Assembly: GCA_021821785.1 (NCBI GenBank)
Contig: JAKACD010000003.1
Span: 8,462 to 72,461, forward strand
Source of the DNA: Thermoplasmata archaeon
Lineage (GTDB): Archaea; Thermoplasmatota; Thermoplasmata; Lutacidiplasmatales; UBA184
Length of the DNA stretch: 64,000 bases
Reading direction: 5' to 3'
Below the pieces are notes generated by a model. That model had not been told where the DNA came from. It saw only the letters and a program-made list of their open reading frames with translations, and ran no database searches. This document shows, piece by piece, positions 1 through 64,000 of the stretch; the stretch's first letter is position 1; the number at the start of each line of letters is the position of its first letter. Position numbers and translations under genes: made by a program.

Positions 1-408
1 CTCCTGGACCGCGGCCTTCGGGTCGAGGAACTTGCCGCCGTCCGAGAAGGAGTCGGGGGTAACGTTCACGATCCCCATCACGCGCGGCCGGTCCCCGAGG
101 ACGAGCGTCCGGTGGGCTCCCTTCACCGTGCGCGGGCCGGCGGCGACGTAGCCGCGGAGCGCCCGCTCGACCTCCTCGGAGATCTCCTTGAGCCGGAACG
201 GCTGGCGCTTCAGCTTCGGCAACAGCCGCTGGTACTGGCCCCACGTGGCGAGCAGCACGGTCGGCGTGGTCTCGACCGAGTGGTCGGCGACGCCGCGGGC
301 GTGCGCCGCGTCGCCCCCGACGGAGAGGAGCTCCTGCTTCAGGAGCGGAGCCGCCTTCAGCGGGACCCGATCGAGCCGGACCGGATAGAGGCGCCCCTTA
401 CGGGTCAT
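1..408 (-). CDS. folP: dihydropteroate synthase, N-terminal part (gene runs off the window start)
   Basis: Not in the ORF track. Hand translation of the minus strand gives ...KGAHRTLVLGDRPRVMGIVNVTPDSFSDGGKFLDPKAAVQE, the canonical DHPS N-terminal motif. About 110 aa of N-terminal extension precede it from the ATG at 408. An alternative in-frame GTG lies near 537, and an upstream stop at 562-564. Confidence 0.7.
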   Translation of the reverse strand, partial: MTRKGRLYPVRLDRVPLKAAPLLKQELLSVGGDAAHARGVADHSVETTPTVLLATWGQYQRLLPKLKRQPFRLKEISEEVERALRGYVAAGPRTVKGAHRTLVLGDRPRVMGIVNVTPDSFSDGGKFLDPKAAVQE

Positions 409-630
409 GATCCCGACCCCCTCGGGGTCGCTCTCGGTCCGCTCGATCTCCCGGGCGATCTCGCTGAGCGTCTCGCTCTCGAGGACCCGGGCGTCGTAGC
501 GCCGGCGGAGCGCCCCCGCCGGCCGGACCGCCTTCACGGTCCGGGGGATGTCGATGCGCCGTCAAAAAGGCGGCGGACGCCGAGCGCCAACCCTTTCCTC
601 TCCGGTCGGGGTTCGGCCGAGGGGAACGGG

Positions 631-1398
631 ATGGCGCGTCGGGGCCGGCTCGTGGTGATCGAGGGCCCCTCGGGCGCGGGGAAGACGACGGTCGCCCGAC
701 GCGCCGCCGAGCTCCTCCACGGGTCCTATCTCGCCGAGGCGTTCGACCGTCTCCGCCCCTCCCCCTCGCTCGCCTTCTCGGACGAGGGCGAGCTGTTCGC
801 GATCGAGCGGCGGCTCCTCGCGGAGGAGCGCCGACGCGGGGCGGAGGCCGCCGCGCGCGTCCGCCGGGGCGAGACCGTCTTCGCGGACACCGGCTTTCTC
901 GGCCCGCTCACCTACACGGCCGGCCTGGTCGCCCGGGAAGGCGTCTCGCCCGAGCTGTTCGACCGGATCCGCCTCCTGGCGCGGCGTTCGGGCCGGACCC
1001 GGATCGCCCTCCCCGACCTCGTGGTCTACCTCGACGTCCGCTCCCGCACCGCGCGGGCCCGGGTCGCGGGCGACCCCCTCCGGCACCCGGCCGCCCTCGC
1101 GGGGCGGCACGAGCGGGTCGGCCGGTTCGAGCGCGCGTTCTACGTCACCACGTTCCGCGCCGCCTTCCCCAAGCGGTTCCGCCGTCTCTCGGCCGAGCCC
1201 TCCGTCGAGGAGATCGTGCGCCGCCTCGGCGCGCTCCTCGCGGCGCGGCCTTCGCCCCGCGGACCGCTACGGTCCGGGGCCCGGTCGCTCGACCGCCTCC
1301 TCGAGGGGCTCGTCCGCCGACGGCCCCCCCGCCGGCGGAACGGGCCGGCCGCCAGTCTTAAGAAGGTCGCCCGGTCTGGCCGGGACCCCCTTCCATGA
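631..1398 (+). CDS. P-loop nucleoside/nucleotide kinase-like protein (dNK/thymidylate-kinase-like fold)
   Basis: Internal ATG at 631 of ORF 112..1398. The sequence MARRGRLVVIEGPSGAGKTTVARR carries a Walker A motif. The upstream 173 aa of the tracked ORF are antisense to folP. The stop overlaps the Sm start (ATGA at 1395-1398). Confidence 0.55.
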   Translation: MARRGRLVVIEGPSGAGKTTVARRAAELLHGSYLAEAFDRLRPSPSLAFSDEGELFAIERRLLAEERRRGAEAAARVRRGETVFADTGFLGPLTYTAGLVAREGVSPELFDRIRLLARRSGRTRIALPDLVVYLDVRSRTARARVAGDPLRHPAALAGRHERVGRFERAFYVTTFRAAFPKRFRRLSAEPSVEEIVRRLGALLAARPSPRGPLRSGARSLDRLLEGLVRRRPPRRRNGPAASLKKVARSGRDPLP

Positions 1399-1607
1399 AG
1401 CCGCTCGATCTCCTCCAGCAGAGCCTCCACAAGCGGGTGCTCGTGGAGATGAAGGGCGGCCGCTCCTACCGGGGCGTCCTCGACGCCTACGACCAGCACC
1501 TGAATCTCGTCCTGTCGGCGGCCGAGGAGGTTGTCGGCGGGGAGGTCACTCCGCGCAGCGGGCTCACGCTCGTCCGGGGCGACTCGATCGTCTACATCTC
1601 ACCGTAG
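1395..1607 (+). CDS. Sm-like (LSm/SmAP) RNA-binding protein
   Basis: 70 aa. The Sm1/Sm2 pattern is present: VLVEMKGGRSYRGVLDAYDQHLNLVL...RGDSIVYISP. It lies directly upstream of eL37, a gene pair conserved in archaea. Confidence 0.9.
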   Translation: MKPLDLLQQSLHKRVLVEMKGGRSYRGVLDAYDQHLNLVLSAAEEVVGGEVTPRSGLTLVRGDSIVYISP

Positions 1608-1620
1608 GAGGCACTGACCG

Positions 1621-1782
1621 ATGGGAAAGGGAACACCGGCCCGCCGCGGCGGGAAGATCGTCCACATCATCTGCCGACGCTGCGGACGCCACTCCTACCA
1701 CCGCCAGAAGGGCGTCTGCGCGTCGTGCGGCTTCGGCGACTCTTCGCGCCGGCGCGGCTACCACTGGGCGAAGCTGAAGTGA
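1621..1782 (+). CDS. rpl37e: 50S ribosomal protein L37e (eL37)
   Basis: Below the ORF-track size cutoff, found by hand translation: MGKGTPARRGGKIVHIICRRCGRHSYHRQKGVCASCGFGDSSRRRGYHWAKLK*. It has the C4 zinc ribbon CxxC...CxxC. Confidence 0.9.
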   Translation: MGKGTPARRGGKIVHIICRRCGRHSYHRQKGVCASCGFGDSSRRRGYHWAKLK

Positions 1783-2332
1783 GTCGGCGGCCCCGGCCAC
1801 GCGGCCGAGGACGCGAGACCCACGGGCTCTCGAGAAGCAGATAGCGCAGCCGACGCGCTCGCGCCCGGCGGAGCCCGACGCGGGGGCCGACCGCGATCGG
1901 TCCGCGCCTCCCGCGCGACGGAAAGAGGAGGAACTTGCGACCCCGCGCGGCGTCCGCCCCATCGTCCTCGATGCGGATCCCGAGCGCCCGGCAGAGCCGG
2001 CCCGGTCCGCTCGGGCGGTCCCGCACCTCCCCGAGGGGCGCACCGGCGCGCAGGAGGACCGCCTCCCCCGGCCGGGTCACCAGGTTCGCGCAGACGACCT
2101 GGTGGATGCGGTAGACATAGAGGGTCCCCGGGCGCAGGAACATCGAGCGGTTCCGCCGGGTCGGGCCGCGGTAGGCGTGGTTCGCGGGATCGTGCGCGAC
2201 GTACGCTTCGGTTTCCACGAGGCGGACCGAACGGATCCCCCGACGGTCCCGGACCACGAACCGGTGCCCGAGGAGCTCCCGCGCGACGCGCTCGGTCGGT
2301 CGGTCGAAGAACGCCCGGCCCCGCCGCCGCAT
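1667..2332 (-). CDS. DNA-3-methyladenine glycosylase (MPG/AAG family)
   Basis: Family hallmarks are VETEAYVAHDPANHAYRGPTRRNRSMFLRPGTLYVYRIHQVVCANLV. The Arg-rich C-terminal tail overlaps convergent rpl37e, so the true functional C-terminus may be shorter. Confidence 0.85.
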   Translation of the reverse strand: MRRRGRAFFDRPTERVARELLGHRFVVRDRRGIRSVRLVETEAYVAHDPANHAYRGPTRRNRSMFLRPGTLYVYRIHQVVCANLVTRPGEAVLLRAGAPLGEVRDRPSGPGRLCRALGIRIEDDGADAARGRKFLLFPSRGRRGPIAVGPRVGLRRARARRLRYLLLESPWVSRPRPRGRGRRLTSASPSGSRAGAKSRRSRTTRRRPSGGGRSGVRSVGR

Positions 2333-2342
2333 CGCCCTCCCG

Positions 2343-3452
2343 CTAGAGCACCTTGCCTCGGTCGCAGAGCGGCTGGCCGTCGACCGCGACCGTCGCCTCG
2401 CCGACCGCGAGCCAAGAGAGGTAGCCGCAGCGGTTCCGGCCCCCGTAGAGCGTGTTCCCTCCGATCGCGAGCGTGACCGCGCCCTCCTCCTGGTCCTCGG
2501 CCTGCGGGACGCCGTGGGCGACGGCCGCGTTGAGCCCGAGCGCGAACAGGCTCACCGTCTCACGACCCCGAGGCGCGCCGACGAACTCCGACTCGAAGGC
2601 CTCCCCGCCCTCCGTGTACCAGTAGTTCCGCAGCCGGCCCCCCTCGACCTCCCACTGGCCGCCTTCGGCCCGGCCCCCCGCGAGGTAGCTCGGGCGGTTC
2701 GCGACGATCGTCCCCTGCGCGCTCCGCTCGTCGACCGCCACCACGACCGACCCCGCCGGCGCGGTCGCGAGGTGGCGTCCGAGGCGCAGGTCCTCGGCGT
2801 CGACCCGCCCGTCGTCGACCCACGGGCGTCGGCCGCGCAGGCGGAGGCGGAGCTCGGTGCCGTTCGGGGCCATGACGGTCAGCTCCCGCCCCCGGGAGAG
2901 CAGCCGGGCCGCGCGCGCCGCGCTCGCGCGCAGGGCCCCGTAGTCGACCTCGGTGATCCCGCGGATCAGCTGGCTGCGCCACGTGGCGCCCGGCACGTTC
3001 CAGTGCTCGGCCTGGGCGTCGGAGGCGTAGCCGAGCAGGCAGCGGACCCCGCGGACGCCGGCCGAGCGGGCCTGCATCAGCCACTCGTCGTCGGCGCCGA
3101 GGAACGGCGCGAGCAGGTTCGGCGGCAGGGCATGGAGTCGGGGTCGGTCGGCGGGACCGGGGAAGTAGACCAGCGCGTCGGCGCGCCCGAGCGCCGCCCG
3201 GATCGGCGTCGTGAGCCCGGACCAGCGGCGCGCCGACGGCGCGAGGTCGAGGCTCTTCCAGAACGCCGCCTCGTCCTCGAGCAGGAGGAACGGACGCGCG
3301 CCGACGCGGCGCGCCTCGGTGACGACCGCCGTCGCCCACGGGAGGGTGTGGTTCCAGCTCACCACGGCGAGGTGCTCGCCCTTGCGCAGGGCGAGGGCGC
3401 TCCCGACGAGCGCTCGGGCGACCGCGGGCGGGCTCGCCTCGTCCCCGGGCAT
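2343..3452 (-). CDS. M29 (aminopeptidase T/AmpS/NicX)-like protein
   Basis: Internal ATG at 3452 (MPGDEASPP...), 369 aa. The overall pattern is M29-like, ending ...EDQEEGAVTLAIGGNTLYGGRNRCGYLSWLAVGEATVAVDGQPLCDRGKVL. The upstream 120 aa of the tracked ORF are Arg/Gly/Ser junk overlapping the next gene. Confidence 0.65.
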   Translation of the reverse strand: MPGDEASPPAVARALVGSALALRKGEHLAVVSWNHTLPWATAVVTEARRVGARPFLLLEDEAAFWKSLDLAPSARRWSGLTTPIRAALGRADALVYFPGPADRPRLHALPPNLLAPFLGADDEWLMQARSAGVRGVRCLLGYASDAQAEHWNVPGATWRSQLIRGITEVDYGALRASAARAARLLSRGRELTVMAPNGTELRLRLRGRRPWVDDGRVDAEDLRLGRHLATAPAGSVVVAVDERSAQGTIVANRPSYLAGGRAEGGQWEVEGGRLRNYWYTEGGEAFESEFVGAPRGRETVSLFALGLNAAVAHGVPQAEDQEEGAVTLAIGGNTLYGGRNRCGYLSWLAVGEATVAVDGQPLCDRGKVL

Positions 3453-3477
3453 GACCGCCGGGAAAGGATGCGGGCGA

Positions 3478-4779
3478 TTAAGGATTCGAGCCGCGCCGCA
3501 CGCACGCCACCACGTCCGCGGCCGAGGCGCCGGGCCGGGCGAGCGCCCGGGCGACCCGGACCAGGAGCGCCCCGGCATCGTCGTACGGCGCCGAGAACCC
3601 CACCGTACGGCGTCGGAACGCGAAGCGACGCCACCCGCCGGACCGCCGGGCCGCTCGCTCGACCACCGCCGCGACCCGCCGGCCCCGACCGAAGTCGGCG
3701 AAGTCCTCTCGCACATCGCGCGGGAGACCGGCGGCCCGGGCGAGCGCGAGCAGGCGCTCGAGCTTCTCGGGCCGGTGCCGGCGGATCCGGTGGCCTTCGC
3801 CGAGGATCCCATTGAAGTAGAGGAACGGGCCGCCGACCTCGATCGCCTCGAGCAGCGAGCGGCTCCCGGTCACGATCCGCACGTCGGCCCGGGCGAACCG
3901 GGTGCGCCAGCGCCGCCACGGCTCGGGGTCGGTCGAGATCTTCCATCCCGTCGGGGCGGCAAACGTGCGCCACGGCCGGTTCGTGCGGACGTGGACCGAC
4001 GCCCGGTCGCCGACCGCGCGATGCAGCCCGTCCCGCACGGCCGGGGCGATCCGTTCGGCGCTCGCCGGGCTGGCGTACCACACCCACGCCGGGCGTGCGG
4101 ACCGAGCCTCGTCCCGCGCGGCCGCCCCGCGGCGCTCCGGCCAGAGGGGACCGACCTGGACGGCGGCGGGGAACTCCCGGGCGAACGCGCGGTCGGGCCG
4201 GAACGTGGCGTAGAGGTGGAGGACGTTCGCCCGGTCGAACGCCCGGAACCGCTCGAACGCCGATCGGAACGCCCGCACCTCCTCCGCGGCCGCGGCCCGC
4301 GCGACCCCGTCGGCGAGCGACCGCGAGCGGACCCCACCCTCCCGCAGCCGCTCCCGGGTCTCGGCGAGGCTCGTGAGCGTGCGGGCGAACTCCTCGAGGC
4401 TCACGTGGATCGTGCGGTCCGGCCCGTAGCGGGCCTCGATCTCGGCCGCCTCCTCCGCCCACGGGCCGGGACGCCCGAGCGGGCCGGGTCGGGTGGGGGC
4501 GGCGCTCACTCCGAACGACGGGCTGATCGTGAGGGCAACGGGCCGGGTCGGACGGAGGCGACGTACGCGCCGCAACGGCGGCCAGTCCCACGGTCCTTCG
4601 ACCGCCCGAGGCATCGGTCGACCGGCCGCCCGATAGAGGTGGATGGGCAGACCGACTCTCGCGAGGCGACGGCCGGCGGCGAGGACCTCCTCGATATCGC
4701 CGAGTCCGCCCCCGACGACGGCCGGCAGGAGATAGACATCGACCGGACCGGGCCGGGTCCGAGGCTCAGCGGACGCCAC
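3478..4779 (-). CDS. hypothetical protein, GT-B glycosyltransferase-like (family unresolved)
   Basis: 433 aa. The N-terminal beta-strand plus Gly-rich loop (VDVYLLPAVVGGGLGDIEEVLAAGRRLARVGLPIHLY) and the C-terminal ADVRIVTGSRSLLEAIEVGGPFLYF...H...KLERLL resemble GT-B nucleotide-sugar-binding halves. The start overlaps the upstream GNAT stop by 14 nt. Confidence 0.45.
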   Translation of the reverse strand: MASAEPRTRPGPVDVYLLPAVVGGGLGDIEEVLAAGRRLARVGLPIHLYRAAGRPMPRAVEGPWDWPPLRRVRRLRPTRPVALTISPSFGVSAAPTRPGPLGRPGPWAEEAAEIEARYGPDRTIHVSLEEFARTLTSLAETRERLREGGVRSRSLADGVARAAAAEEVRAFRSAFERFRAFDRANVLHLYATFRPDRAFAREFPAAVQVGPLWPERRGAAARDEARSARPAWVWYASPASAERIAPAVRDGLHRAVGDRASVHVRTNRPWRTFAAPTGWKISTDPEPWRRWRTRFARADVRIVTGSRSLLEAIEVGGPFLYFNGILGEGHRIRRHRPEKLERLLALARAAGLPRDVREDFADFGRGRRVAAVVERAARRSGGWRRFAFRRRTVGFSAPYDDAGALLVRVARALARPGASAADVVACVRRGSNP

Positions 4780-5707
4780 GGTAGAGCGTGAGGACGGGGA
4801 TGGCCTCCCGGAATCCGGCCCCCACGAGCGCGGCCCGGCCTCGTTCGTTCTCTCGCGGGACCATCGCGAGGACCCGAGGGCTCCCCCGGTCCGCGCACCA
4901 TCGGGTCGCGGTCGCGACCAGACCGAGCGCCCGCTCCGGATCGAGCGACTCGGCCAGGATCGGGCTCGAGAGGTGCCCTGCCTCGGTCGCCCGGGAGACC
5001 GCGGCGGCGACCCAGGCGACCGCCCCGGCGCCGTCGTCGATCACCCAGGCGGCGCGTTCGCTCGCGAGGAGGTCCCCTTCCCACGGCGAGCCGGTGAGCT
5101 CCCGCTCGGTGGCGGGCAACACCTCCTCGACGACCGCGGGGCGGACGCGGCGGGCGGTCGCGACCAGCGCACGGGCGTCCTCGGAACGGAACGGGCGAAG
5201 TCCCGGTACGGCGGCCGCGGGCGGCGCGCCGCCGTCGGGCCGTTCCTGGACAAAGTAGGCGGTCTCGCGCAGGGTCCGGAAGCCGAGCCGGTCGTAGAGC
5301 GCGCGCGCGGGCGTGTTCGCGGCGAGGACGTCCAGCACGAGGTACGGTCGTCGCCGGGCGCGGCTCGCGGCCCGGGCCCGCTCGAGGAGCGACTGCGCGA
5401 GGCCTCGACGGCGCCAGGCGGGGTCGACGACGACCATGCTGACATAGCCGGCCCGGCGCGAGAACGTCAGGAGGGTCGTGGCGACGAGACGGCCCGCCTC
5501 CTCGACCACGAAGAAGCGGAAGATCGGTCGGCCGACCAGGCGCAACAGACCGAGGACGAACCGGACGTCCCACCGGAAGATCCGGCGGACGACCTCGAAG
5601 AACCCCTCGGGACGGGTGCCGAGGAGCGCCTCCTCCTCGGGAAAGTACTGTTTCATGAAGCGCAGAAGGTCCGCGGCGTCCCGCCCTTGGAGTTCGCGGA
5701 CCGTCAC
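4766..5707 (-). CDS. GNAT family N-acetyltransferase (two GNAT-like halves)
   Basis: GTG start at 5707 forms a GTGA overlap with the HEAT-protein stop (5704-5706). The acetyl-CoA motif is VVVDPAWRRRGLAQSLLERA...NTPARALYDRLGF. Confidence 0.7.
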   Translation of the reverse strand: MTVRELQGRDAADLLRFMKQYFPEEEALLGTRPEGFFEVVRRIFRWDVRFVLGLLRLVGRPIFRFFVVEEAGRLVATTLLTFSRRAGYVSMVVVDPAWRRRGLAQSLLERARAASRARRRPYLVLDVLAANTPARALYDRLGFRTLRETAYFVQERPDGGAPPAAAVPGLRPFRSEDARALVATARRVRPAVVEEVLPATERELTGSPWEGDLLASERAAWVIDDGAGAVAWVAAAVSRATEAGHLSSPILAESLDPERALGLVATATRWCADRGSPRVLAMVPRENERGRAALVGAGFREAIPVLTLYRGVR

Positions 5708-7209
5708 GGCTCGTCGTCCTCGCCCGAGCTCGGGATCGCCGACTCGAAGAGGAGGCGGACGGTCGGCGGGGCCCGGTCGAGCGCGAGCTCGGGGAGCGGC
5801 AGCCGGGCCGCCCGGTCGAGCTCCTCCTCCGTGAGGCGTTCTCGCGCGTCCACGAGCGCCCGGTGGATGAGCGGGTCGGGGAGGCCGTGCGCAAGGCGGC
5901 CGAGCGCCTGGACGACCGCATCGAAGACGCGGCTCTCCGCGTCGGAGCGGAGGGGGTTCTCCCCCTGCGCGACCCGGAGGTGGTTCGGCACATCGATGGG
6001 GCGCGTCTCGTACAGCAGTCGCACGAGCGCCTCGCGCGCTCCGTCGTCCGCGAGCACGCCGAGCGCCCAGACCGCCGCGAGCCGCACCTCGGCGGCGGGA
6101 TCGAGGAGCTCCTCCCGGATCCGGGGGGCGGCCTCGGCGAGTCCCAGACGGCCGAGGGCGTAGATCGCGCCGCGGCGGGGCCAGGGGTGCTCGTCGCGCA
6201 GCAGGCCGAGCAGCGCGGAGAGGTGGGTCGGTCCCCCGACCGCGCCGAGCGCCACCGCCGCGGCGCCCCGGACCGACCACGCCGGGTCGGTGAGATGGTC
6301 GGCCGCGACCGGCGCGCCCTCCGGAGCGCCCATCTCGCCGAGCGCGTGGATCGCGCAGACGCGGACCCAGTGCGCCGGATGCTCGGCCGCTCGGAGCAGC
6401 TCGGGCAGGGCCTCCCGCGCCCCGATGCGGCCGAGCGCGATCAGCACCGCCGGCTTCTCCCACGTCTCGGGTCGATCGAGAAGGGCGAGGAGCGGGCCCA
6501 CGCTCGTGGGGTCGCGCCGTCGGCCCAGCACGACCGCGGCCGCCACCCGGACCCGACGCGACGGATCGGCGAGGTGGGCGCGGAGGATCGGGAGATCGAC
6601 CGGATCGTCCGAGCGGCCGAGCGCGAGCAGCGCCTCCCGGCGGACCCGGTCGTGCGGGTCCTCGAGGAGCGGGCGAAGGCAGGCACGGGCCTCGTCGGTC
6701 CCCAGCCGACCGAGCGCGGTCGCGACCGCGCGGCGTACCTCGGGAGCGGGATCGTTCCCGTGCGCGGAGAGCACCGGCAGCGAGCGCGCATCCTCGAGAA
6801 GGGCGAGCGCGTAGCCGGCTCGGGTCCGCACCGCCGCTTCGGGATCGGAGAGCGCGTGCTCGAGGGCCTCCCGGCTCTCCGCGTGGCCGATCGCCCCGAG
6901 CGCATCGACCGCCGCCCCCCGCACCGCCGGGTCCGGGTCGGTGAGCGCCGTGACGAGCGTCGAGCGGCCCCGCGGGTCCTTCAGGATCCCGAGCGCGACC
7001 GCAGCCGTCTCCCGGATCCCCGGGACCGGGTCGCTGAGCGCGACCAGGAGTGGACCCAGGTCCGCGACGTACCCCCGCGCCACGCTGGCCCGGATCGCCG
7101 CCGCCCGCTCCGACGGGGTCCGGGGCGGGGTCGTCTTCTTCCGACCGCCCGCGCGTCGGCGCGCGGCCGTCCCGGGCCTCTTCGAGCGATGGCGGGCTCG
7201 GTCGGGCAC
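5704..7209 (-). CDS. HEAT-repeat (PBS-lyase HEAT-like) protein
   Basis: 501 aa with more than 10 tandem repeats of the type L..aL.DpdpaVR..Aa.ALG.iG. The N-terminus is basic. GTG start. Confidence 0.8.
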   Translation of the reverse strand: MPDRARHRSKRPGTAARRRAGGRKKTTPPRTPSERAAAIRASVARGYVADLGPLLVALSDPVPGIRETAAVALGILKDPRGRSTLVTALTDPDPAVRGAAVDALGAIGHAESREALEHALSDPEAAVRTRAGYALALLEDARSLPVLSAHGNDPAPEVRRAVATALGRLGTDEARACLRPLLEDPHDRVRREALLALGRSDDPVDLPILRAHLADPSRRVRVAAAVVLGRRRDPTSVGPLLALLDRPETWEKPAVLIALGRIGAREALPELLRAAEHPAHWVRVCAIHALGEMGAPEGAPVAADHLTDPAWSVRGAAAVALGAVGGPTHLSALLGLLRDEHPWPRRGAIYALGRLGLAEAAPRIREELLDPAAEVRLAAVWALGVLADDGAREALVRLLYETRPIDVPNHLRVAQGENPLRSDAESRVFDAVVQALGRLAHGLPDPLIHRALVDARERLTEEELDRAARLPLPELALDRAPPTVRLLFESAIPSSGEDDEP

Positions 7210-7221
7210 GCCGAGCGGACC

Positions 7222-9567
7222 CTATGCGGGGCTAAAAGGTCCGCTCGGCCCCGGGCCGTTCGCGAGCTCCGATTGCGTCGCACGCTCGGGCGAGCGGTAC
7301 GGCGCGCGCGTCGGGGCCAGGGGCCCGCCCCACCGCTCGAGCAACGTCGCCCGGTCGATCCCGAGGGGGGCGAGGAGGGTCTCGGCGTCCCGTGCGAGCA
7401 GGTCGAGGTACGCCCCGACGTCGTAGCGCTCGTCGCCCGTGAGCTGCTCCGCGACCGCGACCCGACGGCGGAACGACCGACTCTCCCGATCGAGGAGGAC
7501 GAACCGGACGACCTCGCCCGCCTCCCGCCGGGCCCCGGCCTCCGCGAGCTGGCGCAGGGCGGCGACCGAGTCGGTGAACGTACCGAACGCCTCGGGCGCC
7601 TGGCCGACCCGGTGGCTCACGAGGAGCTCCTCGACCGGCCAGTCGCCCGCCGCGACGCGGGCGGCGATGAGGTCGGCCCGGGAGAGGGCCCGGGGGAGCA
7701 GCGCCCGGACGCCGGCCGCGTCGCGCGCGGTACGAAAGAGGGTCAGGACCTCGCTCTCGAACCGACGGACGAGCCCCGGCGTGTCGTGACGACGGCCGCC
7801 GATCCCGCGGAGTTTGAACTCCCCGTGCTCGTAGAGGCCGTAGTACCGGTTCGGCACGCCGAGCCCGTGCGTCACCGCCGGCAGGAACACGATCCAGCGG
7901 TACCGCCCCTCGTAGCCGAGGGGGAGGTCGAACCGCTCGCTCATGCGGGCCGCGAACCCCTCGGGGTCCGCGGGCCGCCCGAGGTCGACGGGCCGCAGCC
8001 AGAGCGAGTCAACGATCCCGTGCAGCACCGCGTAGCCGGCCCGCTCGGCCTCCGGAAGGAGGGCGGCGATGAGCTCCCGGGCGTAGGCGTTGATCGCCTC
8101 GTGGCATTCGATCCGGCCGAAGCGGGCGTTGCGGTAGCCCTGGTAGCCGAACGCCGTCACGAGGATCCACTTGAGCATCTTGACTCGGCGGCGGAGACGG
8201 CTCGCCTCCTCCGCGGGGAGGCCGGGGCGCTTCAGGGCCGCCTTGTAGGCGAGGCGTCGGGCGAGGAGCGGGGCGAGGGTGCGGGGGATGAGGCCGACCC
8301 GGCGGGTGCAGGAGCGGTAGCCGAGCCCCGGAGCCCGGATCGGGCTCTGCGGACAGCAGCGGCACTCGAGCGTCTCCGCGGAGAGGTTCTTGCGGACCAT
8401 GATGTGCGGGTAGAGGCTCGCGAAATCGAACTCGTCGACGTGGTCGTGGACCCCGACCGGCGGGAGGAAGATCACCCCCCCGCGGTCGGCCGCGACCAGG
8501 CGGTCGGCCCGGCGGAACCCCTCGGGACGGTTCTTCTTCCACGGCACGTGCGCGCCGAGCGCGAGCGCGTGGGCCATCTCCATCGCCGTGAAGCAGGTCC
8601 CCGGCGACTGGCGGACGACGGTCGCGAGCGAGAGGCGGGAGAGCCGGGCCGCGTCGACCAGGCCGGCGATCTCGGCGTCGTCGTAGAGGAAGGAGTTCTC
8701 TCGGTCGATATGGAACCGACCGGGGATCGGGTACGATGCGGAACGATGCAGCACGCGACCGTACGACTCGAACGAGCGCGCGGGCCGGCTCGCCCGGAAG
8801 CCGACCCGCTCGCGGCCGAGGGAGAACTCGGACGGAGGCAGCCCGCACGCCGCTGCCCGCCGGTAGAGCCACGGGAGGTCGAAGGAATCTCCGCCCTGGG
8901 TGAGCAGGATGTCGGGATCGCTCCGCGCGAGCTCATCGACCAGCGCGCGCAAGAGGTCCGCCTCGGGCCCCTCGAGCGTCACCTCGCCGAGGCGGACCGA
9001 CCCGATACGGCCGTCCGGCGGCGGGAGCCGGCCCCGGCGCATCCCGGCGAGACGGACCTCGAGCCGGGCGAGGCGCAGCGGCGGGGGAAGGTACTCGATC
9101 GCCTCGGGAGGCTCGGTCGCGGTGAGCGCGGCCCCGGTCCCCACGACCGGGGCGAACGGGTAGAGCGCATGGCCGAGGTGGTAGAGCTGCGGGGGGAGGA
9201 GGTCGACGTCGTAGAGCGAGAACGTCTCGTACTGCCCGGCGGCGTCGACCTCCCGGGCGAGCGCCCGGCGCTCCGGGTTCCGCATCGGGGTGACCGTGAG
9301 GACCGGGCGGGGGCGCCGATCGTAGAGCGACGGGCGCCCCGTCCCCAGCGCGACCGCGGCGACGGTCGGTCGCCCGGCGAGCGAGCGGGCGAGGTCGACG
9401 AGCGCGGGGCGGGGTCCCGTGACCAGGAACGGGGGACGGTACTCGACGGCGGTGCGGCGGACCCGTCCGGTCCGTCGCGACTTCACCCAGAGGACGATCG
9501 AGCGGCCGTCCTCGCTCTCGGTGATGTCGAGAAGCCAGCCGTCGGGGGTCGACGTCGGTCCGCTCAC
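7222..9567 (-). CDS. polB: family B DNA polymerase, divergent (altered Exo I, motif B, motif C, KKRY)
   Basis: 781 aa. Motif A is DFASLYPH, Exo II is GGDSFDLPWLYRRA, and motif B reads KWILVTAFGYQGY. Motif C reads HGIVDS (8005-8022) instead of YxDTDS. Exo I reads LEV instead of DxE. The segment LRGIGGRRHDTP matches tRGle.vRRD. Confidence 0.85.
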   Translation of the reverse strand: MSGPTSTPDGWLLDITESEDGRSIVLWVKSRRTGRVRRTAVEYRPPFLVTGPRPALVDLARSLAGRPTVAAVALGTGRPSLYDRRPRPVLTVTPMRNPERRALAREVDAAGQYETFSLYDVDLLPPQLYHLGHALYPFAPVVGTGAALTATEPPEAIEYLPPPLRLARLEVRLAGMRRGRLPPPDGRIGSVRLGEVTLEGPEADLLRALVDELARSDPDILLTQGGDSFDLPWLYRRAAACGLPPSEFSLGRERVGFRASRPARSFESYGRVLHRSASYPIPGRFHIDRENSFLYDDAEIAGLVDAARLSRLSLATVVRQSPGTCFTAMEMAHALALGAHVPWKKNRPEGFRRADRLVAADRGGVIFLPPVGVHDHVDEFDFASLYPHIMVRKNLSAETLECRCCPQSPIRAPGLGYRSCTRRVGLIPRTLAPLLARRLAYKAALKRPGLPAEEASRLRRRVKMLKWILVTAFGYQGYRNARFGRIECHEAINAYARELIAALLPEAERAGYAVLHGIVDSLWLRPVDLGRPADPEGFAARMSERFDLPLGYEGRYRWIVFLPAVTHGLGVPNRYYGLYEHGEFKLRGIGGRRHDTPGLVRRFESEVLTLFRTARDAAGVRALLPRALSRADLIAARVAAGDWPVEELLVSHRVGQAPEAFGTFTDSVAALRQLAEAGARREAGEVVRFVLLDRESRSFRRRVAVAEQLTGDERYDVGAYLDLLARDAETLLAPLGIDRATLLERWGGPLAPTRAPYRSPERATQSELANGPGPSGPFSPA

Positions 9568-9571
9568 ACGG

Positions 9572-9826
9572 TCAGCGTCGGGGGGCCCGCTCCGGAGGCT
9601 CGGGGCGAATCCGCGCGGCCAGGTCGGTGAGGACCGAGAGAAGGATCGACTCGAGGAGATCGGGGCTACCGACGTACGTCGCCTGGGCGGCGTAGCGACG
9701 GGCTCCCGAACGGACGAGGTCGAACGCGGCCCGCTCCTCGGGCGTCGTCAGGAGCCGCGCGAACTCGTCCCAGCGTTTCATCCGCTCCTCGAGCGCCTGC
9801 CGGTAGGTCGGGGCGGTACGTCCCAC
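9572..9826 (-). CDS. small hypothetical protein (69-84 aa, helical)
   Basis: The ORF lies between the RadB-like gene and polB. An internal ATG at 9781 forms an ATGA overlap with the upstream stop (9778-9780). Only 4 nt separate its stop from the polB GTG start. No recognisable domain. Confidence 0.45.
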   Translation of the reverse strand: MGRTAPTYRQALEERMKRWDEFARLLTTPEERAAFDLVRSGARRYAAQATYVGSPDLLESILLSVLTDLAARIRPEPPERAPRR

Positions 9827-10662
9827 GCAATCACCTCCTCGGCGGAAACGCCGCCGAACTCCTCGAGGCCGCGCTGTCCGCTCGGCCGGGCCACGAAGGT
9901 GAGCCGGGCATCGTCCCGCAGGGCCCGCAGGCGCAGGCCGGACGGCCCGCGCTCGAACGTGACGACGTCGGCCCAGCGGGGGCCCTCCTCGGCGAGCCCG
10001 GGGAACGTCGCGATCCCACCCGGGCCGAGCGTCAGGAGCAACGGCACCCGGACCCGGTCGATGAGCGGGACGAGGGTGCGGGCGAGGTGACGGAGGAGCG
10101 CGAGCCGTTCCTCCGCGGGGACCTCGGGGTCGGCGAACAGCGCCGGAAGGTCATGGCCGACGAGCAACGTCGGCGGGTGACGCCGCGCCTCGGCCTCCCA
10201 GCCGTCGACGAGCGCGACCATCTGATAGACGGTGAACGCCCGCGCGAGCCGGATCCCCTCGAGCGTCCGGCGCGCATCGACCCCCAACGACCGGCCGAGC
10301 TCGCCGATGCGGTACGGATGGAACCGGTTCGCCCCTTCGAGAAGGGAGATCCGTCCCCGGACGACCGCGCTTCCCGCGTAGAGGAGCTCGAGGATCGGCT
10401 CGACGGCGGCCCGGGGACCCGTCCAGAGCGTCAGCTCCCCGGGCGCGAAGCGCCGGTCGAGCCAGGGAAACAGCGCCGGCGCGGCGGGCAGGAGCGGTCC
10501 GGCCGACCTCCGTCGGGGACGCGCCCGGGCCCGCCGGGGGAACGGGAGGCGCGGAAGCCGGGGGACCGCCGGGGGAACGCTCTCGGGCAGGAACGGCGCC
10601 CACGGTTCGGGTTCCGGCACCTCCATCGGGACCGCCGGGGCGACCGGGGAACCGTCGAACAT
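9778..10662 (-). CDS. RadB/RecA-fold protein with degenerate Walker A and B (predicted pseudo-ATPase)
   Basis: After a ~65-aa Pro/Arg-rich N-terminus, LDRRFAPGELTLWTGPRAAVEPILELL...ISLLEGANRFHPYRIGELGRSLGVDARRTLEGIRLARAF...TLLVGHDL follows the archaeal RadB layout (FAPG..t.vyGp.gsGKT...yvDtEg.FspeR...). GKT is replaced by VEP, and hhhhD by LLVGHD. Confidence 0.5.
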   Translation of the reverse strand: MFDGSPVAPAVPMEVPEPEPWAPFLPESVPPAVPRLPRLPFPRRARARPRRRSAGPLLPAAPALFPWLDRRFAPGELTLWTGPRAAVEPILELLYAGSAVVRGRISLLEGANRFHPYRIGELGRSLGVDARRTLEGIRLARAFTVYQMVALVDGWEAEARRHPPTLLVGHDLPALFADPEVPAEERLALLRHLARTLVPLIDRVRVPLLLTLGPGGIATFPGLAEEGPRWADVVTFERGPSGLRLRALRDDARLTFVARPSGQRGLEEFGGVSAEEVIAWDVPPRPTGRRSRSG

Positions 10663-10753
10663 GAACCGAACGCGCCTCCCGGGAATCTAGCGCCGGGAAC
10701 GCTCTAAAGCGGCGGCTCGGGAGACCTTGAAACGCAGCGAGAACGGAGCGTTT

Positions 10754-11542
10754 CTATCCGTCCCGGGAGAGCTCGGGGGCATCGAGCCGTCCGCTCCCGG
10801 GCGGGGGCGGGAGCCCGAGCTCCTCGGAGAGCGTGCGGCAGTTCACGGCCGCGTCCCCCCGGAAGTGGTTGTTGAAGAACCCGTAGATGGTCGCCACCTG
10901 CTCGGTCAGCGCGCGCACCCGGGGGACCCAGGCCAGGAGCTCGGGAAGGGAATAGAGATAGTCGTACCAGAGGGGGCTCCCGTGGCCGTGCCAGCGCACG
11001 TAGGCGAACGGGGCGGTCACCTCGAACGCGATGGGGAGGTGCGGACCGTCCACGATCACGTGCGCGAGGCCGAACTCCCGCAGGAGCTCGTAGGACTCCC
11101 GGACCAGCCAGGAGCGCTCCCGGAACTCGACCGCGACCGGGAGGTCCCGGGGGAGCGTCTCGTAGAACCGGCGGACGGTCGCCGCCTCGAACGGAAGGGA
11201 CGGAGGGAGCTGGAGGAGCGCGGCGGTGAACTTCCCCGCCTCTCGAATCGGCTTCAGGACCGCGAGGAAGCGGGCGAGCTCCTCCTCGGTGCCGACCAGG
11301 CGCAGGTCGTGCGTGATCGTCTGGGGGAACTTCGCCGCGAAGCGGAACCGGGCCGGCGTGCGGTGGACCCAGGAGGCGGCGACGGAGGGCGGCGGCAGGC
11401 GATAGAACGTGGAGTTGACCTCGACGATCGGGAAGAGCTTCGCATAGTAGGCCAACCGATCGCTGACCCCCCGCGGCGGGTAGACCCGACCGACCCATTC
11501 GGGGTAGTCCCAGCCGCTGGTCCCGAGCAGGATGTCGCCCAC
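10754..11542 (-). CDS. DUF72 (UPF0759/YecE-like) family protein
   Basis: 262 aa. The pattern LGTSGWDYPEWVGRVYP...YAKLFPIVEVNSTFYRLP...VAVEFRERSW...FFNNH is typical of DUF72. Confidence 0.85.
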   Translation of the reverse strand: MGDILLGTSGWDYPEWVGRVYPPRGVSDRLAYYAKLFPIVEVNSTFYRLPPPSVAASWVHRTPARFRFAAKFPQTITHDLRLVGTEEELARFLAVLKPIREAGKFTAALLQLPPSLPFEAATVRRFYETLPRDLPVAVEFRERSWLVRESYELLREFGLAHVIVDGPHLPIAFEVTAPFAYVRWHGHGSPLWYDYLYSLPELLAWVPRVRALTEQVATIYGFFNNHFRGDAAVNCRTLSEELGLPPPPGSGRLDAPELSRDG

Positions 11543-11612
11543 GGTCGGCCGACCGGCCGTAGGGCTCTCGGCCGGTTAATGCCTCCGGCAGGACGGCGCG
11601 CGCGGGGTGGGC

Positions 11613-12917
11613 CTACCGCCGAAGGAGCGGGGCCTTCCCCACCGAGGGCGTCGCGAGCGCCGAGGTGGGGATAGCGCCCGGCGCACTGTCCGCGGTCGTC
11701 CGCCCCTGCCAGACCGGCGACCGCCAGAAGGTCAGGAGCCCGTAGATCGTGATCGGGAAGAGGAGCGCGGTGCCGAGCAGCCCGGCGGCGAGGGTGCGGG
11801 CCCGGTCGCCCGGAGGAAGGCGACGCGCCACCGCGGCGGAGAAGGTGCCGGCGGCGACGAGGCCGATCAGCGTCTCGGCGGAGAGGAAGAACCGCAGGAC
11901 GAGCGGCCCGTGCGCCGCGTACGGGAGCCGAAGGAACCCGTTCAACGAGGCGCCGAGGAGGGCAAGGAACTGCTCGCCGAGGTGCACGTAGAGCGGGAGG
12001 CGGACGATCCCGAGCGCGAGCGCGAGGAGCGGGAGCGCGTAGGTGCCGGCAAGCTCGAGGCGGTAGAAGAGGCCCGGGTCCTGGGGGCCGTTCCCCGAGA
12101 GATAGCGGCCGAGGCGGATCCAGCTCGAGCGGGACCAGCGGACGTTCTGGCGGACGAAGGCGGCGAGGCTCTCGGGTCGCTCGGTGATCGCCCCGACCGA
12201 GTAGGCCTTCACCGTGCGCAGGCCCTGGCGCAGCACATGGTCGGTGAGCTGCCAGTCGTCGCCGAGGCGGGTCGGCCGGCCGAGCACCGTGAGGTGCTGG
12301 AAGTCGTCCGATAGGACGTACGGGCGCACGACGTCGGTGCGGAACATCATGCACGCGCCGTCCAGGTAGAGGACGTTCCCGCGCGAGGACATCGCCCGAA
12401 GCACGACCTCGCGGGCCCGTTCCACGAACTCCGAGCAGCGGGCCGCGAGCGAGCCGTTGGGGCGGACGTACAGGTTCGCCCCGACCCCGCCGACCCCTGC
12501 CTCGAAGTACGTGGAGAGGTCCCGAACGGCGTGCTCGGGGATCTCGGTGTCGCTGTCCACAAAGAGGACGAACTCGGTCGAGACCTGATGGACGCCGGCG
12601 GCGAGCGCCCGCTTCTTCCCTCCTCGCTCGGCGAGCCCCACGAACTCCGCGCCGGCCTCGGTCGCGAGGGTACGGTACGGCTCGTCCACCCCGTCGCCCA
12701 CGACGATCACCCGGCACCCGTCCCGGGTCACCGAGCGCAGGCACTCCGCGAACCGCTCCGGGCGCTCGGCGTGCACGGGCACCACGATCGTGACGTCCCG
12801 CGGGTCGGCGGGCGGCGCACGGCCGACCGACCCCCGGTGCCGGGACAGGAAGGCGTTGACGAGCAGGTAGACGACCGGGACGAGGCCGACGAAGAACGCG
12901 ATGTCCCAGATGAACAC
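11613..12917 (-). CDS. family 2 glycosyltransferase, processive (hyaluronan/chitin/cellulose-synthase-like), membrane-integral
   Basis: Motifs are VVPVHAE, DSDT, GDDWQLT and QNVRWSRS (the QxxRW motif), plus N- and C-terminal TM segments. The start is uncertain: GTG at 12917 was chosen, and TTG near 12978 is possible. The tracked ORF upstream of this is antisense to the ferredoxin gene. Confidence 0.75.
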   Translation of the reverse strand: MFIWDIAFFVGLVPVVYLLVNAFLSRHRGSVGRAPPADPRDVTIVVPVHAERPERFAECLRSVTRDGCRVIVVGDGVDEPYRTLATEAGAEFVGLAERGGKKRALAAGVHQVSTEFVLFVDSDTEIPEHAVRDLSTYFEAGVGGVGANLYVRPNGSLAARCSEFVERAREVVLRAMSSRGNVLYLDGACMMFRTDVVRPYVLSDDFQHLTVLGRPTRLGDDWQLTDHVLRQGLRTVKAYSVGAITERPESLAAFVRQNVRWSRSSWIRLGRYLSGNGPQDPGLFYRLELAGTYALPLLALALGIVRLPLYVHLGEQFLALLGASLNGFLRLPYAAHGPLVLRFFLSAETLIGLVAAGTFSAAVARRLPPGDRARTLAAGLLGTALLFPITIYGLLTFWRSPVWQGRTTADSAPGAIPTSALATPSVGKAPLLRR

Positions 12918-13076
12918 GATCGCGATCGGACCTCCCCCCTGCCGCGCCCCGCCCTGCTGTGGGGAGCGAGCCCTCCCCCACAAAGAGGTTTGTCCCGAGG
13001 GGCCCCGATTCCTCGGGACCCGGCCGGGGGCCAGACGGGCCGACGGGCTCGGAACCCTACTTCGCGGGGCGGCCAA

Positions 13077-13087
13077 CACTAAATACG
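13077..13087 (+). promoter_or_regulatory. TATA-like box (CACTAAATACG) upstream of the ferredoxin gene
   Basis: An AT-rich island in a GC-rich context, ~35 nt upstream of the ATG at 13122. GGGAGGA lies just upstream of the start. Confidence 0.4.
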
Positions 13088-13121
13088 GGGCGTCGATGGT
13101 TTCCGCGGACGGGAGGAACCG

Positions 13122-13400
13122 ATGGTCACGGTCGACATTGACCTCGGCAAGTGCACCGGCTGCTCGCACTGCCGCGACGTCTGTCCGGTCAATGTCTTCG
13201 AGCTCCGCCCCCGCGACCAGCTCCCCGACCTCGTGGACGATCCCGCGGTCGGGGCGAAGTTCCAGTTCCGGGGCGAGAAGTCGATCTCGGTGAACGGTCC
13301 GGACTGCATCGTCTGCGAAGCGTGCCTTTTCGAGTGCGAGGGGGAGTGCATCCTCATCACGGACGAAGAAGGCCACGTCCACAACTCGGTCTACAAGTGA
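13122..13400 (+). CDS. 2x[4Fe-4S] ferredoxin-like protein
   Basis: CTGCSHCRDVCP and CIVCEACLFEC cluster motifs. 92 aa. Confidence 0.8.
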   Translation: MVTVDIDLGKCTGCSHCRDVCPVNVFELRPRDQLPDLVDDPAVGAKFQFRGEKSISVNGPDCIVCEACLFECEGECILITDEEGHVHNSVYK

Positions 13401-13426
13401 GCCACCGCCCTTCGGCCGGGGCAGCG

Positions 13427-13436
13427 CTTAAATACG
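13427..13436 (+). promoter_or_regulatory. TATA-like box (CTTAAATACG) for atpF
   Basis: About 21 nt upstream of the GTG start at 13455, consistent with a leaderless transcript. The core TAAATACG matches the box at 13077-13087. Confidence 0.45.
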
Positions 13437-13454
13437 CCGGAACCCCGCCCCGCC

Positions 13455-13793
13455 GTGGCCGAGACGCCGCAGGAGCCGGGGCCCACCGTCGTGCTCGGGG
13501 AGCGGGAGCTCGCGATCGGATTCCGTCTGATCGGTCTCAAGGATGTCATCGAAGTGACACCCGAGAACTCCATCGAGGAGTTCCAGCGCGTGATGAGCCA
13601 GGGCCGCTATAGCCTGGTCATCGCGAGCCAGTCGATCCGCGCCCGCCTCTCCGAGACCCAGCGGGCGGCCGCCGACGCCTCGCTCGCGCCGCTCGCGGTG
13701 TTCGTACCGACCCCCACGGGCGAGTTCGAGGTCGAGAGCATCAACACCCTCGCGAAGCGGGTGCTCGGGGTCACGCTCCAAGTTCCGTCGTAG
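13455..13793 (+). CDS. atpF: A-type ATP synthase subunit F
   Basis: 112 aa, LAIGFRLIGL...SLVIASQSI pattern, immediately upstream of atpA. Confidence 0.85.
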   Translation: MAETPQEPGPTVVLGERELAIGFRLIGLKDVIEVTPENSIEEFQRVMSQGRYSLVIASQSIRARLSETQRAAADASLAPLAVFVPTPTGEFEVESINTLAKRVLGVTLQVPS

Positions 13794-13802
13794 GAGAGGA
13801 AG

Positions 13803-15557
13803 ATGGCAGGGGTCATCGCGCGGGTTTCCGGTCCGGTCGTCATCGCCGAGGGTCTCGTGGGTGCGAAGATGTACGATGTCGTACGCGTCGGATCGCTCGG
13901 TCTCGTGGGGGAGATCATCCGGCTCGTGGGCGGCACGGCGACCGTGCAGGTCTACGAGGACACGACGGGGATCCGCCCCGGCGATCCCGTGGAGAACACC
14001 GGCCAGGCGCTGAGCGTCGAGCTCGGCCCGGGCCTCCTGAAGTCGATCTACGACGGCGTCCAACGCCCCCTCGATGTGATCCAGAAGAGCGTCGGGGACT
14101 TCATCACGCGAGGGTTCGCCGCCGCACCGCTCGACCCGGCGGCGAAATGGGAGTTCACCGCGACCGCGAAGACCGGGAGCGAAGTGACTCCGGGCGCGAT
14201 CCTCGGGACCGTCCAGGAGACCCAGCTCATCCTGCACAAGATCATGGTGCCCCCCGGCGTTCGGGGGACCCTGAAATCGCTCAAGTCCGGCTCCTATACC
14301 ATCCGGGACCCGATCGGGTCGGTCACGACCTCCTCGGGCGACGTCCCGCTCTACCTGTCCCAGAAGTGGGTCGTCCGGGTCGCCCGTCCGGTCGCGCAGA
14401 AGCTCCCGCCCGAGATCCCGCTCGTCACGGGCCAGCGGGTCGTCGACACCTTCTTCCCCGTCGCGAAGGGCGGAACGGCCGCGATCCCGGGTCCGTTCGG
14501 AAGCGGGAAGACGGTCACGCAGCAACAGCTCGCGAAGTGGGCCGACTCGGACATCGTCGTCTACGTCGGCTGCGGCGAGCGCGGCAACGAGATGACGGAA
14601 GTGCTCGCGACGTTCCCGAGCCTCCAGGACCCGAAGTCCAAGCGGCCGCTCATGGAGCGGACGATCCTGATCGCGAATACTTCGAACATGCCGGTCGCCG
14701 CCCGCGAGGCCAGCGTGTACACGGGGATCACGATCGCCGAGTACTACCGCGACATGGGCTACGACGTCGCGCTCATGGCCGACTCGACCAGCCGGTGGGC
14801 CGAGGCGATGCGCGAGATATCGGGGCGGCTCGAGGAGATGCCCGGTGAGGAAGGCTACCCGGCCTACCTCGGTCGGCGTATCGCAGAGTTCTACGAACGG
14901 GCCGGCCGCGTCGTGACCCTCTCCCCCGAGGGCCGGACGGGATCGGTCACGGTCGTCGGCGCGGTCTCGCCGCCCGGCGGGGACACCTCCGAGCCCGTCA
15001 GCCAGAACACGCTCCGGGTCGCCCGCGTCTTCTGGGCGCTCGATGCCTCGCTCGCCTCCCGGCGCCACTTCCCCTCGATCAACTGGCTCCAGAGCTACTC
15101 GCTCTACCTCACCGACCTCGAGCCGTGGTACCGCCGGGAGCTCTCGAAGGAGTTCGTCCAGCTCCGGCAGCGGGCCCTCGAGACCCTCCAGAAGGAGTCG
15201 GAGCTCCAGGAGATCGTCCAGCTGGTCGGCGTCGACGCGCTCCCCGAGCGGGAGAAGGCGACGCTCGACGTCGCCCGGATGCTGCGGGAGGACTACCTCC
15301 AGCAGAGCGCGTTCGACGACGTCGACACGTACACCTCGATCCAGAAGCAGGTCCGGATGCTGCGGGCGATCCTCGCCTTCGGCGACCGGGAACAGGAGGC
15401 GATCGGGAAGGGCGCGACCGTCGCGCAGCTCCAGAAGCTGCCCGTCCGCACCAAACTCTCCCGGATGAAGTGGATCCCCGAGGCGGACATGAAGAACTCG
15501 TTCGACCAGCTCGAGCTCGAGATGGCCGAGGCCGTGAGCGCGGTCGGAGGGGCCTAA
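13803..15557 (+). CDS. atpA: A-type ATP synthase catalytic subunit A
   Basis: 584 aa. Walker A is GPFGSGKTV, followed by GERGNEM and [10 protein letters not shown]. Confidence 0.95.
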
Positions 15558-15558
15558 G

Positions 15559-16995
15559 ATGGCCGCGAAGAACGCCGGGGCACCGAAGGGCGCGCCCGAG
15601 CTCCCGGTCCCCATCGACTACCGCACCATCGACCGGGTCTCGGGACCGCTGCTGTTCGTCCGCGAGGTCGCGAACGCCGCCTACGGGGAGATCGTCGAGA
15701 TCGCGCTCCCCAACGGGGAGCGCCGGCAGGGGCAGGTGCTCGACTCGAGAAAGGGGCTCGCGATCGTCCAGGTCTTCGGCCCGACGATGGGCATCAACGT
15801 GGAAGGCACGAGCGTGAAGTTCTTGGGCGAGGTCGCGACCCTCGCCGTCTCGGACGAGCTACTCGGCCGGGTCTTCAATGGTCTCGGCGAGCCGCGCGAC
15901 GGCGGGCCGAAGATCGTGAGCGATACCCGGCTCGAGATCGTCGGGAACGCGATGAACCCGTACTCGCGCGAGGAGCCGAGCGAGTTCATCCAGACCGGGA
16001 TCAGCACGATCGACGTCAACAACACGCTGGTCCGCGGCCAGAAGCTTCCGATCTTCTCCGCGGCGGGCCTGCCGCACAACCAGATCGCCGCGCAGATCGT
16101 CCGCCAGGCGAAGCTGCGCGATTCGACCGAAGGGTTCGCGGTCGTCTTCGCCGCGATGGGGATCACGAGCGAGGAGGCGAACTACTTCCTGAAGGAGTTC
16201 GAATCGACCGGCGCGCTCGAGCGGGCCGTCGTCTTCCTGAACCTCTCGAGCGACCCCTCCATGGAGCGGGTCGTCACGCCGCGGATGGCGCTCACGGCCG
16301 CGGAGTTCCTCGCCTACGAGCGGAACCTCCACGTCCTCGTCATCCTGACCGACATGACGAGCTACTGCGAGGCGCTCCGCGAGGTCTCCGCCGCGCGCGA
16401 GGAGGTGCCGGGCCGCCGGGGGTACCCGGGGTACCTCTATACCGACCTGGCCACGATCTACGAGCGGGCCGGGAAGATCCACGGCCGCAAGGGCTCGATC
16501 ACGCAGCTGCCGATCCTGACGATGCCGGCGGACGACGTCACGCACCCGATCCCGGACCTCACGGGCTACATCACCGAGGGCCAGGTCTACGTGAGCCGCG
16601 AGCTCCAGCGCAAGGGGGTCTACCCCCCGATCGATGTCCTGCCGAGCCTCTCCCGGCTGATGAGCCTCGGGATCGGCAAGGGCCGCACCCGGGAGGACCA
16701 CCGCGGGGTCTCCGACCAATTGTTCGCGGCGTACGCCACGGGCAAGGACCAGCGCGCGCTCAGCGCGATCGTCGGGGAGGAGGCGCTCAGCCCGACCGAC
16801 CGGATCTACCTGCGCGCCGCCGACCGCTACGAGAAGGAGTTCGTCAACCAGCGCCCCGACGAGGACCGGTCGATCGACCAGAGCCTCGCGATCGCCTGGA
16901 ACATCCTCTCCGACTTCCCCGACTCCGAACTCAAGCGGATCCGGCCCGAGTTCATCACCCAGTACCGCACGCACCCCCCGGTCGCGGGCGCCTAG
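15559..16995 (+). CDS. atpB: A-type ATP synthase subunit B
   Basis: 478 aa with the typical V/A-type B subunit sequence ([15 protein letters not shown]..., [15 protein letters not shown]). Confidence 0.95.
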
Positions 16996-17014
16996 GACCC
17001 GAGGAAGGGATGCC

Positions 17015-17659
17015 GTGGCGATCGAGAACGTCCGACCGACCCGACTCGAGCTCCTACGCACGCGCCGGCGCATCGGGGTCGCGAAGCGCGGGTTGAACCT
17101 GCTCAAGCTGAAACGCTCGGCCCTGATCGCCGAGTTCTTCGCGATCTCCCGCGAGGCCCTGCGCCTCCGCGGAGACCTCCAGCAGCGGATCGCCCGCGGC
17201 TACGAGTCGATCCGCAACGCGGAGATGATGGAAGGCCCGACGCGCCTCGAGAACATCTCGATGCTGCTCCCGGACGTTCGGCCGGTGACGGTCTCGACGA
17301 AGAACGTCATGGGCGTGCGCACGCCGCGCGTCGACCGGGGCGGCTACGCGCCCACGGAGGCGGCCTCGCTCCTCGACCTCCCGACCTCCGTGCAGGAGTC
17401 GATCCGCCACTTCCAGGGGATCTACCAGGTCGTGCTCGACATCGCCGAGAAGGAGAACGCGCTCCGTCGGCTGCTCAAGGAGATCGAGAAGACGAAGCGG
17501 CGGGCGAGCGCGATCGAGAACGTGCTCATCCCCCGGCTCGAGGCGACCGTGCGCTACATCAAGTTCCGGTTCGACGAGATGGAACGCGACGCGTTCAGCA
17601 TGTTGAAGACCGTCAAGCGCAAGATGGAGCAGGAGGGCTCGGGTGTCGCCGTCGCCTGA
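17015..17659 (+). CDS. atpD: A-type ATP synthase subunit D
   Basis: 214 aa. The coiled-coil pattern is PTRLELLRTRRRIGVAKRGLNLLKLKR... Confidence 0.9.
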   Translation: MAIENVRPTRLELLRTRRRIGVAKRGLNLLKLKRSALIAEFFAISREALRLRGDLQQRIARGYESIRNAEMMEGPTRLENISMLLPDVRPVTVSTKNVMGVRTPRVDRGGYAPTEAASLLDLPTSVQESIRHFQGIYQVVLDIAEKENALRRLLKEIEKTKRRASAIENVLIPRLEATVRYIKFRFDEMERDAFSMLKTVKRKMEQEGSGVAVA

Positions 17660-17771
17660 GGCCGCGGTCCGCCGGTTCTCCGCCGTCTGGGCCGCGAGCG
17701 TCGCGATCAAGGTCGCCGCGCTCGCCCTCTTCCTCGTCCTGATCACGAGCTACCTGGGAGGACACCTATGA
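17643..17771 (+). CDS. possible 42-aa single-TM micro-protein between atpD and atpH
   Basis: Hand-found GTG ORF: VSPSPEAAVRRFSAVWAASVAIKVAALALFLVLITSYLGGHL*. GC is very high at third codon positions. Its stop forms an ATGA overlap with the atpH start (17768). It fills an otherwise 108-nt gap inside a tight operon. Confidence 0.3.
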   Translation: MSPSPEAAVRRFSAVWAASVAIKVAALALFLVLITSYLGGHL

Positions 17772-18133
17772 GCACCACCGAAGCGACGGCCCCGCCGGCC
17801 GATACGGGCACGATCGAGGCGCTGAAGCGGATCAAGGCCGCCGAGGTCGAGTGGGACCAGCGGATCGCCGAAGCGAAACGCGAGGCCGCGCGCGCGCTGG
17901 AGCGGATGCGCCAGGAGACGGAGGCGGCGGTCGCGGCCGCGCACGAGCAGGCCGAGCGGGAGCGGACGCGGGCGGTCGAGGCCGCGCGCGCGAACGCGGA
18001 CCTCGAGGCCCAGGAGATTCTCGCCCGGGGCGAGCGAGAGGCCGCGACGGTCCTCGCCGGGGCGGGGACCGGCGTCGCCGGCAAGAAAGAGGAGATCCTC
18101 TCGGCCGTCCTGTCGAGCTTCTACGTGGAGTGA
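17768..18133 (+). CDS. atpH: A-type ATP synthase subunit H
   Basis: 121-aa Ala/Glu/Arg-rich coiled coil immediately upstream of atpI. Confidence 0.7.
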   Translation: MSTTEATAPPADTGTIEALKRIKAAEVEWDQRIAEAKREAARALERMRQETEAAVAAAHEQAERERTRAVEAARANADLEAQEILARGEREAATVLAGAGTGVAGKKEEILSAVLSSFYVE

Positions 18134-18145
18134 CGGGGTCGCTCG

Positions 18146-20149
18146 ATGGCGCTGCGTCCGATCCGGATGGTAAAGGTCGGCCTCCTCGGCCTGCGCGAGG
18201 ACGAGGAACGGGTCCTGACCATCCTGCACGACCTGCGCGTCGCCCAGGTCGAGCCGCTCACCCCCGCCGCGATGGCCGAGCTCGCCCCCGAGCGGGGCTC
18301 GGAGACCCTGCGGCGGGTCGGGGACGAGACGCTGCGCTTCCGCGGACTGTTGAGCGCGCTCCCCCCGGCGGGCACGGCGGCCCCCCGGCGGTTCGACTCG
18401 CTCGGCGACATCTTCCGGGCGGCCCAGTCCGTCCCGATCGACGCCGAGGTCGGCGAGCTGAAGCGCGAGGACGACCGGCTCCTGACCGAGAAGAAGGCCG
18501 CAACCGACACGGTCGAACTGCTCGAGGCGATGGCGTTCTACCGCGACCGGCTCGACCTCCTCCGGTCCGCGAACTTCCTCAGTTTCTACGGGGAGGCCCC
18601 GACCGAGGGGTTCGAGGCGCTCCGGGCGTCGCTCCCCGCCGAGGCCGACGCGCGCTTCCTCCTCGGGCCGACCGCGGACGAACGGGTCCGCTTCCTCGTC
18701 ATCGCCCGCCCGGCGGGGTCGGAGGCGCTCAGCCGCGCGGCCCAGAGCCGGGGCGTCCGCCTCACCGCGGTCCCCCCGCTCCACGGGACGCCGAACGAGG
18801 AGCTCGTCGAGCTCCGCGCCCGGCTCGACACGATCGCCGAGCGACGGCGCGCGATCGCCGGCCGGCTCCGGGAGATCGCCGAGCAATGGTATCCATTCGT
18901 CGCGGCGGTCGACGAAGCGCTCGAGATCGAGAACCGGAAGGCCGAGGTCCTCGCGAAGCTCGGCGCGAGTCGCGCGACCTTCGCGCTCGAGGCCTGGGTC
19001 CCGGCCCGGGACCTCGAGCGGCTGCGCGCGGTCGTCACCGAGGCGGCGGGGGGCCGGGTCCACTTCTACGAGGTCCCCACCCGGGAAGAGCCGCCGACGA
19101 TGATGAGCAACCCGAGCGGCGTCCGCCGCTTCGAGTTCTTCGTCCGGTTCTACTCCCTCCCGCAGGCGACCGAGTGGGACCCCACGCTCGTCTTCGCGAT
19201 CGCGTTCCCCATCTTCTTCGGCTTCATGCTCGGCGACTGGGGCTACGGCCTCACGATCCTCCTGATCTCGCTCTGGATGATCGCGGGATTCCCGGGCGCG
19301 CGCTACCTCCCGAAGGCCGGGAAGAACTTCGTGAAGATGATCATGGGGCCGCAGGGGATGCAGCAGCTCGCCTACGCGCTCCTGCCCGGCTGCGGGCTCG
19401 CGATCGCGCTCGGGCTCGTCTGGGACGAGTTCTTCGGCATCCACCTCTTCGGGCTCCTGTTCGGCTACACGACGCCGCTCGACCCCGCGAGCAAGGCCGG
19501 CGTCCCGGTGCTCCTCCTGTTCGCCGGTTTCGTCGGGCTCGGGATGGTCGTCCTCGGGTTCGTCTTCGGGGCGCTCAAGGAGTACTTCCACCACCACCCG
19601 CGCGGGGTCGTCGCGAAGTCGGGCGGGATCCTGTTCGCGTTCGGGGTGGCGTTCTTCGGGCTCTCGGTCATCCACAAGCAGACCTCCTTCGGGAACCCGC
19701 TCTTCGACCTCTACCTCGCGCTCCTCCTGGCCGGCCTCGTGCTCCTCGTCTTCGGCGAGGGAGTCCAGATGGGGATGATGGGGCTCATCGAGGTCGTGAG
19801 CCACATTCTCTCCTACACGCGGCTTGTGGGGATCCTGCTCGCGAGCGTGATCCTCGCGCTCGTGATCAACTCGATCGGCAGCGGCCTCGTCTACGGCGGG
19901 ACGGCCCTCGGGATCCTCTTCGGGCTCGTCATCCTCATCGTCGGCCAGTCGTTCAACGTCATCCTCGGGGTCTTCGAACCCGGGATCCAGGGAGCGCGAC
20001 TGATCTTCGTCGAGTACTTCTCGAAGTTCTACAGCGGGAACGGCCGGCCGTTCCGGCCGTTCGGGGCCGCGCGACGGCACACCGTGAGCTCGATCGGCCC
20101 GGACGGCGGGGTCGCGAAGGGGCCGATCCTGCAGGGCCCCGAGAGCTGA
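18146..20149 (+). CDS. atpI: A-type ATP synthase subunit I (membrane a-subunit)
   Basis: 667 aa with a soluble N-terminal half and a polytopic C-terminal half (SHILSYTRLVGILLAS motif). Confidence 0.9.
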   Translation: MALRPIRMVKVGLLGLREDEERVLTILHDLRVAQVEPLTPAAMAELAPERGSETLRRVGDETLRFRGLLSALPPAGTAAPRRFDSLGDIFRAAQSVPIDAEVGELKREDDRLLTEKKAATDTVELLEAMAFYRDRLDLLRSANFLSFYGEAPTEGFEALRASLPAEADARFLLGPTADERVRFLVIARPAGSEALSRAAQSRGVRLTAVPPLHGTPNEELVELRARLDTIAERRRAIAGRLREIAEQWYPFVAAVDEALEIENRKAEVLAKLGASRATFALEAWVPARDLERLRAVVTEAAGGRVHFYEVPTREEPPTMMSNPSGVRRFEFFVRFYSLPQATEWDPTLVFAIAFPIFFGFMLGDWGYGLTILLISLWMIAGFPGARYLPKAGKNFVKMIMGPQGMQQLAYALLPGCGLAIALGLVWDEFFGIHLFGLLFGYTTPLDPASKAGVPVLLLFAGFVGLGMVVLGFVFGALKEYFHHHPRGVVAKSGGILFAFGVAFFGLSVIHKQTSFGNPLFDLYLALLLAGLVLLVFGEGVQMGMMGLIEVVSHILSYTRLVGILLASVILALVINSIGSGLVYGGTALGILFGLVILIVGQSFNVILGVFEPGIQGARLIFVEYFSKFYSGNGRPFRPFGAARRHTVSSIGPDGGVAKGPILQGPES

Positions 20150-20195
20150 CCGGTCGGGACGGGCGCCTCGGCGGGCGCGATCGGCGGGACCGGAT

Positions 20196-21272
20196 TTAGA
20201 GCCGCGGCGAGATGAGGAGCGGCGTGAGGCGCTCCGGCGCGAAGCCGTAGAGGCGGCCGAAGACGAGGCGGCGCAGGTCCGAGCGCTCGAGCTCGGCGAG
20301 GAGCAGGTAGGTGAAGATCACTCCGAGGCTGAGCGGATACGCCCGCATTCGCTTGAGCTCGGTGAGCGCCCGGTCGCGCTGGATCGCGACCTCGTAGCCC
20401 GACAGGCTCGCGCCGTTGGTGAAGTCGCCGGTCCCGTCGGCGATCGACGGGAAGCGCGTCGCGAGCCGCTCGGCGAGCTCGGGGACGCCGCGGGCCGCGT
20501 AGAGGTCGGGGGCCTGGGCGGCGGTGAGGGTCCCCCCGTCGAGCCACCGACCGAGGACGGCCTCGACCGGAAGCGCCGCGCTCTTCCCCTTGAGGAGCAG
20601 CATCGCGTTGCGGACATCGAGCTCGCTCTGGATGAACGAGCGGACGACCCACTCGTCGCCCTGGAAGAACCGGGCCGCCTCGAGGACCGCCTTGAAGTAC
20701 TGGCGGTCGAGCGCCTGGAGGACCGGGAAGATGTCGTGCGTCCGCTCGAACGCCTCGAGGAGCGGCAGGATCGTGCCGCCGTAGCCGTACTTCACGAGCT
20801 GGCTCACCGTCGCCTCGAGGGTCGGCTGGCCGAGGACGATGCGGAAGTCGTCGAGCGTCATCACCCCGGCGTAGAGCCCCGCGGGGATGTCGCGGCTCGA
20901 GACGAGGTGGTCCTCGGTCTCGGTGATCGTCCGGCCGAGCGCCTTCGCGCTCAGGATCATCTCGATGTTCTGGATGTCCCACCGTCCGAGGTACGCCGCC
21001 ACGACCGCGCGTCCGGCGAACGGGGCCGCCTCGTAGGCGTGGCGGTTCCGCCGGACGAACGTGCGGTTGATCGCGACCTCGACCAGGGTCGATCCGGCGT
21101 GGGTCGCCCGGGCCCGCGCGACCTCGGGCGCGTACGGGGTCGTCTCGAGCAGCTTCGCGAACTCGTTCGGCTCCTTCGCGCCGGCGAGGCTCGGCCAGAG
21201 GTCGCGGCCGAGGAAGGTCGAGAACTCGGGCTTGAGCCGCCCGAGCGCGCTGGCGTAGGGGGAGCCGGCCAT
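20196..21272 (-). CDS. atpC: A-type ATP synthase subunit C (V0 d-like)
   Basis: 358 aa, typical AtpC sequence (WDIQNIEMILSAK..., LSLGVIFTYLLLAELE). Confidence 0.9.
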   Translation of the reverse strand: MAGSPYASALGRLKPEFSTFLGRDLWPSLAGAKEPNEFAKLLETTPYAPEVARARATHAGSTLVEVAINRTFVRRNRHAYEAAPFAGRAVVAAYLGRWDIQNIEMILSAKALGRTITETEDHLVSSRDIPAGLYAGVMTLDDFRIVLGQPTLEATVSQLVKYGYGGTILPLLEAFERTHDIFPVLQALDRQYFKAVLEAARFFQGDEWVVRSFIQSELDVRNAMLLLKGKSAALPVEAVLGRWLDGGTLTAAQAPDLYAARGVPELAERLATRFPSIADGTGDFTNGASLSGYEVAIQRDRALTELKRMRAYPLSLGVIFTYLLLAELERSDLRRLVFGRLYGFAPERLTPLLISPRL

Positions 21273-21287
21273 CGGTCGCGAACCCCC

Positions 21288-21839
21288 TTAGGCGAGCAGC
21301 TCGCGGACCCGGTCCTCGTGGAGGCGCAGGAGCTCGTCGAACGAGAGGTTGAGCCGTCGGGCACCGTCCGGGGTCTCCGCGATGAGCCCACCGAGGATCG
21401 TCTCCGGGGTCGGGTCGAACGTCTTGCCCGCGAGCTTCGCGAGGAGCGGCGCGTCCTCCGCCCGCCCGCGCACCCGGAGCTGCTTACCGAGCGTGTCGGA
21501 GGCGACGGCGACCATCCGCTTCAGGGTCGGGCCGTAGCGGTTCGTGTCGGTGTACGACTCGAGCAGCTTGCGGGTCTCGGCCATCCCCGCCGTCAGCCGC
21601 TGCTCCCGGGCGCCGTAGAGCCGCTTGCGCGACTGGAGCTTCGCGGCAGCGAGCCGCTGGGCGCGCTCCCGAGCGACCTCGACCTCGGTCGAGCGGGTCG
21701 CGTGGGTCTGGACCTCGCCGACTCGGCGATCGCGCTCGGCCCCGAGGCGGGCCTCCTCGGCGACCCGGGCCTTCTCGATCGACTCGAGCTCGGCCTGGCC
21801 CCGCCGGCGGATCTCCTCCACCAGGCTCTCGAGGGTCAT
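21288..21839 (-). CDS. atpE: A-type ATP synthase subunit E
   Basis: 183 aa with an N-terminal coiled coil and a C-terminal globular domain, located between atpK and atpC. Confidence 0.85.
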   Translation of the reverse strand: MTLESLVEEIRRRGQAELESIEKARVAEEARLGAERDRRVGEVQTHATRSTEVEVARERAQRLAAAKLQSRKRLYGAREQRLTAGMAETRKLLESYTDTNRYGPTLKRMVAVASDTLGKQLRVRGRAEDAPLLAKLAGKTFDPTPETILGGLIAETPDGARRLNLSFDELLRLHEDRVRELLA

Positions 21840-21858
21840 GGGGCGGCGGCCGGGGCCT

Positions 21859-22083
21859 TTAGGAGATGACCCCGAGCAGGAGGATGATCCCCAGCACGAA
21901 GCCGATGATCCAGAGCGTCTCAGGAATGACGAAGAAGAACAGTACCTGGCCGAACTTCTCCGGCTTCTCCGCGATGATCCCCATACCGGCAGCCCCGATT
22001 CCGGACTGGGCCATGCCCGTGCCGATCAGTCCACCGGCGATTGCGATCCCCGCGGCCAGCGTTGCGTAGTCTGACGCCACCAT
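21859..22083 (-). CDS. atpK: A-type ATP synthase proteolipid subunit K (c-subunit)
   Basis: Two-TM hairpin with the conserved carboxylate in FVIPETLWI. ATG at 22083 is preferred over the tracked start at 22107. Confidence 0.9.
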   Translation of the reverse strand: MVASDYATLAAGIAIAGGLIGTGMAQSGIGAAGMGIIAEKPEKFGQVLFFFVIPETLWIIGFVLGIILLLGVIS

Positions 22084-22113
22084 AGGCAAACCGGGCCGGC
22101 CGAGCAAGGTCGG

Positions 22114-22122
22114 GTATATAAC
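22114..22122 (-). promoter_or_regulatory. TATA box (GTTATATAC on the minus strand) for atpKEC
   Basis: An AT island ~31 nt upstream of the atpK ATG at 22083. Confidence 0.45.
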
Positions 22123-22174
22123 CGCCCCTCCCGGGACGCTCCCCGGCCGAGAGAGAACGCCGCCGTCGCGAGGG

Positions 22175-22666
22175 CTAAGCGGCGTCCCCTTCCGGGGACT
22201 CCGTCGGCCGCTCCTTCGCCGCGCCCTTCCCGCCCGGTCGAGGAGCGCGCACGAGCAGGATCGATCCGATCCACGCGAGCACTCCGAACGCTTCCGCGCT
22301 CGCGCAGACCACGCAGAAGGCGCCGATCTCCACGAGCTGGACGTAGAGGAAGTAGGCGGAGAAGGCGACCCCGAGCGTCGTGAGCAGGAGCAGGAGATAC
22401 GGCCAGACCCGCACCCGCGGCCGGGACTCGGCGATCCCCGCGACCACGAGGATGGCGATGAACCCCCCGACGCCGATCAGGTAGTCGGGGATGCCGAGGG
22501 TGGAGGTCTTGCCGCTCTGGTCGACGGTCGCGCAGGAGAAGAACTGGCTGATCGTGCAGAGGCTGCGGAGCGACGCTTCGTAGTACTCGAGGACCGCGAA
22601 GAACGAGATGATGAGCCCGATACCGGCGGCGAGGAAGATCAGCGACCGGATCGTTCGGGTCCGCAC
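22175..22666 (-). CDS. vitamin K epoxide reductase (VKOR) family protein
   Basis: 163 aa with four TM segments. The loop Cys pair is CTISQFFSC (C-x7-C), and the active site CVVC lies in the last TM. Confidence 0.8.
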   Translation of the reverse strand: MRTRTIRSLIFLAAGIGLIISFFAVLEYYEASLRSLCTISQFFSCATVDQSGKTSTLGIPDYLIGVGGFIAILVVAGIAESRPRVRVWPYLLLLLTTLGVAFSAYFLYVQLVEIGAFCVVCASAEAFGVLAWIGSILLVRAPRPGGKGAAKERPTESPEGDAA

Positions 22667-22687
22667 GGTTCGTTCCTACCCGGGGGC

Positions 22688-23887
22688 CTAGTGGATGGCC
22701 GCCACGTCGGCCGAGACGGCGCTCGCGGTCGCCGTAGACCAGCCATACTGGCTCGCGAGCGTGGTCACCGGCTCCCCGGACGCCTTCGCGATGAACGCCA
22801 TGGTCCACCAGGTCTGGCCCTGGACGACGAGCCACGCGCTGCCGGCCGCGGTATCCTCGCCCGCCACCTGGGCCGCGACCGTCGAGGGGGCCATCGGCTG
22901 GCCCCCCGGACGGAGGTCGCTCGGGTTGATGAGCGAACTGCCGCCGTGGACGTACTGGCCGTTCACGACCACGAACGGGATCGAGTTCCCGCTGTAGGCC
23001 GTGACATACGCCTGCTGCACGCAGCCCGCGGTCCCGGGGAACTGCCCGTCGACCCCCGAAGTGTCCTCGCTGACCTGGAACACCGCGGTCGGCGAGGTCG
23101 TCTGGACATAGGCCAGCACCATCTCCGGGGTGTTCGGATAAACGTCGTTGGGGCTCGAGGAACCGAGCTGGGCTCCCGGTACGAGGGTCGTGGACGAAGG
23201 ATTCGATTTGTGGCCGGGCTCGTAGTTGCTGAGCGCGGCCCAGACCGCCCAGCTGCTCGCCGAGCAGTACGGGCACCACGTAGCGCCGTAGAAATAGACG
23301 ACGGGCTCGCCGCCCTGCTGCCAGGGGGCGACCCCGACGGACGTCCAGCCGTCGGATTGGGAGGTCGTGGTCGCGGGGAGGAACGGACAGCCGAAGAAGG
23401 CGACGCCCCCGACCGCGATGAGGGCCGAGAAGACCAGTCCGAGGACCACGCCCGAGATGACCGTGCCCCGGAGCACCTTGCTCCACCGCGGTCCGCTCTG
23501 TCGCCAGAGGGCGAAGACGAGGAGGAACGCCACGACGGCGAAGGCGAGGGCGAGCCAGGGGATCGCCGGCAGCACGAGGCCGATCGGCGAAGGGACGAGG
23601 TAGGCGAACAGGAACCAGAGTCCGAAGACCGGTGTCAAAAGGAACCCGTACCGCTTCAGGGTCCAGCGCTGCTCGAGCTCGTCCGTCGCGCGCTTCGAGA
23701 CCTTCTTCTCGACCGGCGGGCCCTGGCGGGCCTCTCGGGAGCGACGGTGATGGTAGAGGGTGCGCAGCGCGCGCCCGGGATGGACCATCGCGGCGTCCGG
23801 GTGGAAGCCGACCTTCGCGTCGTCCGCGATCCGGTCCCACTCCCAGCCCTTCTCCCGAAGCTCCTCCACTCGGTCCCAGTCGACCAC
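22688..23887 (-). CDS. membrane-anchored DUF929 thioredoxin-like protein (paralogue 1)
   Basis: 399 aa with a cytoplasmic N-domain and three TM segments. The extracytoplasmic domain carries GATWCPYCSASSWAVWAAL and VVNGQYVHGGSSL, the DUF929 pattern. Confidence 0.75.
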   Translation of the reverse strand: MVDWDRVEELREKGWEWDRIADDAKVGFHPDAAMVHPGRALRTLYHHRRSREARQGPPVEKKVSKRATDELEQRWTLKRYGFLLTPVFGLWFLFAYLVPSPIGLVLPAIPWLALAFAVVAFLLVFALWRQSGPRWSKVLRGTVISGVVLGLVFSALIAVGGVAFFGCPFLPATTTSQSDGWTSVGVAPWQQGGEPVVYFYGATWCPYCSASSWAVWAALSNYEPGHKSNPSSTTLVPGAQLGSSSPNDVYPNTPEMVLAYVQTTSPTAVFQVSEDTSGVDGQFPGTAGCVQQAYVTAYSGNSIPFVVVNGQYVHGGSSLINPSDLRPGGQPMAPSTVAAQVAGEDTAAGSAWLVVQGQTWWTMAFIAKASGEPVTTLASQYGWSTATASAVSADVAAIH

Positions 23888-23959
23888 GGCCCTCTGAGCC
23901 GGGACCCCCTCTTCCCTTTTTGCCCCCCGGACCGCCGACCCGCGGCCGCAGGCGAGCCG

Positions 23960-25123
23960 CTAGTGGATCTGCGCGAGGTCCGCGCTGACCGCTGCCTGCG
24001 TGGCGGCCGACCAGTGGTAGGTCGCGGCGTACTCCCCGACCGTACCCCCGAGGGACCGGACCAGGATCGCCATTGCCCACCACGCCGGTTCCTCTACCGC
24101 CTGCCACGGCGTTCCGTTCTCCCCCAGCACCGAGGTGTAGACCGCCTGCGTTCCGCCTTGGGCGCCGTTCGCCCACGGGGCCAGGGCGCTCGCCGCCAGG
24201 AGCGAGGAACCCCCGTGGACGAACTGCCCGTTGACGACCAGGAACGGGATCGCGCCGCCCGAATAGGCGTTGAAGTACGCCTTCTGGTAGCAGTTCGACG
24301 GGCTCGGGAAATGCTGCACGACGCCCGAGAGGTCTTCGGAGACCTGGAGGGAGAGGAGCGAGGAGGAGAACGGGAGCCCGGCGAGGATCACCTCCGGGAT
24401 CCCGCCCTCGGCCGAGTAGCCCATCGTGGGCACCGGAGCCGGGCTCGTGGGGTCGAAGGCAACGAGCGCTTTCCAGATCGCCCAACTGCTCGCCGAGCAG
24501 TACGGACACCAGCTGGCCCCGTAGTAGTAGACCACGGGTCGCCCTCCCTCCTGCCAGGGGGCGGCGCCGACCGACGTCCAGCCCGCCGGTTGGGAGGTCG
24601 CGCTCGCCGCGGACGGGAGGTAAGGGCAACCGAAGAAGAGGATCCCACCGAGGGCGATGAGCCCCGAGATGACGAGCCCGAGCACGACCCCGATGACCAC
24701 GGTGGCGCGGAACGCCGGCGACCACCGCGGACCCCCGGCCCGCCAGAGACCGAAGACGAGCAGGAACGCTGCGACGGCGAGGGCGAGCGCGAGGTACGGG
24801 ACCGCGGCGAGCACCAGCCCGATGGGCGAGGGGACCAGGAAGGCGAGCGTGAACCAGATCGCGAAGATCGGAGTCAGTAGGTATCCGATCCGCGAGAGGG
24901 TCCAGCGAGACTCCCGCGCTTCTCGCGCCCGCCGGGATACGGCGGGGGCCTCGGTCGGACGCCGTCGCGCCCGCGAGCGCTCCCGCTGGTACAGGCCCCG
25001 AAGCGCGAGCCCCGGGTCGTGGACCGAGGGGTCGGGATGGAAGCCGACCTTGGTATCGGCCGCGATGCGGTCCCAACCCCATCCGCGCGACCGGAGCTCC
25101 CGGACCCGGTCGAAGTCGACCAT
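23960..25123 (-). CDS. membrane-anchored DUF929 thioredoxin-like protein (paralogue 2)
   Basis: 387 aa, colinear with 22688..23887 (GASWCPYCSASSWAIWKAL, VVNGQFVHGGSSL, and the same N- and C-termini). Confidence 0.75.
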   Translation of the reverse strand: MVDFDRVRELRSRGWGWDRIAADTKVGFHPDPSVHDPGLALRGLYQRERSRARRRPTEAPAVSRRAREARESRWTLSRIGYLLTPIFAIWFTLAFLVPSPIGLVLAAVPYLALALAVAAFLLVFGLWRAGGPRWSPAFRATVVIGVVLGLVISGLIALGGILFFGCPYLPSAASATSQPAGWTSVGAAPWQEGGRPVVYYYGASWCPYCSASSWAIWKALVAFDPTSPAPVPTMGYSAEGGIPEVILAGLPFSSSLLSLQVSEDLSGVVQHFPSPSNCYQKAYFNAYSGGAIPFLVVNGQFVHGGSSLLAASALAPWANGAQGGTQAVYTSVLGENGTPWQAVEEPAWWAMAILVRSLGGTVGEYAATYHWSAATQAAVSADLAQIH

Positions 25124-25255
25124 CGCAGCCCTAGCGGGACCGGGCCCCTCTTCCTGTTTCAGTTCAGGGAAGTTGACCTCGCGGGACGTCCGGAGGCGGG
25201 ACGTCTGGGCCGGCCTCCCCTCCTCCTTTTAGACGGCGACGAGTGCCACCGGGCG

Positions 25256-26158
25256 ATGCGGCTCACCTTCCTCGGCACGGCGGGCTCCTGGCCCACGAAG
25301 GAGCGCTCGGCCAGCGCGATCGCGCTCGACCTGGAGCGGGAGCTCATCCTCATGGACTGCGGCGAGGGCACGCAGCGTCAGTTCTTCCAGTCGAACGTGT
25401 CGTTCATGCGGGTGCGCCGGATCTTCATCACCCACTTCCACGGGGACCATTTCCTCGGTCTCCCGGGGCTCATCCAGAGCATGAGCCTCAACCATCGGAC
25501 CGAGCCGCTCGACATCTACGGCCCCCCCGACGCCGAGGAGATGGTCGGTCGCGCCCTGCGCATGGGCTACTTCACGCTGCGGTACCCGGTCGCCGTGCAT
25601 CCCCTCTCTCCAGGGTCGACCGTCGAGCTCGAGGGATACTCGGTCCGGACCTGCCGGGCCGACCACCCGGTGCCCGCGCTCTCCTACCGGATCGAGGAGG
25701 CGACCAAGCGCGGTCGGTTCGACGGGGATCGGGCCCGGGCCCTCGGGATCCGGGGCCGGGACTTCGCCCGGCTCGCGGCGGGCCACGCCGTCCAAGTCGG
25801 CGGGACCACGGTCCACCCCGCGGACGTGATGGGCCCCCCCCGACCGGGCCGATCGGTCGTCTACTCGGGCGACACCGCCCCGTCCGACGAGGTCCGCTCG
25901 CTCGCCCACCGCGCGACCCTCCTGATCCACGAGGCCACGGCCGGCCAGGAGATCGAGAAGGAGGCGAACGAATGGGGCCACTCCTCGGCGCGCCAAGCCG
26001 CCGAGCTGGCCCGGGTCGCCGAGGTCAGCGGCCTCTTCCTCACCCACTTCTCCGCCCGGTACAAAGAGCTCGAGCCGATCCTCGGCGAGGCGCGGCTGGT
26101 CTATCCCGGCGCCGAGGTCGCGCGGGACCTCCTCGACCACCTGATCCGGCAGCCATGA
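25256..26158 (+). CDS. rnz: ribonuclease Z (tRNA 3' endonuclease)
   Basis: Internal ATG at 25256. MRLTFLGTAGSWPT...ITHFHGDHFLGLPGL is the metallo-beta-lactamase HxHxDH motif. 300 aa. A TATA-like CCTTTTAGAC lies ~25 nt upstream. Confidence 0.9.
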   Translation: MRLTFLGTAGSWPTKERSASAIALDLERELILMDCGEGTQRQFFQSNVSFMRVRRIFITHFHGDHFLGLPGLIQSMSLNHRTEPLDIYGPPDAEEMVGRALRMGYFTLRYPVAVHPLSPGSTVELEGYSVRTCRADHPVPALSYRIEEATKRGRFDGDRARALGIRGRDFARLAAGHAVQVGGTTVHPADVMGPPRPGRSVVYSGDTAPSDEVRSLAHRATLLIHEATAGQEIEKEANEWGHSSARQAAELARVAEVSGLFLTHFSARYKELEPILGEARLVYPGAEVARDLLDHLIRQP

Positions 26159-27408
26159 TCGACGCCGACCTCTTCGTCACCGACCTCGCGGAGGTCGTGA
26201 CGCTCGCTCCCGGCCCGATCCCCCGCGTCGGCCGGGCGATGGGCCGGCTCGGGCGTATTCACGCGGGTGCGGTGGCGGCCCTGCGCGGACGCATCGTCGC
26301 CGTGGGCCCGGAGCGGTCGCTACGGCGCCTCGTCCGACTGCGGCCGGAGGGCCGCCGGGTCGACGGCCGCAACGGCACCCTCGTCCCGGGTTTCGTGGAC
26401 GCCCACTCCCACGTCCTCTTCGCCGGCGACCGCGCGTTCGAGCTGCCGCTCAAGGTCGGGGGTGCCTCCTACGCGGAGATCGCCCGGGCCGGGGGCGGCC
26501 TGTACTCGACCGTGCGGGCGACCCGGCGCGCCTCCGACGCGAAGCTCCTCGCCGAGACGGCGGCGCGGCTCGAGCGGATGGGCCGGGCCGGCGCCACGAC
26601 GGTCGAGGTGAAGAGCGGCTATGCGCTCGATCATGCGGGGGAGCTCCGTCTCCTTAGGCTCATTCCCCGTCTCGCGCGGCGGACGGGGCTGCGGCTAGTG
26701 CCGACCTACCTCGGCGCCCACGCGGTCGCCCCCGAGTACCGGGCGCGCCCCGACGCCTACGTCGACCAGATCGTGGAGCGGACGCTCCCCGTGGTGGCGC
26801 GGGAGCGGCTCGCGCGCTTCTGCGACGTGTTCTGCGAGCCGGGATTCTTCACCGTCCCCCAGTCCGAGCGGATCCTGCGCGCCGCGCTCGCCCTCGGCCT
26901 TGAGATCAAGGTGCACGCGGAGGAGTTCGTCCTCTCGGGCGGGGCGCGGCTCGCCGCGCGGCTCGGAGCGCGGTCGGCCGACCACCTCCTTCGGGCGACC
27001 GCCGCCGATCGCGCCCGCCTCGCCTCCGCGGGGGTGACCGCCGTCCTGTTGCCGCTCACCGCGTTCGCGAGCTCGCCCGAGCGGACGAGCCCGGGCCGCG
27101 CGCTCGTCGACGCCGGGGTCCCGGTCGCCCTCGGCACCGACTGCTCTCCGAACTCGTGGGTCGAGTCGATGCCGCTCGTCCTCGCGCACGCCGTCCACGG
27201 CGGCCACCTCACGCCGGCGGAGGCGCTCACGGCGGCGACGGTGAACGCCGCCCACGCGGTGGGCGTCGAGGGGGCCGGCCGCATCGCGCCGGGGTGCGCG
27301 GCCGATTTCGCGCTCTTCGACCTCCCGTCGGTCGACCAGCTCGGCTACCGGTTCGACGCGATTCCGGCGCTCGTTTTCCGTCAGGGAAAACCGGATTTTC
27401 CGCCGTAA
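26155..27408 (+). CDS. hutI: imidazolonepropionase (HutI)-like amidohydrolase
   Basis: ATG at 26155 forms an ATGA overlap with the rnz stop. Motifs are GFVDAHSHVLFAGDR, KSGYALD, YLGAHAVAPEY, DVFCE, KVHAEE, SADHL and LGTDCSPN. Confidence 0.8.
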   Translation: MIDADLFVTDLAEVVTLAPGPIPRVGRAMGRLGRIHAGAVAALRGRIVAVGPERSLRRLVRLRPEGRRVDGRNGTLVPGFVDAHSHVLFAGDRAFELPLKVGGASYAEIARAGGGLYSTVRATRRASDAKLLAETAARLERMGRAGATTVEVKSGYALDHAGELRLLRLIPRLARRTGLRLVPTYLGAHAVAPEYRARPDAYVDQIVERTLPVVARERLARFCDVFCEPGFFTVPQSERILRAALALGLEIKVHAEEFVLSGGARLAARLGARSADHLLRATAADRARLASAGVTAVLLPLTAFASSPERTSPGRALVDAGVPVALGTDCSPNSWVESMPLVLAHAVHGGHLTPAEALTAATVNAAHAVGVEGAGRIAPGCAADFALFDLPSVDQLGYRFDAIPALVFRQGKPDFPP

Positions 27409-27465
27409 CTCCGTCAGTACATTCAAATAGGAGGGCCTTTCTTCTCGCCGGTCGAGGTCGCCAAC

Positions 27466-27681
27466 ATGGCGGAGCGCGTAGGCAAGGAACAGATCAAGCG
27501 AGAGAAGGGCTACCTGTACTATCTCGGCAAGGACGGGTACCTGTGGAAGACCCCGACGAAGCTGAACAAGTCGGGCAAGAAGTCGCGTGTCGGAACGGAG
27601 AAGATCACCCGCCAGGACGGCTACATGTACTTCCTGGACAAGAAGGGCTTCGTTTCGCGCGCCAAGATGAAGAACGCCTGA
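27466..27681 (+). CDS. small basic protein with an internal duplicated G-Y-[LM]-Y-[YF]-L-[GD]-K-[DK]-G-[YF] motif
   Basis: 71 aa and Lys-rich. The two repeat units are EKGYLYYLGKDGYLW and QDGYMYFLDKKGFVS. The locus is locally lower in GC and has a TATA-like TTCAAATAGG ~37 nt upstream. Confidence 0.65.
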   Translation: MAERVGKEQIKREKGYLYYLGKDGYLWKTPTKLNKSGKKSRVGTEKITRQDGYMYFLDKKGFVSRAKMKNA

Positions 27682-27690
27682 ACGGCTCGC

Positions 27691-28368
27691 CTACTCTTTC
27701 AGGGGATTCCGCAAGGGTCCCCTTTCCCTACGCCATTTTTTTGGACCCCGCTCGACCGAACGGATTATCCTCCGAGAGCCGTTCGGACCGTCGATGGTCT
27801 GCCGCAACGACCCGGACGACCCGAGGAAGTGCGAGCGGTGCGGCGCCTTCCTCTGGGTGGCGGACGAGGGCTGGTACTGCGGGGACTGCGGCGCGCTGAT
27901 GCCCTGCACGATGCAGGTCAGGCCTCCGCCGCCGGCCCATCCTAGCGGGAAGGTCGTCGCCTTCGGCGGAGCCGGGGCGGCCCCGTAACGACGCCAGAGC
28001 ACGACGAAGAGCCCGTAGACCCCATCGATCCCGAGCCCGATCGGGAGCCCGATCTGCGCGATCAGCCCCAGGACCGCGATCGGCGGCGTCGCTCCGAGGG
28101 CGAGAAGGACGAGCGGCGCGGTGACGAGCGGATACACGCCCGTGGAGCCCGAGAGGTACTCCGGAATCGCCGGCGTGAGTGCGACCAGGCACAGCACCGG
28201 GTGCTGTCGGAAGAACGCGACGACCCGCGCCCCGACTACCGGAGGAGGCCCGCCGTCGACGTCCGTCACGGAGTGGGCGATCGACGATTCGAGCACATAG
28301 ATTCGGGGCGCGAGCGGAATCTGTTCTCGGCGGACGCTCGGGGCCGGTCCGTGCGCCGACGCACCCAC
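27691..28368 (-). CDS. possible membrane protein (three TM); C-terminal ~90 aa probably not genuine
   Basis: The central part VVAFFRQHPVLCLVALTPAIPEYLSGSTGVYPLVTAPLVLLALGATPPIAVLGLIAQIGLPIGLGIDGVYGLFVVLW looks like a real TM protein. The tail is antisense to the zinc-ribbon ORF and looks like noise. Confidence 0.35.
   Translation of the reverse strand: MGASAHGPAPSVRREQIPLAPRIYVLESSIAHSVTDVDGGPPPVVGARVVAFFRQHPVLCLVALTPAIPEYLSGSTGVYPLVTAPLVLLALGATPPIAVLGLIAQIGLPIGLGIDGVYGLFVVLWRRYGAAPAPPKATTFPLGWAGGGGLTCIVQGISAPQSPQYQPSSATQRKAPHRSHFLGSSGSLRQTIDGPNGSRRIIRSVERGPKKWRRERGPLRNPLKE
27736..27742 (+). terminator. oligo-T (T7) tract, candidate archaeal terminator
   Basis: A run of seven T residues 55 nt after the stop of the 27466..27681 gene. 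Such runs look very rare in this GC-rich window. Confidence 0.4.
27794..27988 (+). CDS. small zinc-ribbon protein
   Basis: MVCRNDPDDPRKCERCGAFLWVADEGWYCGDCG has a CxxC...CxxC pattern. A TATA-like GATTATCC lies ~25 nt upstream of the ATG. It shares wobble positions with the antisense ORF 27691..28368, so GC3 cannot discriminate between them. Confidence 0.45.
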   Translation: MVCRNDPDDPRKCERCGAFLWVADEGWYCGDCGALMPCTMQVRPPPPAHPSGKVVAFGGAGAAP

Positions 28369-28703
28369 ACGGAATCTCTCCTGCCGCGCGCGCGCGACTC
28401 CGTGGACCCGCGCGCAACCGAACTTACCAAGACACGCGTTGAGCGCTTCGGACGACGCGGTCGACGCGAAATCCGCGCGCCGTCGAACCTAGCAACCTTA
28501 TACTCAATCGTGGTTGGGCGCACCCGGAGGGTTTTCACGGTGTCCCGAGCGACACCATCCGCGTCGTCGACCCACTCCGACCGGGGGGAAACGCCCCTGC
28601 CCCAAGGGTGTTTCACCGACCGGCCGCGGGTGGAATAGGCGCTCGCGTCGTGGTACGGTCGGCTCGACGGATTCTCCGCGAGCTCTCCAAGGAGTGAGCC
28701 CGA

Positions 28704-31493
28704 ATGGCCGTTGCCAAGAAGCGTGCGATGCCCGTCGCGGACGAGTCGGCTAGCCGACCCGCCCGGCTCGGGCGCGAACCGATTCCCGTCCCCCGCCTGG
28801 TTCCCCGCGGCAAGACCGCGTTCGACACGGTCGAGTGGCGGAGCCACGATGCCGTCATCAAGAACGCGGAGGGGAAAGTGATCTTCGAGCAGAAGGGGAT
28901 CCGCGCCCCCACCACCTGGTCGGAGACCAGCGTCAACATCGCGGCGTCGAAGTACTTCCGCATCATCCAGGGCCGACGCGAGAGCTCGATCGACGGGATG
29001 ATCCGCCGCGTCTGCCACTGGATGGCCCACCAGGGCCTCGCGCTCGGCTACCTCGACACGCCCGAGGAGGCGACCACCTTCGAGGAGAGCCTCTCGTACC
29101 TCATGGTCCAGCAGATGGCGGCGTTCAACAGCCCCGTCTGGTTCAACGTCGGGGTCCGAGAACCGCCGCAGTGCTCCGCCTGCTTCATCCAGTCGGTCGC
29201 GGACGACATGGACTCGATCCTCAACCTCGCGACCAGCGAGGGCCGCCTGTTCAAGGGCGGGAGCGGCACGGGAACCAACCTCTCCTCGCTGCGCGGCAGC
29301 CACGAGAAGCTCGCGGGCGGCGGGATCGCCTCGGGACCGGTGTCGTTCATGCGGGCGTTCGACGCGCTCGCCGGCGTGATCAAGTCCGGCGGCACGACCC
29401 GGCGCGCCGCGAAGATGGTGATCCTGAACATGGACCACCCGGACGTGGTCGATTTCATCGACTGCAAGGTCCGCGAGGAGGACAAGGCGCTCGCCCTCAT
29501 CCGCGAGGGCTACTCCGCGAACTTCGACGGCACCGATCCCGACAGCGCCTACGCCTCGATCGCCTACCAGAACGCGAACCACTCGGTCCGCATCCCCGAC
29601 GCCTTCATGGACGCGGTCGTGCGCGACGGCGAGTGGAAGACGTACAACCGGACCGACCACGCGGTCGCCGGCACGTTCCGCGCCCGAGAGCTCTGGCGCA
29701 AGCTCGCCTACGCGGCGTGGCGCTGCGGGGACCCGGGGGTCCAGTACGACGATATCACGAACGACTGGCACACCTCTCCCAACACCGCCCGCATCAACGC
29801 CTCCAACCCGTGCAGCGAGTATCTCTTCCTGGACGATTCGGCGTGCAACCTCGCGTCGATCAACCTGATGCGGTTCCTGGACGCGAAGGGCCAGCTCGAC
29901 GTCGAGTTCTTCCGCCAGGCGGTGCGCACGATGATCCTCGCGATGGAGATCATCGTCGATGCCTCGAGCTATCCCACCGCCACCATCGCCCAGAACTCGC
30001 ACGACTACCGGCCGCTCGGGCTCGGGTACGCGAACCTCGGGGCGCTGCTGATGCACTACGGCCTCGCCTACGACTCGGACGCCGGCCGCACGCTCGCCGG
30101 GGGCATCTCGGCGCTCCTCTCCGCCGAGGGCTACCACATGTCCTCGGAGATTGCGAAGCGGATGGGCCCGTTCGCGGGGTTCGAGAAGAACCGGGCGCCG
30201 ATGCTCCGGGTGATGGGCAAGCATGCTCGGGCCGCGGAACAGATCGCGCTCAACGACCCGCGCCTGAAGGCGCTCGTCCAGGCCTCGGTCGACCGCTGGC
30301 ACGACACCGTGAAGGCCGGGGAGCTCTGGGGATACCGCAACGCCCAGATCTCGGTCATCGCGCCCACCGGGACGATCGGACTGTTGATGGGCTGCGACAC
30401 GCTCGGTCTCGAGCCCGAGCTCTCGCTCGTCAAGGTGAAGAACCTGGTCGGCGGCGGCGTCCTGCGGATGCTGAACCGGACGGTGCCGGACGGCCTCACC
30501 GCGCTCGGCTACTCGCCCGCGGAGATCCGGGCGATCACCGAGCACGTGGAGAAGACCGGCACGATCGAGGGCGCCCCCGGGCTCGACCCGGAGGACCTCA
30601 CGGTCTTCGACTGCGCGCTCGCGCCCGCGGGCGGAACCCGGACGATCCCGCCCATGGGCCACCTCAAAATGCTCGGCGCCGTCCAGCCGTTCCTGTCCGG
30701 CGGGGCGTCGAAGACGATCAACCTCCCCAACGAAGCGACCGTCGAGGACGTCGAGAAGATCTACCTCGAGGCCTGGCGGCTCGGGATCAAGTCGGTCGCG
30801 CTCTACCGCGACGGCTGCAAGGCCTCCCAGCCGTTCGAGACGGGAAAGGGGCGGGCCGGCGCGCCGGTCGGACCCCGCGGCCCCGCGCGAGAGCGCCTTC
30901 CCGACGAGCGGAAGGCGATCACGCACCACTTCTCGGTCGGCGGCCACGACGGCTACGTGACCGTCGGGCTCTATCCGGACGGCCGACCGGGCGAGGTGTT
31001 CTTCCGCGTCACGAAGGAAGGGTCGACCGTCAACGGTCTCATGGACTCGCTCGGGATCTCGATGTCGATGGCGCTCCAGCACGGGGTGCCCCTCAAGGAC
31101 CTCGTGCGGAAGCTCGCCCACCTCCGGTTCGAGCCGGCGGGCGCCACGAACAACCCGAAGATCCGCTTCGCGAAGTCAATCCCGGACTACGTCGCCCGCT
31201 GGCTCGCGATCGAGTTCCTGACCGAGGACGACCGACGCGCAATCGGGCTCGAGGGCCCGGCCGAGGGGAACGGCCACGGCGCGGCGCCGGCGGCCGCGCC
31301 GAAGCCGAGCCCCGCCGCGAGCCAGACCGTGAAGTTCGAGACCCGTCCGCTCGACGCGTTCGCGCCCGAGACGGCCGCCGGCGGAGCGACGAGCGAGGAC
31401 GCCCCCTCCTGCGCGGTGTGCGGCGGGATCATGATGCGCTCGGGCACGTGCTACGCGTGCACCGTCTGCGGCTCCACGAGCGGCTGCTCCTAA
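28704..31493 (+). CDS. nrdJ: adenosylcobalamin-dependent ribonucleotide reductase (class II)
   Basis: 929 aa. Typical class II RNR sequence (NPCSEY, SACNLASINL, GLGYANLG) with a C-terminal Cys cluster CAVCGG...CYACTVCGSTSGCS. The SD-like AAGGAGTG lies 8 nt upstream. Confidence 0.95.
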   Translation: MAVAKKRAMPVADESASRPARLGREPIPVPRLVPRGKTAFDTVEWRSHDAVIKNAEGKVIFEQKGIRAPTTWSETSVNIAASKYFRIIQGRRESSIDGMIRRVCHWMAHQGLALGYLDTPEEATTFEESLSYLMVQQMAAFNSPVWFNVGVREPPQCSACFIQSVADDMDSILNLATSEGRLFKGGSGTGTNLSSLRGSHEKLAGGGIASGPVSFMRAFDALAGVIKSGGTTRRAAKMVILNMDHPDVVDFIDCKVREEDKALALIREGYSANFDGTDPDSAYASIAYQNANHSVRIPDAFMDAVVRDGEWKTYNRTDHAVAGTFRARELWRKLAYAAWRCGDPGVQYDDITNDWHTSPNTARINASNPCSEYLFLDDSACNLASINLMRFLDAKGQLDVEFFRQAVRTMILAMEIIVDASSYPTATIAQNSHDYRPLGLGYANLGALLMHYGLAYDSDAGRTLAGGISALLSAEGYHMSSEIAKRMGPFAGFEKNRAPMLRVMGKHARAAEQIALNDPRLKALVQASVDRWHDTVKAGELWGYRNAQISVIAPTGTIGLLMGCDTLGLEPELSLVKVKNLVGGGVLRMLNRTVPDGLTALGYSPAEIRAITEHVEKTGTIEGAPGLDPEDLTVFDCALAPAGGTRTIPPMGHLKMLGAVQPFLSGGASKTINLPNEATVEDVEKIYLEAWRLGIKSVALYRDGCKASQPFETGKGRAGAPVGPRGPARERLPDERKAITHHFSVGGHDGYVTVGLYPDGRPGEVFFRVTKEGSTVNGLMDSLGISMSMALQHGVPLKDLVRKLAHLRFEPAGATNNPKIRFAKSIPDYVARWLAIEFLTEDDRRAIGLEGPAEGNGHGAAPAAAPKPSPAASQTVKFETRPLDAFAPETAAGGATSEDAPSCAVCGGIMMRSGTCYACTVCGSTSGCS

Positions 31494-31550
31494 GGTCGAC
31501 CGCGCGGCCGTCCCGCCGTCGAGCTCGCCCCGCGGGCGAACGCCGCCCGC

Positions 31551-33182
31551 CTACGGGTCGGGGGGTCGGACGACCGCCATCGGCGGCTCCTCCGGAACCG
31601 CGCGGGGGGCGCGACTCCGGCCCGGGAGGACCTCCTCGCGGCGCCCGTCCGCGAGGAAGCGGAAGTTGCGCAGGCCGAGGGAGAGCAGGAGCCCGAGGAG
31701 GGCCGCGACCGCGGTGATCGCGAAGACGAGCTCGAAGCCGGTAATGGTGTACACGGACAGCGGCTGCGTAGTGAGGCCGCTCGCGCCCTGGACCGGGAGG
31801 TAGATCGTGGTGACGAAGCTCGCGGTGACGGTCGCCACGATCACGGGACCGATCGCGCTGCCGAGGTTCCTGAACGTCTGGTTCATGCCGGTCTGGATAC
31901 CGAGCTCCTTCGGGGGCGAGGAGAGCACGATGATGTTCGACATCGCGATCAGCACCGCGACATTCCCGACGAGCGTCGGGATCGTGAGGAGGAGGAGCTC
32001 CAGGATCGAGCCGTGGAACAGGACGAGCCCGAGCGCCCCGAGGCCCATGATGGCGAACCCCCCGATCATGACCGGCTTCGGCCCGCGGGCGGTGACCCAG
32101 CGGCCCCAGACCGGCGCGAGCACGAGCATGCTGACCGACGAGGGCACGGAGACGAGCCCCATCTGGAACTCGTTGTAGTTGAACCCCGGAGCGAACGGGT
32201 ACTCGACCAGGATCGCCATCGCGATGAAGATCAGGAACATCGCGGTACCCACGATCACGCCGTTCACGTTCGAGATCCAGATGTTCCGTTGCTTCATGGC
32301 CGCGAACGACACGACGGGGAACTTCGCCCGCGGCTCCCAGAAGAGGAAGAAGCCGATGGCGAGGAGCGCGAGGAGGAAGAACTGGGGGACCCCCCAGGGG
32401 ACGCCGGCCAGGGAGACCGCGGACCAGTGGCCCCAGCCCCAGTAGGCCCCCTCGGTGAGGCCGAACATCGTGAACGCGAGGGCGAGTCCGAGGCTCCCGA
32501 TCCCGGGGAGGTCGAACGGATGCGGCGTGAGATGCGGGGACTCGCGCAGGAACAGGTAGGCGAGGACGGCGAGGGTCACCGCGAGCGGAATGACCGTGTG
32601 GTAGGTGAGCTGCCAGCCCCACTCGTAGGCGATGTACCCGCCGCCGACGAGGCCGACCGACGCACCGGCCGCGAACATGCTGCTGATGATCCCCTGCGCC
32701 GGGCCGACCCGCGCCGCGGGGTAGACCTCGGGGATCATCGCGAAGGCGAGCGGGAACATCCCCATCCCGAGGCCTTGGAACGCCCGAATCCCGATCAGCA
32801 CGTAGATCTGGTTCGCGCGGTCGAGGCCGAACGCCGCGCCGATGTTCGGCGCGAACCCCGCGAGGCTCACGGCGACGGCGTAGAGGCTCATGACGAGGAC
32901 GAGGATCCGCTTCTTGCCGTACTTGTCCCCGAGCTTCCCGAAGATCGGGGTCGCGACCGTGCCGACCAGCAGGTACGCCGAGACGATCCAGACGACGGTC
33001 GTGGCGGGCGCGTTGTCAAAGAACGTGACGAACGAGCGGAACGCGGGGATCACCATCGTCTCGACGTAGGTGACCATCGCCGCCATGAGCGTCAGCACGA
33101 CCAGGACCGCCCGCGCGGCCCCGGGATCGAACGGGGTCCCGGCCGCGGTGGTCGCCGTGGAGGGCGTCGGGGCCGCGCTCAC
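31551..33182 (-). CDS. MFS transporter (14-TM DHA2/EmrB-like)
   Basis: GTG at 33182 forms a GTGA overlap with the MarR stop. 543 aa and polytopic, with MFS motifs (GKLGDKYGKKRIL). Confidence 0.85.
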   Translation of the reverse strand: MSAAPTPSTATTAAGTPFDPGAARAVLVVLTLMAAMVTYVETMVIPAFRSFVTFFDNAPATTVVWIVSAYLLVGTVATPIFGKLGDKYGKKRILVLVMSLYAVAVSLAGFAPNIGAAFGLDRANQIYVLIGIRAFQGLGMGMFPLAFAMIPEVYPAARVGPAQGIISSMFAAGASVGLVGGGYIAYEWGWQLTYHTVIPLAVTLAVLAYLFLRESPHLTPHPFDLPGIGSLGLALAFTMFGLTEGAYWGWGHWSAVSLAGVPWGVPQFFLLALLAIGFFLFWEPRAKFPVVSFAAMKQRNIWISNVNGVIVGTAMFLIFIAMAILVEYPFAPGFNYNEFQMGLVSVPSSVSMLVLAPVWGRWVTARGPKPVMIGGFAIMGLGALGLVLFHGSILELLLLTIPTLVGNVAVLIAMSNIIVLSSPPKELGIQTGMNQTFRNLGSAIGPVIVATVTASFVTTIYLPVQGASGLTTQPLSVYTITGFELVFAITAVAALLGLLLSLGLRNFRFLADGRREEVLPGRSRAPRAVPEEPPMAVVRPPDP

Positions 33183-33655
33183 GGTCGGCCCTCCGGTGCC
33201 GCGCCGGTCGTCTCGTGGCTCAGGTGCGTCGCGAGCGTGCGCAGGGTCCGGGCGGTCACCGCGACATCCTCGGGGGGGAGGGTGGCGAGCGCGCTGTCGA
33301 GCGATGAGTCGAAGCGCCGCCAGACCGCGGCGAGGGTCCGCTTTCCCTTCGGGGTCACGGTGAGCACGATCTGGCGACGGTCCAAATCGGACGGGTGACG
33401 GGCGACCAGGCCGAGCGCGACCAGCTGATCGACCGACCAGGTGCACGCCGCGGCGGTGATCCCGAGCCGACGGGCGAGATCTCTGGGATGCTTGACGCCG
33501 CTCCACTCGAGGTGATGGAGATGCCAGAACGTCGGCGCGTTCAGCCCTTCGGAGACCGCCTGGGGCATGAGCCGGGCGACCACGGTGTGCGAGACGTCGC
33601 GGATCGCCTCGAGCAGCTCGGCCTCGGACGTCGATCGGTCGGTACGGGGCCCCAT
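33179..33655 (-). CDS. MarR family transcriptional regulator
   Basis: ATG at 33655, 158 aa. The wHTH is PRDLARRLGITAAACTWSVDQLVALGLVARHPSDLDRRQIVLTVTPKG. Confidence 0.85.
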   Translation of the reverse strand: MGPRTDRSTSEAELLEAIRDVSHTVVARLMPQAVSEGLNAPTFWHLHHLEWSGVKHPRDLARRLGITAAACTWSVDQLVALGLVARHPSDLDRRQIVLTVTPKGKRTLAAVWRRFDSSLDSALATLPPEDVAVTARTLRTLATHLSHETTGAAPEGRP

Positions 33656-33664
33656 CGGGGCGGG

Positions 33665-33705
33665 CGAATTCGTTAGACTATTTAACAATATAATTATCGA
33701 ATTAC
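33665..33705 (-). promoter_or_regulatory. AT-rich promoter with flanking inverted repeat (candidate MarR operator)
   Basis: The most AT-rich stretch I noticed by eye: gaattcgttagactatttaacaatataattatcgaatta. AATTCG (33666-33671) and CGAATT (33697-33702) form a perfect 6-bp inverted repeat bracketing TATA-like TTAAATA/ATAATTATA. It lies ~22 nt upstream of the marR ATG. Confidence 0.5.
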
Positions 33706-33726
33706 ATCCCCAGGACGATGCCGGAC

Positions 33727-34119
33727 TCACGCCAGGGCGTACCGGGCCAGCTCGACCAGGTCCCGCAGGGTCGGTCCGCCGGGTGCGGTCGGGGGGGCGC
33801 CCCACGTCGCCGCGAGGGCGCCCTGCGGGAACCGGGGAGCCGCGCCGGCCTCATGGGCTTCCAGGCTCGGGAGCGCGCCCCGCCGATCGGCCTCGAGCAG
33901 GATCACGAGCGCCCCCACCGGGCCGGAATCGACCTCCACTCCGCCCCCGGGCGTTCGTCCCCACGCCTCGATGCGGGCCTCCTCGTCGTGAAGGTGAGCG
34001 ATCCGCGCCCGCCGGCCCCGGGGCCCCTTCGTGGGGGCCGGCCGCCAGGCGATGGCCGCGCCCGCGGCCCGGAACCGTGCGAGCAGCCCGGCGTCGATGG
34101 AGAGCGGGCCCGCGCTCAT
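33727..34119 (-). CDS. hypothetical protein (130 aa)
   Basis: ATG at 34119 forms an ATGA overlap with the stop of the DUF2400 gene. No recognisable motif. Confidence 0.4.
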   Translation of the reverse strand: MSAGPLSIDAGLLARFRAAGAAIAWRPAPTKGPRGRRARIAHLHDEEARIEAWGRTPGGGVEVDSGPVGALVILLEADRRGALPSLEAHEAGAAPRFPQGALAATWGAPPTAPGGPTLRDLVELARYALA

Positions 34120-34985
34120 TCGGCGACCCCCCGACCCCGCCAGAGACGGCAGTCCGGGCGGACCGAGCAGGGGCCGCAAACGGCGAGGTCCCGGTGCTTT
34201 GGGCAGTCCCCCGAGATCCCGGTGTGGCAGAGGACGAAATCGTACTTCACGGGATCGATCGGGTCGATCCGTCGGAGCGCTTCGCTGACCTCCTCGACCG
34301 CCGCCCATGAGCGGGTACGTCGCGCCGTGAGCCCCAGGTGGTACGCGATCCAGTGGACGTGCTGGTCGAGCGGGATGCGAAGGCTGCCGGTCGGCACCCT
34401 TGGCCAGACCCCGAAGTCCGGGTACCCCGTGCGCACCATCCAGCGAACGAAGAGGGTGAGCCGTTTGCACGGGCTCCCCGCCGCGTCGAGCGGGCTCGGG
34501 AAGAGGGTCCGGTATCCCCGCGGCGCCCGGCTCGGTCCGCGGAGCGTGCGGGCCAACGCATCGAGCCCGGCGGCGAAGCCGCCCCCCTCCGAGCCGGAGA
34601 GGAATGCCGCCTCGAGCGAGGGGTGCGTCGCGTAGTAGTCGCTCAGCACCCCGGCGAGGTGGTCGAGCTGGTCGCCCCGGATCCAGCGGTGACGGAAGCC
34701 GGCAAGGCGCCGCGTCCGCTCCCGCGCGAAGGCCGGGTCGACCAGGCGCGCCAGGTCCCCCTCGGCGATCTCCGCCAGCCGGGCGATCGCTCCGCGGATC
34801 GCCGTGGTGTTCCCAATGGCGAGCGTCGAGCCGAAGACGCCGGCGATCTCCGCCCGCCGGGCGTCCGGCCCGAGCGGCCGCAGCACCGAGATCGGGTCGT
34901 CGGCCAGCGACCGGTCGAACGGGAAGCTGGCGTAGAGCCGGGCGAGATGCTGGGGGAACTCGGGGCTGGGCCGGTGGGCACGCAC
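34116..34985 (-). CDS. DUF2400/TIGR02757 family protein (HhH-GPD glycosylase-like fold with a C-terminal Cys cluster)
   Basis: 289 aa. KRLTLFVRWMVR...DFGVW...LRIPLDQHV...DPVKYDFVLCHTGISGDCP...CGPCSVRPDC resembles the family pattern as I recall it. Confidence 0.6.
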   Translation of the reverse strand: MRAHRPSPEFPQHLARLYASFPFDRSLADDPISVLRPLGPDARRAEIAGVFGSTLAIGNTTAIRGAIARLAEIAEGDLARLVDPAFARERTRRLAGFRHRWIRGDQLDHLAGVLSDYYATHPSLEAAFLSGSEGGGFAAGLDALARTLRGPSRAPRGYRTLFPSPLDAAGSPCKRLTLFVRWMVRTGYPDFGVWPRVPTGSLRIPLDQHVHWIAYHLGLTARRTRSWAAVEEVSEALRRIDPIDPVKYDFVLCHTGISGDCPKHRDLAVCGPCSVRPDCRLWRGRGVAE

Positions 34986-35071
34986 GCCCGCGCGACGACC
35001 GGCCAGAATTTACGCTTGTGTTCGGGGAAGGGGGCCGCGCAGTCTAACTAGTTTCGCGACCTCCCCCGGCC

Positions 35072-35869
35072 ATGACCGGTGCCCCGGTCGAGGTCCGGCC
35101 CACGGTGGACCGGGCCTGGCTCGAGCGGGCCGCGGCGGAGGAGCCGATCGCCCATGCCTTCGCCCTGTGGGACCTCGATCGGAACCCGGGCCGCATCCGG
35201 TTCTTCTCGGCCGTCCAGGGAGAGTCGACGATCGGCTATCTCCTGGTCTGGCTCGGCCATCCGGTCGCGCCAATCGTACACTGGTTCGGCCACGGGACCG
35301 CGGCGCGGGCGCTCGCCTCCGTGCTCCCGGAACGGCCCGCGGTCGCGATCGTTCCCGAGGAGGCGGCCGCGACCGTCGAGGCGGCGCGGGGCCCGGGGTC
35401 CCGGTACCCGCTCTTGGTCCTGGCCCGGGAAGCGACCGTCCCGGTCGCGCCGCCGGCCCGAGCCGGCCACGTGCGGCCGCTCTCACGGGACGACCTTCCG
35501 GCGCTCGCGGCCTGGGCGCGTCGCCTGAGCGACCCGGTCGTCGCGGAGTATCCGTTCCTCGACCCCGAGGCCGAACTCGTCTGGGGCGCGTTCGAGCGGA
35601 GGCACCTCCTCGGGGCGGTACGCGCCGAGGTCCGCTTGCCCCGCGTCTGGATCCTCGGCGGGGTCTATGTCCACGAGGACTACCGTGGTCAGGGGTGGGG
35701 CCGCGAGCTCCTCGGCGCGGCGCTCCGGGCCGCGAGCGCCGCCGGTGCCCGGGTCGCGCTGTACGTTCGGGAGGACCGGGTGGCGGCCCGGGCGCTCTAC
35801 GAACGGCTCGACTTCCGACCGGTCGACCGCCGCCTTTGGCTCGATCTCGGGTCGGGCCTCAGCCCGTGA
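35072..35869 (+). CDS. GNAT family N-acetyltransferase
   Basis: The C-terminal half VYVHEDYRGQGWGRELLGAALRAA...ARALYERLDF is a GNAT acetyl-CoA binding motif. Confidence 0.7.
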   Translation: MTGAPVEVRPTVDRAWLERAAAEEPIAHAFALWDLDRNPGRIRFFSAVQGESTIGYLLVWLGHPVAPIVHWFGHGTAARALASVLPERPAVAIVPEEAAATVEAARGPGSRYPLLVLAREATVPVAPPARAGHVRPLSRDDLPALAAWARRLSDPVVAEYPFLDPEAELVWGAFERRHLLGAVRAEVRLPRVWILGGVYVHEDYRGQGWGRELLGAALRAASAAGARVALYVREDRVAARALYERLDFRPVDRRLWLDLGSGLSP

Positions 35870-35922
35870 CCCATCCCAACGCGTAAGACGCTCTGGGACC
35901 GTCCTCGTCGGGCAGGACCACC

Positions 35923-37572
35923 GTGCCGTCCAACGCCGAGGCCGCGGAGATCTTCCGAAACATCGCCGACCTCCTGGACGTGCTCGGCGAACGGTTCAAG
36001 CCCGAGGCGTACCGTCGGGCCGCGCGCTCGATCGAGACGCTTGCCGAGGACCTCGGAGCCGTCGCGGCGCGGAACGAGCTCGGCTCGATCCCGGGGGTCG
36101 GCGAGGCGATCGGGGAGAAGATCCGCGAGTACCTCGCGACCGGCACGGTCCATTACTACGAGCGGCTGAAGCGCGAGGTCCCTCCCGGCGTCGTCGAGCT
36201 CCTGCGACTGCCCGGCCTCGGGCCGAAGACCGCCCGCCGCTTCTGGGTCGAGCTCGGCATCGAGGGCCCCGCGGAGCTCGCCACCGCGATCGAGGCCGGT
36301 CGGCTCACCGGGGTCAAGGGGTTCGGCGAGAAGAAGATCGACCAGATCCGTTTGGCGCTCGCCGCCGCCCGGGCGGCGCCCCGCTCGGGCCACGATCGGG
36401 CCGCGATCGAGTCGGTCTACCCGGTCGCGGAGCGGATCGTGCAGGCCCTCCGGGCCGTCCCCGGGACCGAACGAGCCGAGGCCGCCGGGAGCTTCCGACG
36501 CTGCCGGGAGTCGGTGGGCGACCTCGATATCCTCGTCACCTCGACGGCGCCCGAGAAGGTCTTCGACGCCTTCACCGCGCTCCCCGACGTACGCGAGGTG
36601 CGGGTCCGGGGCCCGACGAAAGAGACCGTGGTGCTCGCGAGCGGGCTCCAGGTCGACCTACGGGTCGTCGAGCCTGCCGCGTTCGGCGCGGCCCTCCAGT
36701 ATTTCACGGGCTCGAAGGACCACAACGTCCACCTTCGCTCGATCGCCCGGGCCCGCGGGCTCAAGGTGAACGAGTACGGTGTCTTCCGCGACGACGAGCG
36801 CGTCGCCGGCCGTACCGAGGAGGAGGTCTACGGGGCCCTCGGGCTTGCCTGGATCCCCCCCGAACTGCGCGAGGACCTCGGTGAGATCGAGCTCGCCGCG
36901 CGGGGGCCGCTCCCCCCGCTCGTCGCGCAGGAGGACCTCGTGGCGGAGTTCCACGTCCACCTCCCGCCCACGGCGTCGCCCTCCGACATCGATCGGCTTG
37001 TCGCGGAGGCCCGTTCCCGACGGCTCTCGTTCCTGGGCGTCGTCGTCGGTGAGGTCGATGCCGACGGCCACGCGCGGAGCCTGCCACCGAGCACGGTCCG
37101 TCGCCTCGGAGCCGCGGCCGTCGAGGGACTGACGGTCGCGCGCGCGATCGAGACGGGCCTCGGCCCCCGGCCCGAGCCGTTCGGCCGGCTCGCGGCCGAC
37201 TATCGCATCCTGCGCCCGACGCGCTCGGAGCCGGCGGCGTTCGCTCCCCCGACGGACCGGCCGGAGCCCCTAGTCATCGCCCACCTCGGCGCCGAGGGGA
37301 CCGCGCCCGAGACCGTCCGCCGCTGGATCGACCTCGCGCGCAGGGCGAGCGCCTCCGTGGAGGTCGGGCCCGGACCCGAGCGACTCGACTCGACGTGGGC
37401 CCGGATCGCGCGGGAGTCCGGGGTGCGGCTCGCCCTTCCGTCCGGGCTCGGCCTACCGCCCGAGGACCCGACGGTCGCGATCGCGCTGGGCTTCGCCCGA
37501 CGCGCCGGCGCGGGCGCCTCCGCGATCCTCCAGAAAAGGTCGCTTTCGGCCCGGTCGCGTTCCGGCACCTAA
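35923..37572 (+). CDS. polX: family X DNA polymerase (PolX) with a degenerate C-terminal PHP domain
   Basis: Features are HhH motifs (IPGVGEAIGEKI, LPGLGPKTARRF), the catalytic GSFRRCRESVGDLDILV and QVDLRVV. The C-terminal domain keeps FHVHL but lacks the TDH and DAH motifs. Confidence 0.9.
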   Translation: MPSNAEAAEIFRNIADLLDVLGERFKPEAYRRAARSIETLAEDLGAVAARNELGSIPGVGEAIGEKIREYLATGTVHYYERLKREVPPGVVELLRLPGLGPKTARRFWVELGIEGPAELATAIEAGRLTGVKGFGEKKIDQIRLALAAARAAPRSGHDRAAIESVYPVAERIVQALRAVPGTERAEAAGSFRRCRESVGDLDILVTSTAPEKVFDAFTALPDVREVRVRGPTKETVVLASGLQVDLRVVEPAAFGAALQYFTGSKDHNVHLRSIARARGLKVNEYGVFRDDERVAGRTEEEVYGALGLAWIPPELREDLGEIELAARGPLPPLVAQEDLVAEFHVHLPPTASPSDIDRLVAEARSRRLSFLGVVVGEVDADGHARSLPPSTVRRLGAAAVEGLTVARAIETGLGPRPEPFGRLAADYRILRPTRSEPAAFAPPTDRPEPLVIAHLGAEGTAPETVRRWIDLARRASASVEVGPGPERLDSTWARIARESGVRLALPSGLGLPPEDPTVAIALGFARRAGAGASAILQKRSLSARSRSGT

Positions 37573-37922
37573 AGGCTCGGGGGGGTTCCCCCGGGAGCAC
37601 TGGAGCGGCCGCCCGAGATCGACACGTCCGGAACGGCGCCGTGCGCAAGGCAGCTCGCGCATTGGTGCACCGCCGGTGTCAGGCCGTGGTGCCAGTAGCA
37701 GTCGACGCAGAGCGGACGGCCACACCCCCAGCAGAGCGGAGGCGGACCCGCCCGGGAGGCGATCGGGGTCGAGCAGCTCGCGCAGGCCAGGGATCCCTTC
37801 GCCGGGTGCGCGCGGAACGCCGGTGGCTCGGGCCAAGGGGAGATGGGCGGGACCGGTTCCCCCAGCAAGGGGGCGCCGGACGGGGGTGCGGGCTGGGGAC
37901 GGCGATCGCGGGACGGCTCCAT
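37569..37922 (-). CDS. small cysteine-rich zinc-binding protein (four CxxC)
   Basis: The motifs CASC...CWGC..PLCVDCYWHH...HQCASCLAH give four CxxC pairs in ~55 aa. The gene is convergent with polX and overlaps its stop by 4 nt. Confidence 0.5.
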   Translation of the reverse strand: MEPSRDRRPQPAPPSGAPLLGEPVPPISPWPEPPAFRAHPAKGSLACASCSTPIASRAGPPPLCWGCGRPLCVDCYWHHGLTPAVHQCASCLAHGAVPDVSISGGRSSAPGGTPPSL

Positions 37923-38097
37923 TCGTCGGTGCGACGACCCGGACGTTCTTTACCCCTCGGTTCCACCCCCTCCCTGCGCGTGGACCCGGAAGTTCATCTA
38001 CCGCGCCGGTCGAGGTCTCTTCGTGTCGGACGGCCGGGCCTACTATCCACGGGCGTACGTGCGGCCGGCCCCGTCCCGACCGGACCGGGAGAGCTCA

Positions 38098-38394
38098 ATG
38101 GAGTCCCGGCGGTCGAACGCCGCCATCCCGGTCGCGGTCGGCGTCGTGCTCCTCGGCCTCTATCTCGGCCAGTACTCGCTCCTCGCCCCGGGCAGCCTCG
38201 GCTTCCTCCTCGTCTTCTCGGGGCTCTCGTTCCTCTCGACGCGGATCAACCCCCTGAGCCCGCACTTCTACCTCACCCGCAAGCCGTCCTGGCTCGCGAC
38301 GGGGGTCGTCTTCCTCGGCGGGCTCATCCTGGTCTACGACGCCTACGTCCTCTTCGTCCACCAGTTCGGCTCGGTCACTCTGCCCCGCCTTTGA
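38098..38394 (+). CDS. small membrane protein (three TM)
   Basis: Internal ATG at 38098: MESRRSNAAIPVAVGVVLLGLYLGQYSLLAPGSLGFLLVFSGLSFL...WLATGVVFLGGLILVYDAYVLFV. Confidence 0.5.
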   Translation: MESRRSNAAIPVAVGVVLLGLYLGQYSLLAPGSLGFLLVFSGLSFLSTRINPLSPHFYLTRKPSWLATGVVFLGGLILVYDAYVLFVHQFGSVTLPRL

Positions 38395-38421
38395 GGGGGG
38401 CCGCGGCCGGGGCCGATCGGC

Positions 38422-39327
38422 CTAGGCCGCGACCATCCGCTCGAGCGCGCGACGGGCCTTCTCCGCGACCTCGGGCGCGACATCGATCCGGTAGCGGAGC
38501 TCCCGGAGGGAGTCCCGGATGTCCTCGAGCGTGATCTCCTTCATGTACGGGCAGACGGCCCCCGCATCGATGGGCGAGAAGTGGGTCGTCGGGTTCAGCT
38601 TGGCCATGCGGTGGAGGATGCCGACCTCGGTCGCCACGAGGACCTCCGGCGCCCGGGTCTCTTCGGCGTAGCGGAGCATCCCGTCGGTCGACAGGACCTG
38701 GTCGACCTGGGGGAGCACCTGGCTCGCGCACCCGCACTCCGGGTGGGCGATCACCGGCGCCCCCGGATGGTCGGCCCGGGAGTGCGCCAGGGTCTCGGGC
38801 CGCAGCTTCGCGTGGACCGGACAGTCGCCGACCCACAGGTGCATGGCCCGGCCGGTCCGGCGCCGCACGTAGTCCCCGAGGAACATGTCGGGGAGGAAGA
38901 GGATCTCCCGGTCCTTCGGGATCTGCTCGACGATCTTGACCGCGTTCGAGCTCGTGCAGCAGTAGTCGGCCTCCGCCTTCACCTCGGCGGAGGTGTTGAT
39001 GTAGGCGACCACGACCGCGCCGGGGTGCTCGGCCTTCCAGGCTCGGAGCTGTTCGACGGTGATCGCGTCGGCGAGGGCGCACCCGGCCTTCAGATCCGGC
39101 AAGAGCACCGTGCGCGACGGGTTCAGGATCTTCGCGGTCTCCGCCATGAAGCGCACGCCGGCGAAGACGATCACCGAGCGGTCGGACTCCATCGCCTTCC
39201 GCGAGAGATAGAGCGAATCCCCGACGTAGTCCGCGAGGTCCTGGATCTCGCCCCGCTGGTAGTTGTGCGCGAGGAGGACGGCGTCCCGTTCCTCCCTGAG
39301 CTGTCGAATCTCGGACTCGAGCGACAT
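38422..39327 (-). CDS. nadA: quinolinate synthase
   Basis: 301 aa with AHNYQ, GDSL and VRFMAETAKILNP, the typical NadA pattern. Confidence 0.92.
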   Translation of the reverse strand: MSLESEIRQLREERDAVLLAHNYQRGEIQDLADYVGDSLYLSRKAMESDRSVIVFAGVRFMAETAKILNPSRTVLLPDLKAGCALADAITVEQLRAWKAEHPGAVVVAYINTSAEVKAEADYCCTSSNAVKIVEQIPKDREILFLPDMFLGDYVRRRTGRAMHLWVGDCPVHAKLRPETLAHSRADHPGAPVIAHPECGCASQVLPQVDQVLSTDGMLRYAEETRAPEVLVATEVGILHRMAKLNPTTHFSPIDAGAVCPYMKEITLEDIRDSLRELRYRIDVAPEVAEKARRALERMVAA

Positions 39328-39352
39328 CGCCGGCGCCCCCTCGCCGAAGGTT

Positions 39353-40234
39353 CTAGTCGGCGCGGTGACTTAAGCGAGCGGGGCGGAGCGTGAGGTGGAA
39401 CGGCATCGCCGCCGCCGAGTGGGTAAGGGCGCCGAGGCTCGCCGCGTCGGCCCCGACGGACCGGTAGCGCGCGATCGTCTCGGGGGTGATCCCGCCCGAG
39501 AGTTCGAGGAAGCGACCCCGGCGCAGCCCGGCCCGTTCGAGCGCCCGCACGATCGCGCGGGCCCGGGCGGGGGAGGCGTTGTCGATCAGGAGGTCCCGGA
39601 TGCCCGCCCGCGCCGCCCGCAGCGCCTCCCGGCCCGTGCGCACCTCGACCTGGACCCGCTCGCCCGGCCGAGCGCCGGCCCGGGCGCGCTCGATCGCGGT
39701 CTCGAGCGGTACAAAGACGAGATGGTTGTTCTTCACGAGGATCGCGTCGGAGAGGTCCCGCCGGTGCGGTCGGCCCCCGCCGTGCACGACCGCGGCCTTC
39801 TCGAGGTCGCGGAGCCCGGGGAGCGTCTTGCGGGTGGCATAGACCGCGAGGCGCGGCCGTCCCCCGTCCGTCGCCCGGACCGCACGGTCGGTCGCGGTCG
39901 CGATGCCGCTCGCATGCATCAGGAAATTGAGCAGGGTCCGCTCGATGCCGAGGATCCGTCGCGCATCGCCCCCGAGCCGCGCGACCACGGTGCCCGGCCG
40001 GATCCGGCTCCCGTCCGCGCGGGCGGAGCGTACCTGTAGGCCGGCCGCCCGCGCGAGGGCGCGGACCGCCGCCATCCCCGAGAGCACCCCGGAGGCCTGG
40101 GCCGAGACGACGGCCTCGGCCGCGAGCGCGCGGGGGAACAGGAGGTGGGTCGTCCGGTCGTTCCGGACGCGGTCCTCCGCGAGCGCCCGCCGCACGAGGG
40201 CGTCGACGCCCGGGATCCCGCCCTCAGCGGGCAC
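39353..40234 (-). CDS. nadC: nicotinate-nucleotide pyrophosphorylase (quinolinate phosphoribosyltransferase)
   Basis: 293 aa with ERTLLNFLMHASGIAT, TRKTLPGLR, ILVKNNH and ELSGGIT. Confidence 0.9.
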   Translation of the reverse strand: MPAEGGIPGVDALVRRALAEDRVRNDRTTHLLFPRALAAEAVVSAQASGVLSGMAAVRALARAAGLQVRSARADGSRIRPGTVVARLGGDARRILGIERTLLNFLMHASGIATATDRAVRATDGGRPRLAVYATRKTLPGLRDLEKAAVVHGGGRPHRRDLSDAILVKNNHLVFVPLETAIERARAGARPGERVQVEVRTGREALRAARAGIRDLLIDNASPARARAIVRALERAGLRRGRFLELSGGITPETIARYRSVGADAASLGALTHSAAAMPFHLTLRPARLSHRAD

Positions 40235-42629
40235 GGTCCTCCTCCTCCCGCGACGCGAGCGCGGCCCTCAGCCGGTCGAAGTCCGGCACGACGTCCGGAC
40301 GGAGGGCGGGAAGGTTCTGGCGCTCGAGCTCCGCGACGCGGCGCCGGGCCGTGGCCCGGTCGCCCCGGGCGTACGAGAGCTGGGCGAGGCGGAGGACCAC
40401 GTCGACCTCATCGGCCGGGGCCTGGAGCTCGCGCACGAGCCGGTAGGCGTCGAGGAGGTCGGCCTCCGCGAGGTCGTATTCGCCCCGGTCGAGCCCGATC
40501 TTCCCCTGCACGATCATCGACTGGACCACGCCGAAGCGGTCCCCCATCCGCTCCAGGATCTCGCGCGCCCGACGGCAGCGCTCCGCCGCCTCGTCGAGGC
40601 GGCCGGCCTCGCGCAGGATGTCCGCCGAGTTGAACAGGGCCCAGCCGACCCGACGGGAGTCGTGCGCCTTCTCCGCCAGCCGGATCGCTTCGGTGAACTC
40701 CTCGGTCGCCTCCGCGTAGCGCGGAGCGAGGGTCGGGTTCCCGGCGATCACGACCCCGAGGAAGAGGTGCGCCTGCGCGGCCTCCCGAGCGTCCCCGAGA
40801 CGCTCGAGGATCCGCGCCGCATCGCGCGCCTCGTTCATCGCTCCCTCGGCCTCGCCGATCATCGCCAGGACGTAGGCCCGGCGGACCTGGCCGAGGGCCG
40901 TGGCGCGCTCGTTGCCGCTCTCGCGCGCGAGCCGCAGCTCCTCGGAATGCTCGGCGAGCGATTCCTGGTAGCGGCCCTGGTAGTAGAGCGCCTCCCCCCG
41001 CAGGCGGTGGAGTCCGATGCCGACGAGCGGATGCCCCTCGAGCCGAGCGGAGGCCAGCACCCCCGCGGTCGCCCGCTCGGCCGACGTCCACTCGCCCCGG
41101 CTCGTGAGGATCTGGGCGAGGTAGAGCTCGAGCATCGCCCGGACGTGCGGGGAGAGCGTCGGCGCTCGCCGGTCCAGCGCGCCGCGCAGGAGCGCCTCCG
41201 CCTCCTTGAGCTCGCCCAGGTGGTCGATCTGCTGGGCGATCGAGAGCAGAATCTCCGCCTCGCCGTCCGCGTCGGCCGGCCGCAAGTGGCGGTGGTTCTC
41301 GAGCGCCCGCTCGAGGTGCTCGCGGGCCGACTCGGGCGCGAACGATCGCTCGGCGATGTCGGCCGCCGCCCGGTTGTACTGGAGCGATTTCTCCTCGGCC
41401 TTGCCGAGGTAGAAGTGCCGGGCGAGGGCGTAGATCGTCGGGATGTCGACACCGGCGGACGCTTCCAGCGCGTCCCCGACCTTGCGGTGGAGCAGGCGAC
41501 GCCGGCTCTCCGTCAGCTGGCCGTAGACGGTCTCGCGCACCGCATCGTCGGTGAACGCCAGCACCTCGCCGGGCCGCTCGAGCAGGATCCCCCGGTTGAC
41601 CAGGAGGTCGGCGGTCTCGGCAAGGTGCTCCTCGTCCTCGCCGCTGGCCCGGAGGAGCAGCGCGAACGGGAACTCGGACCCGAGGACCGACGCGACGGCG
41701 AGCGCCCGGTGCCCTTCCTCGGGGAGGTCGAGCAGGTCGACCCGGCCGAGCGGGCCCGCGAGGTCCCCCTCGGCCCCGGCGGCCCCCCAGCGGGGCCCGA
41801 TGTGGCGGTCGAACTGCTCGAGCAGGAGGGGGTTCCCGCCGGTCTCAGAGTAGCGCCGGGCGATCTCCTCCGCCGAGAACTCCCGGTCGGGCTCGCGCCA
41901 GTGGAGGAACTGGGCGACCTCCTCCGAGGTGAACGCCCGGAGCACCAGCCGACGGGCGTGGGTCGCCGTCTCGAACGCCTCGAGACGGGCGCGCATCGTC
42001 GAGGAGAGCGTCTCGAGCGGGCGGGTCGTTGCCACGAGCCAGAGCGGCTGGTCCGCGAGCTGGCGGGCGACGACCTCGAATGCCTCCAGCGACGGCTCGT
42101 CACTCCGATGGAGGTCCTCGAGGACGAGGACCGTGGGGCCCCGGCGCGTGAACTCGAGGAACTGCTCGGTGATCCCGGTCCAGATCGGGTCGCGCACCGA
42201 CTCCATCCGTTCGTTGGCCTCCCCGAGCGCGGAGAGGAGCCGCTCCTCGACCTGGACCGGGGAGGAGAGGCGCGCGTCGTTCAGCCGGGGGGCGAAGCCG
42301 ATCAGGAACCGTTCGGCGCCGGGCACCCCGGGGACGAGGCCGGTCTCGGGGGGAGCGGCGACCCGCGCGCTCTCCAGCGCGGCCCGCACGAGCGTGAACG
42401 GAGGCGGGACGTCCAGGGCGGGGGCCCGACCGACCAGGACCTGGGTCCCGCGGGCCCGCATCGCGCGGACGAGCTCGGCGACGAGCGTCGACTTCCCGAC
42501 CCCGGTCGCCCCCACGAGGAGCGTCACCCCTCCACTGCCTGCCCGTGCGTCCTCGAACCGCCGGTAGAGGGCGTCCACCGCCTCCGCCCGGCCGACGAAC
42601 GAGCGACCGTTCCCGGCCTCGGCCGCCAT
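40224..42629 (-). CDS. STAND-type AAA (AAA_16-like) ATPase with C-terminal TPR array
   Basis: 801 aa. The N-terminal FVGRAEAVDALYRRF...GGVTLLVGATGVGKSTLV is a Walker A and VLVLEDLHRSD a Walker B. The C-terminal ~450 aa are TPR-like repeats. No HTH was seen. Confidence 0.8.
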   Translation of the reverse strand: MAAEAGNGRSFVGRAEAVDALYRRFEDARAGSGGVTLLVGATGVGKSTLVAELVRAMRARGTQVLVGRAPALDVPPPFTLVRAALESARVAAPPETGLVPGVPGAERFLIGFAPRLNDARLSSPVQVEERLLSALGEANERMESVRDPIWTGITEQFLEFTRRGPTVLVLEDLHRSDEPSLEAFEVVARQLADQPLWLVATTRPLETLSSTMRARLEAFETATHARRLVLRAFTSEEVAQFLHWREPDREFSAEEIARRYSETGGNPLLLEQFDRHIGPRWGAAGAEGDLAGPLGRVDLLDLPEEGHRALAVASVLGSEFPFALLLRASGEDEEHLAETADLLVNRGILLERPGEVLAFTDDAVRETVYGQLTESRRRLLHRKVGDALEASAGVDIPTIYALARHFYLGKAEEKSLQYNRAAADIAERSFAPESAREHLERALENHRHLRPADADGEAEILLSIAQQIDHLGELKEAEALLRGALDRRAPTLSPHVRAMLELYLAQILTSRGEWTSAERATAGVLASARLEGHPLVGIGLHRLRGEALYYQGRYQESLAEHSEELRLARESGNERATALGQVRRAYVLAMIGEAEGAMNEARDAARILERLGDAREAAQAHLFLGVVIAGNPTLAPRYAEATEEFTEAIRLAEKAHDSRRVGWALFNSADILREAGRLDEAAERCRRAREILERMGDRFGVVQSMIVQGKIGLDRGEYDLAEADLLDAYRLVRELQAPADEVDVVLRLAQLSYARGDRATARRRVAELERQNLPALRPDVVPDFDRLRAALASREEEDRAR

Positions 42630-42662
42630 GGCGTTGCCGAATAGATGGGCGGGTTCGAGTAC

Positions 42663-43847
42663 TTATCCTCGCGTCGGGGCCGCCCGGAGGAACGGCAGCG
42701 CCACGACCCGCCCCGGAACGGGCCGTCCGCGGATCTCGAGCTCGAGGGAGGTACCGACCGATGTGAGCTCGCGGGGCAGGTACGCGAGGGCGATCCCGTG
42801 GCCGAGGCTCGGCGACGTCCCCCCGCTCGTCGCCTCGGCGACGAGGGCCCCGTTCGCGTGGATCGGGGTCCCGTGCCGGGGGATCGCCCCGGCCTCGGTG
42901 ATCTCAATGCCGGCCAGGCGCCGGGCCGGCCCCTCGGCCCGCTCCTTCTCGAGCGGCGCCCGCCCCACGAACTCGTGGTCGAAATCGACGAACCGCTCCT
43001 GCGCCGCTTCGATCGGAGTGTGGTCGCGGTGGAACTCCTGGCCCGAGAGCAGGTAGCCCTTCTCGAGCCGCAGCGTGTCGCGGGCCCCGAGGCCGCACGG
43101 CACCGCGCCGTGGGCGATCAGGCGCTCCGCGAGCGCGTCGGCCGCCTCGCTCGGAACGAAGATCTCGTAGCCGAGCTCGCCGGTGTAGCCGGTCCGGCTG
43201 ACCAAGAATACCGTACCGAGCGCCCCCGGCATCGACCGGCCGAGCTCGCCGGCGGCGGCCGCCGCGCCGGGCTCCTTCGGGAAGAACGCCGCGTGGTAGA
43301 AGCCGAGCTTCGCGAGCGACCAGCCGAAGAGCTGCTCGAGGAGAGCGCGGGAGCCCGGCCCCTGGAGCGCGAGCAGCGCGACGGTCCCGTTCCACCGGGC
43401 GATCCGCGTGTCGGGCCCGCGGTGCTGGCGCAGGATCTCCTCGATCTCGTCGGCGCGGCCGGCGTTCGGAACGACGACGAACGAGCGCTCCAGCTCCTCG
43501 CCCCGGTCGATACGGGTGATGAGCAGGTCGTCGACGATCCGGCCCGTGGATTCGAGGAGGAACGTGTAGCGGACCTGGCCCGGGGCGAGCGCCGGGACGT
43601 TCGCGGTCGTCCGCCGCGCGAGGAGGTCGGCGGCGTGCCCTCCCTCGACGGTGAGGATCCCCATGTGGGAGACGTCGAACAGACCGACCGAGGCGCGCAC
43701 CGCCCGGTGCTCGCCGAGGATGCTCGAGTAGTAGAGCGGCATCTCCCAGCCGGCGAACGGCACGAGATGGGCCCCGTGGCGCCGGTGGAAGTCGTAGAGG
43801 GCGGTGCGTCGCAGGGGGCCGGCAGGGGCGGAAGGGACTTCGCTCAT
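42663..43847 (-). CDS. gcvT: aminomethyltransferase (glycine cleavage system T protein)
   Basis: ATG at 43847 forms an ATGA overlap with the purP stop. Motifs are TALYDFHRRHGA..VPFAGWEMPLYY, GLFDVSHMG, SRTGYTGELGYEI and GLGARDTLRLE. Confidence 0.9.
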   Translation of the reverse strand: MSEVPSAPAGPLRRTALYDFHRRHGAHLVPFAGWEMPLYYSSILGEHRAVRASVGLFDVSHMGILTVEGGHAADLLARRTTANVPALAPGQVRYTFLLESTGRIVDDLLITRIDRGEELERSFVVVPNAGRADEIEEILRQHRGPDTRIARWNGTVALLALQGPGSRALLEQLFGWSLAKLGFYHAAFFPKEPGAAAAAGELGRSMPGALGTVFLVSRTGYTGELGYEIFVPSEAADALAERLIAHGAVPCGLGARDTLRLEKGYLLSGQEFHRDHTPIEAAQERFVDFDHEFVGRAPLEKERAEGPARRLAGIEITEAGAIPRHGTPIHANGALVAEATSGGTSPSLGHGIALAYLPRELTSVGTSLELEIRGRPVPGRVVALPFLRAAPTRG

Positions 43848-45001
43848 GTGACGATCTCCTTCAATCGATTGGAATCGATCGCGTGGCGGATCTCGAGGGC
43901 GATCCGACGTCCCGTGCTCATCGGCATCCGCCAGAGCGCATTCCCGTACGGATGGCCGAGGCCGAGGTGGATGTTGGTCCCCCCGCCGATCCGGGCCGCC
44001 ACGTCGAACACCGTCGGCCGTCCGTCCTTGTCGATGCACGTCTGCAGGCAGAACGCCCCGAGGATCCCCGGGGCGTAGTGGGCGCGGCTCGCGTCGACGA
44101 ACTTCTCGCCGAGCCGGAAGACCTCCTCGAGGATCGACTCGCGGACGGTGAGGGTGCCGTGGCCGACGACCGTGTACTCGGGGATGCGGGCGGACTCGCT
44201 GAGCTCGAGCTGCTGCCCCGCGGGCAGGCGCACGAGGCCGTCGAGGTTGCTCTCCCGGCGCTCGTCGACGCCGAGCAGCTCGAGCCCCTGCGCGCGCGGC
44301 ACGAGCGGGGAGAAGAAGAAGTTGAAGTTGAAGACCGGTCCGAGGACGTACTCCTCGATGCGCGCGGCCGCGAGGTCGGCCGCCGCGATGGTCTTCCGCT
44401 CGATCAAGCGCTCGGACTTCGTCCGGTACTCCTCGGGGCTCGCGACCGTGAAAAACCCGCGCTCGAGCCGACGGACGGCGTGCGGGAGCTTCACGATCGC
44501 CAGGCGGTCGATCGCCTCGGGGCCGGCGATCGCGCGCGGGATCGGGATCCCGGCGCGTTCGAGGAGGGTGTAGTAGTTCTCCCGCTCGGTGCGCTCTTCG
44601 ATCCGGAGCAGGGTGCGAGAGCCGACGATCGGCACCCGGAGCTCCTCCTCGATCGTCGAGAGCGGGACGTACGAGCTGAGCGCGCGGTTCGGCACCAGGA
44701 GGACCCCGTGGTTGCGCAGGCGTTCCTGGACCGCCGGCGCCGCGATATCCGCGAACTTCGGGAACGTCCAGACGTCGTCGACGCAGCCCCGACGGCGGCC
44801 CCCGACATGGTCCCGCGTCGTCCGGAAGTACTGGGCGTACGTCGCCTCTCGACCGGCCTGGGCGAGTACGAGATTCGGCAGACCCTCCGTCGCGGCCCCG
44901 TCCGCGACGTCGATCGCCGAGTGCGAACCGACGGTACCGACCGTCGGGGTCCGTGGATATCCATCGAGGAGGGAACGGATCTCACCGAGAGGCAGCGGCA
45001 T
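43844..45001 (-). CDS. purP: 5-formaminoimidazole-4-carboxamide ribonucleotide (FAICAR) synthetase, archaeal PurP
   Basis: 385 aa with an ATP-grasp-like fold. The PurP-type pattern is TVGSHSAIDV...VGHGTLTVRESIL...FCLQTCIDKDG..VFDVAARIGGGTN. Confidence 0.8.
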   Translation of the reverse strand: MPLPLGEIRSLLDGYPRTPTVGTVGSHSAIDVADGAATEGLPNLVLAQAGREATYAQYFRTTRDHVGGRRRGCVDDVWTFPKFADIAAPAVQERLRNHGVLLVPNRALSSYVPLSTIEEELRVPIVGSRTLLRIEERTERENYYTLLERAGIPIPRAIAGPEAIDRLAIVKLPHAVRRLERGFFTVASPEEYRTKSERLIERKTIAAADLAAARIEEYVLGPVFNFNFFFSPLVPRAQGLELLGVDERRESNLDGLVRLPAGQQLELSESARIPEYTVVGHGTLTVRESILEEVFRLGEKFVDASRAHYAPGILGAFCLQTCIDKDGRPTVFDVAARIGGGTNIHLGLGHPYGNALWRMPMSTGRRIALEIRHAIDSNRLKEIVT

Positions 45002-45009
45002 CGGTCCGG

Positions 45010-47214
45010 CTACGGCTCCTCTCGCTTAAGGGCTCGCGCGATCCGCTCCGGATTGAGGGGTAGCTCGGTGACGTGCGCCCCGACCGCGGCGCGCACGGCC
45101 GAGGCGATCGCCGCGGGCACCGGAATGATCGGGGGCTCGCCGAGCCCCTTTGCTCCGAACGGCCCGGCGCCCGGATGGCCCTCCACGAACGTGACCTCGA
45201 TCGGCGGGGCCTCGCTGATCGTCGGAAGGCGGTAGTCGACGAGCCCCGCGTTGAGGAGCCGGCCCTCCGCGGACCAGATCGCTTCCTCGGTCAGCGCGGT
45301 GCCGAGCCCCATCACGATGCCGCCCTCGACCTGCGCCCGCGCGGTCGGCGGGTCGACGACGGTGCCGACGTCCTGGAACGCCGCGTAGCGCACGACCCGG
45401 ACCGAGCCGGTCTGCGCGTCGACCGCGACCTCGGCGACATGGGCGGCCCCGGTGAAGTCGGTGTACGCGTAGAACGTGCCGTCCACCACCAGCGACTCGT
45501 CGATCTTCCCCCCGCGTCCGTAGTGCTTGCCGTGCGCGGTGAGCCCGCCCTGCGCGCGCTCCTCGTCCGTCAGGAGGTCGGCGATCGGCCAGCGCTGGCC
45601 CCGACCCTCGAGCTCGACCCCGCGCTCGCCTTCCGCGAGGCGGACGGGGGTCGGCGCGCCGGCCCGTTGGGCGAGCGTGCCGAGGATCTGGACGAGCGCG
45701 TCGTCGACCGCGCGGCCGAGGGCCCCGACGGTCCGACTTCCGAACACGCCGGCATCGTACGGCGCCGAGGCGGTGTCGCCGTACTCCACTCGGATGCGGT
45801 GGCGCGAAAGGCCGGTCCTCCGCTCGGCGACCGCCGCGAGGCCGACCAGGACGCTCCCGCTGCCGATCTCGCGTTCTCCCTGAAGGATCCGGATCCCGTC
45901 CGCGGAGACCGTCACCCGCGCTTCCCCGCCGGCCCCCGTGCTCGTCGACCAGAAGCCCATCCCCAGCCCCACGCCATGGCCGGGGGGCGCGGCGCGACGC
46001 CAGTCGTCGGCGAGCTCCCGGGCCGCGGCGTGCGCCGCGGCGAGCCCGAAGTCCGTGATCGGCTGGCCGAAGGGGGTCGTCCCCCCGGTCTCCCAGAGGT
46101 GGGCCGCCTTGAACGCGGCCGGCTCGATTCCCACCCGTCGCGCGACCTCCTCGAGATGGGACTCCACGACGAACGCGCACTGCGGCGCGAACGGAGCCCG
46201 GTGCGGACCAAACGGGGGCTTGTTCGTCCGCACGGCGTACCCTTCGACCTCGAAGGTCGGGGTCCGGTAGGGACCGAGAAGGAACCCGATGGAGTAGCCG
46301 GTGGCGAAGTCGCGGCCGGGGAGCGAGGTCCCGACATCGAGGAGCAGGCGGACCCGGCGGGCCCGGATCGCCCCGGCGGAGACCGCGGTCTCCATGCGGA
46401 CGACGGCCGGCAAGGTCGTGCGTCCGAGGAGAAACTCTTGGCGGTAGGTGAGGGCGAGCCGCACGGGCCGGCCGGCGGCCCGGGCCAGGAGCAGCGCCCA
46501 CGGCTCGACGAAGGAGGCGCCCTTCCCACCGAACCCACCGCCGACCCACGTCCCCTCGACCACGATCGACTCTTCGGGAATCCCCAGGATCGATGCCACG
46601 TCCTCCCGAACCCCGAACGGGCTCTGGGTCGAGGTGCGGACGCGCCAGCGCTCCCCCTCGACCTCGGCAAGGCAGGCGTGGGGTTCGAGCGCGACCTGAT
46701 GCACGCTCGCCGTGCGGTAGGTCTCGCGCACGACCGTCTCGGCGGTGCGGAACGCCTCCTCCACATCCCCGCGCCGCGCATGGACATGCGCCGCGACCGA
46801 AGGGTGCTGGGCGGCCGACGACCCGGGCCAGTCCGGAAAGACGGCGTCCACGTCGCTCACGACCGGCAGGGGCTCGACCTCGACGCGGACCGCCTTCGCC
46901 GCGGCCCGGGCCTCCGCGAGCGACGGGGCGGCCACCGCGGCGACGGGCTGATGCAGGTACTCGACCCGCTCGCGCGGGAACGCGGGCCGGTCCCGGTCGC
47001 CCTGCCGACCCCCGACGAGCGCGGCCAGCTCGGTCGCGCTGATCGCCACGACGCCGGGGCGCGCTCGCGCGGGCCCGAGGTCGACCGTGCGCAGGCGACC
47101 GTGCGCCACCGGCGCCGGGACCAGAGCGCCCCAGAGCATGCCCGGGACCTCGAGGTCGGTCGCGTAACGCACCCGGCCGGCGATCTTCTCCGCGAGGTCG
47201 GGTCGGATCGTCAT
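45010..47214 (-). CDS. xanthine dehydrogenase/aldehyde oxidoreductase family molybdopterin-binding large subunit
   Basis: ATG at 47214 forms an ATGA overlap with the small-subunit stop. 734 aa with GGGFGGKG and ...GAKGLGEPPIIPVPAAIASAV. Substrate not assignable. Confidence 0.85.
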   Translation of the reverse strand: MTIRPDLAEKIAGRVRYATDLEVPGMLWGALVPAPVAHGRLRTVDLGPARARPGVVAISATELAALVGGRQGDRDRPAFPRERVEYLHQPVAAVAAPSLAEARAAAKAVRVEVEPLPVVSDVDAVFPDWPGSSAAQHPSVAAHVHARRGDVEEAFRTAETVVRETYRTASVHQVALEPHACLAEVEGERWRVRTSTQSPFGVREDVASILGIPEESIVVEGTWVGGGFGGKGASFVEPWALLLARAAGRPVRLALTYRQEFLLGRTTLPAVVRMETAVSAGAIRARRVRLLLDVGTSLPGRDFATGYSIGFLLGPYRTPTFEVEGYAVRTNKPPFGPHRAPFAPQCAFVVESHLEEVARRVGIEPAAFKAAHLWETGGTTPFGQPITDFGLAAAHAAARELADDWRRAAPPGHGVGLGMGFWSTSTGAGGEARVTVSADGIRILQGEREIGSGSVLVGLAAVAERRTGLSRHRIRVEYGDTASAPYDAGVFGSRTVGALGRAVDDALVQILGTLAQRAGAPTPVRLAEGERGVELEGRGQRWPIADLLTDEERAQGGLTAHGKHYGRGGKIDESLVVDGTFYAYTDFTGAAHVAEVAVDAQTGSVRVVRYAAFQDVGTVVDPPTARAQVEGGIVMGLGTALTEEAIWSAEGRLLNAGLVDYRLPTISEAPPIEVTFVEGHPGAGPFGAKGLGEPPIIPVPAAIASAVRAAVGAHVTELPLNPERIARALKREEP

Positions 47215-47693
47215 CGGGAGGCGGCCTCCGCTCGGAGCGCCGCGGCGGCCCGGACGATCGCGCCGTAGCCGGTGCACCGGCACAGGTTCCCTCCGAGCTC
47301 CTCCAGGAATTCGCCGAACGGTGCCGCGGCGCCCCGTTCCTTCAGGAGGCCGGTGAGCGCCATCACGAAGCCCGGCGTGCAGTAACCGCATTGCACCGCT
47401 CCGACGGCCTCGAAGGCGGCCTGGACCCGGTGCCCCTCGGCGTCGCTCCCGACCCCCTCGATGGTCGTGATCTCAGCCTCGGCCGCCTCCTGGGCGAGCG
47501 TGAGGCAGGAGAGCGTGCTCCGCCCGTCAACCAGGACGGTGCAGGCGCCGCAACCGCCGGTCCGACAGCCCTCCTTCGTCCCCTTGAGGTCGAGCCGCCC
47601 GCGCAGCGTGTCGAGCAGCCGCTCGGTCACGGGCACGTCGGCGAGCTCGACCGGGCGACCGTTCACCCGGAGCCGAAGAGGGTGGGCGCTCAT
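47211..47693 (-). CDS. (2Fe-2S)-binding small subunit of the molybdoenzyme
   Basis: ATG at 47693 (ATGA overlap). Motifs are GCRTGGCGACTV and QCGYCTPGF...LCRCTGY. Confidence 0.9.
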   Translation of the reverse strand: MSAHPLRLRVNGRPVELADVPVTERLLDTLRGRLDLKGTKEGCRTGGCGACTVLVDGRSTLSCLTLAQEAAEAEITTIEGVGSDAEGHRVQAAFEAVGAVQCGYCTPGFVMALTGLLKERGAAAPFGEFLEELGGNLCRCTGYGAIVRAAAALRAEAASR

Positions 47694-48532
47694 CCGCCGC
47701 CCCCGGTCGCCGCGCGGACGGCCCGCTCGAGGAGCGGACGGACGAGCTGACGGCGGTACTCTTCCGAGGCGCGGCGATCGGCCACGATCGGTGCCCGCTC
47801 GGTGATCTCTTGGGCCGCGCGCAGGACCGCGGGCGCGTCGGGGTGCTCCCCCCCGAGGAACGTAGCCGCTTCGGGGAGGAGGATCGGTCGCGGCGGGAAC
47901 CCGGCGACCGCGACCCGCCAACGGCGATCGCTCGGCGAGAAGGAGACGGCGATCGCCATGTGGGAGATGTCGTGGAACGGTCGGACCCGCTGGAGGACGT
48001 ACGCCGAGGGCCGGGCCTCGGGGATGCGGACGGCGCGGATCAGTTCGGAGGGGCCCCGCGCGGTCCGCCGCGAGCCCTGGACGAACCGGTCCACGGAGAG
48101 GGTGCGGGTCCCGGTGGGACCCAAGAGCTCGACCTCGGCGTCGAGCGCCAGCAGGACCGGCACGAGGTCGGAGGCCGGGGCCGAACGGCCGAGGTTCCCG
48201 CCGAGGGTCGCCCGGTGGCGAAGCGCGACGCTCCCGACCGCCCGGACCCCTTCGAGGAGGCCCGGTAGGCGCGTCCGCACCTCCGGGTCCAGCTCGAGGG
48301 TGCGCAACGGGAGCGTACTGCCGATGGTGAGCGTCGGACCGTTCCAATCGAGGGTGCGCCAAGGGAGGCGCCGCAACGACAGAAGATGTCGCGCGGAGAG
48401 GCGCCCCTCCTCGAGGTCGAAGAGGAGGTCGGTCCCGCCGGCGAGGATCGCGGTCTCTTCGGGGGGGAGGGTCCGCAGGGCCGCGACGGCCTCGTCCGAG
48501 GTGGCCGGTGTGACGAGGTCGAGGTCGGCCAT
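47690..48532 (-). CDS. FAD-binding medium subunit of the molybdoenzyme (CoxM/XdhB-like)
   Basis: 280 aa with ILAGGTDLL, ATLGGNL and a C-terminal CO-dehydrogenase flavoprotein domain pattern. Confidence 0.85.
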   Translation of the reverse strand: MADLDLVTPATSDEAVAALRTLPPEETAILAGGTDLLFDLEEGRLSARHLLSLRRLPWRTLDWNGPTLTIGSTLPLRTLELDPEVRTRLPGLLEGVRAVGSVALRHRATLGGNLGRSAPASDLVPVLLALDAEVELLGPTGTRTLSVDRFVQGSRRTARGPSELIRAVRIPEARPSAYVLQRVRPFHDISHMAIAVSFSPSDRRWRVAVAGFPPRPILLPEAATFLGGEHPDAPAVLRAAQEITERAPIVADRRASEEYRRQLVRPLLERAVRAATGGGG

Positions 48533-48633
48533 AGGTTCGGTTCACGGGTATCGCGGGCTTATCGTTTGGCGTCGCGTCCGGGTCGAACGAGCCCCGCTTT
48601 TTTATCCGAGGAGCGGTTTGGCAACCGGTCCGC

Positions 48634-49152
48634 ATGCCATTCGAACTCACATTGCGTTACTCGACCCCGCTGACCCCGATCGCGGACGTCGAGGAAGTGC
48701 TGCGGGAGTTCCTGCGGCTGATCGGCTACCTGCCCGAGGGGGAGGAGGGTCGGGGGTCGGAGGGGCCCATCGCCCAGAGCCTCGCCTATCGGCTCGTCCA
48801 TGACTGCCTCCTGCGCGAACCGGCCCGCCCGTGGTACGTCGACGAGCTCACGGCGGTCCTCAAGACCTCGAAGCCGACGGTCTACCGGCACATCAACAAA
48901 CTCAAAGCGCTCGATCTGCTGGAGGAGGTCGGAGGGGCCGCCGACGGGAAAGGACGGAAGGGCTACCGGTTGCGCTACGGGAACTTCGCCCGAGCCTGGG
49001 ACTTCACGGAAGCGAACGCCCAGAACGCCCTCCGACGATATCGGGAGACGGTGAATCACTTGCAGACCTTGGTGGAGAAGATGGCGAACGAGCCGACGAC
49101 GAAAGCGACGACCGCACCCCGTGCGACCCGGGAGCGGGTCTCGGCCCGATGA
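48634..49152 (+). CDS. winged-helix transcriptional regulator (family unresolved)
   Basis: The wHTH is YVDELTAVLKTSKPTVYRHINKLKALDLLEEV...GRKGYRL. A TATA-like TTTTTTATCC lies ~27 nt upstream of the ATG. Confidence 0.65.
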   Translation: MPFELTLRYSTPLTPIADVEEVLREFLRLIGYLPEGEEGRGSEGPIAQSLAYRLVHDCLLREPARPWYVDELTAVLKTSKPTVYRHINKLKALDLLEEVGGAADGKGRKGYRLRYGNFARAWDFTEANAQNALRRYRETVNHLQTLVEKMANEPTTKATTAPRATRERVSAR

Positions 49153-49457
49153 GCGCGGCGAACGCCGCCGCGGCCAAGAAGCCGGCGATCGCGCTGACGC
49201 CGGGCTCGCACGTCCGATTGCGTTCGGCCGGACCGGAGGATCAGGCGATCGTCTCCGTCGGGATATTCCGCGGTCTCGTCTCGATCGCCGGTGACAGCGC
49301 GCTCGCCATCGAGCTGGACGGCTCCGACGGCGAGCCGAAGGGCCGCATCCGCCTCGTCCCGACCCCGGCGATCCTCACGATCGACATCCTCGAGGCGGCG
49401 AAGGCCGAGGAAGAGAAGCGGGCGGAGACGACGCAGGCGCCCGGCTACTTCCGCTAG
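49149..49457 (+). CDS. hypothetical protein (102 aa)
   Basis: ATG at 49149 forms an ATGA overlap with the upstream regulator stop. The pattern is beta-rich (VSVGIFRGLVSIAGDSALAIELDG...RIRLVPTPAILTIDIL). Confidence 0.45.
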   Translation: MSAANAAAAKKPAIALTPGSHVRLRSAGPEDQAIVSVGIFRGLVSIAGDSALAIELDGSDGEPKGRIRLVPTPAILTIDILEAAKAEEEKRAETTQAPGYFR

Positions 49458-49469
49458 ACCGGGGACGGA

Positions 49470-49573
49470 CGGGCTTGCTGGGAGTTCCGTCGCGGTTCTT
49501 CGGTCCCGCGGTTTCGAACCCAGGTCGTTGGCTTCGAAGGCCAACAGGATAGTCCAGACTACCCCACAAGCCC
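49470..49573 (-). tRNA. tRNA-Arg (anticodon TCG) with a ~29-nt insertion (putative intron) in the T-loop
   Basis: The minus strand reads GGGCTTG TG GGGT AGTCTGGACT ATCC .. TTGGC CTTCGAA GCCAA CGAC CTGGG TTCGAA[ACCGCGGGACCGAAGAACCGCGACGGAAC]T CCCAG CAAGCCC G. The acceptor stem (7 bp), anticodon stem (5 bp) and T stem (5 bp) all pair. The anticodon loop is C-T-TCG-A-A. A TATA-like CCAAATAG lies ~25 nt upstream. Confidence 0.75.
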
Positions 49574-49621
49574 GACCGGGGCCGCGAGGGGGCCCGGTCT
49601 ATTTGGGCGTTCCGCGCCCGG

Positions 49622-52600
49622 TCACGGCATCTCCGAAGCGGCCGGGGCCCCGCCCCGGGGGCGGAATCGGTCGAGGGTCGTCTGCGCGGTCGAGCCCGGG
49701 AAGAGCGTCGCCACCGAGTCGGAGAGGATCTGAATCCGCTGGCGCACATACGGGGTGATTCCCTCGACCTCGCTCAGGCGCTGGGAGAGCGGGAGGTACT
49801 TGCGCACGGACGCTTCGTAGACGCTCGACAGGAGCTCGCCGTCGCACCGGGCGCCCCCTTTCCCGGTGGCCGTGCAGCGACCCGAGAGCGGCGGCCGGCG
49901 GTAGGCCTCGCCGCAGTCCTTGCATCGGAAGCTCTGGGTCGCGTAGCTCTTGAGGTTCCCCATCACGTCGGGCAGGAAGTGCGCGTTGAGCACGAGCGTG
50001 ACCGCCTCGGCCACATCGACCGCGCGGATCTGGGTCGCGAGCAGCACCGACCGCTCGACCATGTCGGTCATCGAGCGCCCGTCGCGGTAGGCGGAGCGGA
50101 CCGGTCCGCCCGCGATCCGCGAGGTGTCGTGGGTGAAGCCGTACTCCGACAGCGCCCGGCCCGAATCGAGCCGGTGCCCGACCAGGTCGAGGAGGGGCTC
50201 GACCTCCTTCGCCGAACGGCCCTCGGCGGCGGCCCGGTAGAGGGCGAGCGCGTGATGGCTCGAGACATCCACGTTGTGTGCCTCCTTGTCGACCTCGGTC
50301 GCGACGAGCCGGGTCGTCAGGACCAGCGGCTTGTCCATGAGCGCGCCCCGACTTTCGGGCAGGAACGACCGGGAGAAATTGAGCAGCGCGTCCAGGAGGA
50401 GCGTCACCGAGTCCTCATCGCCATCGCAGTTCCGCCGCTTCGCGGCGTGGAAGACCGGGGAGGCAAAGCACGCCTCGGCGTCCGTGAACCCGATCAGGCG
50501 GCCGGCGACCCCGCCCGACGTGTGCGGAGCGAGCGCGACCACGATCGCCCCGACGAGCCGATCGGGCCGATCGGCCGAGTAGAACGGGTCGAGGTTGTAG
50601 AAACGCACGAGCTCATCGTCGACGAACTGGGAGAGCCGGGTGAGGTACTCCCCGCACGAACGGGAGACGACCAGGTCCTGGGGGGCGAGCTCGACCAGCT
50701 GCTCGGGGTCGGTGAGCTCGGCCCCCGTCCAATCCCGCTCGTAGCCCAGCCGACGCAGGGTCGCGACGTCCGTCCCGATCTCCGCCGGCCGGAAGTGGGT
50801 GAGCGGAAGGTCCGTGAGGTCGAACCGGGCCGTGCCGTCCTGATAGACCGAGATCCCGTGGACCGCGCGCAGGATCCCCTTCTCGATCGGCTCCGGGACC
50901 TTCCCCGGGGAGGTGAGGCCCTTCACGCCCTTCACGACCGGGACCTTGGCGAGGTGCAGGCGCGAGACCGCGTCGCTCCAGATCCGCGCGATCGGTAGCG
51001 ACTGGCGGCCCACGTCGCCGGTCGGGTTCGTGTGCTGCCCGCAGGGACAGCGCATCCAGACGGTGGTCCGCCCGCAGGCAGGACAGCTGCGGATCCCGAG
51101 GTCGACGTCGGCTCCCTCCCGCATCGTGCGGCGGGCGGCCTCGGGCACCGAGCGGGTCGAACCCCCGGCACTGCCGACGGGAAAGAGCCCGTGAACGTTC
51201 GGTTGCATGCTCCGCTGGTACGCCTTCTCCGGCCGCCCGACCCGTCCCCCGACGCGTGACGGTCCGCGAGGGCGGAGGACGACCCCGGCAAGGCGGTGGA
51301 CGTACCGCAACGGGTCGACGTCGACCGGCTCGAGGGACGCGCGCCGCACGAGACGGTCTCCCTCGGGGTCGAGGCCGAGGCCACCGACGAGCGCCGCGCC
51401 CGGGTCGGGTTCCCCGCGCAGCCGGTTCGGCTCGACCGGGTAGAACAGGAAGCCGAGCCGCTCGAGGGTCTCCCGCCACGCCGGATCGTTGGGCAGTTCG
51501 ACCGAGCCCTCGACCCAGCGGCCCGTGCGCTCGACGAACTCGGCGAGCGCCCGGATCTCGGCGGAGGTAAGGTCGTGCCAGAAGAGCAGCCAGCGAGGAT
51601 GCAGCGGCACCCGATGGGTCTGCGAGAGGGCGACCGCCTCGGCGTACGTGCCCACGGCGAGCCCCACCGCGGGGTCGACCCCGGCCGCCTCGAGCTCGGC
51701 AGCATGCCAGTCGAGGGAGTAGGCGCCCGGGACGAGCGCGCGGTTGTTCTCGAGGAACTCCCCGAACGAGACGAGGATCTCCCCGAGGTCGACGATCCGA
51801 CGCACGCGGCGGCGGAGCGACTCGGCCCGGGGGGTCTCGTGGACCGCGGTGACGGTCCCGTCGTCGAGCTCGACGATCGGCCCTTCGACAGTGTCGCACA
51901 CGCCCATGGCCGTGGCCTTTCCGGGGTACTCGAGCTTCACCTGGGTCCCGATCGCGACGAAGTGCTGGAGGATCACCATCGTCGCGGGGTTCACCGCGCA
52001 CGCCGCGAGCCCGGTCGTGCGGGCCCGGCCGTAGACGAGCCGGAACCCACCGGGGTGGTTCGGATGGGCGAGGACCGGGCGGCCGCCGACCGAGTCCTGA
52101 AGGTACTTCGGGGTCCGGGCCTCCTCTTCGTCGGTCTTGCGGTGACCGAGCTCGGCGAGGAACTCCCATCCGTCGAGGCCGAGCTTGTCGACGATCTTCC
52201 GGATCTTCGCCGCCTTCTGGCAGAGCCCCTCGGCGATGACCAGGCAGGCACCGCCCCGGATCCCGTTCGTCGGGACGCGCGGCAGGTTGCGGAACGCGCT
52301 CACCTCGGCGTCGCCCTCGGTCGACTCGCCCGAGATCGCGACCGGGACGTGCCGAACGACGAGGTCGATCTCCTCGGGCGTCGGGACGTACTGCAGGTGC
52401 TGGTGGTACTTGTACAGAGGAATCTCCTCCTTGTACCGCTCGATCTCGTCCGGCTCGGGGTGGAACGGCTCGAGGCCGAGGTCGCGGCGGACGATGTCGG
52501 CGAGCAGCACGCTGAGCGCCTGCGCGGTCCCGCCGGCGGCTCGAATCGGTCCCGCGTAGTAGAGCTCGATGTATCCTCGACGGTCCCGGCCCTCCCGCAC

Positions 52601-53038
52601 GTGGACCTCGGCGAGCCCCTCGAGCGGAGCCACGAGGATGCCCTCCGTGAGGATCGCGAGCCCGACGCGGAGCGCGGCGTCCAGACGGTCCGCGAGCGCC
52701 GCGCCGCGTCGCGTGTCCTTCGCGAGGCGCCGTGCGATCGTGACCGCGACCTCCTCGCGAGGCATTTCGGCCGCGAGGGCTCGGATCTCCTCCGAAATCC
52801 CCTCGATGCCGAGGTGGGCGAGAAGCTTCTCGACCCGCATCGCCATGTCCTGGGCGCGGGGGATCTCGGGGCGGAGCTCGGGGTCGAGCCCTTCGCGGCG
52901 AGCCCGATCGGCGACCTCGTAGGCGCGGTCGACCGAGGACTCGATCGTGCGAAAATACGATTCCACGGCGGGCGGAGGGCGGGCCCGTCTCATAAGCCTA
53001 GGGCGCGCGACGTGCGCGGCCCGGACGGCTAAGCTCAA
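49622..53038 (-). CDS. polD2: DNA polymerase II (PolD) large subunit DP2
   Basis: 1138 aa, typical DP2 sequence throughout, including the zinc motifs CPACGRTTVWMRCPCG and CKDCGEAYRRPPLSGRC...C. An alternative start is the ATG at 52993. Confidence 0.92.
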   Translation of the reverse strand: MSLAVRAAHVARPRLMRRARPPPAVESYFRTIESSVDRAYEVADRARREGLDPELRPEIPRAQDMAMRVEKLLAHLGIEGISEEIRALAAEMPREEVAVTIARRLAKDTRRGAALADRLDAALRVGLAILTEGILVAPLEGLAEVHVREGRDRRGYIELYYAGPIRAAGGTAQALSVLLADIVRRDLGLEPFHPEPDEIERYKEEIPLYKYHQHLQYVPTPEEIDLVVRHVPVAISGESTEGDAEVSAFRNLPRVPTNGIRGGACLVIAEGLCQKAAKIRKIVDKLGLDGWEFLAELGHRKTDEEEARTPKYLQDSVGGRPVLAHPNHPGGFRLVYGRARTTGLAACAVNPATMVILQHFVAIGTQVKLEYPGKATAMGVCDTVEGPIVELDDGTVTAVHETPRAESLRRRVRRIVDLGEILVSFGEFLENNRALVPGAYSLDWHAAELEAAGVDPAVGLAVGTYAEAVALSQTHRVPLHPRWLLFWHDLTSAEIRALAEFVERTGRWVEGSVELPNDPAWRETLERLGFLFYPVEPNRLRGEPDPGAALVGGLGLDPEGDRLVRRASLEPVDVDPLRYVHRLAGVVLRPRGPSRVGGRVGRPEKAYQRSMQPNVHGLFPVGSAGGSTRSVPEAARRTMREGADVDLGIRSCPACGRTTVWMRCPCGQHTNPTGDVGRQSLPIARIWSDAVSRLHLAKVPVVKGVKGLTSPGKVPEPIEKGILRAVHGISVYQDGTARFDLTDLPLTHFRPAEIGTDVATLRRLGYERDWTGAELTDPEQLVELAPQDLVVSRSCGEYLTRLSQFVDDELVRFYNLDPFYSADRPDRLVGAIVVALAPHTSGGVAGRLIGFTDAEACFASPVFHAAKRRNCDGDEDSVTLLLDALLNFSRSFLPESRGALMDKPLVLTTRLVATEVDKEAHNVDVSSHHALALYRAAAEGRSAKEVEPLLDLVGHRLDSGRALSEYGFTHDTSRIAGGPVRSAYRDGRSMTDMVERSVLLATQIRAVDVAEAVTLVLNAHFLPDVMGNLKSYATQSFRCKDCGEAYRRPPLSGRCTATGKGGARCDGELLSSVYEASVRKYLPLSQRLSEVEGITPYVRQRIQILSDSVATLFPGSTAQTTLDRFRPRGGAPAASEMP

Positions 53039-53062
53039 ATCGGACGGCGGGGTCCAACCTTC

Positions 53063-53114
53063 GGGTGATGAAGTCCACCCTCAACCGCTCCGCCCGGGGC
53101 TGATGACTTCTAGC
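53063..53114 (+). promoter_or_regulatory. fluoride riboswitch (crcB RNA motif)
   Basis: GGGUGAUGAAGUCCACCCUCAACCGCUCCGCCCGGGGCUGAUGACUUCUAGC aligns element by element with the Thermotoga petrophila fluoride aptamer as I recall it (GGGCGAUGAGGCCCGCCCAAACUGCCCUGAAAAGGGCUGAUGGCCUCUACUG). P1 is GGGUG/CACCC, the pseudoknot GAAGUC/GACUUC and P3 GCUCC-GCCC-GGGGC, and the conserved GAUG, AAC and CUGAUG are present. It lies 50 nt upstream of crcB. Confidence 0.85.
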
Positions 53115-53163
53115 ACGCGCCGGGCGCCGCCGGGGGGCGTATCCCCGGGAACGGAGGAGAGCG

Positions 53164-53553
53164 GTGGACATCTCGCAAGCCCGCCTGGTGGCCCTGGTCG
53201 CCGCGGGGGGAGCCATCGGGTCGGTGCTGCGCTACGGCGTGACCGGAGTGCTGACCACCCGGGACTTCCCCTGGGGCACCTTCGTGGTCAACTTCACCGG
53301 GACGTTCCTCCTGGCGCTGCTGTTCTTCGCCTTCCTGCAGGGAGGTTCGCTCCCGCCGGGGCTGCGGACATTCCTGTTCATCGGCATCTTCGGCGGCTAT
53401 ACCACCTTCTCGACCTTCGGCCTCGAGACGATCTCCCTGTACGCAGAAGGGCAGCCGCTCCTCGCCGGTGCCAACATTCTCTTGAACGCCGGGCTCTGCT
53501 TGGTCGGAGCCTATCTGGGCCGGGCCGCCGGCCTCGCTGTCGGGATTCGGTGA
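53164..53553 (+). CDS. crcB: fluoride ion channel CrcB/FluC
   Basis: 129 aa, four TM, with GAIGSVLRY, WGTFVVNFTG and GGYTTFSTF. GTG start preceded by GGAGGAG. Confidence 0.9.
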   Translation: MDISQARLVALVAAGGAIGSVLRYGVTGVLTTRDFPWGTFVVNFTGTFLLALLFFAFLQGGSLPPGLRTFLFIGIFGGYTTFSTFGLETISLYAEGQPLLAGANILLNAGLCLVGAYLGRAAGLAVGIR

Positions 53554-53558
53554 ACGAA

Positions 53559-53888
53559 ATGGAGCTCGTGGAGCGGGCGGTCCGGGTGAAGATCTACGTC
53601 GGGGAGTCGGACCAGTACGAGGGACGGCCGGCGTACAAGGCCGTGGTCGAGTTCCTGCGAGAACGCGGGCTCTGGGGCGCGACCGTGACGCGCGGCATCT
53701 ACGGCTACGGAAAGCGCAGCCGGCTCCACTCCGCCTCCGCGTTGCGGCTGAGCGAGGACCTGCCGCTGGTCATCGAGGCGGTCGATACGGAGAGCAAGAT
53801 CCTGCCCCTCATCCCTGCGCTCAGCGAGATGGTGAAGGGTGGCCTCATCACGATGGACGATGTGCGCGTGCTGCGCCACATTGGGTGA
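53559..53888 (+). CDS. DUF190 domain protein (PII-like, CrcB-associated)
   Basis: The pattern is VRVKIYVGESDQYEGRPAYKAVVEFLRERGLWGATVTRGIYGYGKRS...LPLVIEAVD. An alternative GTG at 53550 forms a GTGA overlap with the crcB stop. Confidence 0.8.
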   Translation: MELVERAVRVKIYVGESDQYEGRPAYKAVVEFLRERGLWGATVTRGIYGYGKRSRLHSASALRLSEDLPLVIEAVDTESKILPLIPALSEMVKGGLITMDDVRVLRHIG

Positions 53889-53945
53889 GGTGCGGCCGGA
53901 CGGCGCGACCCGCGCGGACCCCGCGCCGGGCGCGACGCGGGACCC

Positions 53946-54452
53946 TTACGCCTTCGGAGGTTCGGCCGCCGGCGCGCTCGCGGCCGGGGGATTCGCCGCT
54001 CCGGCGGGGATCGAGGCGGTCGCCGGGGTCGGGCTGCCGGCCGGCGGCACGTAGTCGGGCCAAGGGAGCACCCGCGCATAGATCAGGAGCAGCAGGATTC
54101 CCGGTAGCACCCCGAAAACGAGCGCCAGAATCCCCCAGAGCAAGAGGGGCTCCTTGAGGCTCTGATACTGTCCGGCCGAGAGGTGGGCGTGGTAGCCGCC
54201 GATCCGGTCGAGGAGCATGAGGTCGACCACGACCCAGATGATCGCATAGACGAGACCTCCGACCCCGCCCCCGTAGAAGTGGAGGGCGATGATCGAGAGA
54301 ACGATCGAGATGATGCTCAAGAGGCCGACCACGAGGCCGACGAGCACCCAGATCCGCGTGAGCGTGCGGGTCGTGCCGAGCAGCGAGACCAGATTTGCGT
54401 TCTCCACCGAGCCGGGCGCGGGCCCGCCGGAAGGGGGGGAAGGTGCGACCAC
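53946..54452 (-). CDS. membrane protein (four TM) with a Pro/Ala-rich C-terminal tail
   Basis: 168 aa with clear hydrophobic helices. A TATA-like ATTTATGA lies ~20-25 nt upstream of the GTG start. Confidence 0.55.
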   Translation of the reverse strand: MVAPSPPSGGPAPGSVENANLVSLLGTTRTLTRIWVLVGLVVGLLSIISIVLSIIALHFYGGGVGGLVYAIIWVVVDLMLLDRIGGYHAHLSAGQYQSLKEPLLLWGILALVFGVLPGILLLLIYARVLPWPDYVPPAGSPTPATASIPAGAANPPAASAPAAEPPKA

Positions 54453-54705
54453 GAACCTACACCAGAGCTCCTCTCATAAATCATCACCGCCCCGGGGCCC
54501 GGCGGCGCCCGTTCGCGCGGCCGCGCCGCGGAGACCGTTCCCTCCCCCCACCTCGGAGGAATGGAGCGCCGGCGGGTTCCCGCCCTACGTCTCCCGTCAG
54601 ACTCCCGACGACTTCCGCTAAACGCAAACGTTTATGTACGAAACTCAAGAGTCCATTGACGGAGCGTATGACGCTCGTCTGACAAATGGGAGCGAGGAAC
54701 TACCG

Positions 54706-55839
54706 ATGAAGTCTATCATCCAGGAAGCGATCGCGAAGCACCAGGAGAACCAATCCCTGGTCGAAGAGAAGAAGCCGACCGCGCCAATGTACGCGAACCC
54801 GGACGATGCCGAGCTCGCGAAGCTGGCCGAGACGCTGAAGGTCAACATCCGTATCGTGGGCTGCGGTGGCGGCGGATCCAACACCATCAACCGCTGCGTC
54901 GAAGAGGGGATCCAGGGCGCCGAGATGTGCGCCATCAACACCGACGCGAAACACCTCCTCACCATCCACGCTCCCCGCAAGATCCTCATCGGCCGCCGCG
55001 CCACGAAGGGGCTCGGCGCCGGCGCCCGCCCCGAGATCGGAGAGGAGGCGGCCCGGGAGAACGAGGAGGAGCTGCGCCAGTTCCTCAACGGCGCGCACAT
55101 CGTGTTCATCACCGCGGGGATGGGCGGCGGCACCGGTACCGGTTCCGCGCACCTCGTGGCCCGGCTCGCGAAGGAGGCCGGCGCGCTCACGATGGGCGTC
55201 GTCACCCTCCCGTTCGCCGGCGAGGGTGCGGCGCGCATGGAGCAGGCCCGCGACGGGCTTGAGCGCCTGCGCCGCGTCTGCGACACCACTATCGTCATCC
55301 AGAACGACAAGCTCCTCGAGCTCGTTCCCCGGATGCCCCTCGATTCCGCCTTCAAGCTCGCCGACGCGGTCCTGATGACCGCGATCAAGGGGATCACCGA
55401 GATCGTCACCCGTCCCGGCCTCGTCAACCTCGACTACGCCGATATCCTGACCGTCATGAAGGACGGCGGGGTCGCCCTGATCGGGCTCGGCGAGAGCGAA
55501 AGCGCGACCGACCGGGTCACCGAGGCGGTCACGGAGGCCCTCACTTCCCCCCTCCTCGGCTCGGTCGAGCTCAAGGACGCCACCGGCGCCCTGGTCCGGG
55601 TCATCGGCGGACCGACGATGACGGTCAGCGAGGCCGAGAAGGCCGCGGCCCTCGTCGGTGGGAAGATCTCGAAGCGCGCCCGCATCATCTGGGGTTGCTC
55701 CGTGGAGAACTCCCCCGAGATGGAGAACACCATCAAGGTGCTCCTCATCATCACGGGCGTCCGCGCGCAGAGCCTCCTCGGACAGAAGGGAGGCTACGCG
55801 GCCGGTGAGTCCGAGGAAGTCATCGACCTCGTCCGGTAA
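54706..55839 (+). CDS. ftsZ: cell division GTPase FtsZ
   Basis: Motifs are GCGGGGSNTINR, GMGGGTGTGSA and NLDYADI. ATG at 54706 is preferred because GAGG lies upstream and a TATA-like AACGTTTATGTAC sits at ~54620-54632. The tracked start is 54634. Confidence 0.92.
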   Translation: MKSIIQEAIAKHQENQSLVEEKKPTAPMYANPDDAELAKLAETLKVNIRIVGCGGGGSNTINRCVEEGIQGAEMCAINTDAKHLLTIHAPRKILIGRRATKGLGAGARPEIGEEAARENEEELRQFLNGAHIVFITAGMGGGTGTGSAHLVARLAKEAGALTMGVVTLPFAGEGAARMEQARDGLERLRRVCDTTIVIQNDKLLELVPRMPLDSAFKLADAVLMTAIKGITEIVTRPGLVNLDYADILTVMKDGGVALIGLGESESATDRVTEAVTEALTSPLLGSVELKDATGALVRVIGGPTMTVSEAEKAAALVGGKISKRARIIWGCSVENSPEMENTIKVLLIITGVRAQSLLGQKGGYAAGESEEVIDLVR

Positions 55840-56182
55840 GCGACCCCTCTCCCGACCCCGCTACCTCGGCATCGAGGTGGCGGGGGAACACCTTCCCGCC
55901 TTCCTTTCCCCGCGTTGGTGGGAGGCCGAGTTGCAGGCGGCCCTCCCGCCGGACGACCGGAGGATGCCGAAGGCCCTACGCGTGCTTCGCACCGAGGGAA
56001 CCCGGGCGGTGGTCCAGGTCGACCAGTTCCATGCGGTCCGGTTCCGTTCGGTTTGGAATCAGACGATACCGGGAGGCAGCGGTCCCCGCTTCACCACCCG
56101 ACGGACGTGGGGAACCCTCGTGAATGCGAAGGCCTGGGTGCGCCGGGGGAGTCCCGGGCGTCCAGAGCCTTGGCTGCGCTGA
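55805..56182 (+). CDS. RNase P protein component 2 (Pop5-like)
   Basis: GTG at 55805 overlaps the ftsZ 3' end by 35 nt. RPRYLGIEVAGE...LRVLRTEGTRAVVQVDQFHAVRFRSVW...TTRRTWGTLVNAKAW follows the archaeal Pop5 layout (RYiafev...giVrc.r.......vsGTi...k). Confidence 0.55.
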   Translation: MSPRKSSTSSGKRPLSRPRYLGIEVAGEHLPAFLSPRWWEAELQAALPPDDRRMPKALRVLRTEGTRAVVQVDQFHAVRFRSVWNQTIPGGSGPRFTTRRTWGTLVNAKAWVRRGSPGRPEPWLR

Positions 56183-56203
56183 CACGGGGTGCCCGCCGCC
56201 CGG

Positions 56204-58000
56204 TCAGTGAAGCGAGACCGAGTAGACCGCGAGCACGAGGGAGAGCGAGGTCGCAGGGAGATCGAACGTGACGGTGCCGAGTGGGCCGTTCGGCTCAAAC
56301 GGTCCGACACACGCAGCCGAGGTGAGGGGAGCGCACGAGACGTACGGCGCAATCGTTGGCACGCCTTTGAAGTAGTGAAGCCATGCATAGGCGTACGGCG
56401 TCTGGAACTTCATGACCAAGGGGTGGTGGTGGGGATCCAGGACCCACCCGAAACCGGGGAAGGAGTACCGGGAGGCCGCCACGAGGTGGAGGGAGACCGC
56501 GGCCATTCCGATCCCGCTCTCGCTCCCCACGAGGTTCAGGAACGCCGGGATGACCACCGTCGCGGCCCCGTACGCATACGAGATGGCCGGTGGGTCGATC
56601 ATGATTGGGTACCCCCCTGGCTGCGCGTAGATCACCGCCCCCTGATCGAACGCGACGTCCGCTGCCGGGGCGTAGGTGTTCGCCATACGAACGAGGAGGC
56701 TGGCGGCGTAGACGCTGGCCCCGCCACCGGGATACTGAGCGAAATAGATGCAGGCGTACGGGGTCGGAGTGTTGTAGATCACATTCCAGCCGCCTAGGAT
56801 CGCCGTGTTGTTGTAGACCGTGTTGTTGTAGGAAACCGTTCCCGACTCCTTACTTCGGGTGAGGGGCCCCACGGAGTCGGTGCTCGAGACATTGCCGTAC
56901 GGGCAGAATGGCTCGGTCGGGTTCTCCGCGTTAAAGCCGGTCCACCACACGGAGTAGGCCCCGCCCGTTCCCGGATTGAACGTGTCGTTCGAACCCCAGC
57001 CCGAGACGTAGACGTTGTTGCTGAACCCGTTCGTCGTGGAGAGAGTGACCGTGTCGTGGTCACCGACCATCCGAACGGTCACGGTAGAGCCGGAGGTAGC
57101 GTTGAGGTTCACGTCGTCGTAGTTCCCGATCACGGTCAGGTTCTGGGTCGCTCCGCCCGCGGCGTTGATCCAAGCGGTGTTGTTGTTCCCCACGATTTGG
57201 ATGTTCTCGAACCCCTTTCCCCCGTTCCCGGTCACGTCCACGATGATAAGCGAATTGTTCGCCGAGTAGTTGAGCGTCAGGTCGGCGCCGCCCGTTCCCG
57301 ACAGGTGGAAGAGGATGACGCCGCCTTGGTTCGTGAAGTTATAGGTGACGTTCGCACCCCCCGTGCAGTCAAAGTTCGGATAAGGGCCCGTACAGCCGGC
57401 CGGCGTCCCCGTTCCGGCAATCCACCCGGTCGGCGGCCCGTATCGGGTGCTGACGACACCGAAACTCACGTTCGCCGGTGGCTCGAACGGGATGGAGGAG
57501 ACCGTCGCGCCATCGGGGGCCGCGAACGGAGGTGCCCCCTCGGAGCCCAGCGCGATGGCCTGGACGGAGGGGGCTCCCGCAGGGCCACCGCGGGCAATGC
57601 CGTTCAAGACCGCCTGAAAGTGACCCAGCTGGTTCTCGACCGCGATCTCGTGGTTGAGGTCGTTGACCGACATCTGGGCGGGAAGGGTCGTCGCAAGGTA
57701 GTTCGCGATCACCGTCACGACGAGCAAAAGCCCTAGGATGGTCGCCACCGGTGCGACCTGGGCCTTACGGGCATGCCGGCGCCACTTCCTCGCCGGGGCA
57801 CGACGCGACGCGGGGCGGTGCGGCCCTCGAGCCTTCTCTGCCGAGCGAACCGCCCGGTCCGGTCGAAACGGAGGCGGTCTTGAGTGGGCGATGCGGACCA
57901 CATGGGGAGACGCGTGGGCGGATGCCACCTCGGGTCGGGCGAGACGGATCCGTCGAGCGACGGGCTCGGGCGTGGCCCGAGGGATGCGGATACGATGCAT
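56204..58000 (-). CDS. secreted/surface protein with an archaeal class III (type IV pilin-like) signal motif and a beta-helix-like, sequon-rich ectodomain
   Basis: Only the C-terminal ~600 aa of tracked ORF 56204..59764 are taken as real. RKAQVAPVATILGLLLVVTVIANY matches [KR][GA][Q..][V..] plus a hydrophobic stretch. Repeats include LTLNYSANNSLIIVDVTGNGG.../NLTVIGNYDDVNLNATSGSTVTVRMVGDHDTVTL, and there are at least 12 N-x-S/T sequons. The start is uncertain: ATG at 58000 with a TATA-like TCTTAATAC ~35 nt upstream, or GTG at 57748. Confidence 0.6.
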   Translation of the reverse strand: MHRIRIPRATPEPVARRIRLARPEVASAHASPHVVRIAHSRPPPFRPDRAVRSAEKARGPHRPASRRAPARKWRRHARKAQVAPVATILGLLLVVTVIANYLATTLPAQMSVNDLNHEIAVENQLGHFQAVLNGIARGGPAGAPSVQAIALGSEGAPPFAAPDGATVSSIPFEPPANVSFGVVSTRYGPPTGWIAGTGTPAGCTGPYPNFDCTGGANVTYNFTNQGGVILFHLSGTGGADLTLNYSANNSLIIVDVTGNGGKGFENIQIVGNNNTAWINAAGGATQNLTVIGNYDDVNLNATSGSTVTVRMVGDHDTVTLSTTNGFSNNVYVSGWGSNDTFNPGTGGAYSVWWTGFNAENPTEPFCPYGNVSSTDSVGPLTRSKESGTVSYNNTVYNNTAILGGWNVIYNTPTPYACIYFAQYPGGGASVYAASLLVRMANTYAPAADVAFDQGAVIYAQPGGYPIMIDPPAISYAYGAATVVIPAFLNLVGSESGIGMAAVSLHLVAASRYSFPGFGWVLDPHHHPLVMKFQTPYAYAWLHYFKGVPTIAPYVSCAPLTSAACVGPFEPNGPLGTVTFDLPATSLSLVLAVYSVSLH

Positions 58001-58159
58001 AGCGCGGCCGGGAGTGTATCTAGCCGAGTTCACCGTATTAAGAGCTATGGGCCGGCGGCGGTGGTCGGTCCGGGGGTTCCGGGGCGCCCCGGGGGAGGAA
58101 CGCCGCCCGCTTCCGAGAATCTTATCTCTCCCCCTCCCTCCCCGTTCGGGGTACGGGTC

Positions 58160-59728
58160 GTGGGGCCGGAGGATCTCGCCGCGGTCCGGATCGAGCGCGC
58201 GCTGCTGTCGACCGACGACAAGTCGGGGCTTCCGGGGCTGGCGCGGGCCCTGACCGAGCTGGGGATCGAGCTCTGGGCCACCAGTGGGACCCGCCGGGCC
58301 CTTCTGGACGGCAATGTTCCGGTCCGCCCCGCGGAGGATCTCACGGGCATCGCGGCGTGGTTCGGGGGCCGGATCAAGACCCTCCACCCCGGCCTCCTCG
58401 GGGGGGTCCTTGCGCCGCGGACCGATACGGGGCGGCGGGAGCTCGCTGAGCGGGGGCTCCTCCCGTTCGATCTCGTGGTCGTGAACTTCTACCCGTTCGA
58501 GCGGCACCTCGCCGAACACCCCGACGCCCGGGATCGGGAGGAGTTCATCGACATCGGGGGCGTCACGCTCGCGCGGGCGGCGGCCAAGAACCATGAGTGG
58601 GTCACGGTCGTCACCGACCCCCGCGAGTATCCCGGGCTCGTGGAGGAGCTGCGGGCGAACCAGGGAGCGGTCTCCGCGGCGACCCGACGACGGCTCGCGA
58701 TCCGCGCGTTCGAGCGCTGCACGGACTACGACGCCGCGATCGCCCGCGGGCTCGGGGTCGCGACCGGAGCCGCGGACGGATTTCCCGAGACGATCGTCTT
58801 CCGCCGCGAGCCGCTCAAGCTGCGCTACGGAGAGAACCCGCACCAGCGGGCGGCCACCTACGATACCGTGAGCCCGGTCGATGCCGGTCTCCGGGCCTCG
58901 CCGTTCGCCGTCGTGAAGGGCGACGCGCTCTCCTACACGAACCTCCTCGACGTCGATACCGCCCTCGGGATCGTGAGCGAGTTCGACGAACCTGCGGCCG
59001 CCGTGGTGAAGCACGCGACCCCCTGCGGCGTCGCGACCGCCCCGACCCTCACCGAGGCGCTCGCCCAGGCGATCGCGACGGACCCCGTGGCCCGGTACGG
59101 CTGCGCGATCGCGGTCAACCGCCCGTTCGGGGGAGACGAACCGGCCGCCCTCAAGGGGATCTTCGTCGACCTGCTCGCCGCGCCGGCGTTCGACCCGGCG
59201 GCGCTCGAGCCGCTCGGGCATCGCGCGAAGCTCAAGCTCATCCGGACCGCCCCACCGTCGCGCGCCCAGCCCCGATGGGAAGCGAAGAGCGCCCTCGGCC
59301 GTCTTCTCCTGCAGGAGGCGGACCGCCGGGAGCTGAAACGGGAGGAGCTCAAGTGCGTCACCCCGACGACCGTCGACGAGCACGCGCTCGAGAGCTTCGC
59401 GTTCGCCTGGAAGGTCGTCCGTCACGCGAAGTCGAACGCGATCGTACTCGCGGACGGGACCCGGACGGTCGGGATCGGCTCCGGCCAGCCGACGCGGGTG
59501 AAGGCGGTAGAGCTCGCCTGCGAGGTCGCCGGGTCGCGCGCGCCGGGATCCGTCCTCGCCTCCGACGCGTTCTTCCCGTTCCCGGACGGGGTCGAGGTCG
59601 CGGCGAAGGCGGGCGTGCGCGCAATCGTCCAGCCGGGCGGGAGCCTGCGCGACCCCGAAGTGATCCGGCTCGCGACCGACCGTGGGATCGCGATGTACTT
59701 CACCGGCTGGCGGGTCTTCCGCCATTAG
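58160..59728 (+). CDS. purH: bifunctional AICAR transformylase / IMP cyclohydrolase
   Basis: The GTG at 58160 gives 522 aa. Motifs are RALLSTDDKSGL, GGRIKTLHP, VVNFYPF, YGENPHQ and GSGQPTRV. A TATA-like ATCTTATC lies ~36 nt upstream. Confidence 0.9.
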   Translation: MGPEDLAAVRIERALLSTDDKSGLPGLARALTELGIELWATSGTRRALLDGNVPVRPAEDLTGIAAWFGGRIKTLHPGLLGGVLAPRTDTGRRELAERGLLPFDLVVVNFYPFERHLAEHPDARDREEFIDIGGVTLARAAAKNHEWVTVVTDPREYPGLVEELRANQGAVSAATRRRLAIRAFERCTDYDAAIARGLGVATGAADGFPETIVFRREPLKLRYGENPHQRAATYDTVSPVDAGLRASPFAVVKGDALSYTNLLDVDTALGIVSEFDEPAAAVVKHATPCGVATAPTLTEALAQAIATDPVARYGCAIAVNRPFGGDEPAALKGIFVDLLAAPAFDPAALEPLGHRAKLKLIRTAPPSRAQPRWEAKSALGRLLLQEADRRELKREELKCVTPTTVDEHALESFAFAWKVVRHAKSNAIVLADGTRTVGIGSGQPTRVKAVELACEVAGSRAPGSVLASDAFFPFPDGVEVAAKAGVRAIVQPGGSLRDPEVIRLATDRGIAMYFTGWRVFRH

Positions 59729-59957
59729 CCCTGCGCGGGGTTGCGGCTCGCTTTCCTCCCTCACACTTCGACCGGTCCCCGCCCCACCTTCGTGGCCCTC
59801 GCTCGCTCCGGACAGCGAGTGCGGAGGCGTCAGGAGATCGATTGCTGCGCGCTGCTTCTCCCGGAGGTCCTGGTAGATACCCCGCGTTAGGTGACAGTGG
59901 CCCCTAGCGACGGAGCCGGGTTCCCTATCCTGGGCCAGGGCCTTGATGCGGGGGGGC

Positions 59958-60389
59958 TCAATCCACCGCCTTCTTTACGAGGGCCGAGATCCGGGCCTCG
60001 TCGGACGGCGTCAGCTCCTTCACGGCGAACGAGGTCGGCCATACGGCGCCGTCATCGAGCTTCGCCGCGTCGTTGAACCCCAGCGTTCCGTACCGTGCCT
60101 TGAACTTGCTCGCGGGCTGGAAGAAGCACAGGACGTCACCGTCCTTAGTGTAGGCCGGCATTCCGTACCAAAGTCTCGGAGAGAGCTCCGGGGCGGACGT
60201 CGTGATGATCGAGTGAAGTCGCTGGCCCATCGAGCGGTCCGGCTCCGGAAACGTGGCGATCTTGGCGAGCACCGCGCGCTCGTCGTCCGCCCGGTTCTTC
60301 CCCCACACGATCTTCCGTTCCTGGGTTGCCTCCTTCACTGCGGCGCGCTCCTCTTCGGTGAGGCTCGGGGTACCCTTCTTGACGGGCAT
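59958..60389 (-). CDS. DUF1801 (YdhG-like) domain protein
   Basis: 143 aa with [34 protein letters not shown] is locally lower. Confidence 0.65.
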
Positions 60390-60541
60390 ACGAAGCCGCT
60401 AGGAGAAGACGCCCCTAAAAACACCGCCTTCGAAAGGTTCGGGCCCGGTCTCCGGGCTCGGTGGGGCCAAGCTCGGCCACCGAGCCGCAGCCGGCCGCAA
60501 AGGGAACGGCGGCCGGTCACCGACCGCCCGGACCGGCGAGC

Positions 60542-61420
60542 TCAGGTCCTCTCGTGCGCCCCGGCCGCTGCCGGCTCAGGACCGTCCCGTCGGCCGAGCT
60601 CGCGGGAGCGTCGGGTGGCCGCCTCGACCGCATCCATGAGCATGGCCTTGAGCCCGTTCCGCTCGAGCGAGTGCAGGGCCGTGATCGCGGTACCGCCGGG
60701 GCTCGTGACGAGGTCCCTCAGCTTCGCCGGGTGCTCTCCGGTCGCCCGGACGAGCTGGGCCGAGCCGACCAGGGTCTGGATGGCGAGATGGGTCGCCGTC
60801 TCGCGGGAGAGCCCGACCTTCACGCCCGCGTCGGAGAGGCTCTCGAGGATCAGGAAGAGGTAGAGGGGTCCGGTCCCGCTGAGACCGGTGACGGCATCCA
60901 TCAGCGACTCGTCGACCTCGACCACGGTCCCGATCGACTCGAGGATCGTCCGGGCCCGATCGCGGTCCCGGCGACCGGCGCTCTTCCCGAGGCAGTAGGC
61001 CGTCGCGGAGGCCCGGACCGAGGCGGCGACGTTGGGCATCGCCCGGACCACGCCGACCTCGGGACCGGCCCGGGATTCGAGGAACGCGGTAGGGATGCCC
61101 GCGGCGATCGACAGGATCGTGCTGCCGGCGTGGAGGGCGGGCCGGATCTCCTCCAGGACCGTCGGCAGGATCTGGGGCTTGACCGCGAGCACGATGGTGT
61201 CCGCAGCGCCGACCGCTTCCGGGTTCGTTCGGGCGAACCGCACCCCGAGTCGGGAGGCGGCGGCGCGTACGCGTGCCGGGTCCCGGCCGCTCAGCGTGAC
61301 CGTCGTGCGAGCGGAGGGCCAGGTCTCCTGGAGACCCCGGGCGAAAGCGGTGCCCATGTTCCCCGAGCCGACGATCGCGACCCGCTCTCCCGCGGTCGAC
61401 ATCGCGCCGGGAGCGCCCAC
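60542..61420 (-). CDS. proC: pyrroline-5-carboxylate reductase
   Basis: Motifs are VAIVGSGNMGTAF, LAVKPQ, RAMPN, GSGPLY-type GTGPLYLF and TSPGGTAI. Confidence 0.9.
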   Translation of the reverse strand: MGAPGAMSTAGERVAIVGSGNMGTAFARGLQETWPSARTTVTLSGRDPARVRAAASRLGVRFARTNPEAVGAADTIVLAVKPQILPTVLEEIRPALHAGSTILSIAAGIPTAFLESRAGPEVGVVRAMPNVAASVRASATAYCLGKSAGRRDRDRARTILESIGTVVEVDESLMDAVTGLSGTGPLYLFLILESLSDAGVKVGLSRETATHLAIQTLVGSAQLVRATGEHPAKLRDLVTSPGGTAITALHSLERNGLKAMLMDAVEAATRRSRELGRRDGPEPAAAGAHERT

Positions 61421-61492
61421 GCCAGTACATCATGATGTTGATGCGCCCGAGGTCGCCCCACCGACCCGGCGGATTGTGCCGGCTCGGAACCC

Positions 61493-61873
61493 CTATCGAG
61501 TCTTGGGGTGCGATCTGGCCACCCCGTAGATACCGGGTACTCCACCACCAGGTGCCCGCGCGGCGAGCACAAAGTGCCGCGCCAGGATCAGGCGGAACGC
61601 GATCGGGTCGATCGGGCCGACGGCTCGAGCCTTCTCCTCGCCCTCCTCCACGAACAGGAACGTCGGGAGCGCCTGGATCCCGTACGATCGGGTCACACCG
61701 ACCGCCTCGTCCACGTTCACCGTCGCGAACTTCACCCGGCCCGAGAGCTTCTCCGCGAGCTCCTGGACGGTCGGCTCCGTCGTACGGCACGGCCCGCACC
61801 AATCCGCGTAGAAATCGACGACCACGGGCAAGAGCGAGCGCACCACCTCTTGCTCGAAGGTCGCATCCGTGAC
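61493..61873 (-). CDS. trxA: thioredoxin (start codon unresolved)
   Basis: VTDATFEQEVVRSLLPVVVDFYADWCGPCRTTEPTVQELAEK...ALPTFLF carries the WCGPC active site. No ATG, GTG or TTG lies in frame between the shared TATA at 61934-61939 and the conserved N-terminus, so the 5' coordinate marks only the start of the conserved domain. Confidence 0.75.
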   Translation of the reverse strand, partial: VTDATFEQEVVRSLLPVVVDFYADWCGPCRTTEPTVQELAEKLSGRVKFATVNVDEAVGVTRSYGIQALPTFLFVEEGEEKARAVGPIDPIAFRLILARHFVLAARAPGGGVPGIYGVARSHPKTR

Positions 61874-61933
61874 GCGCCGGGGCCGGTGCGATTCGGACGT
61901 GGCTCGCCTGACGGGGGAGTGTCGGCGCTCCGC

Positions 61934-61939
61934 TTTAAA
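61934..61939. promoter_or_regulatory. palindromic TTTAAA box shared by divergent trx and mutY
   Basis: It is the only AT hexamer in the 92-nt divergent spacer, and lies 27 nt upstream of the mutY GTG (61966). Confidence 0.4.
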
Positions 61940-61965
61940 CTCATGCTTCGTCCGGCGGGTGGCCC

Positions 61966-63177
61966 GTGCGTTCCACCGTCCGTCCGAGGGACCCCCGACC
62001 GCTCCCGGGGACGCTCGCTCCCGCGCTCCTCGAGTGGTTCGCCGCGCATCGTCGGCCGCTTCCCTGGCGCCGCGACCGCGACCCGTACCACGTCTGGGTC
62101 GCCGAGGTCCTGTTGCAACAGACCCGCGTCGTGCAGGCGCTCCCCTACTACGAGGGATTCCTTCGGGCGTTTCCGGACCTCCCGACGCTCGCGCGCAGCC
62201 CGCTCGGGCGGGTACTGAGAGCCTGGCAGGGCGCGGGGTACTACGCCCGCGCCCGGCACCTTCACGCGGCCGCCCGCACGATCCTCCGGGAGCACGGGGG
62301 ACGCTTCCCGACGACCGTCGCCGAGCTCGAGGCGCTCCCGGGCGTTGGACCGTACATCGCGCGGGCGGTCGCCGCCCTGGCCTTCGACGCACCCGTGGTC
62401 GCACTCGAGGCGAACGGCCTCCGCGTCGCCGCACGCTGGACCGGGGAGCGGGGGGACGTTCGCACCCACGCGGTACGCCAACGTCTCGAGACGGCGCTGA
62501 ACGACGTGCGAGGAGCCGCGCCCGGGGGCTCGTTCAACGAGGCGGTCATGGAGCTCGGCGAGACCGTGTGCGCGCCGCAACACCCCCGCTGCGAGCGATG
62601 CCCCGTCGCCTTCGGCTGCCGGGCGCACCGGGAGCTGGACGATCCCTCCATCCTGCCGCGCCGAGCGCCCCGGCGCCGGCGACCCCGCATCCGGGGGGTC
62701 GTGGTCATCCTGACCGATCCCGACGGCCGCTGGCTCGTCCAGCGCCGGCCCCCCCGGGGCCTGTTGGGAGGGCTTTGGGAGTTCCCCGGGGGGAAAATCG
62801 AGCCCGGCGAGCGCCGGGAGGAAGCGGCCCGTCGCGAGCTCCGCGAGGAGACGGGGGTGTCGGTCGGCCGCCTTGAGCCGCTCGGGGTGGTGCGCCACGC
62901 CTACAGCCACTTCTCGGTCGAGCTCCACGCCTTCCGGGCCGAGGTCGCGGCCTCGACCGTGGTCGTTCGTGCGCCGGACCGTCGGTGGGTGCGTCCGGCC
63001 GGGCTTACTCGGCTGCCGGTCCCGAAAGCGACGGAGAAAATCGCCCGGCTGGCCCGGACGCGGAAGGATAGAGCTTCCCCGGGTTCAAGATTCCATCCGG
63101 GTCGCACCGCCGCTTCACGGACCCGAGGAGATCGGTCGGTACCGGGCCGAGCTCACGGGCCAGGAAGTCGGCCTTGA
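61966..63177 (+). CDS. mutY: A/G-specific adenine DNA glycosylase (MutY) with a C-terminal NUDIX-like domain
   Basis: Motifs are PWRRDRDPYHVWVAEVLLQQTRV, LPGVGPYIARAV and the Fe-S cluster CAPQHPRCERCPVAFGC. The NUDIX-like part is WEFPGGKIEPGE...ELREETG. The last ~55 codons overlap the convergent oxidase gene, so the true C-terminus is uncertain. Confidence 0.85.
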   Translation: MRSTVRPRDPRPLPGTLAPALLEWFAAHRRPLPWRRDRDPYHVWVAEVLLQQTRVVQALPYYEGFLRAFPDLPTLARSPLGRVLRAWQGAGYYARARHLHAAARTILREHGGRFPTTVAELEALPGVGPYIARAVAALAFDAPVVALEANGLRVAARWTGERGDVRTHAVRQRLETALNDVRGAAPGGSFNEAVMELGETVCAPQHPRCERCPVAFGCRAHRELDDPSILPRRAPRRRRPRIRGVVVILTDPDGRWLVQRRPPRGLLGGLWEFPGGKIEPGERREEAARRELREETGVSVGRLEPLGVVRHAYSHFSVELHAFRAEVAASTVVVRAPDRRWVRPAGLTRLPVPKATEKIARLARTRKDRASPGSRFHPGRTAASRTRGDRSVPGRAHGPGSRP

Positions 63178-64000
63178 GCCGGCCGATGCCGTGCTCGGAG
63201 CTCACGGTCCCTCCGAGCTCGAGCGCCGCGGTGAGGACCGCGGCCCGGATCCGCTCGCCGGTCGGGGAGGCCGGCTCGACCACGAAGTTCGGATGGAAGC
63301 TCCCCTCGCCGAGGTGGCCGTAGAGGAAGAGCCCGACCCCGGCGCTCGCGGCGATCGCACCGAGCCGCTCCAAGAGCTCATCGATCCGCCCGAGCGGGAC
63401 CGCGATGTCCTCCCGGACCCGGGGGCCCATCCGCTCGTCGAGCGCGACCCCGCTCGCTCCGCGGAGGGTCCAGAGCTCGTCGGCGTCCGAGTAGACCGTC
63501 GGCGGCCGGTCGACGCCGACGGCCCGAAGGTCAGCGACGATCCCCGCCCGTTGCTCCTCGGCGTCGCGCGCGTTCCGCGCCTCGACCTCGAGGAGCAGGA
63601 GGGCCGCATCGGCCGGCCAGTCGACCTGACGGCGCTCAGCGAGGACGGCGGCCGAGGATCGGTCGATCAGCTCCACGGCCGAGAGCCCCGCGCCGCTGCG
63701 AAGCCGGAGCCGTCGGGCGACCGCGGAGAGGGAGACCGGGGCCGGGAGCGGCACGACCAGACCCTCCCTCCGGGCCGGGAGCGGGGCGAGGCGAACGGTG
63801 ACCTCCGTCAGGATGCCGAGCGTTCCCTCGCTCCCGACCAATAGGTGCAGGAGCTCCGGCCCTACGGAGCGCTTCGCGACCCGGTGTCCGAAGCGGGCCC
63901 GGTCCCCGGTGCCGAGGACCGCCTCCAATTCCCGGATCCACGAGCGGGTAGGTCCGTACTTGAACGAGCGGGGGCCCGAGGCGTTCGTCGCAACGTGCCC
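63005..64000 (-). CDS. FAD-linked oxidase (GlcD/D-lactate dehydrogenase-like), C-terminal part; gene continues beyond the window end
   Basis: Motifs are LLVGSEGTLGILTEVTVRL, GHLGEGSFHPN and SSEHGIGRLK...DPDGILNPGKL. The reading frame stays open to position 64000 (...ATNASGPRSFKYGPTRSWIRELEAVLG). Confidence 0.8.
   Translation of the reverse strand, partial: GHVATNASGPRSFKYGPTRSWIRELEAVLGTGDRARFGHRVAKRSVGPELLHLLVGSEGTLGILTEVTVRLAPLPARREGLVVPLPAPVSLSAVARRLRLRSGAGLSAVELIDRSSAAVLAERRQVDWPADAALLLLEVEARNARDAEEQRAGIVADLRAVGVDRPPTVYSDADELWTLRGASGVALDERMGPRVREDIAVPLGRIDELLERLGAIAASAGVGLFLYGHLGEGSFHPNFVVEPASPTGERIRAAVLTAALELGGTVSSEHGIGRLKADFLARELGPVPTDLLGSVKRRCDPDGILNPGKLYPSASGPAGRFSPSLSGPAAE

What the first reader, a model, noticed from the sequence alone, without database searches (positions are those of the whole stretch)
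22175..25123. VKOR plus two tandem membrane-anchored DUF929 thioredoxin-like paralogues: candidate archaeal extracytoplasmic disulfide-bond module
The VKOR homologue has the C-x7-C loop pair (CTISQFFSC) and a CVVC active site. Immediately upstream on the same strand, at gaps of 21 and 72 nt, lie two colinear paralogues. Each has a conserved cytoplasmic N-domain, MVD(W/F)DRV.ELR..GW.WDRIA.D.KVGFHPD, and three TM helices followed by FFGCP(F/Y)LP. Each also has an outward thioredoxin-like domain with (T/S)WCPYCSASSWA(V/I)W and VVNGQ(Y/F)VHGGSSL, and ends in AVSAD(V/L)A(A/Q)IH. In bacteria VKOR replaces DsbB and oxidises a DsbA-like partner. Here DUF929 proteins appear to fill the DsbA role, in duplicate, and carry an extra conserved cytoplasmic domain of unknown function. 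I am not aware of a described VKOR-DUF929 system in archaea. The lower-GC secreted protein at 56204-58000 contains several Cys residues and is one possible substrate class.
Basis: partly seen in the sequence, partly recalled or inferred. Interest (0 to 1): 0.6.

Follow-up and report, generated by a model that had tools for sequence, protein, structure and literature searches.

The report
Archaeal VKOR with DUF929 disulfide partners
An uncultured soil archaeon (class Thermoplasmata) encodes a membrane quinone enzyme (VKOR) behind two copies of an outward-facing, membrane-anchored thioredoxin-like protein of the uncharacterised DUF929 family; this is very probably its machinery for putting disulfide bonds into exported proteins, and each partner also carries a small, highly conserved cytoplasmic "cap" domain of unknown function.

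Summary
Three co-directional minus-strand genes encode DUF929_A, DUF929_B (55% identical to A) and a 4-TM VKOR.

The interpretation, a DsbA/DsbB-like extracytoplasmic oxidative-folding module, is well supported by comparative evidence:
- DUF929 followed by VKOR is the arrangement in 20/20 and 72/76 informative relatives' loci.
- The CPYC cysteines, the cis-Pro and all four VKOR cysteines are invariant.
- Charge distribution places both active sites outside the cell.
- The genome lacks DsbA, DsbB and CcdA but has quinol oxidases.
- Its predicted exported proteins favour even cysteine counts.
- DUF929 genes in VKOR-less Thermoplasmatales have almost all lost the second active-site cysteine (CPIG or SPIG).

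- The tandem duplication is confined to a small clade.
- Other Thermoplasmata families place a zinc-finger–TM–TlpA-like thioredoxin in front of VKOR instead.
- The N-terminal domain is the most conserved part of the protein. It is a swappable cytoplasmic cap, also found on other outward-facing proteins (a thioredoxin-like one and two cysteine-bearing ones), and it is interchangeable with a C2H2 zinc finger.

I found no published description in the library searched. No biochemistry exists. Verdict: a new variant of a known kind; interest about 0.6.

The parts
23960..25123 (-). DUF929_A: cytoplasmic cap, 3 TM helices and an outward thioredoxin-like DUF929 domain (upstream paralogue)
   Evidence: ORF. 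Pfam DUF929 E=1.1e-6. 55% identical to B. Groups with the upstream copies of L043 and L086 in the tree, support 100/99.
24959..25123 (-). N-terminal cytoplasmic cap of A (residues 1-55)
   Evidence: Translation. Matches the cap HMM at E=5.7e-32.
24629..24892 (-). Three TM helices of A
   Evidence: Hydropathy. Translation.
24497..24508 (-). CPYC active-site motif of A
   Evidence: Invariant in 100 family members.
22688..23887 (-). DUF929_B: the same architecture, the VKOR-adjacent paralogue
   Evidence: ORF. Pfam DUF929 E=4.2e-9. AF2 mean pLDDT 87.8.
23723..23887 (-). N-terminal cytoplasmic cap of B (three helices, residues 1-55)
   Evidence: AF2 pLDDT about 96 within the full-length model. Most conserved region of the protein, column identity 0.86. 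No Pfam, NCBIfam or PDB relative.
23390..23653 (-). Three TM helices of B, with a PSPIG outer turn and a basic inner loop
   Evidence: The inner loop WRQSGPRWSKVLRGT carries 4 K/R.
22691..23389 (-). Outward DUF929 thioredoxin-like domain of B. It holds CPYC (23264-23275), cis-Pro304 and the co-varying Cys167/Cys289.
   Evidence: Only 3 K/R in 234 residues. Invariant C205, C208 and I303-P304. AF2 pLDDT 94-98 from residue 241 on, with blocks of about 82-84 at residues 221-240.
22175..22666 (-). VKOR: a 4-TM quinone-dependent disulfide generator
   Evidence: Pfam PF07884 E=1.4e-22. Aligns to Synechococcus VKOR 4nv6/3kp9 at E=2e-7.
22532..22558 (-). VKOR outer-loop cysteine pair C37-x7-C45 (CTISQFFSC)
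   Evidence: Both Cys and Ser51 are invariant in 95 family VKORs.
22304..22315 (-). VKOR CVVC active site at the outer end of TM4
   Evidence: The CxxC is kept in 94/95 family VKORs; the exception is a gap in the alignment.
22115..22121 (-). TTATATA box ahead of atpK. It marks the 3' boundary of the DUF929-DUF929-VKOR unit.
   Evidence: Sequence.

Best explanation
The three genes form an extracytoplasmic oxidative protein-folding module.

Proposed mechanism:
- Each DUF929 protein sits in the membrane with its N-terminal cap in the cytoplasm, three TM helices, and a thioredoxin-fold domain outside the cell.
- The domain's oxidised CPYC disulfide is passed to cysteine pairs of proteins emerging from the membrane. 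This is the DsbA role.
- The reduced CPYC is re-oxidised by the outer-loop cysteines of VKOR (C37/C45).
- Those cysteines pass the electrons to VKOR's CVVC, then to a membrane quinone, and finally to the cell's quinol or terminal oxidases. This is the DsbB role.
- The two paralogues most likely serve different substrate sets.

What is shown here by computation:
- gene identity
- conserved synteny
- invariance of the active sites
- predicted topology
- absence of alternative Dsb components
- presence of oxidases
- even-cysteine bias in predicted exported proteins

What is inferred:
- the direction of electron flow
- the direct DUF929-VKOR thiol exchange
- the specialisation of the paralogues

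What is unknown:
- what the cytoplasmic cap does
For: 1. Synteny.
- In the window's GTDB-level family, 23 of 24 sampled genomes have both genes.
- DUF929 lies immediately upstream of VKOR on the same strand in 20/20 fetched loci.
- The same holds in 72 of 80 named Thermoplasmata MAG loci. Four of the eight exceptions are contig ends, and two are second copies in genomes that already have a pair.
- Across 201 genomes of the class, the presence of both genes is associated. The 2x2 table is 24/21/19/137, odds ratio 8.2. This is not corrected for phylogeny.

2. Active sites.
- C205, C208 and cis-Pro304 are invariant in 100 DUF929 sequences.
- VKOR C37, C45 and S51 are invariant and the C118xxC121 motif is kept in 94/95 family VKORs.

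3. Loss correlates with loss.
- I examined 28 DUF929 genes from 19 VKOR-less genomes of the class (Picrophilus/Ferroplasma-type families plus a Methanomassiliicoccales-labelled MAG).
- Of these, 24 read CP(I/F)G, 2 read SP(I/F)G and only 2 keep CPYC.

4. Analogy within the class.
- In at least 18 of the 20 VKOR loci fetched from the class's other families, VKOR is preceded by a thioredoxin-like gene headed by a zinc finger.
- In 17 of them this is a C2H2 zinc finger, one TM helix and an AhpC/TSA-Redoxin thioredoxin domain with a CxxC.
- In the eighteenth, G128, it is a zinc finger, 3 TM helices and a DUF929 domain.

5. Topology.
- DUF929_B: the N-region has 17 K/R in 78 aa, the TM2-TM3 loop has 4 K/R, and the C-domain has 3 K/R in 234 aa.
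- VKOR: N-terminus, the TM2-3 loop and the C-terminus are basic, while the Cys loop is not.
- The AF2 model shows 3 TM helices and a confident thioredoxin core.
- Picrophilus DUF929 proteins were found in an experimental secretome (PMC8345856). L121 is a Picrophilus oshimae DUF929.

6. No alternative components. The genome has no DsbD/CcdA, DsbB or DsbA-like Thioredoxin_4.

7. An electron sink exists. The genome encodes cytochrome bd and CoxI plus CtaA.

8. Substrates.
- Predicted exported proteins are biased to even Cys counts: 17 even to 6 odd, against 319 to 471 for cytoplasmic proteins, Fisher p=0.002.
- The bias holds in all six parameter sets tried, p=0.047 to 0.0007.

9. Fold. The top Foldseek PDB hits of the model are DsbA proteins, but they are not significant.
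Against: - There is no experimental evidence for any DUF929 or Thermoplasmata VKOR.
- The structural match to DsbA is not significant (E of 0.15 or worse; TM-score normalised to the target 0.33-0.37). The extra helices are C-terminal rather than a DsbA-type insertion.
- The Pfam DUF929 match covers only about a third of the model.
- Two VKOR-less genomes keep a CPYC-type DUF929 with no obvious membrane partner nearby. VKOR is therefore not the only possible context for a dithiol DUF929.
- The even-Cys test rests on a crude home-made gene caller and signal-anchor detector, and the exported sets are small (24-57 proteins).
- The synteny counts come from closely related lineages. They are not independent events.
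- The topology is a charge-rule and AF2 inference, not a dedicated predictor or an experiment.
Confidence: 0.72

Rival explanations
1. The DUF929 proteins are outward-facing reductases or isomerases, like ResA, CcmG, TlpA or DsbC. They keep particular cysteines reduced, for example for haem or copper insertion into oxidases. VKOR is merely co-located.
For: In other Thermoplasmata families the VKOR-linked thioredoxin domain is of the AhpC/TSA-Redoxin (TlpA-like) type, which is usually reductive in bacteria. In G128, VKOR is followed by a CtaA-like gene. CPYC is also the glutaredoxin motif (own knowledge; a weak hit to a 'CPYC type' glutaredoxin appears).
Against: The genome has no CcdA/DsbD to bring electrons out of the cell. 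VKOR chemistry removes electrons from thiols to quinone (established for bacterial and archaeal VKORs; PMC4555120, PMC13486548). The strict gene coupling to VKOR argues for an oxidative partnership, as does the loss of the resolving Cys wherever VKOR is absent. CPYC is also the active site of Staphylococcus aureus DsbA (own knowledge).
Confidence: 0.1
2. These proteins are trans-membrane redox sensors or regulators. The outward CxxC reports the envelope's thiol-redox state. The conserved cytoplasmic cap, which other lineages replace with a zinc finger or a winged HTH, transmits that state to DNA or to a cytoplasmic partner. Bulk oxidative folding is not the main job.
For: The cap is the most conserved part of the protein. 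Equivalent positions are held by a C2H2 zinc finger or a bona fide winged HTH, PF14947, E=2e-6, in P0169. The cap also heads other outward-facing proteins, one thioredoxin-like and two cysteine-bearing.
Against: The cap has no detectable similarity to any DNA-binding family. A sensor role does not explain the obligatory pairing with a disulfide generator. The even-Cys bias shows that the cell does make exported disulfides, and there is no other candidate oxidase. The two roles are not mutually exclusive.
Confidence: 0.12
3. The adjacency reflects only shared regulation or inheritance in one lineage. DUF929 is a non-catalytic envelope protein (structural or chaperone) unrelated to VKOR function.
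For: Most canonical DUF929 proteins (Picrophilus and Ferroplasma type) lack a CxxC and live without VKOR, so the fold can evidently serve a non-dithiol role.
Against: The CxxC and cis-Pro are invariant exactly in the VKOR-linked subfamily. The pairing is also seen in a second family with a different cap (G128). Whole DUF929-VKOR pairs are duplicated together (L024).
Confidence: 0.05

Closest known systems
Mycobacterium tuberculosis VKOR (Rv2968c) with its separately encoded, membrane-tethered DsbA-like partner (Rv2969c); actinobacterial MdbA-VKOR
   Same: A stand-alone VKOR is encoded next to a membrane-anchored, outward-facing thioredoxin-fold CxxC protein. The presumed flow is substrate thiols to the thioredoxin-like protein, then VKOR, then quinone (own knowledge; PMC3853704 and PMC9974433 describe these partners).
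   Different: The partner here is DUF929, not a DsbA-family protein: there was no DSBA or Thioredoxin_4 hit. It has three TM helices plus a conserved cytoplasmic cap. VKOR has 4 TM helices rather than 5. The organism is an archaeon.
Synechococcus VKOR-thioredoxin fusion (PDB 3KP9, 4NV2, 4NV5, 4NV6) and plant LTO1
   Same: This is the closest solved VKOR (E=2e-7). It has the same loop-Cys pair plus a CxxC in TM4, and a dedicated thioredoxin-like domain held next to VKOR by a TM helix.
   Different: Here the thioredoxin-like domain is a separate polypeptide of a different family. The loop spacing is C-x7-C rather than C-x5-C in the family.
Aeropyrum pernix VKORo/VKORi (crenarchaeal VKORs; Hatahet & Ruddock 2013; Hibender et al. 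2017, cited in PMC13486548)
   Same: These are archaeal VKORs shown to support disulfide formation when expressed in E. coli. The outward form has the same predicted orientation as the VKOR here.
   Different: As far as I could check, no dedicated archaeal partner was described there. The 2017 paper was not available to read. The present VKOR is from Thermoplasmata and is hard-wired to DUF929.
Staphylococcus aureus DsbA (CPYC active site; PDB 3BCI family)
   Same: The same CPYC tetrapeptide in an outward, membrane-associated oxidase. It gave a weak profile hit over the active-site strand and helix (E=1.5).
   Different: There is no significant overall sequence or structure similarity. S. aureus DsbA works without a DsbB or VKOR (own knowledge).
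Pfam DUF929 (PF06053), placed in the thioredoxin-like clan by Pawlowski et al. 2010 (PMC3091736)
   Same: Both window proteins pass the family cut-off.
   Different: Only profile positions of about 9-74 of 205 match. The canonical members examined here (Picrophilus and Ferroplasma type) mostly have CPIG or SPIG instead of CPYC, one TM helix and no cap.

Membership tests
VKOR (Pfam PF07884) | Profile match above the curated cut-off | tested here: met
   80.7 bits against a cut-off of 27.5, E=1.4e-22, covering profile positions 2-131 of 134.
VKOR (Pfam PF07884) | Four-helix core with a loop Cys pair, a conserved loop Ser/Thr and a CxxC in TM4 | tested here: met
   C37, C45, S51 and C118-x-x-C121 are present and conserved in 95 relatives. 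Hydropathy gives four segments. The protein aligns to 3KP9.
VKOR (Pfam PF07884) | Outward orientation of the active site (as against the inverted A. pernix VKORi) | tested here: met
   Positive-inside rule: the N-terminus has 3 K/R in 8 aa, the TM2-3 loop 3 in 11, the C-tail 5 in 26, and the Cys loop 2 in 36. This is a prediction only.
VKOR (Pfam PF07884) | Quinone-dependent thiol oxidase activity | not testable with these tools
   Needs biochemistry or complementation.
DUF929 (Pfam PF06053) | Profile match above the curated cut-off | tested here: met
   36.8 and 28.9 bits against a cut-off of 24.6, but only the N-terminal third of the model matches.
Thioredoxin-fold thiol:disulfide oxidoreductase | A beta-alpha-beta unit with CxxC at the helix N-terminus and a cis-Pro loop before beta3 | tested here: met
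   AF2 gives strand 194-202, CPYC at 205-208, helix 206-220, I303-P304 and strand 305-308, with pLDDT of 94-98 in all these 10-residue blocks. These residues are invariant.
DsbA family (PF01323 / PF13462) | Sequence membership | tested here: not met
   No DSBA or Thioredoxin_4 hit at E<=0.1. A profile search against PDB gives DsbA only at E of about 1.5.
DsbA family (PF01323 / PF13462) | Thioredoxin fold with a helical domain inserted between beta3 and alpha2 | tested here: inconclusive
   DsbA structures are the top Foldseek hits, but at E=0.15-0.3. The predicted insert at 226-285 is beta-rich, and the helices are C-terminal at 322-397.
DsbA-like function (oxidant of exported proteins, recycled by a membrane quinone reductase) | Dedicated genomic pairing with DsbB or VKOR, outward location, and no reductant supply | tested here: met
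   pairing; location; no CcdA, DsbB or DsbA.
DsbA-like function (oxidant of exported proteins, recycled by a membrane quinone reductase) | Oxidising redox potential; oxidase activity in vivo or in vitro | not testable with these tools
   Needs experiments.

The most novel reading that the evidence does not exclude
The cytoplasmic cap is a functional coupling device rather than a passive anchor.

Evidence for a modular, functional cap:
- Outward-facing thioredoxin-like domains in Thermoplasmata (DUF929 or TlpA-like) are systematically headed by one of two unrelated small cytoplasmic domains: the three-helix MVDWDRV...GRALR.LYHR cap described here, or a C2H2 zinc finger.
- The three-helix cap also heads two other cysteine-bearing outward proteins.
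- In a Methanomassiliicoccales-like lineage, a DUF929 domain is tailed by a winged HTH instead.
- All four cap-by-thioredoxin-domain combinations occur.
- The cap is under stronger constraint than the catalytic domain.

Proposed role: the cap links envelope thiol chemistry to a cytoplasmic partner. Either it docks the oxidase at the translocon or ribosome so that oxidation is co-translocational, or it relays the envelope redox state to gene expression as a membrane-tethered regulator.
Probability: 0.25. Interest if true: 0.8.

Novelty: new variant of a known kind. Interest (0 to 1): 0.62.

Why it matters
How archaea outside the Crenarchaeota make disulfide bonds in exported proteins is essentially undescribed.
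- A standard DsbA/DsbB search of this genome finds nothing.
- Assigning the DsbA role to DUF929 would give a function to a large orphan family. One search returned 495 close relatives.
- It would also explain how abundant soil and peat Thermoplasmata stabilise their surface proteins.

The comparative pattern offers a ready-made, testable structure-function series:
- a dithiol DUF929 wherever VKOR is present
- a CPIG or SPIG DUF929 where VKOR is absent
- a zinc-finger TlpA-like protein in front of VKOR in the sister families

The conserved, interchangeable cytoplasmic caps are an unexplained feature. I know of no counterpart in bacterial Dsb systems. They could reveal coupling between secretion, envelope redox state and the cytoplasm.

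Tried and rejected
- **Fold search, full-length model.** A Foldseek search of the AF2 model against PDB ranks DsbA proteins first, but at E=0.15 or worse. I therefore do not claim structural membership in the DsbA family.
- **Identity of the cap.** Pfam and NCBIfam gave no hit. A PDB profile search found only designed repeat proteins. The AF2 model of the cap alone has pLDDT 81, and its Foldseek search returned one hit (TbiB1 RRE, E=9.2), which is not meaningful. An HTH reading is suggested only by the sequence pattern and is not supported by any search.
- **Reductive pathway.** I looked for CcdA/DsbD and found none.
- **Partners of CPYC-type DUF929 in VKOR-less genomes (G071, G148).** Nothing convincing lies next to them.
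- **Neighbours of cap-bearing genes.** The membrane proteins next to them in L150 and L151 have no Pfam match.
- **Sulfolobales.** I could not test DUF929-VKOR adjacency there. Sulfolobus acidocaldarius has both families (controls), but word-based searches from Picrophilus-type and Methanomassiliicoccales-type queries did not reach that order.
- **Literature.** Hibender et al. 2017 on A. pernix VKOR is not held. I could not check whether it names an archaeal partner.
- **Even-Cys test.** The first version, with a strict gene filter, gave only 11 exported proteins. I reran it with wider filters and six thresholds, and I report all of them.


Full report
**What is there**

On the minus strand lie three co-directional ORFs:
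- 23960-25123: DUF929_A, 387 aa
- 22688-23887: DUF929_B, 399 aa
- 22175-22666: VKOR, 163 aa

The intergenic gaps are 72 and 21 nt.
- The last ORF is a clear VKOR: Pfam PF07884, E=1.4e-22.
- It aligns with the Synechococcus VKOR structures 4NV6 and 3KP9 at E=2e-7.
- The two upstream proteins are 55% identical over their full length.
- Both pass the DUF929 (PF06053) cut-off, but only around the WCPYC segment.
- A TTATATA box at 22115-22121 precedes atpK, so the ATP-synthase K-E-C unit downstream appears to have its own promoter. An earlier first-reader note, e1-2853090, also reports a TATA-like box for each ATP-synthase unit.

**Organism**

- Homologues are named Thermoplasmata archaeon MAGs. 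They include the UBA184 and UBA61 isolates, and several isolate names point to soil or peat surveys.
- The assembly is 1.69 Mb and 91% complete. It holds exactly two DUF929 genes and one VKOR, all at this locus.

**Anatomy of the DUF929 proteins**

An alignment of 74 homologues gave an AF2 model with mean pLDDT 87.8. Its parts are:
- A three-helix N-terminal domain (residues 1-55, pLDDT about 96), followed by a basic linker.
- Three TM helices.
- A thioredoxin-type core: strand 194-202, CPYC at 205-208 at the start of helix 206-220, a beta-rich insert, I303-P304 ahead of strand 305-308, and then C-terminal helices at 322-397.

Conservation:
- C205, C208 and P304 are invariant in 100 family sequences.
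- C167, at the exit of TM3, and C289 are present together in 95 sequences and absent together in 5.
- That fits a structural disulfide. But the five sequences lacking both form a single clade, so it amounts to about one evolutionary event.

Topology by charge:
- DUF929_B has 17 K/R in the first 78 residues and none in the PSPIG turn.
- It has 4 K/R in the TM2-TM3 loop and only 3 in the 234-residue C-domain.
- The thioredoxin domain is therefore predicted to face outwards.
- VKOR has basic N- and C-termini and a basic TM2-3 loop, so its Cys loop and CVVC also face outwards. This is the ordinary orientation, not the inverted A. pernix one.
- Independent experimental support for an outside location of the family comes from Picrophilus torridus, where DUF929 proteins were detected in the secretome (PMC8345856).
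- L121 is the Picrophilus oshimae DUF929.

**Is the pairing with VKOR more than local chance?**

In a sample of 201 Thermoplasmata genomes, VKOR occurs in 45 and DUF929 in 43.
- In the window's own family, 23 of 24 genomes have both.
- In 20 of 20 fetched loci of that family, DUF929 lies directly upstream of VKOR on the same strand.
- Among 80 named loci recovered with the DUF929 profile, 72 show the same arrangement.
- Of the eight exceptions, four are contig ends, and two (L062, L105) are second copies in genomes that already have a pair.
- All four VKOR cysteines and Ser51 are conserved across 95 family VKORs.

**Natural controls**

- *Where VKOR is absent.* These are the Picrophilus/Ferroplasma-type families plus a Methanomassiliicoccales-labelled MAG (G071). 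DUF929 there matches the Pfam model strongly, but the active site has decayed. Of 28 genes examined, 24 read CP(I/F)G, 2 read SP(I/F)G and only 2 keep CPYC.
- *Where VKOR is present but DUF929 is not detected.* This covers six other families. The gene immediately upstream of VKOR encodes a different outward thioredoxin. It consists of a C2H2-type finger (CPxCG...H...HP), one TM helix and an AhpC/TSA-Redoxin domain with a CxxC. Together with the G128 gene below, such zinc-finger-headed genes were found in at least 18 of the 20 loci fetched from families other than the window's own.
- *A hybrid.* One genome of another family (G128) has a finger, 3 TM helices and DUF929 (CPFC), followed by VKOR.

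In this class VKOR therefore nearly always travels with a dedicated, membrane-anchored, outward CxxC thioredoxin-fold protein. The dithiol form of DUF929 tracks VKOR.

**Physiological context in the window's genome**

- There is no DsbD/CcdA, no DsbB and no DsbA-like Thioredoxin_4. That leaves no known reductant supply to the outside and no alternative oxidase.
- A cytochrome bd quinol oxidase and CoxI plus CtaA are present. That implies a quinone pool and terminal oxidases able to accept VKOR's electrons.
- I ran a Dutton-style test with my own crude gene caller and signal-anchor detector. It shows an even-cysteine bias in predicted exported proteins.
- With a 16-residue hydrophobic window, the counts are 17 even to 6 odd, against 319 to 471 in cytoplasmic proteins (Fisher p=0.002).
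- All six thresholds tried gave p between 0.047 and 0.0007.

**Mechanism proposed**

The steps would be:
1. The oxidised CPYC of DUF929 donates its disulfide to emerging exported proteins.
2. VKOR's loop cysteines (C37/C45) re-oxidise the reduced CPYC.
3. Electrons pass from the loop cysteines to CVVC.
4. They then pass to quinone and on to the oxidases.

This is the logic of the M. tuberculosis VKOR/DsbA pair and of the Synechococcus VKOR-thioredoxin fusion. Here the partner comes from a family not previously given this role.

The gene identities, synteny, conservation, predicted topology and genomic context are shown by computation. The thiol exchange and its direction are inferred.

The TM region is more conserved than I would expect of a passive anchor (column identity 0.74). 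This may reflect packing against VKOR, which is speculation.

**The duplication**

- Most relatives have a single DUF929.
- In the tree, window copy A groups with the upstream copies of L043 and L086 (support 100/99).
- Copy B groups with their VKOR-adjacent copies (support 95/59).
- The duplication therefore predates these three species, and both copies have been kept.
- Independent duplications occur elsewhere. L024 has DUF929-VKOR-DUF929-VKOR.
- L036, L082, L100 and L102 have DUF929-VKOR-DUF929, and L107 has a tandem.
- Both window copies keep every invariant residue. Substrate specialisation, as with multiple DsbA paralogues in bacteria (own knowledge), is the simplest reading.

**The cytoplasmic cap**

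The cap is the least expected part.
- It is the most conserved region of the protein, with column identity 0.86 against 0.79 for the thioredoxin core.
- It has no Pfam, NCBIfam, PDB-sequence or Foldseek relative.
- In the window's genome it occurs only in these two proteins.

Across the family it also heads single-TM proteins with other outward domains:
- an AhpC/TSA-Redoxin thioredoxin with CSPC (L151, Pfam E=4e-16)
- a cysteine-rich domain with CC, CCCQC and DCC motifs (L150)
- another domain with two Cys (L152)

With the zinc-finger cap seen in sister families, all four combinations of cap (three-helix or finger) and thioredoxin domain (DUF929 or TlpA-like) exist.
- In a Methanomassiliicoccales-like lineage, an outward DUF929 (CPFC) lies between two hydrophobic segments.
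- It ends in a winged HTH: PF14947, 28.1 bits against a cut-off of 25.5.
- No VKOR is called in the roughly 5 kb flanks fetched.

So outward thioredoxin-like domains in these archaea are repeatedly joined to small cytoplasmic domains. One of these is a recognised DNA-binding-type fold. The function is unknown. Docking at the translocon and redox signalling are the two ideas I consider worth testing.

**Comparison with what is known**

- In the held literature, DUF929 appears only as a predicted thioredoxin-clan member (PMC3091736) and as a domain annotation for three hypothetical proteins in the Picrophilus secretome.
- Searches for VKOR with archaea, Sulfolobus or Aeropyrum returned no description of a DUF929 partner or of a Thermoplasmata VKOR system.
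- Archaeal VKOR work concerns A. pernix.
- Other windows of this scan have produced AI notes reporting VKOR-DUF929 pairs in other archaea and in Dormibacterota, and zinc-finger-capped redox proteins in DPANN archaea.
- These notes agree with my reading, but they are not independent evidence. I tested only the Thermoplasmata part.

**Verdict**

- It is a new variant of a known kind: a VKOR-based oxidative-folding system whose DsbA role is taken by DUF929.
- It has an added, unexplained, modular cytoplasmic cap.
- Confidence in the oxidative-folding explanation is about 0.72.
- Interest is about 0.62.

Noticed in passing
L001-L017, L020 (other Thermoplasmata families); e.g. L001:5472-6197(-), L007:4252-4968(+): In six sister families VKOR is directly preceded by a protein of about 230 aa: a C2H2-like zinc finger (CPxCG-x12-H-x4-HP), one TM helix and an AhpC/TSA-Redoxin thioredoxin domain with a CxxC. 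L007 has two such genes in tandem before VKOR.
   Followed up: partly
L150:1992-2849(+), L151:1938-2795(+), L152:2153-3046(-): The three-helix cap of the window's DUF929 proteins also heads single-TM proteins with other outward domains: a Cys-rich one (CC, WCCCQCW, DCC), a TlpA-like one (CSPC), and an unknown one with 2 Cys. The L151 gene is followed by a 354-aa polytopic membrane protein with a PCC motif and no Pfam match.
   Followed up: partly
P0169-P0171; L153:5001-6236(+): A Methanomassiliicoccales-like protein consists of a TM segment, an outward DUF929 (CPFC), a second hydrophobic segment and a C-terminal winged HTH (PF14947, E=2e-6). It is a possible membrane-bound redox-sensing regulator. 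No VKOR is called in the roughly 5 kb flanks; TatC and TatA lie about 2-3 kb away.
   Followed up: partly
L121-L148 (Picrophilus/Ferroplasma-type genomes): Canonical DUF929 proteins of VKOR-less Thermoplasmatales read SW(Y/x)GCPIGA..SW. They keep the first Cys but have Gly in place of the second, and two have SP(I/F)G. Their function as monothiol or non-redox exported proteins is unknown.
   Followed up: partly
L148/L149 (G148:C1:1735212-1735481) and L127 (G071): Two VKOR-less genomes, one of them a single-contig assembly, keep a CPYC-type single-TM DUF929 with no obvious membrane redox partner next to it. What re-oxidises it is open.
   Followed up: partly
window 25217-25230 and 23905-23921 (minus strand): Similar purine-rich elements (AAAAGGAGGAGGGG and AAAAAGGGAAGAGGGGG) lie upstream of both DUF929 paralogues. 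The duplication probably copied an upstream signal: a ribosome-binding or promoter-proximal element.
   Followed up: no
window 22115-22121 (minus strand): A TTATATA box lies between the VKOR stop codon and atpK. The ATP-synthase K-E-C unit probably has its own promoter and is not part of the disulfide operon.
   Followed up: no
L018 (G128:C87), downstream of VKOR; L016:1759-2517(-): In G128 the VKOR gene is followed by a CtaA-like (haem A synthase) gene. In G170 a CoxI gene lies about 2.5 kb from VKOR. This hints at a link between the module and terminal-oxidase biogenesis.
   Followed up: no
L049 (DAIDCO010000015.1): The record is titled 'bacterium isolate clean3188', but its DUF929-VKOR pair nests inside the Thermoplasmata clade. 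The MAG is probably mislabelled.
   Followed up: no
window 56204-~58000 (minus strand): This exported protein, in a lower-GC stretch (GC 0.66), has a basic N-terminus, a hydrophobic anchor and six cysteines. Four of them form two closely spaced pairs. It is a plausible substrate of the module.
   Followed up: partly

What the first reader, a model, noticed from the sequence alone, without database searches (positions are those of the whole stretch)
49470..49573. tRNA-Arg(TCG) with a ~29-nt insertion in the T-loop (non-canonical intron position)
The acceptor stem (GGGCTTG/CAAGCCC), the anticodon arm (TTGGC-CTTCGAA-GCCAA) and the T stem (CTGGG/CCCAG) all pair. However, 36 nt separate the two T-stem strands instead of 7: TTCGAA[ACCGCGGGACCGAAGAACCGCGACGGAAC]T (insert ~49484-49512). 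The insert contains its own hairpin (CGCGG-gaccgaagaa-CCGCG), and GTTC...GAAC can extend the T stem. This is as expected for an intron processed by the archaeal splicing endonuclease at a relaxed bulge-helix-bulge. Introns at position 59/60 or nearby are known mainly from a few archaeal lineages. The exact splice junction cannot be fixed by eye, because 59/60 and 60/61 both give a 7-nt TTCGAAN loop. The D-arm register is also ambiguous by one nucleotide.
Basis: partly seen in the sequence, partly recalled or inferred. Interest (0 to 1): 0.6.

Follow-up and report, generated by a model that had tools for sequence, protein, structure and literature searches.

The report
T-loop intron in archaeal arginine tRNA
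This is a real arginine tRNA gene of a soil archaeon (class Thermoplasmata), split in its T-loop by a 29-base intron shaped for the standard archaeal splicing enzyme; the intron type is known, but it is unusually common in this group, which reviews say lacks such introns.

Summary
The minus strand at 49573..49470 encodes tRNA-Arg(UCG), interrupted by 29 nt (window 49484-49512).

- **Splice motif.** The T-arm folds, as its minimum-energy structure, into a near-canonical bulge-helix-bulge (BHB). The T-stem is followed by the bulge AC|U, the 4-bp helix U54UCG57:CGGA, the bulge AA|A, and an inner hairpin.
- **Junction.** This register places the intron at 59/60. Excision gives a canonical 75-nt tRNA with T-loop UUCGAAU, as in intronless orthologues.
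- **Conservation.** 73 distinct orthologous intron-bearing sequences keep the motif. 96% of cells are paired, all six inner-helix pairs covary, and 0 of 500 shuffles reach the observed score. RNAalifold returns the same motif unprompted.
- **Expression signals.** A conserved promoter element lies 26-40 nt upstream of the mature 5' end.
- **Enzymes.** The genome encodes an ordinary two-repeat (alpha'2-type) splicing endonuclease without an extra loop. It also encodes the ligase RtcB.
- **Wider pattern.** At least 10 other tRNA genes of this genome carry an insert at the same site. Inspected model hits in eight other Thermoplasmata families are the same kind of intron, often beside a 37/38 intron.

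Introns at 59/60 are already known (ARMAN-2, Thermoproteales), so this locus is a new member of a known kind. The lineage-wide load in an alpha'2-endonuclease group runs against statements in reviews.

The parts
49470..49573 (-). tRNA-Arg(UCG) gene, 104 nt including discriminator G; no encoded CCA
49513..49573 (-). 5' exon (tRNA positions 1-59)
49484..49512 (-). 29-nt intron ACCGCGGGACCGAAGAACCGCGACGGAAC, inserted at 59/60
49470..49483 (-). 3' exon (positions 60-73)
49535..49537 (-). anticodon UCG
49515..49518 (-). 5' strand of the BHB central helix (U54 U55 C56 G57 of the T-loop)
49486..49489 (-). 3' strand of the BHB central helix (CGGA, near the 3' end of the intron)
49512..49514 (-). 5' bulge A58 A59 | A, with the predicted 5' cut after A59
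   Evidence: cut position taken from the established BHB rule
49483..49485 (-). 3' bulge A C | U60, with the predicted 3' cut before U60
49490..49511 (-). inner helix h' plus loop: C.A mismatch, CGCGG/CCGCG (5 bp), 10-nt loop
49599..49613 (-). promoter-like element GGAACGCCCAAATAG (BRE-like plus TATA-like), 26-40 nt upstream of the mature 5' end; the motif is recognisable in most of the ~77 orthologous upstream regions printed
49622..53038 (-). context: DNA polymerase II large subunit (PolD DP2) directly upstream; this synteny is kept in relatives

Best explanation
The locus is the genome's only tRNA-Arg(UCG) gene. It is transcribed from its own promoter just after polD, as a pre-tRNA carrying a 29-nt intron between positions 59 and 60.

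In the precursor the T-loop cannot form. Instead U54-G57 pair with CGGA near the 3' end of the intron. The T-stem serves as the outer helix and an intron hairpin as the inner helix. Two 3-nt bulges (AA|A and AC|U) sit four base pairs apart, which is the bulge-helix-bulge motif.

The genome's homodimeric (alpha'2-type) splicing endonuclease EndA cuts in both bulges. RtcB joins the exons to give a 75-nt tRNA with T-loop UUCGAAU, and CCA is added afterwards.

Shown here: the sequence, the fold, the covariation, and the presence of both enzymes. Inferred: the cleavage, the ligation and the order of processing steps.
For: - The BHB structure is the minimum-energy fold of the T-arm.
- RNAalifold on 24 orthologues returns the same structure without any constraint.
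- In 56 distinct anchored sequences, 96.3% of cells pair, all 6 inner-helix pairs show changes on both sides, and 0 of 500 shuffles reach the observed score. Slid controls give 34-51% paired.
- The central helix is 4/4 bp in 70 of 73 distinct introns, while intron length varies from 11 to 35 nt.
- Excision gives a canonical tRNA. Intronless orthologues (L052, L107, L109) have T-loop TTCGAAT.
- No second tRNA-Arg(UCG) gene was found in the assembly, and polD alone uses 6 CGA codons.
- A promoter element is conserved upstream.
- EndA is a single 354-aa protein with two repeats. Tyr, His and Lys are conserved in the C-terminal repeat.
- RtcB is present.
- Ten more tRNA genes of the genome have a 30-34-nt insert at the same site.
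Against: The window's copy has a C.A mismatch at the first inner-helix pair, so the 5' bulge can also be read as a 4x1 internal loop. The unspliced locus scores just under the Rfam tRNA threshold. tRNAscan-SE was not available, so I could not run a standard predictor that handles such introns.
Confidence: 0.93

Rival explanations
1. The 29 nt are not removed. The mature tRNA keeps an extra hairpin that projects from the T-loop at the variable positions 59/60.
For: Positions 59/60 are the least constrained positions of the T-loop (established tRNA structure knowledge). The insert forms a self-contained hairpin.
Against: The conserved features are exactly those the endonuclease needs and a retained arm would not need: the CGRA tract pairing with U54-G57, and the two 3-nt bulges four base pairs apart. 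That pairing competes with formation of the T-loop itself. Insert length and sequence drift freely (11-35 nt), and some orthologues lack it.
Confidence: 0.03
2. The locus is a disrupted pseudogene or a remnant of an insertion event.
For: Standard tools do not call it correctly.
Against: All stems are intact. It is the only UCG isoacceptor found. It is conserved with its promoter and synteny in about 70 species. Covariation maintains the motif.
Confidence: 0.02
3. The intron is spliced, but by an endonuclease with broader specificity than the classical alpha'2 enzymes, because the lineage also carries imperfect motifs.
For: Five of the six tRNAs with A57 in this genome place G or A opposite A57, giving a 3/4-bp central helix. 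The tRNA-Asn insert has no recognisable central helix. The sister family has 11-13-nt mini-introns with little or no inner helix.
Against: This locus itself needs no relaxed specificity. The catalytic repeat aligns end to end with the M. jannaschii enzyme without an inserted loop. Specificity cannot be read from sequence.
Confidence: 0.3

Closest known systems
Non-canonical 59/60 introns of ARMAN-2 (Ca. Micrarchaeum acidiphilum): pre-tRNA-Cys(GCA) and pre-tRNA-Pro(GGG) (PMC3239211)
   Same: Same insertion site in the T-loop. The T-arm supplies part of the BHB. The tRNA-Pro example is described as a strict hBHBh' motif.
   Different: ARMAN-2 uses a three-unit epsilon2 endonuclease with a specific loop and broad specificity, and its tRNA-Cys intron is a relaxed hBH. 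Here the enzyme is an ordinary alpha'2 type and the motif is near-strict.
Multiple and non-canonical tRNA introns of Thermoproteales and other TACK archaea (Marck & Grosjean 2003 and Sugahara 2008, as cited in PMC4090602, PMC4033280, PMC8450103)
   Same: Protein-spliced BHB introns at positions other than 37/38, including the T-loop. Many tRNA genes per genome are affected.
   Different: Those lineages have (alpha-beta)2 endonucleases with the Crenarchaea-specific loop. Reviews state that Euryarchaeota with alpha4/alpha'2 enzymes have one intron, at the canonical position only (PMC4090602), and that Korarchaeum is the only alpha2 organism with non-canonical introns (PMC4033280).
Canonical archaeal tRNA intron at 37/38 with an hBHBh' motif
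   Same: Same motif geometry, the same predicted enzymes (EndA, RtcB) and the same cut rule.
   Different: The central helix is built from the T-loop (U54-G57), not the anticodon loop. The tRNA elbow therefore cannot form before splicing.

Membership tests
Archaeal BHB (EndA-spliced) tRNA intron | Two 3-nt bulges on opposite strands, separated by a 4-bp helix | tested here: met
   Minimum-energy fold of the T-arm; RNAalifold consensus; central helix 4/4 bp in 70 of 73 orthologues
Archaeal BHB (EndA-spliced) tRNA intron | Flanking helices h and h' of at least 2 bp | tested here: met
   The outer helix is the 5-bp T-stem. The inner helix is 5 bp after one C.A mismatch, and 6-8 bp directly stacked in most relatives
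Archaeal BHB (EndA-spliced) tRNA intron | Excision at the bulge positions restores a canonical tRNA | tested here: met
   A 75-nt tRNA-Arg(tcg) is called by ARAGORN after excision. The resulting T-loop UUCGAAU equals that of intronless orthologues
Archaeal BHB (EndA-spliced) tRNA intron | Compensatory changes keep the motif across species | tested here: met
   96.3% paired, 95 cells with changes on both sides, 0 of 500 shuffles reach this. One search agrees
Archaeal BHB (EndA-spliced) tRNA intron | The genome encodes the splicing endonuclease and the RtcB ligase | tested here: met
   EndA at C98:~19130-20193; RtcB at C62:4584-5888, 574 bits
Archaeal BHB (EndA-spliced) tRNA intron | The spliced product or excised intron is seen in RNA | not testable with these tools
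Relaxed BHB (hBH / HBh' / BHL) intron needing a broad-specificity endonuclease | One bulge or one flanking helix is missing | tested here: not met
   Both bulges and both flanking helices are present at this locus
alpha'2-type (homodimeric) EndA | One polypeptide with two tandem EndA repeats, catalytic Tyr/His/Lys only in the C-terminal repeat, and no separate beta-subunit gene | tested here: met
   Two PF01974 hits lie in one open frame and nowhere else in the genome. The protein aligns over residues 66-336 with A. fulgidus 1R0V/2GJW. KYGAHF, NAHARYL and VRKEF match the catalytic Tyr, His and Lys of M. jannaschii 1A79
EndA with a Crenarchaea- or ARMAN-type specific loop | An inserted lysine-bearing loop in the catalytic unit | tested here: inconclusive
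   The catalytic repeat aligns 1-168 with 1A79 residues 4-171 and shows no sizeable insertion. The A. pernix alpha alignment starts only after its loop region. No structural comparison was made

The most novel reading that the evidence does not exclude
The 59/60 T-loop intron is a class-wide feature of Thermoplasmata, not an oddity of one gene. The supporting observations are:
- at least 11 of about 40 detected tRNA genes in this genome carry an insert at the site;
- the model hit 87 of 201 sampled genomes, and 20 hits inspected in eight other families were all such introns;
- some of those tRNAs also carry a 37/38 or a D-loop intron.

All of this is served by an ordinary-looking alpha'2 endonuclease. 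If that enzyme also processes the imperfect motifs seen here (A57.G/A central helices, mini-introns without an inner helix, the tRNA-Asn insert), then the accepted link between endonuclease architecture or specific loops and intron diversity does not hold for this class.
Probability: 0.35. Interest if true: 0.6.

Novelty: new member of a known kind. Interest (0 to 1): 0.45.

Why it matters
For annotation: ARAGORN and the general Rfam tRNA model miss or mis-call this gene and at least ten others in the genome. Assemblies of this clade will therefore seem to lack isoacceptors they in fact have.

For biology: reviews tie non-canonical and multiple tRNA introns to heteromeric or loop-bearing endonucleases, and describe Euryarchaeota with alpha'2 enzymes as having only 37/38 introns. 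A euryarchaeal class with many T-loop introns is a natural test of that co-evolution model.

It also raises a question about order of events. Because the T-loop is tied up in the splice motif, the tRNA elbow cannot form before splicing. Splicing may therefore have to precede the steps that read the elbow, such as end-processing and T-loop modification.

Tried and rejected
- ARAGORN with introns allowed gave mostly false calls with introns of hundreds of nucleotides. It cannot place a T-loop intron.
- The whole-precursor minimum-energy fold mispairs the anticodon arm with the T-arm. Only the constrained fold or the T-arm alone shows the motif.
- A fuzzy-regex search timed out and was replaced by blastn-short.
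- My strict genome-wide BHB scan followed by ARAGORN gave many spurious 'introns' in intact tRNAs (Cys, Lys, Thr, Met). These were discarded by inspection.
- The weak Rfam hits proV, mir-207 and drz-agam-1 at the locus are far below threshold, so I treat them as chance.
- In whole-genome mode, model R1 recovers only 4-6 of the 11 known cases because only the top first-look candidates are scored. Counts are therefore lower bounds.
- I could not settle the BHB registers for the probable D-loop introns of tRNA-Arg(GCG) and initiator tRNA-Met, or for the tRNA-Asn T-loop insert.
- I did not test whether the T-loop introns of different tRNAs are copies of one another (transposition). The introns are short, GC-rich hairpins.

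Full report
**What is there.** The window is about 71% G+C. It carries archaeal genes, among them the DNA polymerase II large subunit at 49622-53038 on the minus strand. Relatives found through that protein are all named Thermoplasmata or Methanobacteriota metagenome-assembled genomes, many from soil, including the AcS/SubAcS acid-soil isolates.

Directly downstream of polD, the minus strand 49573->49470 reads as tRNA-Arg(UCG). It has an acceptor stem GGGCTTG/CAAGCCC, a D-arm (G10-U25, G11-C24, G12-C23, U13.U22, with U8, A14, G18G19, A21 and G26 in place), an anticodon arm TTGGC-CTTCGAA-GCCAA, a 4-nt variable region, and a T-stem CTGGG/CCCAG. Thirty-six nucleotides, not seven, lie between the T-stem strands.

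ARAGORN mis-calls the locus as 49499-49575. The Rfam tRNA model gives 28.6 bits, just below its 29-bit threshold. Removing 29 nt gives a sequence that ARAGORN calls a standard 75-nt tRNA-Arg(tcg).

**The splice motif and the junction.** Folded alone, the T-arm has as its minimum-energy structure (-16.0 kcal/mol) the following elements:
- the T-stem (5 bp);
- a 3-nt bulge A-C-U on the 3' side;
- a 4-bp helix U54-A, U55-G, C56-G, G57-C;
- A58-A59-A on the 5' side;
- a C.A mismatch, a 5-bp helix CGCGG/CCGCG, and a 10-nt loop.

This is the archaeal bulge-helix-bulge geometry. The established rule is that each 3-nt bulge is cut after its second nucleotide. I derived this rule from the canonical 37/38 case and from my own knowledge of the BHB literature. 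Applied here, it puts the intron at window 49484-49512, between positions 59 and 60, and gives the mature T-loop UUCGAAU. Intronless orthologues (L052, L107, L109) have exactly TTCGAAT. That argues against the 60/61 alternative, which would give TTCGAAA.

**Comparative evidence.** The interrupted gene was found downstream of polD in named relatives and in 23 of 24 same-genus genomes (one further genome matched only partially). Together these give 73 distinct intron-bearing sequences.
- Intron length ranges from 23 to 35 nt in the main clade.
- The central helix is 4/4 bp in 70 of the 73.
- Most relatives have T where the window has C, which makes the inner helix stack perfectly on the central helix. 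The consensus is therefore a strict hBHBh' motif.

On an anchored alignment of 56 distinct sequences, 96.3% of cells pair, against 84% in shuffles and 34-51% when partners are slid. All six inner-helix pairs show changes on both sides, and 0 of 500 shuffles reach the observed covariation. RNAalifold, run on 24 full precursors with no structure supplied, returns the same T-stem, bulge, 4-bp helix, bulge and inner helix.

A sister family (L110, L112) has an 11-13-nt intron at the same site plus a canonical 37/38 intron. Genomes of other orders in the class (L107-L109) have no intron in this tRNA.

**Is the gene used?** No second tRNA-Arg(UCG) gene is found in the 91%-complete assembly, and polD alone contains six CGA codons. 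An A/T-rich element, GGAACGNCCAAATA(G/C), stands out in an otherwise GC-rich spacer 26-40 nt upstream of the mature 5' end. It is recognisable in most of the ~77 orthologous upstream regions printed (window 49599-49613). Its position fits an archaeal BRE/TATA promoter; that reading is an inference.

**Enzymes.** The genome has one splicing-endonuclease gene (C98, about 354 aa), with two PF01974 catalytic-type domains in a single open frame and no other hit. It aligns over most of its length with the A. fulgidus alpha'2 enzyme (1R0V/2GJW). Its C-terminal repeat aligns end to end with the M. jannaschii enzyme (1A79), with the catalytic Tyr, His and Lys conserved and no sizeable insertion. It therefore looks like a classical narrow-specificity alpha'2 EndA, which matches a near-strict motif. 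RtcB is present.

**Mechanism.** The steps are transcription, folding of the T-arm into the BHB, cleavage by the EndA dimer in both bulges, exon ligation by RtcB, and CCA addition (the gene encodes none). The fold, the covariation and the enzymes are shown here. Cleavage, ligation and their timing are inferred. Because U54-G57 are held in the central helix, the T-loop and the D/T elbow cannot form before splicing. This suggests that splicing precedes elbow-dependent steps (inference).

**Wider context.** Almost every weak tRNA hit in the genome is explained by the same kind of intron. A T-loop-directed scan, followed by splicing and ARAGORN, finds 30-34-nt inserts at 59/60 in ten more tRNAs:
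- Asp(GUC), Ala(GGC), Arg(UCU), Gly(UCC), Gln(CUG), His(GUG), Asn(GUU);
- Ser(CGA), Ser(GGA), Ser(GCU).

In five of the six tRNAs with A57, that base faces G or A, so the central helix has 3/4 bp. The Asn insert has no recognisable central helix.

A covariance model of the T-arm plus BHB hits 87 of 201 sampled genomes of the class. This is a lower bound, because only the top candidates are scored. I inspected 20 hits from eight other families, and all are real 59/60 introns:
- tRNA-Arg(UCU) in five genomes of family f8.
- Arg(UCU), Arg(CCG), Lys(UUU), Leu(UAA) and a Ser tRNA in the other seven families.
- Nine of the 20 also carry a 37/38 intron, and one carries a D-loop intron.

**Comparison with what is known.** T-loop introns, including the 59/60 site, are documented in ARMAN-2 (PMC3239211) and, according to reviews, in Crenarchaeota (PMC6379350, PMC4090602). 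This locus is therefore a new member of a known kind.

The reviews I could read do not describe it in Thermoplasmata. One states that Euryarchaeota with alpha4/alpha'2 enzymes have only one intron, at the canonical position (PMC4090602). Another states that Korarchaeum is the only alpha2 organism with non-canonical introns (PMC4033280). I found no paper on T-loop introns in Thermoplasmata or Methanomassiliicoccales. However, GtRNAdb and tRNAscan-SE 2.0 output could not be consulted and may already list them.

Earlier AI notes from this scan report the same pattern in other Thermoplasmata genomes. They agree with this report but are not independent evidence.

**Limits.** No tRNAscan-SE run was possible. 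Endonuclease specificity cannot be read from sequence.

Noticed in passing
own genome: C23:33901-33933, C31:5002-5034, C33:13863-13893, C33:22064-22095, C36:150-179, C39:13996-14028, C44:4582-4612, C75:5713-5746, C92:8106-8137, C97:11814-11845: Ten further tRNA genes carry a 30-34-nt insert at T-loop position 59/60: Asp GUC, Ser CGA, Ala GGC, Arg UCU, Gly UCC, Ser GGA, Ser GCU, Gln CUG, Asn GUU and His GUG. Most have a BHB. Standard tRNA models score them below threshold.
   Followed up: partly
own genome: Ser CGA, Ala GGC, Arg UCU, Ser GGA, Ser GCU; also L149: In five of the six tRNAs with A57 (T-loop UUCAAAU), A57 faces G or A, not U, in the BHB central helix (3/4 bp). The same is seen in another family (L149), so it looks tolerated or selected.
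   Followed up: no
own genome C92:8106-8137 (tRNA-Asn GUU): A 32-nt T-loop insert has a good internal hairpin but no recognisable 4-bp central helix (UUCG against CCCA). The splice register is unresolved.
   Followed up: partly
own genome C53:~553-660 (tRNA-Arg GCG) and C36:39371-39470 (initiator-type tRNA-Met CAU): Both have probable D-loop introns of about 28-32 nt. The Met case reads CAGG AA|A ... CCTG AA|A. A similar D-loop insert is seen in tRNA-Arg(CCG) of another family (L147).
   Followed up: partly
L135-L138, L148, L149, L151, L152, L154, L110, L112: tRNA genes in other Thermoplasmata families carry two introns (37/38 plus 59/60). L140-L144 show single 59/60 introns in tRNA-Arg(UCU) of Methanomethylophilaceae-like genomes; one contig length equals the published Ca. 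M. alvus genome size.
   Followed up: partly
window 49599-49613 (minus strand): A promoter-like element GGAACGNCCAAATA(G/C) is recognisable in most of the ~77 orthologous upstream regions printed, in the short spacer between the polD stop codon and the tRNA.
   Followed up: partly
window 53055-53119 (+) and 53164-53553 (+): A fluoride riboswitch (Rfam RF01734, 39.7 bits) lies directly upstream of a 129-aa ORF that looks like CrcB/FluC.
   Followed up: no
own genome C26:19143-19219: tRNA-Pro(CGG) has an unusual T-loop, UCCAAAU (C where U55 is expected). The Rfam tRNA search of the genome does not list it.
   Followed up: no
window 49457-49470: A convergent ORF ending in ...PGYFR* stops 13 nt from the tRNA 3' end. 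Its terminal sequence (CTAGCGGAAGTAGCC on the tRNA strand) recurs downstream of the tRNA in many relatives.
   Followed up: no
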